Assembly: GCA_021613535.1 (NCBI GenBank)
Contig: CP075495.1
Span: forward strand, 10,602,001-10,666,000
Source: Adineta vaga
Lineage: Eukaryota; Animalia; Rotifera
Length of the DNA stretch: 64,000 nt
Direction: 5' to 3'
In this document: positions 1 to 64,000 of the stretch, piece after piece
Numbering within the stretch: position 1 is the stretch's first letter
Layout: every line of letters begins with the position of its first letter
Position numbers and translations under genes: made by a program
The notes under the pieces: generated by a model
Databases searched by the model: none
What the model was told of the DNA's origin: nothing
Seen by the model: only the letters and a program-made list of their open reading frames with translations

Positions 1-464
1 ATATTTTGTTTAGTAATCCTCAACGAGGATCTTCAATACAACACACCTATTTTTTTTAAAACACTGCAGTTTTTTATAAAAAAAAAAGTATTCTTCTATA
101 TTTCTTAATAAACACCACCTTGCATTTTAATCACATTAGTTCCTACTGACATCTATGAAGCGATTTCGAATGATGACTTTTGTCGTTTGTTGTATGTAGT
201 AGAATTGAAATAGAAAGAGGAGCACTATTTTAAATGTAAATATACAGTAGATAAGTAATTCATACTCATGTTGTTTCTCGAATATAATATTATCGTTATA
301 TACCAAGCTAATACTTTTTCTTTTTCTTCCATACTAAGATTTTATCAATATTTTCAACAAGGTTTTTTTCCGCCTCCTCACTGTTAACGAAATAATACTG
401 TTATCTTATCTATTTCTCATATGAATCCTCATAAGATATAATTCATACAAAGAAAGTACGAAGG

Positions 465-1731
465 ATGTCCTCATCTACTTTATGTTTACTGAGTATTGCG
501 CTGTTTGTTTCCATCCAAATAACTGAATCTGTTCATAGCATATATTCATATGACGATGGAAATGGCGGTGAAGAACATTGTTGTATTGCACGAATTCGTG
601 AGAATTATTGTTTGGCAACACCGATTACACGTAGTTTGATTCAAGTGAATAATCAATGCCATCAATTCAATGGACCTAAAACTCATCGTTCAAACGGCAA
701 AAAGAAAAATGCTGCATACGAAGATAGAATTCTACGTCGATTAGATGTTAAATCATCGCAAGAAATTGATGATAAAATTCTTTTTGAATTAAAAACTCCA
801 TTAACAACAAGCGTCTTACACAGAGATCTTGTATGTTTAACATCAACAAAACATGGCATAGATTTAGATAAATGTTATTTGGAATTATCTGATGAAGTAA
901 ATCATGATAGTGATGATGATGATAATGACGATGATTTCAAAACAAGCAAAAGTCATAGTAAGAAGAAAAAACAGAATTCTTGTCATATATTCTTTAATTT
1001 GAACTTTTTAGAACAAAGACGACAAGAGCAACGTCGTCGTCGGTTTAATAACAAAACGTGCTCATCATGATGCTAGTGAAGAAGATGAGAACATTGATGA
1101 TGAAAATGCATTAGTTGAAGAAAATATTGCTGAAAAAGAAATACGTCGAAGTGAACTTCATCAAACAGTTCGTATTCGTGAGGGTCGTGGTTTATCGATT
1201 CTTCAAACATATACACTCAATATGACACGTATTCTACAAACTCACGATGAACGTGATCGATGTGTCTCATGGTATCGTAAACAAACACGTAAAATACGTC
1301 GTAATCCTGCAAAACATATAAAATTTTGCAGAGAATTAAATGATCATTTGGAAGACTGTGTTAAAAATCTTGTATTTAGTGACATAGAAAAAGAGCATCA
1401 TTCACACAATACAATCGTTTCTCTTGCTATCGGATCAAAATTATATTGTGAAGATCAAACTGGTGCGAATAAATTACTTGGTATTCATCGTCAAGGTGTT
1501 CTATGTTTACAAGCAGAGAATCAAATGGTTATTGAACAAAAATTCAGTGATATTGCTGGTTTATCTGATATAGAAAAGAATCAAAATGTACTCGATTTTA
1601 TTGACGAAAATTCAAAATTTCGAGCAGAATTCGGTCATGATTGTCATGATACGAAAGAATTAGTGGAAGTAGATATAGATGACAAGGAATATCAAGTCAA
1701 AGTGAAGCAGCTTAAAACTAAACGAGAATAA
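465..1731 (+). CDS. Uncharacterised secreted Cys-rich protein, probably two exons, with an acidic linker
   Basis: Signal peptide MSSSTLCLLSIALFVSIQITES. The frame of ORF 1222..1731 is open back to 1012, just after a ttttag acceptor (1010-1011). Two Cys-containing blocks are separated by D/E-rich sequence. The splice donor is ambiguous (see findings). Confidence 0.6.
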
Positions 1732-1945
1732 AAAGAAAACAAAATGACATTGATGATTGATTTTTATTTTTAAATTGTTTTTTTTCGAATCTTTAGTTAA
1801 AATAAACAAGAAATGAAACATACGTAGTTAGGAGATTAATAATAATTATGGTACATGTTAACATAAAGATACGTGAAAAACAAAACACATGAACAGAAGT
1901 AAAAATACGAAGTTCGTGGTCAGAAAAGCAAGACTTTTTGCATTC

Positions 1946-4156
1946 TCACAGGACTGTTTTAGAGGCGACAAGAAGAATAAAAAGGAAAGTTAAATAGAAC
2001 GATGATATGGGCATGTTGAATGGAGCTAAAATAGAAAAGAAACAATACTATAGATTCAATTGTTTATATCTATAACTAAAAGTCATAAAACGATGTAAAA
2101 AAATTATTGTTTTACACGAACGATACTATACTATATCTCAAGATTTACATTATACTTGTAAAGCTTTCATACTAAGAATCTTTCATTATTTATAGAGAAG
2201 AAAATTCATTAACTTTACCTCGACAAGGTACTTGATCAGCTGGTGCACATCGCCCAATATTTCTGTTAAATCGTAATCCGTGTGTACAACGACTATGATT
2301 TACTACACGATTATCTATGCACTGAATATATGATTGACAATTTGGTTTTGTTCGATCCAAATAGAAACCATCACTATGTCCAGCACATGATGGAATGAAA
2401 TCACATAAACTTTTTCCTACATCATAATTTGATAGATAATGACCTTTAATAATAATATACAATATAGCAAGATCATCTTTTCTTATTAATAAACTAGATT
2501 CTTACATTTACTTAAACATTGTCGACGACCATCACATTTGACTCGTTTATACGGTAAACATGTACGCGTTTGAATATCAAATGAATTCGGATGTGTACAT
2601 GTTTGTGGTATTAATTTACCTGATACACATTCATAAAAATGACAGCAACTTGTTAAATCAACAAAACGAGCACCTTCATTATGTTGTGTACATCGATTTT
2701 TACCTATATCATAAGAAAAATGTATTAATAAAAACTAAAATACTTATTCGTTACATTGAACTTCTTGAGGATAATCACAATTTTGTGTTTCACGATTATA
2801 CAGTAATTGAGCAGGACAAAAAGTAACCATAGCAGTACCTTGCAAACATTCATGATAAAGTGAACAATCAAATGGATCAGGTACACGGCCAGGTTGCATA
2901 GATGGACATTCGACTCTTGCTTGAAATACATGTGACATGGGAGTGACACGTGGTTTATCTGTTAAACCGCGTGGTATCCATGAATCTATACGAGTTGGTC
3001 TATCTGGATATTCAAGATACGTATTCTTTTCTGGACCTAAAGAATTTGGATATAATTATAAGATTTTAAGTGACAAAATTGTATGATAGCTTACAATCGG
3101 ATTGCACAGGCCAAACACACATTTTTTCTTTTTGTGACCAGAAAAGACTTTTAGTACAATTTTTTGGTTGCGGTACACCTATGATTATGAAATTGATTTT
3201 TTCTTTTCGTCTTTTGCTCTAAGTAAATATTAATTAAGCGACGACTATGAACATAACAGTATAATACTCAACACGACTAGACTTTTTCTTATTCTCGTTA
3301 CTTTCCTTTAGCAAATAATCAGTCTGAAGCTTTCTTTTTCTTTTCTTGCTTTCGATGAGAATCAAGATTAATTGTTCACGAATGTAGACAATATAAGATA
3401 TGCATTTACTCTATTGACTCGATGTCCACGTCTCTTGTTCGAATAATAAGATGACACGTTTCTCTTACCGTTTGCACAATATGCATATCGTTTACAATCA
3501 GTTGGATGAGCGATAAAATCGTTATCGACTGATCGACATAAATATTCGAAGATAAATTCACTTGTTCCTGAATAACGTGAAGGATTTTTTCCACGATTGA
3601 TATTATCACCGGTATATGATGATGAAGGAGTTGCATAAATATAATCTTCTTAATAACAGAAAAATTATAATCTTTGATCATAAAAGAAATAACAAGTCAA
3701 ATCTCACCTGGTGGATAGAAAATATGTGTAGGCACTGTTCCTGGAAGAGTATCGTCATAAGATCGTTTAGTACAATTGACCTGTAAGAGGAAAAAAAAGG
3801 AGAAAAGATTATATTTAATTTGAAAGGAATCTTCATTTTTTTGATTTACATTCATTGCCCAATCACATTCATTCTTTTCTGGATTGAATAAAAGATCTTC
3901 TTTACAAGCTTTGACTGAATGTGAACTTCCTACACAAATATGATAGATCCAACAATCTTTTTTGTCAGGAAAAAAACCATCTTTAACACATTTAAATGTT
4001 TCCGATTGTGTTAAATGAAGAATAAAACCTGTTTAAAACGAGAAAAAAAGGAATTTATGAAATATAATTGTTTTATTTCTTCTTTATGAAAAAACAAAGA
4101 ATTAACTTACAAAATTTTAGAAAATAAAATAAACGTCGATGTGACTGATTAAACAT
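1946..4156 (-). CDS. Chitin-binding peritrophin-A (CBM14) multidomain protein with 5 domains, N-terminal signal sequence and C-terminal hydrophobic (GPI-like) tail
   Basis: Spliced exons give five six-Cys units, e.g. CVKDGFFPDKKDCWIYHICVGSSHSVKACKEDLLFNPEKNECDW, CPSMQPGRVPDPFDCSLYHEC...CDYP and CAGHSDGFYLD...CQSYIQC. ATG at 4156; ends FYLTFLFILLVASKTVL-TGA at 1946. Confidence 0.9.
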
Positions 4157-4368
4157 GATGATAATCTAACATTCATTGTGTTCATTATTTAAATAACATG
4201 GTTTCTTTTTTAATATTATTGTGCAATGTGAACATATATTCTCTAAGCATTTTTGTTCTGATCAATGTTACATTAACATAGACTAAAAGATAGAATGTTG
4301 AGACAAATTATCGTATAGTAGAAATTGATGCAAAAAAAACGAACATCAAACACATTTGTTCATTTTCC

Positions 4369-4386
4369 CTCTCTCTCTCTCTCTCT
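4369..4386. repeat. (CT)9 microsatellite upstream of the CBM14 gene
   Basis: ctctctctctctctctct read directly. Confidence 0.9.
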
Positions 4387-5622
4387 TTCTCTTTCCCTTT
4401 ACGTTGCTCGTATGAACAAACAAATGAACGAAACGATGAGAAAAAGAAAAAGTTATTTAAATAAATGTTAATACCTGCACCAACACCGATCAGGAAGTAG
4501 AAAGAAGAAGAGCGACGACCTAGATTATATGAGAAAAGAACAAAAAAGTATCGATGAACCTCGAAAAACGACAAAAAGAAGATGACGAGGAGGCGTTGAT
4601 AATCGAAACCAAATGATCTTGAGAATAATCTTTTACTTTATTTCAAATTAGAAAAGAAAAAAACAAACACATTGATTAACAAAGGATATATCTCACATAC
4701 AAATCCAAAGGAAAAGTCTTTATTTTTTCGAAAAATTATTCTAAACATTAAACAAAAGATTGCGCTAAAAGAAGGACGACAAGTGCGTGATTAGTCAAAG
4801 GTCGATTACGTAAAGTTCCTTTTCTTTTACCTATAAAAATCGCTTACGTGTGTAGATATGTATGTCCTCTTTATGTCATCTCAAACACATTCTCTAGTGA
4901 TTATAATGAGAATTTCTTTGTTCACTAAAGTATGGGTCAACTTTTTTCTTCTTCTTCTTCTGTTTTTTTTTGTAAAGTATCACGCCCAAGGATTAAGCCT
5001 TCTAGTTCACATATGAACATAATTAATCAATGTAAATTTGACTAATAGTTAGTTCATTTAAACTTGAAAGATTATAGCATGATTGAAATGAGAAAAATTA
5101 TATACACTTACCTACGAAGAATTTTCAGCTTGTCTTGTATGAATAGTTTGAAATCAAAATCAATAGTGACGTTTTCTTCGACAATGAAAATAGCAATCAT
5201 TCTTTTGATGAAGTGTAAAAAGGAAAATTGAAGGTTATTCTTACGTTAATGTCATAAGCGGTTTAAATCTACTTCTTATTTTATCTTCTATATTGAAGGA
5301 TACTGTATACATTGCATCATCATTATCATCATTATGAATCTTTTACAGTAACTAAATTGGTTTTATGCAAATGTAATACGCATTTATACAATGTATATAC
5401 TATTCTCCTTCTTCTTCTTTTCATTGAAACTATCGATAATCACATTAAATTTTCGAAAGAATTATACTCATTATCTAATCATAACATTGATTTTTCGTTC
5501 GAAATATGTTTATGAAAAAACAAAAACAAACATGGCAAACCAGAAAAGAAACAAACAATCTAGAATATGTTCGAAAAGAATTGAACTATACAAAGTATTA
5601 TTGTTTTTGTTTTGTCATCTGT

Positions 5623-7780
5623 TCATGAATATGAATCACTACTAATTCCACTCAATTGTTCTATTGTATCAGTAAGTTGACGTTCAATCGATTTGTAATC
5701 AGAATTGGATAAATTCATTCTTTCAAGACGATTTTCCAATTGATCTCTAAAAAATAAGTTTATCAATGTTTTTCGAAGAAAAATATTCTGTATATAATAC
5801 CGATGAGATTTGAGTAGAACAATTTTTGATTGTTTACTTTCTTCATTTAATTTTTTATTTTCCACGAAAGAAGAATTCTAAATATTAGAATTAATTTTAT
5901 TTCATTTTGAACATGAAAACTAACCGATGTTGATGAAAATAATTCCCAAAATTCTTGGTCATCTTTCATTTCAGCTTCACGAGCTTCATCCAATCGTTCG
6001 AATAAGAATTCATTATTAAAATGATGATTTAATAATAATTTTCTTACACAATCGATACTATACAATGCGATTTTGGTGTCATGTTCATGATTTGATAGCA
6101 TACACTTTTCTAAGTGTGCACAAAGAACAGCATTTGTTAATGGAGTGATAATCACAGGTGAAAATTTATAAAGTATTGCCTAGAAATGAATAGTTCATTT
6201 CATTTTGCTCATAATTTTAGAAATTGTTAGGAATTATAACATACGAATCGTTCGATTGTACTTTCAGAAAGTGATGGTTCGAATAGACTACTGATACAAA
6301 ACCATGGTATCATTATCCAATTATTATATCGAGTGAAAATTAATCTTTTATACGATGACGATGGAATATCGATAATTCGTATACAAGGTAAACGACAATT
6401 GGATTGTCGTTGTTGTTCTTCTTCATATTTCTTTTCTTGTTCTTCTCTTTGTTTTAATTGATTTGCTTTGATTTCTTCTGCTAGAAGTCTATAAAGTAAA
6501 AATTTAAGTAAATGAAAACACTCGTCTTCATTCGTTATTCTTACTCTCCTTGTAGATTAAATTCATATATAATTGCTAATAATGGTTTATCAGTTATTGG
6601 ATCTAATTCTTCTGGCTAAAACAAATATATCATAAAAGTATGGATCATTGATTTATACTAAAAGATAGATTATACTTTTAATGTTTTACAATCATCAACT
6701 GGTATAGCCATCTTATGATAGAGTAAAAAATCATTCACACATACGAATGTTTCGTGTGTAACAAATAAGTTTACAAAATAGGAACCATTCGGTGAACGAT
6801 CAAGTACTTCGACTTCTGTTGGAACATTATCAATCACATTTCGAAACGTTTTGATGGCATCTGTAATGCTGGGTCAAAGGATAATCATATAGAAAATTTG
6901 AACAGAATATAGGTTTAGTTTTGTTTCAAACTTACATTCATTCCATAAACCATTCTTTTCTGGTTTAGCTGGTGCAACACCTGCTAATCGACATGGTACA
7001 CTACGAACACATTCATTTCGAAAAGGTACAAGTATATGACGTAAATTTGCACGTGGTACACATTCTTGCCATGTACCTAAATCAACAAGTAGTAAACTAC
7101 ATTGATCTGTTTCACGATGATATTCAAGCAATTGTGCACGATTCCAAACATCTGATTCTATTTCATCGCGTGCTACACAACATAAATTAACACGTAATGC
7201 TGCTTTCGATATTACAAGACGTTGAGCATCGAAACAACGATTATAGAATTCACTAAGAAGAAAGAATGACAATAAAAAATCATCTTATAATTCTGGATAC
7301 ATACTTCATTTTTGAAAAGAAATTATCACTATGAGTAAGATCATCAACCGTTTGTAAGAAGAAACTATGTGGATGTCTAGCTGATACAACAATCACATTC
7401 TTACAGAATCGACCGAGATGAGATTCATAAGTGAATTCATTGGAAAAATCATCAACTAATGAAAAGAGAAATTTATTAATAACTATTTCAATGAACTAAT
7501 TTCTTTTTTACTAGGAATAAAATCATCGTTATAGATAGTCGGAGTTTTAAGCGTTGATTTGATTTGCTTCTAAATGGAAAGAATACAAATAGAAAATGTA
7601 ATGGACAATTTCTTACTGATTGTCTATCTTTCATATCAGGTTCGATGATTGAAACGTTAGTTTGTTTGACACGAGAAGTTAATAATGATCGTTCTTGATT
7701 GAATATTACATCTATAGAAAAGATGAAAATAAAAAAAAACCTGTATTCAAGAAAAAATACGAACTATTAGAAATTTGCAT
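5623..7780 (-). CDS. Extended Tudor-domain protein (multi-exon)
   Basis: VIVVSARHPHSFFLQ...EFYN...CCVARDEIESDVWNRAQLLEY...SLLLVDLGT...LRHILVPF...PCRLAGVAP...W matches the extended Tudor pattern. GT-AG introns; start codon tentative. Confidence 0.8.
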
Positions 7781-8119
7781 GTTGATAGTAGTGTTGGATT
7801 GTAGTGTACTCGAAGCAAAACGATGCGCCATTAATTAAATGAAATCTGAAAACGATGAAAGCAATAAACTTCAATTTTATACTTGTTGGTATGTAATCAA
7901 TCGAAACACAAATAAGTACTATTAAGTTAATTTTATTGAATAAATATGAAAAGAATTCTCTAGTTAACAAAATAACTTTTTTTAAAAAAGAAAAAGAAAT
8001 CATACATTGAAGAAGATTATATAAGAAATAAATAATAATTTCAATTCTTTGACACATATATCATTACGATTGAATCTAAAATGAAAGCGAATAGATCGTT
8101 AAATCATCATTACAACTTT

Positions 8120-10009
8120 TTATACTGGATTGTTTATATCAGTTTGTTTTACAGGACGTTGAGCACGTCGACATGGATAACGACTGGGTTTTTTTATTCG
8201 TGGTTGTATTAATATTTGTGATTCACTACTTGTATCATGAGAATCAGATGCTTAAAATAAACAAATATATAAGGAAGAGCTACTAAGAAGAAAACAATTA
8301 ACTTACACGGTGTATTACCATCAGACGTGGCACTGACTGTCGATAGAAGTAATAATTGTTCTGCATCTTTTTCAGCTATAATTGGTGGATCTATTGATGG
8401 ACTAGCGTGTGTGACAGTTACAATTGGAAAAGCGTTTTTATCTATGAGAAACAAGATCTTATTTAAAAAAAAATAAATATCAGAAAAAAACTAACTTGTT
8501 TGTTTTGATTTTATAGTTTTTCGTTTTCTAGTTAACGAAGGATTCTCGCCATCATTCTATAAACAAAAAAAAAGAATAGATTCATTTATTTTATTTTACT
8601 TTCATTTCAACAAAATACTTCTTTATTTTTCGATAATTTTGTCGTAATTTCATTTCGTTGTTCACTACAACTACTGGTTCTACTAGCAGATGATTCTGTA
8701 CGATCTCGTGTTTTTCGTTTTGATCGTTTTGATTCTAATTGTTCATCCTTAAAATGAATCTTACTAGAGAAAATTCGAGAAAAACTATCAAATAATTATT
8801 ACAATTTGTCGATTGATTGTTCGTTTCTTTGGCCATTCATTTTCATTTGTATCTTTTGTTGGTATTAAAGCAATATCATTATTATTTGCTTTATGCATTG
8901 CAAGCATTTCAATTTGTAAGGAATCATATCTCATATGAATAGATTTTAATTCTTGTTTCAATTGAATTATATCTTGATGCATTTTTTTGTTTGAATTTTG
9001 TTCAATTTTAAGTTTTTCATCATAACAACGTACTTTTCTTTCGGCCTCTTGTTTTCGATATTCTTCCAAGACAAGATCACGTTTTATTCGTTCAATTTCG
9101 TCCATTAATGAATGGATTTCTTCTCTGGATTCTTGTTCATATTGATGAGTTTCTTCGACTTTTTTACTATATTCATTAGTAATACGTTCAAATTTTTGTT
9201 CGATTAATCTCAATTGAACACGTAAGAATTCATTATGGCGAAGAAGTTCATCACGATCATGAAGTCTATCTTCAAAAATTTTCAATGTTTCGTCTTTTGT
9301 ACGTAATTCATTACGTAAAGAATCATGCGATTGAGAGATCTTAATGAAAACATAAAGAAGAACACATAAGATTATTGATATTAATTTGCTTACTAAATGA
9401 TATTTTTCAGATAAGATTTGAATTTGTTGACGTTGATAAAGTAAACATTGTATACTATCAACACGTTCTTGACTGGAATTGATTTTGAATAGAAAATAGA
9501 AACAATATATAGAATTAATTGAATTCTACTGACTGTTTTTCAATCAATAATTTTCGACGATTCGTTGCTTGTTTTTCTAAAATATCTATTGCTTTCTTTG
9601 TACATGATCTCCAATATTCTATCTGTAAAATCATGATTGTAGATATGATTTCTTTCAATAAACATATCTTACTGATGTTTCATCTGTACATGTATTTATT
9701 GGATTGATATCTATCGTTGAAGATGAAATACTTAACATACGAGGAATATTTTCCGAAATATTTTTCTCTCGCATTAACGATTCGTTCTCTAAAGAATTAG
9801 AATAAATGATACTTTTCATTAATATTTTCGATGAAACCATTCGAAAGAGAAGAAAAAAGATTATTACCTGTCGGTGGAATATTATTAGTTACATTTTCTT
9901 CTGTATTAATATCAACTGGTTTATTCTTACGACGTAACCGTTTTTGTGCTTTGTTTTTTACTTTACGTTTTCCAGTTGATTCACTATTACTCAATGATTC
10001 TGATGGCAT
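8120..10009 (-). CDS. Uncharacterised coiled-coil protein with basic (NLS-like) N- and C-terminal segments
   Basis: Starts MPSESLSNSESTGKRKVKNKAQKRLRRK; long E/K/Q/R heptad-like exon at 8800-9340; exons join through GT-AG introns to TAA at 8120. Confidence 0.7.
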
Positions 10010-10330
10010 AATAATCGTCTATAAAAGAATTCAAATTTTTTACTCTCCTTATAAGAATACAAAATGAATAGAAATCGTTTGTTTGAAAGATACATTAATT
10101 TTATGTTCATAACCAATAGAAAATGGTGGACAAATACCCATACTAGCGTATATATATATATAGAAATTATAGTGAAATACATCGATGATGCACTTTCGTT
10201 ATCTTTTTATTGGTTTATTAAAACGGATACTAGTGATCAAAACCAATCGTTTGTGACACGCTGTATTTTCCAAAAAAGAAGATATTAATAAAGAATTTCT
10301 CATCTATCTTAGATAAATAACAACTGATTT

Positions 10331-12490
10331 TTATTCATAAACAGCACCATTTGGTATGACACCAATTAATGTGTTACGTCTTAGTTTACGAAGATAATTT
10401 TCATATAATCGTACATCATCATGATCGGATCCAAATGTATGACGAGCAATATTAAGAGCTTGTGATGCATATTCAATTGCTTCTTTATAATCTTGTAGAC
10501 CATTTAATGTTCGAGCTAAATTATAATTTGTTGTTGCTAATAATCTATGATTTGGTGGAAGAATTTTCTTTTGAATATTTAATGTTTTATTGAAATAAGA
10601 AAATGCTGTAGAATAATCATTTATTCGATGAAACATTTCTCCAATTCGATTATAGGTTTTTGCAATAGAACAATGATATGATGGATAAAAATGAAGTTCA
10701 TTTTCTAAAGCGAATTGATAATGTTGTATTGCATCAACAAATATTCCATCTTCTTCGTAAATTTCTGCTAAATAATGATAAATATTAGCGATTTGTAAAT
10801 GATCATGTGGAAAGAAATGTAATGCAATATTTAATGCACATTTCAAATGTTTAATTGCTTCATTGAATTGTTTTTGTTCTTGAAGAAGAGTTCCAAGATT
10901 AAGATAGATTGGTAAAAGACTAGGATCATTTAATGATAAAATCGTTAAATAAATTTTTAATGATTTTCTATAATGTAATAAGGAATTGGTTGAATCGATC
11001 TTCTTATAATAGATAAATCCAAGTTGTTCATGAACTAAAGCGATTTGTTTGAGATTAGTAATTGAATTTGATAGAATCAAAGCTTGATAGAAGTTTTCAG
11101 CTTTCGAAAATTGTTTTAATTCAATGAGATAAACACCTGATTTTTGCCAAAAAGTTTCACCTTCAATATTCTCGATAGTTTTAAGATATTCTTGTGATTG
11201 TACATCATTCTTATCAATTAAAATTAAATCTATTTGCCAAAGTTGTTCATCTATTTGTTGAATTTCACTAATACGAAAAAGAGAATCGATGGAAAATAAA
11301 AATTCATTTTTCGAATTCAAATAATAACTCGATTGTTCCAGAGATATTAATTTCATTGATGCTGGAATTTCAATTCGATACAGAACTCCACATGATTGAT
11401 GTTGTTTATATCTTTCCGATTGTGCAAAACGTAATGAATGATTTTTATCACTTGTTGCCCAAAAAAAATTTTTAAATGTAAAAAAAATATTGTCAATGTT
11501 TTTCATTTGAATTAAATCTTTTTCTAATATTCCTTGTCCTCGATAAACAAATTTTGGACTGTTTAGATGAATTTCTTCGCAAGTTTGAGTGATTTGTTGA
11601 TGAAGATCTTGAATAAAAAATCTCATAAGGAAAAGTTCTTCGATATTTTCATGATAAAAAGCTTTATCCAATGCATGATAAAGAAAACATTTTCTTGTAT
11701 ACCACCATATTGCTTTTGAAGGTCTATAATATTCTTCAAATTCATTGATTATATCGAATTCATTTGGATATTGTTGACGAACGAAGTTAAAAAAATTATT
11801 TCGAGATTTTTCATTAGAAATAATTTCCGAAAGAAGACATTGATGAATTAGATATTGTACAATTATTGTTGATGAATCATGTATTTCATGGGAAATTGTA
11901 TTATATTCAGATAATTGAAGTTTATATTGAATACTTTGACATATTGATTCAATATTTAGATATATACCTTGAAGTTTTGGATATTGTACTATCCATGGAT
12001 GATTTTGAGATTGAGTTTTCGATAGAATATAAATTGCAATAAGTTGAGATGTTTTATGGATGAATGAAAGAATTTTTTTAGCAAATATTTCCGAGAGAAT
12101 TAAAAAGAGATTTTCTTCTTTCATTTGAAGAATAAATGCAAAAAAATCATCAATATTTATAAATATTCGACAAGAATGAAATGTTCTTTGAAGATAATTA
12201 ATAGCAATTTGATTCTCATCAATAGTTGTTATTAAACAAACAATAGTATAATTTTGAATAATTAACCGTTTCGGATATTGAGACAATTTAGTTGATGGTT
12301 CTTGTTTAATAGACAATATTGATAGACGATTGGATTCTTTAGGTCTAACATCTATAAACTTTTTCGATGGAGATTTAGGAGTCGTTCTTGGTAATGATCC
12401 AATAATTCTATGTGTTACTAATGAAGGTTCAGTATTTAACTGATTTCCCATTGATAATGGAGATGAAAATTGAAGACATTGATTTCCCAT
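10331..12490 (-). CDS. Intronless ADP-ribosyltransferase-like domain + TPR-repeat protein
   Basis: 719-aa ORF. KAIWWYTRKCFLYHAL, VYRGQ, FFWATS and NEFLF form an ART-like core; the C-terminal part has kinesin-light-chain-type TPRs (IAKTYNRIGEMF, LATTNYNLARTL, FGSDHDDV). I recognise this architecture as a family expanded in bdelloids. Confidence 0.8.
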   Translation of the reverse strand: MGNQCLQFSSPLSMGNQLNTEPSLVTHRIIGSLPRTTPKSPSKKFIDVRPKESNRLSILSIKQEPSTKLSQYPKRLIIQNYTIVCLITTIDENQIAINYLQRTFHSCRIFINIDDFFAFILQMKEENLFLILSEIFAKKILSFIHKTSQLIAIYILSKTQSQNHPWIVQYPKLQGIYLNIESICQSIQYKLQLSEYNTISHEIHDSSTIIVQYLIHQCLLSEIISNEKSRNNFFNFVRQQYPNEFDIINEFEEYYRPSKAIWWYTRKCFLYHALDKAFYHENIEELFLMRFFIQDLHQQITQTCEEIHLNSPKFVYRGQGILEKDLIQMKNIDNIFFTFKNFFWATSDKNHSLRFAQSERYKQHQSCGVLYRIEIPASMKLISLEQSSYYLNSKNEFLFSIDSLFRISEIQQIDEQLWQIDLILIDKNDVQSQEYLKTIENIEGETFWQKSGVYLIELKQFSKAENFYQALILSNSITNLKQIALVHEQLGFIYYKKIDSTNSLLHYRKSLKIYLTILSLNDPSLLPIYLNLGTLLQEQKQFNEAIKHLKCALNIALHFFPHDHLQIANIYHYLAEIYEEDGIFVDAIQHYQFALENELHFYPSYHCSIAKTYNRIGEMFHRINDYSTAFSYFNKTLNIQKKILPPNHRLLATTNYNLARTLNGLQDYKEAIEYASQALNIARHTFGSDHDDVRLYENYLRKLRRNTLIGVIPNGAVYE

Positions 12491-13119
12491 TATAGAAAAA
12501 ATGTAATAGTAATATCAGTTATCTAATATGATATCAATTGCATGGTCTTTATTTTTAATCGTAAGAATTCTTTTCTTTCTGTTATCATAGTAAGAATTCA
12601 ACGAGCAGAAGATGATAACAATTATCTTTTTTTACTCGAAATAATGTTTAACAAAAAAGAAAAGTGAAGATATATCTTCACATACATATATATGAAAAAA
12701 GAGACGAGATGATTATGATTTGAAAAATATCTTTGAAATTCATTCCTTCATATTCATTGAACCACGTTTTAAAGTTGGTAAGAAATAGTAAATTATTCGA
12801 AGATCATAAAATAAAACATAATGATGTTTAATCTATATATTTCAAAACATTAGAATTATAAATTAAGTGCATACACTCTCATTATGCATCTCATAAAAAG
12901 AATATCAAACAAATGTTCGTGATATTTTCCAGCTACATGATTTTCTTCATCGGTAGAAATATTCTCAAGATGATGCTTTTATTTTAAGTGTTTGAAAAGT
13001 TTGCAGTAACCATCCATTTTAAATTTTCAAGTGATATGAACAAACAAAGCATACCCACTGTTCCTGTGTAATAAGCTAAACAATATAAAGTCTATACCGT
13101 ATATTTTTTCAAAAAACAA

Positions 13120-15228
13120 TCAAGCTTTATACAGTTCAACAATACGTTTTGCTTCACGTACACCAGACAAATAAGCACCGTGTGCTGTACCATAAAATCT
13201 GTCATGTGTTCCTTCACCAGCGAAAAGAACAAGTGGTTTAGCTGGTTTATTCGGCCATGGCATAGCTAATTGTTTGATATCATGTATACTTGAACCTAAT
13301 TTAACAAATGTATGTGAACCATGGATATACGGTTCATTAAACCATTGAGATCGAATTAATTGTTCAGGTAACGGACTTGGATTATCTGGATAAAAATGAC
13401 CAAGAAGTTCTTGTAAAGCGATGGCAAGTAAATCATCTGGAATAGTTTCCATATATTTTGCTGCTTCACCACAGATGGTTGTTGTTAAAACATTCGCTAA
13501 TCGATGATGAACATAAAAACCAGTAATACTTTTACACCATTGGTTCTAAATATAGATCTTTTTTTTTTGTCAAAAGACAATGAAATCAATTTCATTACAT
13601 ACATCAAAGGATGTATTCATTAAACATTCAAGTTCCCATTCTGTATTTGATCGATTTATATCCCATAGAAAATGAAATCCTTCAAAATCAACATCCCAAA
13701 ATGGTTGAGAATAAACAAGATAAATCTAAAACATATTATCATTCGAAGAAAACAAAACACATTCTTTTTCTTTCCATTCTAACTAACTCTATTAATAGTA
13801 CCAAAACCTAATTTTTGTATACACATTCGTTTTGATTGTGGTAATGGTGGATTGAATATTTGTTGCATAGTGTGTTTTAAACAGCCAACTGATTGTGTAC
13901 AGATGAGATGTTTGGTTCGAAAAGTTTCTACTTGTTGATTCTCTCGAACTACTTCAATATCGACATATTGTTCATCTTCATGAACGGAAATACATTGAAC
14001 AATTGTATTTAATTGTAGTTGATCATTATCAAGTTGATTGATAAAGATTTTTTGAAGAAAATTAGAAAAACCCTTTTGAAGATAAACTGTTTCATCTTGA
14101 TGTTGATCATCTTTAGGTAAACGTTCAAGAGAATTCCAACCTAGAAACAAAATTGATTTATCCTACGGCAATTCATGTCTGAATTTATTAATCATTTCCG
14201 TCAGAAAGAATTAACTTTGACATCTTACGCTCGAAGTAAAATATTATTCAAATTTGCTTTTCTTTTCTATTTAGCAAAAGTGATAATACCTTGAACAGAA
14301 ACATCTGTTAATCTATTACAACCAATCGTATCCAAATACGGATGTTGTTTATGTAGCCAATCGATAACTTTTTGCCGTTCATCTAATTCATCTTTTTCTA
14401 AAGCAGATTTTTTAAATGTCATATATTGATCAAATTCAGCCCAAATAAATTCTCCTAATGATAAATCCGGATAATTTTCATAAGGATATGTTGGTACTTT
14501 TTTCTCTAAAATTTCATCATAAATTTTTCGAATTTCATCAACAACATCTTCATCGATCGATTCAGCTTCTTCATCATGATAACAATCATCACGATCTGAT
14601 CCTCCTAGAAAAAAAATTCAAATATCATGTCAAAATTCTTATCTTTCGATGTTTTGTTTCTGACATATCTCATTATGATTTTTTATATATATTAAATCAT
14701 TGTACCTTTTGAGATGTACTGAAATAGGGTTTTTTTCTCTGTATATGAATAATGTTCGATTCTAATGAATCTGTCATAAAAATGAAGAATCAATAATTTT
14801 TCTTTTCTATTTTTGTAAAGGAAAAGGATAATTACATGAGATAGAGTAAAAATGAAATTATATGTTTGCTTATCTTTCTTCATACGAAGATTATACGAAA
14901 AGAAAAAGTTAAGCTTACTATCATCAATATCGAGTAGATGATTTTCTTCCGCTAATTGATACAATGGATTATTTGTTCTATCACCATGTAATGATTCTAC
15001 GCCTAGTTCGAGTTGATGTTCGACTAAAATATTAAAATTTACTATATCTTCTTTTTGTTTTATAAATATTTCATACTTACATAATGAAATCGTTTGACAA
15101 CGGCCACCAATACGATCTTGAGCTTCAAGAATAATAAAATCATCAATATGATTTTCAAGTAAATATTTAGCACATGAAAGACCAGCAATACCAGCTCCAA
15201 TGATAATAACACGATAATGTCGTTCCAT
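13120..15228 (-). CDS. Flavin-dependent amine oxidase, polyamine/spermine oxidase-like (PAOX/SMOX family)
   Basis: [14 protein letters not shown]...[11 protein letters not shown] (FAD fold), [28 protein letters not shown]-x3-[32 protein letters not shown]. Confidence 0.9.
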
Positions 15229-17670
15229 TGCAATAGAACTAGTGAATAAAAACTGAGCGTTCAACAATACAGCTCTGATTGACAGTTACTAACATCAAAG
15301 CAAAAAAGAAGAAAAAGAAATGAGATGAATATAAATTGCCATTGTTACAATAGTCATCGTAATGGAAAGAACGGAGGGATGGAGAAAGAGAGAGAGAGGG
15401 TAAAAAACAACATGAGTGCATGGTTGCTTTTATTCCATCGCACTCACCATACTGTGTGAGAGCGCTTCGACAAAAATAGGTGCATATTTATATACTCAAA
15501 CACACCTCGGAAGTGATAATCGTGCGTTACTCGATTCCGTTCTTAACTCATATTATTGCATCTTTGTCATAGATCTTAGATAGAAGAAGAAAAAACTCTG
15601 TTGAAATCATTGATTTACGGACAAAATGTATGATGTTAACATAAGAAGAAGAAGAAGAAGTTTTTCACATGGCAGTTTATAACTTAATTAAACTCTTTTT
15701 TCGATCTGTCTATGTTGTCTGGTAGAATTAAAAAATATTCATTCTTTTTATTTAAAAAAAACACGAGAAAGAGACATGTGCGCGTGTGTGTTTATGACAA
15801 GTGCAAAAGCTTTCATAAAAGACGGATATAATAAAAGAAAAAGAAATGATCTATTTTTAACAAATTAAACATAATTAATAAAGTTTAGAAGTTTGTATAT
15901 ATATACATGTGCATACTTGAAAAGAATAAAAAGAAGGATTATCAAGATTAGATTGTTCTAAGCTCGGATTATCTTCCGATGAAATCTAATTTTTAATATC
16001 AAATTAGCACTGTTTTCTTTCATGAAAATCATACCTAGACAAAAATATTGTCGATTATCTTTATTTGTCATAATAAAAATAACAGATATGAATATTTTAA
16101 TCAAAACTTATTAAATATAAACATCTAAATGTTTTAAAGTGTTTGCTACGAGAAGAATATCTTTGATTGGAGGGTGTTATATCAATCGTTGTTATTTTCG
16201 CAGACGTTCTTTTGTTTATCTGTTTTAGATGCTCAATTTTTCATTATGATAATATTTATTATGTTGTTTCGGTTGAATTAACAAGAACGGAAAATCAAGT
16301 CGAAAGATAGGAGTACTTCCTATATATATTCGATCATTAATTGCCGATATAAAAAAGACGGATAAATTAATACATAGTATTCACATACTATATATTTAAA
16401 TGTATAGAAGGGTTTCATAGTGATTTGTGAAGTGTAAGGTAAGAGTATACAGTAACGGATTTTCGAAAAATAAAAGAAAAATCATTTGCATGCTATCGAT
16501 GAGAGGAAATCATATGACTGTTTTTATTTATTGTTCAATAATGTGACATCTGAATCATCGGTTATTTTACGTCGTCTTTGTAGCTATATAGTCTCTAGTG
16601 ACATAAAGAAAAAGAAACTTTCACTTTCATACATATATAGAGAAAAGCAAAGAAAAACATTTCATCAAAAAAGACTCTAGAATTGATAGAAGTGTAATTT
16701 TTTTTATAAGACATTATTTATATGTGCACGTGTTTTTATTCCTTTAAACTTTTCTATTTTTCTTGTCATTCATTTGAATGCGTAAAACATGCTTTTTTTA
16801 AATCGACAGTCATAATAAAAGTTTCGCTTGAGCATAATCATTCTTTTATATAGTTTTGAAAAAAATCACCTGTTGTTACTCATTCATTATTTCTCTACGT
16901 TAATTTGTTAAAAAAAATAAACGCCATAAAACAAATACAAGTCGGTCAGTTAAAAGTTTATTTAGTGTGTATTTCTTTTCATGATTGTCCATGCTTTTTT
17001 TTCTCTCGTTTAAAACACAATCGTTTTGTCTTTGTTAGATTATTTTTGTATTACATGATCGATCATCATTCATAGGCAAAGATTCAGTCACCCATCCCCG
17101 CGTTATTAAATAACCAAATGCTCGAAGGTATAAGTGAGAAGAAAAACTTGTTTTTTTTACTGCTTTCATGATTAGTTTACAATATTGATGTATTTTGATA
17201 GTCTGATATACGATAATATTCATTTCGAAGGACGAATCCTATGGTACATTCAAACACTTTTTTTTCTCTCTTTTTCTTCATCCTTTTTTTACAATTTTGT
17301 TCGCTCATGATACATTGGACGAATAACGTTCTGCTTGATTAAATAAAGAAAAGGCAAAGCAAAAGAAAAGTGTATATCATTGTTTAAGAATTGGTTGTCT
17401 AAGCGGTAGTTCGAAAAATTATTTTTCTTATTTCATATTCATTCGAACGATAACCATTTTTCTTTGAACAAATAGAAGAAAGACTCAATCGACTACAATT
17501 GTTCTTCTCACCTTTCATATTAACATATAGAATTCTTATATAATATATATATATATGATTTTATTCTGTTCTTTCTTTTTTTCTTCTTTTCAAAACAAAT
17601 GCGATACACAGCTTGAAGAGAATGAAATACATAACTATTTTACGTATATTTTAGATCAGTATATATTCGA

Positions 17671-20600
17671 ATGTTTTATCGACGAGCAATTATTATCTGT
17701 TTGATTGTTACTACATTTGCCGCACAGTCGAAGGTAGATGATGATGATAATGATGACGAAAAGAATGTGCTAGATCAAAAACAACAACAACAACAACCAA
17801 AATCACCTACAGAGTTACAACCAAAATCACCTAAGTTAGTAGAATAACAAGTAGCTTAAATGATATTCATTTATTTTTGAATAGATCGCCGTTATTAACG
17901 ACACTTGCGAATAGTGATGAATGTAAAGCGGATGTTCAACGTTATTGTGCGAAAGGTGCACCAAAACAAATTCCAAATTTGAAAGTATTAGAATGTATAG
18001 ACGATCTGGATAATGTAAGTTTATTGACAGAACAAACGAAATATAATCTTGAAATTTTTAGGCTGTTAATCTAATCAGTAAAGAATGTCAAAATGTAATT
18101 AAAACTTTTAGTTAATCAAAAAACGAAAATTTTTTATATTTGAATTCTATTTAGCGTCTTTATATTTTTAAATACAATATGACACATAATGTACGCTTCG
18201 ACGATGCAGCTAGCAAATTTTGTGAAAAAGATATCAAATTATTGGAAGATTGTAATGAACAGAAAGATGACCGAGGAACTGGTCGTCTTGTTTCATGTTT
18301 ATATGATCTTTCGAAAAATATTACTGATCCAGCTTGTCGTAATTTCATTCAACGCATACATTCAGTTATATTTACTGATTGGCGTTTCTCAGAATCATTT
18401 GCAGATGCATGTATTAATGATATTACAGAACGAAAATGTGGACGATTGGATGATGAGAAAAACACGGTATGTAAGAATTCAAATTTTTCAAGAAGAAATT
18501 TAACATTCAACTTTCAGCTTCCACATGATCAAGGTGCTGTTATTTCATGTTTATCAAAAAAGCAAAAGAAATTAACTCCACCATGTTTAAAACAAATTTC
18601 ACGTCTAATAGAAATGCAATCAGATGATTATCATCTTGATCGAGCATTGTATATGGCTTGTCGGGAAGATCGTGATCGTTTATGTGCACAAGTTATAAGT
18701 GGAAATGGTCGAGTTTATCGATGTTTATTTGAGCAAAAATTCAATTCTATGATGTCAACTGATGTAAGTTAAATCCTCTTATACAAATATGTTGCCTATA
18801 GAATCCCAATACATCAGTAGTAGATCATCTTAGTCAACGATCTAATTTGTCAATTATTCTATATCTTTTAGTGTCGCAAAGAAGTTCATCGTCGACAATC
18901 AATGATAGTTTCCAATGCTCTTTTGGATGCACCATTACTTCGAGGTAAGATTTGAATATTATAACTAATCGAGAAAAAAAATTCAATTATATTTACTTTC
19001 TTCCTCAGCTTGTCGTAGTGAAATGAGTGAACATAAATGTGTTGCTGATTCAGATGATCCTGATAAACAAGTAACATTGATTAATTTACTTTTATGTCTC
19101 GAAGATAGAATTAAAAAAGGTAAAGTTTGATATCGAAACAATTTCTCATCGTCTATCTATATGCAAAAAATAGGCAATCAAATAAAAGATGATTGTCAAC
19201 GTGAAATGCTTGGCTACCGTCGTGTATTAATGTCTGATTACGCACTTTCACCTGAAATTATATCTCGATGTAAAGGTGAAATGATTCAACATTGTCCTGC
19301 ATTCTATCAAAAAGGTGCTAGTGGCTCAATTGATCAACGTGGTGGTCGAATGTTACATTGTTTGATGAAAGCTGCAGGAAAAGAAAAAAATTTCAGTTCA
19401 TCATGTTTAGCAAGTGTCAAATCACTAGTACGTGCAGTTGATCCAGGTAATGATATACGAGCTGATCCGTTACTTGAAACTGCATGTCGACCTGTGATTG
19501 AAATATTATGTCAGAAAATAAAACCTGGTGATTCTAATATCATCATGTGTTTATTGGATAATTTGAAAAATACTCGTATGTCAGCTGAATGTGAAGAACG
19601 TTTAATGGAAGTTACTTACTTTATGGCTAGAGACTGGAGGTAAGAAATAGATCATCGAATGAACTTGATTTATCAATAATCTTGATTTTTTTCTTTAAAT
19701 TATCAATAGATTAACACCGAAACTATTACAATCATGTCGAAACAATTTAAATAAACAATGTGGATTGCCTAGAAACTGGACGATGCAGAGTGAAATGGAT
19801 GATGTAGCTGTCGGAACATATTTAAGTTGTTTATATGAACAAAAACAACAGGTAAACTTCTGAATAGATTTCTGATAATTAAAAAATTCATATTCTTATT
19901 TAGCTTGATAAAGAATGTCGTGATGAATTATTACGATTGATGCGTATTCGAAGTCAAACAATTGGTCTTATGCCTGAAATTGAAGATAAATGTATAACAG
20001 ATTTAGCAACATGTAAAAATCCACAAGTGAAAGGAGAAGTAAGAAAATTCTTATTGAGAATAACTTCAATCAGATCGTTGAATGTTAACATTTGTTTTCT
20101 TCTAGGAAATGAAATGTTTACAAAAAAAATATAATGATCTTGAAGATGAATGTAAAGTTGCTGTTCGAGATTTTACTAAAAGGACAATGGCCGATCCATC
20201 TCTCGATTTTCTTCTGATGAAAGCTTGTGAACCAGTGATTCAGTTATTCTGTTCCGTAAGTTTAATGACAAAATTAGTTGTGTATATTTTCTATCGAGTA
20301 TATTTTATTTCAAGAATATTGGTAAAGGAAAAGAAAATGAATTAATTCGTTGCTTAATCAAACATAAAAATGATCAAAAGATGAATTTTCGTTGTAAATC
20401 TGGAATTGAACATCACCAAATAGTAAGACAACTAAAAATGAAAACTAGGAAATATAGATCAATTTTATCTTACATTGTATTCTAGTTAAGTCTCAAAGAT
20501 AAAGCATTTCTTAGTGATCGATTCAAGGAAAAATGTAAAAAAGAGATCGGAGAACATTGTTCAGAAAAGAAAACAAAGTTTGTATTTTGTTTTCTATATG

Positions 20601-23035
20601 AATAAAGATAATTTACTATTAATCTAGATCAACCGTCATTCAATGTCTGGCAAATCTTGTTCTTCAAGATGATTTACTAAAGAAAACTCAAATAAAAGAA
20701 GATTGTCGTGATGAATTGAAATTTGAACTTCTTCAAAGAGTTTGTAGATTAGTTTTATCTTTGATTGTATCCAACATTTATTGGATTATTTTAGAGTGAA
20801 AGCATTAATTTCGATCCATCATTAGCAAAAGCCTGTGCAGTTGATATTCGTCAATTCTGTAGTACTGAAATTGCTGGAAATGCTCAAGTAAATTTTATTT
20901 ATCAAAATTAAATGAAATTTTTCTTTGAAATTCTATAGGTTATTGATTGTCTGAAAAAAAATCATCAAAAAGTATCAGGAACATGTTTTGCTAAATTGAG
21001 AAAACGTGAAAAATTAGATGTCGTTTTACCAGGAAATGATTTTAGTTTAACAAGTAAATGTGCAGCAGTAATTCAAGTAAGTCAATTTCATGAATATATT
21101 TATTTATGAAATAACAATACGATTTTTATAGAAACATTGTTCAAATGAAAAAAAACAGAATATTCTCTTATGTTTACGACGTCATGCGAATGAAGATACA
21201 ATGCCAATTGCTTGTCGACAAGTTTTATTTCATCGTCTAATGGTTTTAAATACTAGTAAGTAACTATTCAAAAGAGATTTTGTTTTATACTTCTATATAT
21301 ATATATCATTGACAATTAATTGAATATATCTCTCTCATCAATCTTCAATATCATTTGCTAATATAATTGATATTTATACACATGTTAGTATTTATTGAAG
21401 GTTTCTGATAAGGTACACTCTATCTCTATCATGCGTGGTATATCCTTGATTAAATATGATTCTTCTATTTCAGAATAAATGATTATTAACGTACTCAATC
21501 TATCTTATAGTTAATTAAATTCTCCTTCATTGTTTAAGGTCATAAGAAAAAGAAAAAAAGAAAAGATTGAATCTCTTCTACAACAATGATTCAATCTATT
21601 TAAGGTTTATTGAGCATCTGTAGAGAATAATCTGTTTATGATTATATGATTTGCATATTTTCCTATTCATGATGACATCAAAAAATCGTTCTTTAGTTCT
21701 TCAAGGTCAGAAAATAAACGAGATATAGATTTTTGCATCAAAGGATTAGCATGAAAAAGAATAAATTAGATGAGTTTCATTGATCATAAAAATGAGAAAC
21801 CTATCGTAGATTTGTTTTCCCCATGATCATATTCTTAGACGTCTAGTCTAGAAGGCAATATCAACGATGAAGATAAATAAATGATGATAGCAAAAATAAT
21901 AAGAAAAAGAAAACATTATTCTCTAAGGGAGGCAATCTTCAATCTAATTAGACAAAAAAGAGAGAAAACAAGTCTCGTTTTTTTCTAATTTTCATTTCGT
22001 AATCGAATAATATGAAATAATCAAAAGATGATTATTACTCTTCTAGTTTGATGATTAAATTTCACACTTATTTTTCTTTTTAAAATTTAGATGTTAATTT
22101 CAACAAAGGATTAATTGATAATTGTAAAAATGATATTACGAAACATTGTGGAAGTGTTGTTGTTGATGATGATGATGATTCCAATGATGAAGATAATGAA
22201 AATAATGGTAAAAATATATTTTTCAATGGAATATCTTATAATATGTTCAATTTAGACAGTGAACCAAATGCTGAAGTCAAAGATCGTGACATGGGTGGTC
22301 GTGTTATTGAATGTTTACGTTTGAAATATGCAAATTCAGTTATTCAATTAGAACCTCAATGTCAAACAGAATTAGTTGATATTATTCAAGCATCGAAACT
22401 TGATGTTCGACTCGATGTTCAACTTTATCAAGCATGTAAAGATATTATTCGAAATCGTTGTCCAGGTGCTGATAAAGAAGATTGTTTAAAAGTTCTATTT
22501 CAACAAAAGAAAATTGCAGATAAAGCTTGTAGAGAACAAGTTTTACGTGTTATTAAGGAAGGAAAAGCAGATATACATGTCGATTCCGTTCTATTAGTTT
22601 CTTGTCAAGTTGATATAGTTAAATTTTGTAATGATGTTCCATTGGGTAAATCGAAATCCATTATTATTATGATTTAGTTTCTTGTTTTATACGATATATT
22701 TTAGGAAGTGGCAAACAATTACAATGTTTATTAAAAAAAACGAAAGCTGTAACTAAACAATGCAAAGAAACTTTAAAAAAACGACAAGAATTATGGAGTA
22801 GTGTAAGTTTTCGGTCGATTATTCAATTCGTTTTGTTGATTTTGAAATTCTATTGTAGATATCTGATGTCAATGATTTTGATGACTTAACTCGACATATT
22901 TTCTATTCCGAAAATAATCATTATCTTTATACAGTGATTTTGATCGCTATACTAGTTATATTTCTATTTGGATGTATTTGTCGTCCATGTTTTCGTTTTC
23001 GTCGTGGCAGTGGTTATAAACATGTTCAACAGTGA
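17671..23035 (+). CDS. GLG1: Golgi apparatus protein 1 (cysteine-rich FGF receptor / ESL-1 / MG-160)
   Basis: Signal peptide, many Cys-rich GLG1 repeats (SDDYHLDRALYMACREDRDRLC...GNGRVYRCL; LMSDYALSPEIISRC; DIRADPLLETAC), C-terminal transmembrane segment (YLYTVILIAILVIFLFGCIC) and short basic tail ending at TGA 23035. Confidence 0.93.
17795..17835 (+). repeat. Short coding direct repeat caaccaaaatcaccta x2 (QPKSP) after a poly-Q run in GLG1 exon 1
   Basis: caaccaaaatcacctacagagttacaaccaaaatcacctaag read directly. Confidence 0.8.
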
Positions 23036-23392
23036 AAGAAAAATCAATTTGATTTGCGATAAGAAAGAAATCGAACAAATTTCTAGGACTAATATTATTT
23101 TGTTTTAATTGATATCAACGAATATCTTCAACTTATCTTTTCTTTTCTCGCATTAGTTATAAATAAAGATCGAAAAAAAAATGCCGTCGTCGTCTTCTTT
23201 TTCTTCTAGTATATTTATTAGTCTCGTACCAGTGTTTGTTTATACTAACAACAACAAATAAATAAATTGTTTTTTTCTGACGAAATGAAAAAGAAAATAA
23301 GAAGAAGAATGAAAGAGGAAGACTAGATGATTTAGTTACAAGAATAAAGAAAAGGAAGTCGCCTGGCGTTTTCTCACTGATTCCCTTGATAA

Positions 23393-24309
23393 TTACAATA
23401 GACTTTGCATTTCTTTCTGATTATCTTCAATATCATCATCATTATCAGGATCATCTAATCGACTATTACTGATAGTGCTAATTTGTGTCGTAGGTATCGA
23501 TGAGCTTGTTTGCCATTCTAAGAATCGACGAAATTGTCATAGAAATAAAAGTATAGAAACGCTAATTTTCTTACCACCAAAATTATCATCGGGCTGTTCA
23601 TCTTCAGATTCTTCTTCATGATCACTTTCACCATACGCAATAACGCTACAATCGCATTGATCTTCACCTTCAAAATAACCACATGAATCAATTTGAGTAT
23701 CAGCACAGTATAAAATTTCATCTTGACTTTGTGCTCCTATACAAATCGATTTCAGATTGATTATTTCTTTTGAAAAAAAGAGAAAATCTTCTTTTACCTT
23801 CTTCATCTATTAACATATATTGATCATTATGACGTGTTCGTGAATGTTGAAAACAATGTTGTTCGTGATCAGTTGTTGTAACTGGTATTAATGTTTGTCG
23901 AATACCAGCTGGAACATCCTGACTTCGAATTATGTCACAGACTATCGATAACAGAAAAAAAAACATTGATCTCTAGGATAAATACGAAAGAAATTTTCAT
24001 ACCAACAGTATCACAGAGACCAATACGTTCTAATTGCCGATAAACAAGTAAATGACTATTATTCAATGCAAACCATTGATTATTATGTGCACAGATTTGC
24101 AATTTAGGTGGACAATCACTTTCCATTAGTTTTGTTGAAATATCAATCATTAATTTTTCATCAATAACTGAATGTTTTAAATCTCCAAGACTTGAACTTG
24201 TAAAATTAATATTTGATGGTGCTAATGTTAATGTTCGAGAATGACATGCATTCGTTGATGATTTCCAAAATGGTTTCCACGATGAAAAATAACTTTTCAT
24301 ATTCTGCAT
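23393..24309 (-). CDS. Uncharacterised protein with a degenerate ParB/sulfiredoxin-like N-terminal domain and acidic C-terminus (4 coding exons)
   Basis: Exons approx. 24309-24003, 23941-23798, 23736-23575 and 23517-23393 join in frame. LAPSNINFTSSSL...PPKLQICAHNNQWFALNNSHLLVYRQLERIG resembles ParB/Srx-like domains; the domain call is tentative. Confidence 0.6.
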
Positions 24310-27300
24310 TATGCTAATAGGAATAGCAAATGATCTGATGATAATGATATCTAAATAAAGAAGATAATCATCTGATCCGATTCTCATGTATTTAATCGAA
24401 ATCACAAATGGTAGTTTTTTTTTATTTGCAGATAATTGTCAGTCATCAATACAATTCTACTATTAAATTGACTGTAAAATTGTCTGTACGATAGAAATAG
24501 AACGATTCAATCAAGTTCGTAATAGACATTAACGGAATGCAAGACAGAGTTATTAATTATCTGTTTTTGCTTTGACTATCTTCTAACCGATTCCTAATCG
24601 TCTTTCTCATTAAGTTTAGATAGAAATAACATCCAATACTTACTGTATACAGACTGTCGCGTCTATCAAACTTTCTCGTTACTTATTTGATGATCAAATG
24701 ACTTGTATTGATAATTTTTGCTTGTCTGACGAATGTATGAGGGTCATATAAATAGAAGAGTCTCTTTTCTCCCCCCTCTCTCTCTCTCTTTCTATGTCTC
24801 TCGTTCTCATCTAATTGTTGTCGTTGGTACCATCACTACTAGTATAGTGCGTTTGCAATATGCGAAAGAAAACGTCTATGACGACAATTCACTCGAGAAA
24901 AGAAGAGAGGAAGAAGAAGACAAGTTCTACTCATCATTCTCTATTTCTCTTTTTTTCTTCTTACTATCATTCATTCATTCTCTCGTACTATTATAAATGC
25001 AATATAAATATTTGGAAGAATTGAACTCATATGATGATATATGAAAAAAAAACGCTGAAATTTTTGTTTGATATAGTCGTGTTTTGAATTATCAAACAAT
25101 CTGTTTTTGTTCTTCTTTCATTGATAATATTTACTCTAAATAATCATCACTATAAAGAGAAAACATCTTGTGATATATTGAATATTTACAGATAGTTCGA
25201 TAAATTATTAATTTCTCATGACATAGAGATATATTGATACTTCCAGATCGATGTTATTATGTTGTAAATTTTTCTTCTTCTTTTTTTTATTTCCAATTGT
25301 CACACATTGTCATTTCCTTCTCTCATTTTTTTTTCTTCTTCTTCTTGTAACCCGATGAATTCATCGAACGAATGTGATTAATCAATGCAAATATATTCTA
25401 CTCGAGTGAGCGTCATCGTTACGGCCAAGGATTCTTCAATAATCATGCTGATAGTTTCTGATAGGATGTTGACTTTGCTAGCGCGATTTTCTTCTTTTTT
25501 TTGTGCTGTCTCTCTTTTCGATAAGATATAATGCACGTACAATCGGATATATTGATACATACTTATAAGATTTATTCTCATTGTTTCGACAACGATGGCC
25601 CGACGTGTATCGAAATCTAAAGACTGACTAGATATTTCTTATTAACAAGAAGAAAAAAAAGACATCCTTCAATAATGCATTTTTACTAATAGATTTTTCC
25701 GATTTTCGTCGTTCGTATTTGATCTATGTCAGAAAGTGCACTTTGCGTATGAGCATGTGTATGTGCCTGATGTCAGATACGCTGAACAAACTTCTAATTA
25801 AATTTATCGTCGCATCGAAAAAAGTTCATCGACATTTTGTATCATTGTAGTTTGTCAAGCTCAGAGAAGAAAAAATATAGATATTACTAATTCAACTTAT
25901 AATGCAAAATGATACTTGATGAATATTGAAGAAATTCACATATGTATGTCTTGATGAAAACAGAAAAAAAGAAAACAATGACGACGTAATGATAATGTCA
26001 TCGAAGTCACTCGAATCAGAAATTGAGATAGACAGGAAATCAACAAGCGTGTCAGATGGTCTTGTCTATACGATTGTCACTGTTGACCGACTGACCATTT
26101 TTTTTCTCTTCTTTCCATGAACATAAGAAGATTGATAATGATAATCTAATTTTTGACATACTCTCTTACATTTTTTTTCTCTATGGACAAGCACATACAT
26201 AGAACATGACATCGAAGTTACCAGAACAGAGAAAAAAATCGATGCGTACTCATACATCAAAAGTTGAACTGACACACATTATTATTAGAAACATATCTAT
26301 ATGTTCATATAGAAGATAAAAGAAAATGTCATATTGTCTAACGAACGGAAATGGACTTGATACTTTGAAGATTTCTCTTTTTTTCTCATTCTATTTCATA
26401 GAATAATTAACAGACTGAGCATTTCTGTACAAGGTATTATAATTTGATTTCTCATGATATATCGAAATCAATTAGGATGAAATTTATAATAATTAATTGA
26501 ATTTTGTATATTTCTTTCTATATAAATCTTCATGTTACTATAAATTGATTTCGTGTTAATAAACAATAAAAAAAAAATTTTGTACGAGAGATTTCCGTCT
26601 GTTTTGTGGTGAACTTTCTATATGAAACGTTAGTTTCTGTATTACTCGATAGCAAAAATAAAACTACAAAGAGAAACAATGCGTTTGTCGATGCAATAAC
26701 TGAAGATCCGGTATGCAACGTGGATAGTATCTAAAAAAAAAGATTCAATGATGATCTTTTTATATATGTATTGAGAACATAATTTTATGAATCTATATAG
26801 AACCAATAATTTCGGTATTATTCTATTTTCTGCTCATTGATTGAAATATAATCGATACTCATCCATAAAGAAAATACTCCAATCAAAATTTTAAACTATT
26901 ATCAATACTACATCTACGTTTCAAACAATCGCTAAAATACATCTGTCAATACGCTACAGATCAAATAGTATTTTTTTCAATTCAACATATTTTTGTCTTT
27001 TCGACATCTATTGATTTCATATTGTCGAAAGCAAAACAATAAGACATTTACTCGACATAATATTTTGGTGTTATTGATTGATGTAAATGAACAAAAAGAA
27101 AAGTTTAAGAAGATGAAACCTTGACTAGCGATTAAACAATACTCTAAACGATAAAATCGAACGTGACTTTGTTAATATTATCAATAGTATATATGAGAAA
27201 AAGTTAAATATGTTTGGTCGCTTTATCAATTTTGACACTCACGTATGTTAATATACCATTCATCGGAATAACACTATTTGCTTTTCTTTTTCTACAATAC

Positions 27301-28518
27301 AAATTTCCTCCTTTTTTTCCGTTTTAATTATACAAATCGTTCACTCATTTCATCTCAATATATCAGCATTGATTTAGAAATAGAACCAAGCACAATAAGG
27401 TTTGTGTATATTCATTAGAAAGAAAGTCGATCTTATCTGATACAGATAGTTTGTGTGGCATGTGAATCAGTAGGCAGCTTATAAAAGGTAATATTTATCT
27501 TTTAAATACGTTATGAATATACTATCATTAATTTAAACTTAATATTAACTTTTACGGGAAAAGTTTTTTATTGACATAGAGAGAGAAAAATTGGCAATTT
27601 TTTTTTCTCTCTTTATCTTTGACATTTTGATCATATGGTAAGTTTTTACACATTGTCAATCATGAACAAACTGTTAGCAATCTCTTTTCTCTTCTACTTC
27701 ACATCATTAATCATGACTCAAATGTATGTATTTATTTTTCTTGATTCATAATAATTTTTATAATAACTATACATTCTATGTAGAACAACTCAATAGTTGA
27801 ATTCTCATTCCTGCAGTGAAAGACTATTAGTAAAAAGAAAAGTATTGATATAATCAGTAATTCGAATATTTGCAATCCTTTTCATTCGTATTTCTCTACA
27901 CTAAATCAAATCTATTCATGTAAGTTCTTTTTTTCTTCTCAACAAAATTTACCTTCAGATAATTGTAACTTCGAACTTCTGGTAAAATTAATAATACAAA
28001 ATTCTCCCAATGATTACTAGTTTTGTTTGTATCTCTCGTTCTTTGCGTCAGTTATGAAGTTAGATTAGATTCATTTTCTCTAATCGATTAATATTGAGAC
28101 AATTTACAACACTTTTTCGTGTGCTTCGAAAAGGTTTTTACATAGCTTTTATCGACGAGAAATTACTTTCATATGTAACAGAATGAGTCGTAAGCAATAT
28201 CTTGTAAAGTCTGTTTTTGTTTAAGTCGAAAAAAGAAACTGAAATATTCCGCAGAGAAAACGAATCGATTTATAGTCAACGTAGCATTATGATATAAAAG
28301 CTTATGCCGTACAATGTTCTAATGTATAAAAGTAAATATTTGTTTTGTTCTAGATAAAGACAAGATTAATGCCATGACCAATTTAATTTTTACTAAAAAT
28401 GATGGATGATTTCTGTTTTTGTTAGATTTATGTAATAATTCTTTATATTTTATCCGATTAGTTCACGTAATATCAAAATCATTGGTTCATACAAGTAATC
28501 CTGAAAAACTTATTATAT

Positions 28519-30102
28519 ATGGGCATTTCATTACGATTCGCTCGACGAATATGTCTTATATTTATTATTTTCACTTTTATATTATTAGTGATTATAGTAT
28601 ATGTTCATACTTTCCACACTTCTTTTTTAAAATCAATTCCATCGTTTAGTAACGTTGTTATTCAATCTAATCATTCGAATAATCAAAAATCGATCAAGAA
28701 TGATAAGAACAAAATAGTACCAAAAAATTCACAATTGATTTATCACCCATCATCGGAATCTATTGTTTTAAGAGCTCTTCTACTTTTTTATCCAAACGAT
28801 CAAGAATCTGGATTTCTACCAGAATTTCGATGGTTTTATCGTTCATGGACAGAAATGATGATGAATGAATCAACATTATGGAGAACTGATATAATCGTTT
28901 ATGCGAATAAATATACATCTGTTTTCAAAAAACTTGGTTGTCTATATGAAAAAATTCGTTTAGATTCAAAAGAAAAACCTCAATGTCGAATTTTTCCTTA
29001 TATTCGTATTAAAGATCGTACATCGAATCATGACGTTTCAAGTAAATATCAAATCATCGATACACAACGTTCACAAACACTTTATGACCAATTACGAAGT
29101 TATGGTTATATCGATTCGATTAATACTGTTTTTGAATTTAAAACAACTTTTCTCATGTATGATTTTATACTTCGTACAGATATGGATTGTTTTCTTACCG
29201 AAAATTTTGCTCTTTATATACCATATAATGATTCTGTATTAGTTGGTCATGGTGGATATTCAACTGAATTTAATAATAAACGTTTAAAACGTATTGCACG
29301 AGATATGAATTGGAAATATGCTAATAAAACTAGTCTCGGATCAACTTGGTAAGAAGTTCATGAAAATAGATAATCTTAAATCTTCCTTTGATTCTTGTTT
29401 TCATATAGAATCAGTCAAAACTTCATAGTTAGGCTTTTGAGAACATCATTTATGTGATAGAAACAATCGAGAGATAGTGATGAGCATGAAATAGTTATAT
29501 TATTTCTTAGGTATGGATCACCATCGATCACTTATCAAATGGCTGATTATACAATACAAGCAATGATACATTTAGTAATGAACGAATTTACTATACCAGA
29601 ACGAGAACATAAACTCGGTGTGATGGTTAGTTTGAATTTTCTGTAGAGTCATTCTATTAAATCTAGATTTTTCTTTTATGCGGGATTTAGCTTTGGCCTG
29701 AATGGCATTTCGGTGTTCTTTTATTATATGGTGGTCATTTAGCTATTAATCATCTGATTTCTAATAATAATCTTACTATACTTCTAGCAGATCAATTGTT
29801 AGATCAAGGAGTTACATCAAAAGATCAAGTAGATATTCGAAAAAATCTTCGTTTACATCTTCATTGTTGGCATGGAAGTAATCCATTTTCAAAATTTGAA
29901 TTTAAAGCAGGAAAATATAAATCCATAGATCCATCTACATTAATTTCAGATACTTCAGCATCCGGTTATGTAAGAATGCAATTGATTCCAATAGAAAGAT
30001 AATTTTATCTTGAATTTTTAGGCAATGCGAATGGCATTAGAATCGAAATCGATGTCATTGGAACAATTGAAGGAAAAATTATTAGATATAAAAAAATTAT
30101 AG
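28519..30102 (+). CDS. DUF7164-like type II membrane protein, putative GT-A glycosyltransferase
   Basis: N-terminal signal anchor; EFRWFYRSW, YGYIDSIN, YDFILRTDMDCFLT (DxD), GHGGYS, LGSTWYG, WPEWHFGVLLLYGGHLAINH, HLHCWH, FSKFEFKAGKY. Introns at 29349-29510, 29626-29690 and 29970-30021. Confidence 0.75.
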
Positions 30103-30496
30103 TTTTATGTTGATTTATTTTTGTTTTGTTATCGATTTGCAATAATACAGTTGAGTTTTCATATAAAAATAAATAATATCTACGAAATAGAATATTTTTA
30201 CCATCCAAATATTGGATATAGTTTACAAATGGCATAGATGATTTTCTTTCCTTTCTTTCTATATCTTGAATATCTAGCTATTTTAAAAGATTCATCAACT
30301 ATGCCTTCGTCTCCAGAGGTCATTAGTGATCGGAGTACTGAAGATGCTTTTTGCCGATTGGCTCAATGACGTTGAAAATATCCAAATATCATCATCTTGT
30401 TTTCACATCACATACATGTATAAATAAAAATAATACACTTCAAATTTATTTATTTGTTTTTATTGTGAATTAAATGTCTGATTCTTAACGTTAACG

Positions 30497-33400
30497 ATGA
30501 CTTTAATGGCAACGTCTGAGTCACAAAAACCACTAGAAGAAACTGCATTCAAAGGAAAACCGTAAGTACATACTTAAATCAAAAGTTTACATTCTGAATT
30601 ATCATTTCTAGATTTAAATGTCGAGTAGCTTTCACACGTGGACCAAGTTTGTAATCCTGATAAGTTTTATCTATTCAATTCTGAGTTTCTTGTCATTGAA
30701 TTTTAGATCTCTGTGCATTAACAACTGTTAATCCAAAAACAAACTTAGTGAAAGGTGATCTATTTGTGATAAGTCTAAATGATGATGACACACAAAAACT
30801 TGTTATGCAAGTTGATCGTGTTGATGATGAACGGCTTATTCAACCAACACATCCAGGTAGATAATTAATTTCAATTCTATTCATATCTTCGCTCATGATT
30901 TTGTTTCCGAATTTCAGAAATATTTATTGACGAATCAATAAAGAAAACATTTTCTGTGATTAGTTTTATGGTGAATCATTATATGGTACAAAAAGTAGCA
31001 AATAAACAGGTCTTTTTTTCTATTAACTTCAATAGTTCGTGTAGTTTTCTCTTGTACGATTTAGGCATTTGCTCTTTACTTGGTCGAAATTCAAGTTAAA
31101 GAACAATACTTTAGTCGTGGTGATATGTGGCGTTTCACACGTAAATTAGTAAATACTACAGTTTATTTGAAGAAAACACTTGATATATTCGGCATGAGGT
31201 AGAAGATTATGCTTTGAAACTTTAGTGATTCTAATGGAGAAAAAATCTAATTTAGAGCGACAGTCTATGGTTTATGGACAAGTAGACATCCATATCGTGT
31301 TTCTTCCGGTTATATCACAAAAGATACAAAAGTAAAAGGAATACATAAATGTATACCTTTTAATATTCGTGAGAGTTTTATTTAGATTGTATTTCGTTCA
31401 TTAAGTACATGTTGTACAATATTTTTACAAATGTCTAAAGAAATGTGGGATTTTGATCATCAAGGCGACACATATTATGAAAAAGCTGTTGATTGTTTTC
31501 TTTTGGATTTATTTACACGATGGAAGGTATGAGATATGAAAACAAAGAAAGAAAAATGTATTTGACATCTTTTCCTATTTTTAGAATATGAGTTGTCAAC
31601 ATGATGTAACAATGACTTTATTTTCACGCGTTTTCTATAATGCGACATCACTAGAAGATTTTCCTGAATGTTTAAGACAAGATATTAATAGAGATCATCG
31701 TGGAAGATTTTATGAAGATTTTTATCGGTAAATTATTTCAAAATATTTTGTTAGCGAACTGTTTTGATGCAATTGTACATGTAATTCGTTTAGTGTAATC
31801 TATCAAAATGAACGTTATGATGATTGGACACCACGTTTAGCGAAAATCAAACAAGTACTTATTAATTATAAAGAAGATCTTGTTAATTACCATAAAAAAC
31901 AATTACCAAAAGCTGAAGCAGATAGAATGCCGAATGGAACAATATCAACTGCAGCTGATGGAAATTATCTTGAAACATTAAATTTATCTGCTAGTGGTGT
32001 GTAGAAAGAAAAAATCAGTTCAATTTGAAAAATATTCATTTTCTTAGTTTTTGAACGTCATTTTATTGATCGTCCATTTGATCGACTTGGTCAAATGTCA
32101 TTAGTTATTACACCAGGTGGTGGTGTTTTTGAAGTTGATCGTGAATTAACCAATATGACAAAACAACGTGTATTAGATAATGGTATTGGAAGTGATCTTG
32201 TCTGTCTAGGTGAACAACCATTATTTGCTGTACCATTATTCAAATTTTTTAAAGAAAATCCAAACGCAGCCGATGACTATCAAATACCACATTGGATGAA
32301 TTTAAGGTTTTATTCGTTCAAATATCGAATTCATTTCCTAAGAATTTATATTTGTATCTTTGTAGTTATTATCGTAGTTCAAGTGCACAATCATGTTTTA
32401 AACGTTTTATTCCACGTGTACCATTTAAAGAACATCGAATTCTAGGTGGATTGTTAGGTATACATTACTTTTTGTCTTTAATATTTATTTATCAATTATT
32501 AAATATAATAGATGCAAAAAATGTAATGAATTCAATTACAGAAGATTTTTTTATAAAACCAGCTCATCTCTCAATGGAAGAATATGATGCTCATGTATTT
32601 AAAACAGCACCAAAGGGGTAACTTCTATTAAAGAAAATCTTCTCTATTATCTTTTATTTTGAAATCGATAGGTTAACGGAACAAACATCGAAAACAGAAA
32701 GAGTAATAAATGGGGATGGCCGTATAGCAAGACGACGAAATATTACCATGGGTCCTTCACGTAATTGAATTTATTTCAAATATTTCAAAAACCTCATTTC
32801 ATCATTTCAGAACCACCACTTGCTGAAGAAGAAGATACATTACAAGAACCAAATGGAATGTTAATTGTAAATAATAAACCATCAACATTATTCGGAATAA
32901 ATGACGATCCACCTCAATTTAATATTAATGTCAAAGATGATATTGTTCTTTCCACATCACATATAACATCTACAAATTTGTCAGCAGATCTTCAAGCATT
33001 CAATACATATAATCAATCTGCTCAAGTTTTATTCTATAATCCACAAAGTTTTACACGTGCTGCTCAAAGTGCTGATACTTATTTTTTAACATCTCAAATA
33101 TTTGCACGATTACAAGCACGACCAAAAGCTTTAACAAATCCATTTGCACCAGCAACTATACGTATACCAATGGTACCTGGACGACGTCGATGGGCGCATA
33201 CATTTCCTATAGGTAAAATTAATTGAATAAATACAGAATCATATCAGTATTTGTACAATAAAAGAATATCTGAATTCTGAATAGGTCCCGAAAACATACC
33301 ATGGCATTTTCATCATTTACGTAAAATGAAAGGAGCACTAAAACAAGAAACACTTGTCTGTATTGCTACATGTGCACATCTTGTTCTTCCGGGTACATCT

Positions 33401-36400
33401 AAACAGTTGACAAACAGTTTGAAATCAAAACGATTAAATCAACATTCGAAAATGAATAGTGATGCGAGTTCTCGACCAAAACGGTAAAGAATTTAATAAC
33501 AACAAACAATTCTTTTCTTCTATTCGTTCAATTCAATTCTATGTTCAGATTTGTCAGTCCATCACATTTTGATATGAAACGTGAAGCAGCTGATCGTAAG
33601 AATAGTATGACCGATGATAATCGCTCAAATGTTAATAATTTGAATGCCAAAAAATCCAATACTGATAATTCAAATAAATCATCACTACAATCGAAAAGTT
33701 CGTTGTTATATTAATCAATTCTTATAAATAGATGAAATTCTATTTTTTCATTTGTTTTTACAGGTCAGAAAAATGAAGCGATTATTTGGGGACCAACTGG
33801 TGTAGAACCATGGAGTGCGTCAATGATTACTGGAATTGATTGGAAATCGTTAACAATTCCAGCTTCGCTTCCAACAACATTCGACGTTGTACCATCAGAA
33901 GATGATTTAAAACGTGAATATACACATAATTCATATGAACTTTTTCAATGTTTACCACCATTAACTGAATACGATCGAAGACGAAGAAATACACAATATG
34001 GGACTACAAATCACGAAGGACAAACTCCGTATGATCATAGTTTGTCCGATATTCTATTTAAGTGATGATTTTTTGTTTATAGTCCTGATCCAATGGAACG
34101 ACATAAACTAGCATTTGATGAATTGATCGATCAACGCTTATCTCAAGTAAAGAAAAAAGATTCGACTTTGAAACTTTATTATCGATATTTGATTGATTTC
34201 ATAGGGTTTTCAAATGATTGTAGAAATTCCACCTCATATTTATAAAGCAATGATCGAAAAGATCCGATTAATTGGTTATAAAGAAACAGGATATAATCGT
34301 TTATTAAGTATCGGTCGTATCTATCATACATTAAGTCTTATTACGGAAGAAAATCGAACACAAGATACTGTTTTTATCTCTGTACAACAATTTAAACCGC
34401 AGTAAATCCTATTCTAACGATAATAGAATAATTCTTATTATATTGTCTTTAGATATGTCTTTCAACCTAAACCAGTTCTTTATAAATATCGATTTCAATG
34501 TCCCGATTCATCATATTATGATCCAGCGCGATATATTTTACAATTTGATAATTTAGAAGTATTTGCATGGAATGTTATTGATAATATTGTCTGTAGTCAT
34601 GGTTCCGGTGATCATAAACTTTCAGATGTATGTACTGGGAGATAATAAGTCTTTTAATTGTAATTCTATGTATTGATTTAGTCAACGAAACATTGGCGTA
34701 CTCGTCTTGTATTAATGCCTGTATCTCGAGATTATACAATAAAAAATATTGAATCCGGTCAAACGAAATGTGATAGTCGTCAAGAAATGTCTCATGAAGA
34801 TTATTTTCTGTATGTTGAGCATTTCATTCGATTTTTAGTTATGTTGAATAAACTTTCACGTATACGATCTGGTACAATTGAATCTTACCATCGAGTATAG
34901 TTTCAATCATTTACATTCATATTTTATCGTTTCTATCCATTCTTTTTCTTTTGTACTTTTAGCCTATTGATCCAATAACGAATATTAAACGACTTGATTG
35001 TCATAAATGTCAAGGAAGATATACGTAAGAATTATTTTCAATGACATACTGTTTTTGATATAATCATTCGGCAATTTTCAGAGGACCAACTCGAACATTT
35101 AGTCTTTACGATGTCATGTCTGAAGATACACAAGCTATTAATAATCTAATAGCTTTATTTCAAGATGAACAACAAGGATTAGCATTTGTTAAAGACAATT
35201 TTTTGCCGGAATATTCATTCATTGCAATTGAAGCAATTTGGTGGTGTATTGAACATTGTGATGATATATACGATGAACATACAGCTTTCTTATTATTTGA
35301 AGTAAAAGAGCAATAGATTTCAAATGAAAAATGACAATTTCTTTCTTTGTAGTTATTATATAACAAAAAAATCATTCGACATTGTACAAATGTTGATAAA
35401 TCGTTTCGTTTTGGCTTTTTTCTTTATTTTATTGTTACAGATAAAACTACAGATTGTAAGTTTATTTTATACAATAATTATTTCTATTATCTTGAATTCG
35501 ATATAATTTAGATTCTTTTGATTCGAATGATTATGCTGAAGTGGAATTTTATGAAACAAAAAAATTTATTCCTTCAATCGATTATCTAGGTTTTGGCGTA
35601 TGTAAACCTATGCGTTTGTTACCGAAATTAATTTCTGTTCAAGAAAAAATACCACGTATAACACGTCTTGGAACATCCAACGTTCAAGGAAATATATATT
35701 CGACTAGTTTAAGTAATATTTCAAATGATGATGTATCAACAAAACAAGAAATAACATCAATCGAATTGAAACGTAATTGTAATGTTGATGTTGATCCAAG
35801 ACAAGTATCTGATAGACGTGAATGGGCAATAGCACGACATCATGCATATTATAATCCACATTGTTTATTTGAATTAGAAATTCGTTGGCTTGTAGCAACT
35901 TCATGTATACTTGGTGATTTAATAACCAATTGGTCGTTACGTACAGGAACAATGTCTAGATCAAATCAAGTTTCTTTCCATCTTATTCCGATTCCTTGCG
36001 ATCCATTTGCAGAATTCGATCCATTACGAGGTACATTTTCATATTGATTCTCTAATATTTACTTTTTTCATCTTATCTATTCTTTTTTCAGGTCCTATCT
36101 ATATTCGAATGGATTCATCATGTCTCCGTGGTAAACTTGCTAATCTTCCTGAAAAACAGCGAGTACTTCGTTTGAATATTTTTCAAGAATTGATTGTCAA
36201 ACGGTTTGTACATTTAATTTTCATTTCATTCCTATTGTTTTCAAGATGGTTCTTTTTTTTAGTTATGGCTTCATTTTGAATACATGTGTTAGTTATAGTA
36301 ATGAAAATATCTATTATGTTCATTTAAGTGGTGGTATGCTTGTTTATATTCTATCGGATGTTTACAATGTACATTTTAATCGTCGAACAATGCGTGTAGC

Positions 36401-36659
36401 ATCAAATGGAACAACCGATGGTCAATCATCGCCACTTGACTGTGGCTTTTATTGGTGTTGGAATTTTTGTCTAGGTAAAAAATGGCGAAGTTCTCAAACC
36501 GGTGAAGAGAAATATCAAGATATTATGTTAGCAGATTTTCGTGCATTTTGTGCTAATGATGACAATCGTTTACTAAATTTCTGGAATGAAGTAGATGGAA
36601 TGGCAGAGGCTCAAATGATTGAAAAACAACAAGATCTAGAAGAAAATGATGATATCTAA
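30497..36659 (+). CDS. DEPDC5: GATOR1 complex subunit DEPDC5/IML1
   Basis: [96 protein letters not shown], a DEP-like segment, YVHLSGG and FYWCWNF, over many short introns. Confidence 0.95.
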
Positions 36660-37238
36660 GAGAAATTGTCGCTCAATCTTTGAAGAATTTCTAGTCTTTT
36701 ATTTTTCATTCTATTGTGTATCTTTTGTCTCTATGTATATTTTCAATGACAGTGATTTTCATATATATATATTTATATTCAAGAAAAGAAATAAACGATG
36801 CGTTTTGGTTTTTGTATGTGAATTCCGGGAAAACAGCTTGTTCTCTTCATTACTTGGAATACTCAGTGTTTATATTAACAAAAGACAGAATTTTAACGAT
36901 AATATTATTAAATTAATATCAACGGTAAATTCCATGATTAATCTGACTGATTCAAAATCATTCGTTACCCGATCGTGACAATCAACGTAAAAAAATTGAA
37001 ATATACAATTCATTGTAGTGATGCACGAAAATAATTTAATCTTGAAGGTGGTCAAAGTATAGAGACAAAGATTGCTAATTAATTCACATTATGATAGTCA
37101 TATTTATTTTGATTATACTTTACTAGTTAGATAATCATCTTCGTCTTTCTCATAACATTTTTCTCGAACTGTTAAATATCTAACTTTATGTTTTATAATT
37201 GATACAGTTGTTCGTTTACATGTAGATTGCTGTCAAAA

Positions 37239-39444
37239 ATGAAAAACGACATTTTCCCTTCGTATGTTATTTATCTTATTGTATTAATAAGATTGATAAA
37301 AGGAGATCTTGTGAACGATTTTCGTCCACCTGCTACTCCTCTTCTTCTACTCAATCCAACGATTCAAATTTGGTCAAAAGGAGATCATCTCAATGATGTA
37401 CCAACAACACATTGGATTGAAAATCAAAATATGTCGTTAGTTGGTCTTGTTCGTATAGATAATGGAAGTAAAATATTAAGATTTATGGGTGTAACGAATG
37501 AAAATATACCATCTATGAAACAAATTCAAAGACGTGTACAACCAACACAAACTTTCTATATATTTCAAAGTGAAGAAATCGAATTAAATGTAACATTTAT
37601 TCAACCAGCTTTCATTCATTCTTTGGAACTATCTTCATTACCTATTGGTTATCTGACACATTCGGTTCGCTCACTTTCAACAAAAAAAGAATATACAGTA
37701 CAAGTATATATTGAAATTTCCATGGATTTGGTTGTCAATTCATTAGTTAATGATACAGTTGTTTGGGAACAAACACGGTCAGGAGAATATCGTTGGCAAT
37801 CGTATGATCATGCACCCTTTCAAACCCATGGTGATCAAATAAAACCTGATTGGGGCTATTTTTATGCAGCATCAAGATCGATATTTCTTCGTGATAGTAC
37901 ACAGACGAATGCATCATTATGTCGACAAGCTTTTATTCATGGAAATTTTCATCTACCTAAACGAGATGAAAGTCAAGGACCACGTTCAATTCAAAATGGA
38001 TATCCAGTATCTTCATTTCTTTTTGATTATGGTTCAGTTAATCAGGATGCGAATGTCTATTCATCGTTTCTTGTTCTCTTCCATGATGAACAATTATCGA
38101 TTAATTTCTTTTCAAATTATCAACGACCTTATTGGACAAAACTCTATTCAAACGTACAACAATTACTTGATATTGCTTTTCAACGTTTTGATGAAATTCA
38201 ACAAGAAGCAAATGAATATGATACAATGCTCATTCAACGATATACGAATGTAGCAGGTATATAATAATTGTTTGAATGAGATACTAAGAACGTTTTTGTT
38301 TGTTTCATAGGTGATCGTTATGCTACATTACTCTCACTTGTTCATCGACAAGTAACAGGAGCTTGTGTTACTGTATGGGATGAACAACGACAACAAGCAT
38401 GGTCCTATATGAAAGAACAAAGTTCAGATGGTGATGTGAGTACTGTCGATGTGATTTCACCTGCAGCACCATTTTTTCTCTCGCTTGGACCTGAATATTT
38501 ACGGCGACTTTTACTTCCTTTACTTGCTTATGCAAATAATGAAACATATGTACAATATACATTACCTTGGGCACCTCATCATCTTGGTGATTGGCCAGTA
38601 TGTTCGATTCTTCCGCAAGATCAAGAACAAATGCCGATGGAAGAAACAGGTAATATGTTGATTCTATTAGCAGCAATTGCACAAAGACAGAATGAACAAA
38701 TTGAATATCTTCGACCCTATGCACACCTTCTTCAAAATTGGGCACAATATTTAAACGATTCGTTACCCGATCCTGAAAATCAGCTGTGTACCGATGATTT
38801 TGTACGTATTGTTGTGAATGATTTCAATAGTAAATCAAAATTCTAAACATATTTCACTTTCTATTTAGGAAGGTTCATCAGCACATAATGCTAATTTAGC
38901 TTTGAAAGGTATAATTGGTCTCGGAGCTTATTCACTACTTCTTTCCATGGGTTTGGGTAATCAAAGTCAAGCAGATCAATATATGAAGCAAGCAATTGTT
39001 TTTGCTCAAGAGTGGGCAAAATTAGATTGGAATGGCATCGATCATTTTCGACTTGAATATGATGCTAATAATTCAAGTTGGTCACAAAAATACAATATGT
39101 TTTGGTCATGTGTCATTGGATTAGATGACATACTTTTTGCAGATTTAAGAGTACAAGATATTGAATTAGCGTATTATCAAACAAAAATGAATCCATACGG
39201 TTTACCATTAGATAATCGAGGTGTTCTCGCGAAACTTGACTCATCGATGTGGATTGCTGCGATGATACGAGATAATACGGAACAACGGCAACGAATTGTT
39301 GATAGCCTTTATACATTTGCACATTCAACACCCACACGAATACCTATATCTGATGTGTATGATACGACAACAAATAGCGCAATGTTTTTTACTGCTCGAC
39401 CAGTTCTTGGTGGTCTTTCTGCTCTTGATCTTCTTTCAAAATGA
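37239..39444 (+). CDS. gtaA: Secreted glutaminase GtaA-family protein (DUF5127/DUF4965/DUF1793 architecture), non-metazoan type
   Basis: FRPPATPL, DWGYFY, MKEQSSDGDVSTVDVISP, MPMEETGNMLIL, DPENQLCTDDFEG-x4-NANLALKGIIG, WSQKYN, YGLPLDNR, FTARPVLGG. Introns at 38257-38310 and 38802-38868. Confidence 0.9.
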
Positions 39445-40139
39445 TTCTCTATTTTCATCTAACTATCTGAAAAGAATCGAACTTATATAAAACATACAAT
39501 GATGCGAGTTACTGAAATAAACATATGCTCTTCTTTGTCTTGCTTTTACGTTATCTCTTCCTAGTTATAATTATCAACTATGACACGAAAAACACCGAAT
39601 GAAAGGTTGATAAGTGTTGACACAATGAAAGACGAAACATCTGTACGGAGATCTAGTACTCATCGTTTCCATTTATTACTTCAAAGATTTTTCATCATAC
39701 AGTTTTATACATAAACTTCTACTCTTATAGACTGACGTAATTGAAAAGAAAATGTCGAATTATGTAAAAACTAACATTTTTATTTGACTTTTTGAAAAAG
39801 AAAGATTTCTCAATTGTAGTATTGAAATGATAGATAGTATTTTATCTGTCTGTCACTATACATATATTTACATTGAATCATTTACTAAATTTAGTGATCA
39901 GTCTGGTGAAAGAACGAGATTTTTCAACAAGACAAAAATGATATGTCACTAAGGTTTGCAAACATTTAATTTTTGATAACAAAAAACATGGTTGAATCGA
40001 TGACATCATTTCATTTATTTCGGAGATATTAAACTCTAACCTGTTGAGAAGAAATTTTTTTAAAATATTATGGGCAATTTTACAACAAAAAGTAAAGAAT
40101 ATATTCAAGCATCGTAGATTTTAATTAATCTTTTCTCAG

Positions 40140-42345
40140 ATTCTCGACATCTTCACGAAGAAACAGAGTCGGTATCGAACAGTATATCAAATCGTCGAAG
40201 AACGAATTCAAGTACAAAACAGGTATATTTGAGAATAATCTCCAAAAAAGGTATTTTGGTCAATAAAATATTCATTCAATATTATAGATATATAATTCAT
40301 GTACGATGTGTCTTTGTTCATTTGGAATACAAGAAGAACGTATTCCTCTGGAATGTATTAATATAAAGTGTGCTCGATTGTATTGCACTCAATGTGTAAA
40401 TTGTGTACAAACACATAATGGAAATAATAAGCGATTTCGTTGTATGTATTGTTTACTTGAATATCCTGCACATAAAATACCGACAGAAAATCAGATACTA
40501 ATTAAACAATTATGGACTAGTATGATTGTAAAATATGGTATTCGTTATACGAGTCATTTACTTTCCAAAACTTTAAACCAAAATAACATGATTGATCTTT
40601 GGTGTGATATTGAATGTCGACGACGTCATTTAGTTAATCTTATATCTACTCTTGAACGATTTTCTCGATGGACTCAAATACATCATATCATGAATGAAAC
40701 TCATATCATGGCTGACAAATTATTAGATATTGCCATGCGACTTCAAGAAGATCCTATTGCAAATATACATACATTACAAAATGAATATCAAGAAATTATA
40801 TCAACATCCGATCATAATAATAATAATAATAATAATGATGATATGATTGGTTCACATTATATTCGTATATGTGAACGTTTACTTGCTGATATTTCCGATG
40901 CTGAATTCTATCGAGCATTTACTAATACTCATGCAAAAATGATCGAATGGAATTGTGCACTTGCTTCGAGTGACCAATTTCAACCACAAGTTTCTGATTT
41001 ATTTACTGCCATTGAAACTGATCTTCAAGAACAATGTTCTCATCATCGTCATGGAATTGTACGAGCTAAAATTGGTATTATTGGTTACACGTGTGTAGGT
41101 AAAAGTACGATTCTCAATCGTTTATTAAGTATTGAAGATTTAGCGATGGATACATCATCACCTGTGCGTAGTATAAAAAGTACTTATTATCAATTACAGT
41201 TTGATCGAAAAGAACCATTACCATCTCCTCATAATCAATCGAAAACAACTGCTGTAACACTTGTAGATATTCAAGGTCATGATAAAGATACACTGACAGT
41301 TGATAGTCAACTTTTACCAGGCAATTATTTAGATGAAATTCGTAAAGCTGATTGTGATATTTATATATTAGTATTTGATGAAAAACTTCGTTATGAACAA
41401 CATGGTTGGATAAGTTTTATTGAAGAAACATTGAAACGTCAATGTATTCTTGTACGTTCAAAAGTTGATATTGAATTTCTTGCAAAATATCGTGAACGAT
41501 CAGGTTTATTCTATGGTAGTAGTACACCAGCACAACGTGCTTGTTATACACCAACAATTCTTGAACAATTAAGATTTGATAATGAAATGGAATCACATCA
41601 AGTTTTCTTGACAGCTGCTGATTATATGCCAGCAAGTTCAGATGCAGCAATTCTATTAAACGATCAATCATTTGATATGACAATATTATTCGATGAATTA
41701 GGTCGCCTAGCAGCCGATGCACGTAATCGTCGTATTCATACATTAGCAATGCGAGCTGCTGCTCGTGTAATCAATATATGTTTTCGTCGTGGTTATGTTT
41801 TAAATGTATTTAATTATAAGATTGGTGCTGGATTAGCTGCTATTATACCTTTTGGTGATCAATTACCACGTTATTTAGCAAGAGATCATATACGACAAGC
41901 ATTTGGTATAACAAAAGATTTTCGTCAATATTTATTACAATTTCGTTTAAGTATTGATGAAGGTTATTTACAAACATCAACCTTAGAAAATTGTGTAACG
42001 GCAACAATGATGAAAACAAAGGTTAAGAAAGGTTCATTAGGAGCAGCTGTTGGTGGTGCTTTTATGGCTGGTGCTCCATTTTCTGATGATATTCTTCGTG
42101 CAGCTGCACCTACTGCCGTTGCTTTGACAGGAGGTGCACGGATTGCTCTTACTGCTAGTACTGCTATTGTAGGTGTAGTTATTTCCGCTGTTGTTTGTGC
42201 TTGGTCAGCTGTAAATAGTGGCAAACATATATTTAGTTATGTCAATCGATTATGTGACGATCTTATTCTCGTAAGCAATCCATTAATAACTACATTGATT
42301 GATATAAACAGCAGAAAATATGATCAAACTCATTCAAATCAATGA
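40140..42345 (+). CDS. Cross-brace zinc finger (RING/PHD-like) fused to an IRG/IIGP-like P-loop GTPase with a hydrophobic C-terminus; true start not resolved
   Basis: C-x2-C-x14-C-x4-C-x4-C-x2-C-x15-C-x2-C begins at 40300. G1 GYTCVGKST, G3 DIQG, G4 VRSKVD, then AGLAAIIPFGD...RQAFGI. An upstream exon (40140-40221) joins in frame via an intron ending at 40287. Confidence 0.8.
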
Positions 42346-42803
42346 CCAAAATGCGAAAGTGTAATTAGATACTGTCTTTTGTTTATATTCTTTGTAAAAA
42401 CGTTCTGAATTACATTACAAAAATCAGTGAAAAGAAATTCTTTTTAGAAGAACACAATATGTAATTTAAAACCATCAACAAAACAACTCACTGTTTTGTC
42501 ATAAAATAACAAATCATTGTTATTCTTTTTTTAACGAACCATTAAAAAAAATAAACAAAAAAATAAAATCGAATCTTTGTATAATAATCCTATCATTGAA
42601 ATTATAAGATATCGTTTTTTGAACTGTTCTTTTTTTTCATTATCAACATGAGATTTTACTATTGCTATGATACATTTTGGACGAATGTATTCTAAAGAAA
42701 GTGATCATATCGTAGAAATTCTCTTTCGTTCTGTAAAGATAGTTATATAGATAAAATCAAAACATTTGAATGATTCGCGCCAAGTAGACAAAATAGACGA
42801 CCG

Positions 42804-43469
42804 ATGATGATCATGTCCACACCAGGACGAAAACGTGTACAACCAATTTTACTCGATGATGATGATGATATGGAATCTACCAGTGCAGATATATTAATTT
42901 CTTCATCTTCGTCAACGAGCAATACCAATACTAATGTTCAAGATCTTCCAACGTCTTTGCCTTTCGTGTCAGAAACATCTTTAAAACAACCAATGAAAAA
43001 AAATCTCTACGTTCCATTAAATTTCGATGAATTATCTCATATACGAAATGCTCAAACGAATAGTGAATTTGCTACATTACTTTATGATTTTAAATTATAC
43101 AAAAATGTTGTTAATGGTCATATATGTTTTTCATGTCGAAAAGTGAAATTTTCTCTCCTACAACCAGGTAGTCGTTGTACAATATGTTTACAACGTATTT
43201 GTTCCAAATGTCAACGAAGAATTACTTATCGAAATGATAATATTTGTTTTGTTTCATTAAATTTACTTCGACGTTCATCAATTACATCATTTCCAACGGA
43301 TATGACAATGAGAAAAAATGAACGAACTGATTCAGAATCATCATCATCATCATCAACCATAACAACAACAAACAAATGTAAAAAATCACAGACGAAAAGA
43401 CTTTCAAATAATACGTTTTCATGTTGTGTTGATTGTTTCATATTATTCGATCCAGCCTCACTTGTGTAG
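42804..43469 (+). CDS. Short Spire-like protein (Spir-box-like segment + modified FYVE finger only)
   Basis: LNFDELSHIRNAQTNSE...LYKNVVNGHICFSCRKVKFSLL...CTICLQRICSKCQRRI...CVDC matches the Spire C-terminal module. Single exon with an in-frame TGA upstream. Confidence 0.75.
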   Translation: MMIMSTPGRKRVQPILLDDDDDMESTSADILISSSSSTSNTNTNVQDLPTSLPFVSETSLKQPMKKNLYVPLNFDELSHIRNAQTNSEFATLLYDFKLYKNVVNGHICFSCRKVKFSLLQPGSRCTICLQRICSKCQRRITYRNDNICFVSLNLLRRSSITSFPTDMTMRKNERTDSESSSSSSTITTTNKCKKSQTKRLSNNTFSCCVDCFILFDPASLV

Positions 43470-43748
43470 AAAAAAAAATAAAAAAACAGAGCTTACTCAC
43501 TCATCAATAGATGTCGTTATTAAGATAAAAAAATCTTCAAAGAATTTTGTCTAGAAAATATTAATCTGATAAATAATGAATTTACCGAAAATTTCAAAGG
43601 TTTTTCTAAATTTTTCTTAATCATCATTTGAATCTTCTCGAAGGACATTTGTTGCTTAGGAATCAAACTTGTAAATACGTTGACAATGGTCTTACATAGA
43701 TTTTTACATTTTCATTTTCTGTGTTGATCAAAATTCATACACAGATTC

Positions 43749-62216
<18,468 letters not shown>

Positions 62217-62551
62217 AAATTGAATATTTCTTTTCTCTCTTTTTCTACACCGTCCGGTGAATGTTTTTCATTCGATAAATCGATCCATCTTACGAAATAA
62301 TATGTCTCCCAATGATAAAAAGTCTTCTATATTATTTTGTTTTTCTTCCTTCATCATATCGAATTGATAATGAAACGAGAAACAGTGTTGAATTTATTTT
62401 ATTCATTCTTTTTCTTCTCTTCACATTCTTCCTTTGCTTTAATCACATCAACATTTCGTCTTCTTCTTTTCGTTTGTAAACAATTATATTATTAATTAAT
62501 AAACGTTCCATTGAATGTCTTCAAATATACATCGAACATCTACTTGACTTT

Positions 62552-64000
62552 CTATCGTGTAGTCTCTGCTTCTTTCCGATGTTCATCTAAACGTGCAAGT
62601 AACTGATCCGATGGTAAACATGTTATTGGATCGAATTGATATGGATCAGTTACTAGCATTGATGAATGACTAAATGGAAATGATTGTGGTTTTTTCAATA
62701 ATAATGAACGAAATTCAATTAAATTTGTTAAACCGATTTCATGATATTCACCATAAACTTGAATAAAACCGATTTCAATGAACATTTCACTATTCGAATG
62801 ATCAATGATATCATCTTCTCGAAAACATAATCGAACATAACGATTCAAACAAATATTTGATCGATGTATTCGTTTAACTTCGGACATATGAATTAAATCA
62901 TTGATGCAAGATGTTTCATGTATAATTGTCCATAATCGATGAATATAAACAGTTTTACCATTTAGAATGGGTGTGAGAGGTCGTTGTCGATTTGATAATT
63001 GCATCATAGCCAGAATTGGATTTCCATCTTGACTAATAGCATTGAATGCTTCTGTTAAGTAGACAGAATATATTGGTTTAATTGAAATTAAACGAATGTC
63101 ATTTGTACATGATATGAAATATGAACATTCAATCCAACCATAATGAAGATGATGATTGGATATTAAATGAGTAAGATGTTCACGAAAACGAATGTAGAGT
63201 GTATTCTGTTGTTCAACTATAATTGTCGACTAGGACAAACAATGATTGGCATAATTGCTAGTGATTTTTCAGCAAGAAATGGCCTACGAAGAGATTTTAT
63301 AAAAATTCAGTCTGATTCATCAAGTAAACACGTTTTTACCATCCAGAATAGCCATCTGTTAATGGCCACATAATAATTTCCTTATCATATATACACGCAT
63401 TAGCAATAACTAATCGCCAATGTGGATTCGTAACTAGATCATAAAAAGGTTGAACTAAATAACTCGCTATACAAATTGATGGATATTGTTTTTGTGAAAT
63501 ATAAATTCGATAAAGAGAATCCAGATTTGTTTTATACTGTTCTTCATACAGTTCAACATACGTGCTCAAAATCTTAGCTAATGTTTCCAATGTTGTAAAA
63601 CTAAAACTAGACAGTTGATTGTCAGAACCATACACTGACTTAATATAACCACGTGTCTTCTTTTCACTCAAAAACGTTTGAATATCTAACAAATCTTTTG
63701 TATAATCTTGTGTTATTTCAACAGATAATGTTGGTATACATTGATCAATACCAAATACATCAATCATCAAAGATCGATTGATACATTGAAGTGTACTAAA
63801 AAAGTTCATTCCACCATTTCGTAATTGTGGATATTCTTGACATAGTTTTGCGACAATCAATTGACTTTGACAACTATCAGCAATTAATAGTTGTATATGT
63901 TCTTCATGAATGATAGTTCGACTCATCGATAACAATAGATTGAGATCATGTTTTGGTAAATATTTTTTATCAATAGTAAATAATTGATATTGAACATTTT
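62552..64000 (-). CDS. Uncharacterised protein, 5' end outside the window, with an apparent frameshift near 63220
   Basis: The frame of ORF 63336..63935 is open to the window edge; a 56-nt GT-AG intron lies at 63284-63339; the frame of ORF 62552..63007 is open back to about 63229. Confidence 0.55.

Follow-up and report, generated by a model that had tools for sequence, protein, structure and literature searches.

A conserved bdelloid rotifer protein with a RING-fold finger, an IRG-type GTPase domain and a hydrophobic tail

Background

Vertebrate IRG GTPases are interferon-driven destroyers of pathogen vacuoles, and the E3 ligases on which they rely in this task are separate proteins. In architecture, the protein described here comes closest to RNF112 and TRIM23. 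RNF112 carries out organelle membrane remodeling and auto-ubiquitination, two activities that are independent of each other (PMC12012479), and TRIM23 has a role in immunity and in autophagy (PMC12075517).

Here we consider an Adineta vaga gene, I4U23_009080, whose three exons encode a protein of 720 aa annotated at present only as "hypothetical protein" or "G domain-containing protein". We lean, if only slightly, toward reading it as a bdelloid protein made of a RING, an IRG-type GTPase and a hydrophobic tail, which would act as a membrane-anchored GTPase/E3. If so, a conserved invertebrate family would have its IRG-type G domain permanently joined with a RING finger and a membrane anchor, with canonical IRGs present in the same genome. 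Such a family offers an outgroup for the origin of the IRG mechanism and a natural case in which to see if an IRG-type GTPase cycle can be linked to ubiquitin ligation within one chain.

Gene model

All positions refer to the window, that is, the whole stretch of 64,000 nt that was analyzed (CP075495.1, 10,602,001-10,666,000, forward strand). Exons were translated one by one, while the searches and the folding used the annotated protein (P0001). Coordinates of the gene and of the protein features are collected in Table 1.

Table 1. Features of the gene and of the encoded protein, in window positions.
Feature	Position	Strand	Description
Exon 1	40070..40091	+	ATG at 40070; MGNFTTK and first base of codon 8; GT donor next, at 40092
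Intron 1	40092..40139	+	48 nt, GT...AG, read from the sequence; exon 2 carries on the annotated protein
Exon 2	40140..40222	+	Ser/Arg-rich linker with conserved basic cluster NRRRT (translation)
Intron 2	40223..40287	+	65 nt, GT...AG
Exon 3	40288..42345	+	Residues 36-720 and stop; finger, helical region, GTPase, stalk and tail in one frame
RING-fold zinc finger	40300..40452	+	Residues 40-90; C4C4, unusual inner spacing C-x4-C-x4-C
Helical region	40483..41052	+	Residues 101-290; eight helices, Asn-rich loop 211-216
IRG-type G domain	41053..41682	+	Residues 291-500
G1 GYTCVGKST	41083-41109	+	
G2 Thr334	41182-41184	+	
G3 DIQG	41266-41277	+	
G4 RSKVD	41455-41469	+	
Post-G stalk helix and AAIIPFGD...RQAFGI loop/helix	41683..42012	+	Helix residues 499-545; motif 41836-41910
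Gly/Ala-rich hydrophobic region	42013..42216	+	Residues 611-678; transmembrane-length segment 654-678 (hydropathy, composition)
Conserved C-terminal helix	42220..42339	+	Residues 680-719; HIFSYVNRLCDD motif

The translation of exon 1 agrees with the N-terminus of P0001, exon 2 was matched separately in a search of the species' own genome (residues 7-39), and the translation of exon 3 is 100 % identical to P0001. Position 40140 is the first base of exon 2 and not the start of the gene, whose start codon lies at 40070. The first residues, MGNFTTK, form a Met-Gly, myristoylation-like N-terminus, and the start MGN[FN][TS][TAS]KNS is conserved in the orthologs of Adineta ricciae and Rotaria. In P0016, a gene call from metagenomic data, the counterpart of intron 2 is read through. 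The splice junctions given here are those supported by annotation and by conservation.

The elements listed by the initial annotation are all present at the positions it gave. Its assumption that the finger is joined to the GTPase also holds: both share exon 3, which is a single uninterrupted exon. It had further stated that the list of open reading frames misses the first Cys pair of the finger; this is true only of the first Cys, the ATG of the long frame being at 40306 with Cys43 directly after Met42.

A pseudogene, a mis-joined gene model or chance motifs in AT-rich DNA might produce an apparent fusion of this kind. However, the frame stays open for 685 codons in DNA of 31 % GC, and the named bdelloid species with an ortholog number at least seven. 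The exon structure of the annotation is conserved, AF2 models the protein with confidence (pTM 0.79), and dN/dS is 0.11. Because of the conservation data this explanation is effectively refuted, and from its sequence the stretch is a functional, intron-containing bdelloid gene.

The RING-type finger

The finger follows the pattern C-x2-C-x14-C-x4-C-x4-C-x2-C-x15-C-x2-C over residues 40-90. All eight Cys are invariant in the family (22 members out of 22), and since pairwise identity among these goes down to 25 %, the pattern is not a product of chance. The eight putative zinc ligands come in the cross-brace order of RING fingers, and the inner C-x4-C-x4-C departs from the usual C-x(1-3)-H-x(2-3)-C.

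The initial annotation had left the choice between RING and PHD/ADD undecided by eye; profile, Foldseek and VIA searches all point to a RING fold and not to PHD/ADD. The AF2 model of the finger (pLDDT 88) finds the RING of TRIM25 as its best Foldseek match (TM 0.62, rmsd 2.3 A), and the best 50 rows of an exhaustive VIA search with the same model are all RING or U-box, with no PHD among them. The first PHD in the Foldseek list comes at rank 40, and the Pfam score for PHD_NSD, obtained with one paralog, does not exceed 16 bits. Concerning the RING and PHD profile searches proposed by the initial annotation, the outcome was divided. When the finger profile was compared with the PDB, the full-length matches were RINGs, namely RNF4, CNOT4 and TRIM25, but every Pfam RING family stayed below threshold (zf-RING_2 at 9.5-11.4 bits in this protein and 17.9 in paralog P0036, with a cut-off of 27.3). 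C2H2 (Zif268-type) fingers stood at the top of the PDB profile matches, but these were partial, covering positions 21-63 through PF-x-C-x2-C, and were set aside. No B-box was matched by Pfam in residues 1-290.

The non-canonical inner spacing and the missing Pfam RING match would also suit a RING-like module without ligase activity, used for dimerization or for recognition of a partner or a lipid, in a membrane-anchored GTPase for fusion, fission or tethering, comparable to mitofusin or atlastin. Leu follows the last finger Cys directly, which fits this possibility, as many active RINGs have Arg or Lys there. The modeled, mitofusin-like layout of the chain speaks in the same direction, as does the RING of RNF112, which has no influence on GTPase activity or membrane remodeling (PMC12012479). 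However, the finger is constrained as much as the G domain (dN/dS 0.09), and in P0163, an environmental relative, its place is taken by canonical C3HC4 RINGs. Both the profile and the fold matches include C4C4 RINGs, for example that of CNOT4, an active E3. Hydrophobic residues are conserved at positions that contact E2 in other RINGs (C-x-[MILV]-C, V/I of the central helix, C-[MIL]-x-C). On balance we judge a finger without ligase activity unlikely. A complex of residues 34-110, two Zn and a UBE2D-like E2 that A. vaga encodes without introns (L009:1483-1950) was predicted with a score of 0.01, which counts neither way.

The G domain and its relationship to IRG proteins

The G1, G3 and G4 motifs reported as intact by the initial annotation are so. 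The P-loop G-x4-G-K-S (residues 301-308) and S-K-V-D (residues 426-429, T-K-V-D in the paralogs) are those expected of an IRG protein. No such agreement was found with dynamin/GBP-type G domains, Dynamin_N reaching 12 bits against a cut-off of 27.

All comparisons placed the GTPase with IRG/IIGP proteins, as the initial annotation had supposed, and not with other families. In a PDB search with the family profile, Irgb10 comes first (1.9e-9), followed by Irgb6 and Irga6. By Foldseek, IRG chains take up all of the 36 best ranks, mitofusins forming a second tier below all of them. Aligned with an IRG alignment by hhalign, the family gives a probability of 99.6 % and an E of 9.7e-25 over 272 columns; residues 265-585 correspond to IRG columns 16-303 of 395, so that homology reaches beyond the G domain into the helical domain. 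In an exhaustive search of 1.84 billion proteins, 19 of the 20 sampled matches outside the family were PF05049 proteins. The segment AAIIPFGD...RQAFGI, which had been called IRG-like, aligns in this profile-profile comparison to the IRG motif PIPGLS...FGLDD. It belongs to the post-G stalk part, where dN/dS is the lowest of all parts (0.04); the loop at residues 545-561 has low pLDDT in the AF2 model. From these data the G domain and the first helical segment are homologous to IRG/IIGP proteins, and no other family appears nearer.

The protein is, on the same kind of data, not a canonical IRG. A PF05049 search, which the initial annotation had recommended, missed this protein (17.6 bits for the whole chain and 20.1 for the G-domain piece, below the gathering cut-off of 24) but recovered relatives, with 54 bits at the paralog locus C1:6536910 and 26.7 for P0090; at E <= 0.01 it matched 15 of 21 family members. 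In addition, the switch-I catalytic Glu is replaced. In IRG proteins this residue, which we take to be Glu106 of Irga6, precedes the G2 Thr by two positions; the rotifer family has Lys332 (K-S-T) in the hhalign column of the IRG consensus Glu, and the IRG catalytic mechanism may therefore not apply. Finally, in a quick ML tree, with a weak outgroup and some long branches, the rotifer sequences form a clade of their own (SH-aLRT 99), which falls outside the clade that unites canonical IRGs and RING-IIGP proteins (SH-aLRT 90).

When this tree is rooted, every group with a RING diverges at the base of the canonical IRGs or below it. This is compatible with a RING-bearing IRG ancestry, and far from showing it. 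Spelled out, such an ancestry, which we consider very improbable, would have RING-bearing, membrane-anchored IRG-like proteins (the rotifer family; P0163, P0127 and P0131; the RING-IIGP group) as the ancestral IRG form: canonical IRGs would have arisen from a TRIM-like RING-helical-GTPase protein by loss of RING and anchor, and the rotifer protein would still unite ubiquitin tagging, GTP-driven assembly and membrane insertion.

Helical region and hydrophobic tail

Between finger and G domain, AF2 predicts eight short or medium helices, and not one long coiled coil, with pLDDT mostly of 80-95. Pfam matched no family in residues 100-290, and by hhalign the last helix of this region aligns with the N-terminal helix of IRG proteins.

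The Gly/Ala-rich hydrophobic tail of the initial annotation was found again by composition and hydropathy. Residues 611-680 (70 aa) include 17 Ala, 9 Gly and 9 Val, and the Kyte-Doolittle maximum over 19 residues is 2.35, at residues 654-672. The region is common to both rotifer subfamilies and to the environmental relatives, and absent from the RING-IIGP group. It is modeled by AF2 at a pLDDT below 50, and any membrane topology proposed for it is a guess. The terminal helix is modeled over residues 665-719 with pLDDT of 83-93, and in it G680, H682, I683, F684, Y686, N688, C691, D692 and D693 are near-invariant.

The last 135 aa (residues 586-720) have no similarity to IRG C-termini by hhalign (E 0.21, probability 0.3 %), and nothing was matched by Pfam in residues 500-720. 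A language-model atlas gave a lead to DUF697 (0.77, with IIGP at 0.81/0.80), all below the counting level; Pfam found no DUF697, and this candidate was dropped.

Distribution and evolution of the family

Named members of the family come only from bdelloids (Adineta, Rotaria, Didymodactylos), to which a few environmental sequences are added. Word searches with P0163 and P0209 returned no named relatives. The literature on rotifer IRGs or RING-IIGP fusions yielded nothing relevant and no description of the fusion, in agreement with the initial annotation, which did not know it as a described family. The paralog count that it had proposed gave about five loci in the A. vaga genome, none of them in tandem. 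The gene is flanked by DEPDC5 and a dynein heavy chain gene, a synteny that is conserved, and identity to the orthologs of Adineta ricciae and Rotaria is 77-84 %. With a dN/dS of 0.11 overall and of 0.04-0.16 by domain, no domain being relaxed, all domains are under strong purifying selection.

These data bear on the central proposal of the initial annotation, an effector of innate immunity. In its full form, a single-chain, cell-autonomous effector would load onto pathogen-containing or damaged membranes as Irga6 and Irgb10 do, oligomerize with GTP, disrupt the membrane with its Gly/Ala-rich wedge and tag the target with ubiquitin through its own RING. Homology to IRG GTPases argues for it, together with the P-loop, which is of the GKS type found in effector IRGs, and the Met-Gly start, as also present in Irga6, which is myristoylated. 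Moreover, the fold of the finger is most like the RINGs of the antiviral TRIM25 and of TRIM23, the latter being a precedent for RING and GTPase together in antiviral autophagy (PMC12075517). However, the absence of a relaxed domain, the high ortholog identity and the few dispersed loci in housekeeping synteny are against it; the canonical IIGP genes of A. vaga, some of which are in tandem clusters, resemble an expanding immune family more. The word "GTPase" is also absent from the paper on fungal infection of bdelloids (PMC11258130). Strong purifying selection is in itself compatible with an immune role, but the immune-effector reading is unsupported by the sequence data, and we hold it to be improbable.

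Proposed function

The conservative evolution of the gene suggests a constitutive role at an organelle membrane or in quality control more than that of an effector in an arms race. As a membrane-anchored GTPase/E3, the explanation we lean toward, the protein would sit on the cytosolic face of an internal membrane, held there by its C-terminal hydrophobic region. This region is probably a hairpin or a wedge, because the terminal helix behind it is a folded and conserved element. In this ortholog group an N-terminal myristate, with the adjacent basic cluster, would probably provide a second anchor. Like IRG and dynamin-like proteins, it may self-associate or change its conformation when the GKS-type G domain binds and hydrolyzes GTP, while the RING finger may recruit an E2 and ubiquitinate the protein itself or neighboring membrane proteins. 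The nearest working model would be RNF112.

Comparison with known systems

The G domain of the rotifer protein and the beginning of its helical domain are homologous to those of IRG proteins (PF05049 IIGP; Irga6, Irgb6, Irgb10, GM4951). The GKS P-loop and the [ST]-K-x-D G4 are shared as well, and so is, behind the stalk helix, the motif P-[IF]-x-G...FG[IL]; IRG chains are the best PDB matches of the rotifer protein in both sequence and structure. What sets this protein apart is the RING finger at its N-terminus, some 190 aa of additional helices, and its last 135 aa, which are unrelated to IRG C-termini and include the hydrophobic tail. The family evolves slowly and forms a separate clade, apart even from the canonical IRGs of A. 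vaga itself.

The RING-B-box-like-IIGP proteins of eukaryotes (P0209, P0230, P0231) also have an N-terminal RING, helices and an IRG-type GTPase. However, their RING is a canonical RING-H2, and the Cys/His-rich stretch behind it resembles a B-box by eye. Their IIGP domain, at 84 bits, is of the canonical type, a hydrophobic tail is absent, and they group with the canonical IRGs, not with the rotifer family.

Mitofusins and BDLP share the topology of helices, G domain, helices, hydrophobic membrane region and returning C-terminal helix, but mitofusins score lower than IRG chains in sequence and fold, the Dynamin_N match (12 bits) is far under its cut-off, and mitofusins have no RING.

TRIM23/ARD1 (RING-B-box-coiled coil and ARF GTPase) likewise combines a RING E3 and a GTPase in one chain, and its RING ranks with the best matches to the fold of the rotifer finger. 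The GTPase of TRIM23 is instead a small C-terminal ARF, accompanied by B-boxes and a long coiled coil and by no membrane segment. More generally, the rotifer protein differs from TRIM (RBCC) proteins in having neither a B-box match (Pfam, residues 1-290) nor a long coiled coil (AF2).

The order of parts is the same in RNF112/ZNF179: N-terminal RING, helical link, GTPase with helical middle domain, predicted membrane segment and terminal helix (PMC12012479). Its G domain, however, belongs to the GBP/atlastin clade and its RING is a classical C3HC4, whereas the rotifer G domain is IRG-type and the rotifer finger is a C4C4 with odd spacing; between the two proteins no sequence homology was detected outside generic folds. 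The fusions in RNF112 and in the rotifer protein are thus independent, and the rotifer family represents, after RNF112 and TRIM23, a third independent case of a recurrent RING and GTPase design.

Gene model and N-terminus

The window is eukaryotic DNA with 29-33 % GC, located on chromosome piece C2 (10602001-10666000) of its genome, and a word search assigns the product of the gene to the A. vaga hypothetical protein I4U23_009080 (P0001, 720 aa, 100 % identity). The translated pieces of the three exons match the N-terminus of P0001; exons were translated piece by piece, unjoined, while searches and folds were run on the database record. The initial annotation had taken 40140 as the start, which is in fact the first base of exon 2, and had noted that the ORF track misses the first Cys pair of the zinc finger. 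A Cys is indeed missed, but only the first one, because Met42 sits within the first C-x2-C. Dozens of metagenomic gene calls of the family (P0004-P0034 and others) likewise begin at a Met inside the first C-x-M-C, so that the first zinc ligand is systematically absent from database entries, since prokaryote-style callers ignore upstream introns.

Features of the RING-GTPase gene, its surroundings and related A. vaga loci (window positions, or genome G000 with chromosome piece)
Feature	Location	Strand	Remark
Exon 1	40070-40091	+	translation MGNFTTK
Intron 1	40092-40139	+	GT...AG
Exon 2	40140-40222	+	translated piece
Intron 2	40223-40287	+	GT...AG
Exon 3	40288-42345	+	translated piece
Long ORF	40306-42345		most of exon 3
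Glutaminase-A-like gene	37227-39444	+	DUF4964, DUF5127, GtaA_6_Hairpin, up to 153 bits
Cys-rich ORF	42804-43469	+	221 aa, Ser/Asp-rich, C-x2-C...C-x2-C...C-x2-C
Second-subfamily gene I4U23_005493 (P0079)	G000:C1:17015920-17018295		
C3 paralog	G000:C3:4807130-4809126	-	3 TGA and 1 TAA within six-frame match
Canonical IIGP/IRG genes	G000:C1:873739-874683; C6:13450262-13451149; C6:8917921-8921495; C3:20208611-20236687		
Local clusters of UBE2D-like ORFs	C3:19.3-20.0 Mb; C1:5.84-5.85 Mb		

Orthologs annotated in A. ricciae, Rotaria sordida and R. socialis also have the Met-Gly start, a Thr at position 6 and a basic cluster nearby, an N-terminus that fits the N-myristoylation consensus. The closest paralog, P0036, which lies on C1 and has a coding length of 2,052 bases, lacks it.

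The zinc finger

All eight Cys of the finger (C-x2-C-x14-C-x4-C-x4-C-x2-C-x15-C-x2-C, residues 40-90) are invariant in 22 sequences of the rotifer family, some of them just 25 % identical to P0001. Pfam RING models remain below threshold, with 11.4 bits in P0001 and 17.9 bits in P0036 (cut-off 27.3), and PHD_NSD scores about the same, so the choice between RING and PHD is beyond single-sequence profiles. The profile of the rotifer fingers, searched against the PDB, matched RNF4 (1.7e-4), the C4C4 RING of CNOT4 (9.5e-4) and TRIM25 over the full length of the finger, which favors RING in the choice between RING and PHD/ADD that could not be made by eye. Matches to Zif268 rank above the RINGs but are partial. 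P0163, a distant environmental relative with the same overall architecture, carries canonical C3HC4 RINGs at the position of the finger. Taken together, we regard the finger as a C4C4-type RING fold whose inner loops are enlarged. It may be an active E3: the conserved hydrophobic residues at E2-contacting positions point towards activity, while the residue following the last Cys, a Leu in the ortholog group of P0001, points against it.

Relationship of the GTPase to IRGs

On P0001, Pfam reports MMR_HSR1 over its cut-off (33 bits), while IIGP (PF05049), proposed initially as a check, is not reached (17.6 bits, cut-off 24); 15 of the 21 family members match PF05049, the best at 1e-13. P0036, 48 % identical to P0001 over the full length, passes it with 54 bits over profile positions 34-311, and the rotifer RING-GTPase family can therefore safely be considered IRG-related. 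The 21-member family profile found Irgb10 (1.9e-9), Irgb6 (3.6e-8) and Irga6 (3e-5) as top PDB matches, with alignments spanning the whole G domain. With the full-length model (pLDDT 77, pTM 0.79), the suggested Foldseek search returned IRG chains as all 36 best matches, followed by mitofusins. An exhaustive search of 1.84 billion representatives with the family profile yielded just 239 proteins at E <= 0.001; among 20 matches sampled below the family, 19 were PF05049 proteins (fish, amphioxus, unnamed) and the other a double-MMR_HSR1 GTPase, EngA/Der-like in our judgement.

The most telling test is the profile-profile comparison with an alignment of 12 IRG units (probability 99.6 %, E 1e-24, 272 columns), in which P0001 residues 265-585 align with IRG columns 16-303 of 395. 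The aligned region includes the stalk helix and sets AAIIPFGD...AFGI against PIPGLS...FGLDD, a motif of the IRGs, confirming that this segment, picked out initially as IRG-like, is so.

The same alignment places Lys332 in the column of the Irga6 catalytic Glu, and the last 135 residues of P0001 have no similarity to IRG C-termini. A. vaga also possesses canonical IIGP genes (up to 236 bits), some of them in tandem. In a quick maximum-likelihood tree, which has several long branches and just one, weak outgroup, the rotifer RING family forms a well-supported clade (SH-aLRT 99) outside the clade of canonical IRGs and the RING-IIGP proteins P0209, P0230 and P0231. For these reasons, together with the sub-threshold Pfam score, we place P0001 in a divergent lineage that is sister to the canonical IRG family, instead of in that family. 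The canonical genes include a tandem cluster on C6 and, on C3, three copies in tandem with identical scores; they resemble an expanding immune-type family more than I4U23_009080 does.

The hydrophobic tail

Residues 611-680 (70 aa) include 17 Ala, 9 Gly and 9 Val. One segment, 654-678, has transmembrane length and hydrophobicity (Kyte-Doolittle 2.35); it is preceded by two shorter Gly/Ala-rich stretches, with the nearly invariant D635, D636, R639 and R653 between. AlphaFold gives low confidence to the tail and to the conserved IIPFGD loop, and predicts a helix at 680-719 (pLDDT 83-93). Because this conserved, confidently folded helix comes after the hydrophobic region, a single pass seems less likely than a hairpin or in-plane wedge. 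The two rotifer subfamilies and the environmental relatives share a comparably hydrophobic C-terminal segment, which the RING-IIGP group lacks.

Family, selection and synteny

Named family members are solely bdelloid (Adineta, Rotaria, Didymodactylos), the others coming from metagenome or run assemblies, and A. vaga has about five loci. A second subfamily (P0079, P0126, P0217) has about 90 conserved extra residues ahead of the same finger and a helical region about twice as long; Pfam finds no match in these extra parts, and by eye the N-terminal addition might be a ubiquitin-like or PB1-like beta-grasp fold. The C3 paralog, annotated with a product of only 465 aa (P0060), could contain introns or be decaying. 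RING and IRG-type GTPase also occur together in further eukaryotes: P0209, P0230 and P0231 (L001, Logan ERR11260131 contig) have a canonical IIGP domain together with a RING-H2 and a B-box-like motif, and no tail, while P0163 (L002, ENA ERZ27313306) and P0127/P0131 have either a variant finger or two C3HC4 RINGs and, like the rotifer family, the motif IPF[LG]D and a tail rich in Gly/Ala.

Between the A. vaga and A. ricciae orthologs dN/dS is 0.11, at a dS (0.94) near saturation; by region it is 0.09 in the finger, 0.16 in the helical region, 0.12 in the G domain, 0.04 in the stalk and 0.085 in the tail. The same-strand neighbors are, in order, DEPDC5 (upstream), the glutaminase-A-like gene, the RING-GTPase, the Cys-rich ORF and dynein heavy chain. 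A. ricciae keeps DEPDC5, RING-GTPase, a small ORF and dynein, and the glutaminase-A-like gene is missing from its syntenic interval. Members of this glutaminase family are typically found in fungi and bacteria, which would make the gene a candidate for horizontal acquisition; a Rotaria gene model (P0023) merges it with the GTPase. The Cys-rich ORF has a weak likeness to RIM2a_ZnF (18 bits, under the cut-off), and A. ricciae has a 125/220-aa gene at the equivalent position.

Function and comparison with known designs

The architecture proposed in the initial annotation was largely borne out, with domain identities and order, IRG homology, RING fold and hydrophobic tail all demonstrated, as is purifying selection. 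Its reading as an innate-immunity effector is unsupported: few copies, conserved synteny and a uniform level of constraint would not be expected of arms-race IRG effectors, and lend no support to an immune role, though compatible with one. The RING-GTPase is probably a membrane protein on the cytosolic face, whose self-association would be governed by an IRG- or dynamin-like GTP cycle and whose RING finger would recruit an E2. In the A. vaga genome the E2 family UQ_con has 74 matches (e.g. L005, L009, L013), a large expansion; many are intronless UBE2D-like ORFs of 150-210 aa, several of them in local clusters.

Our literature search found nothing on rotifer IRGs or on a RING-IRG-like GTPase fusion, and the initial annotation likewise knew of no described family with this fusion. 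RNF112, which like the rotifer protein joins a RING, a GTPase and a predicted membrane segment in one chain, is the nearest working model. With its RING, large GTPase, predicted transmembrane helix and amphipathic helix it performs GTP-dependent membrane remodelling; its auto-ubiquitination and GTPase activity do not influence each other, and auto-ubiquitination is efficient solely with the RING and the GTPase portion in one chain (PMC12012479). TRIM23, the other known protein combining E3 ligase and GTPase activity (PMC12075517), similarly unites a RING E3 and a GTPase. The rotifer protein is a variation on known kinds, the IRG-related GTPase and the design of RING, GTPase and membrane anchor.
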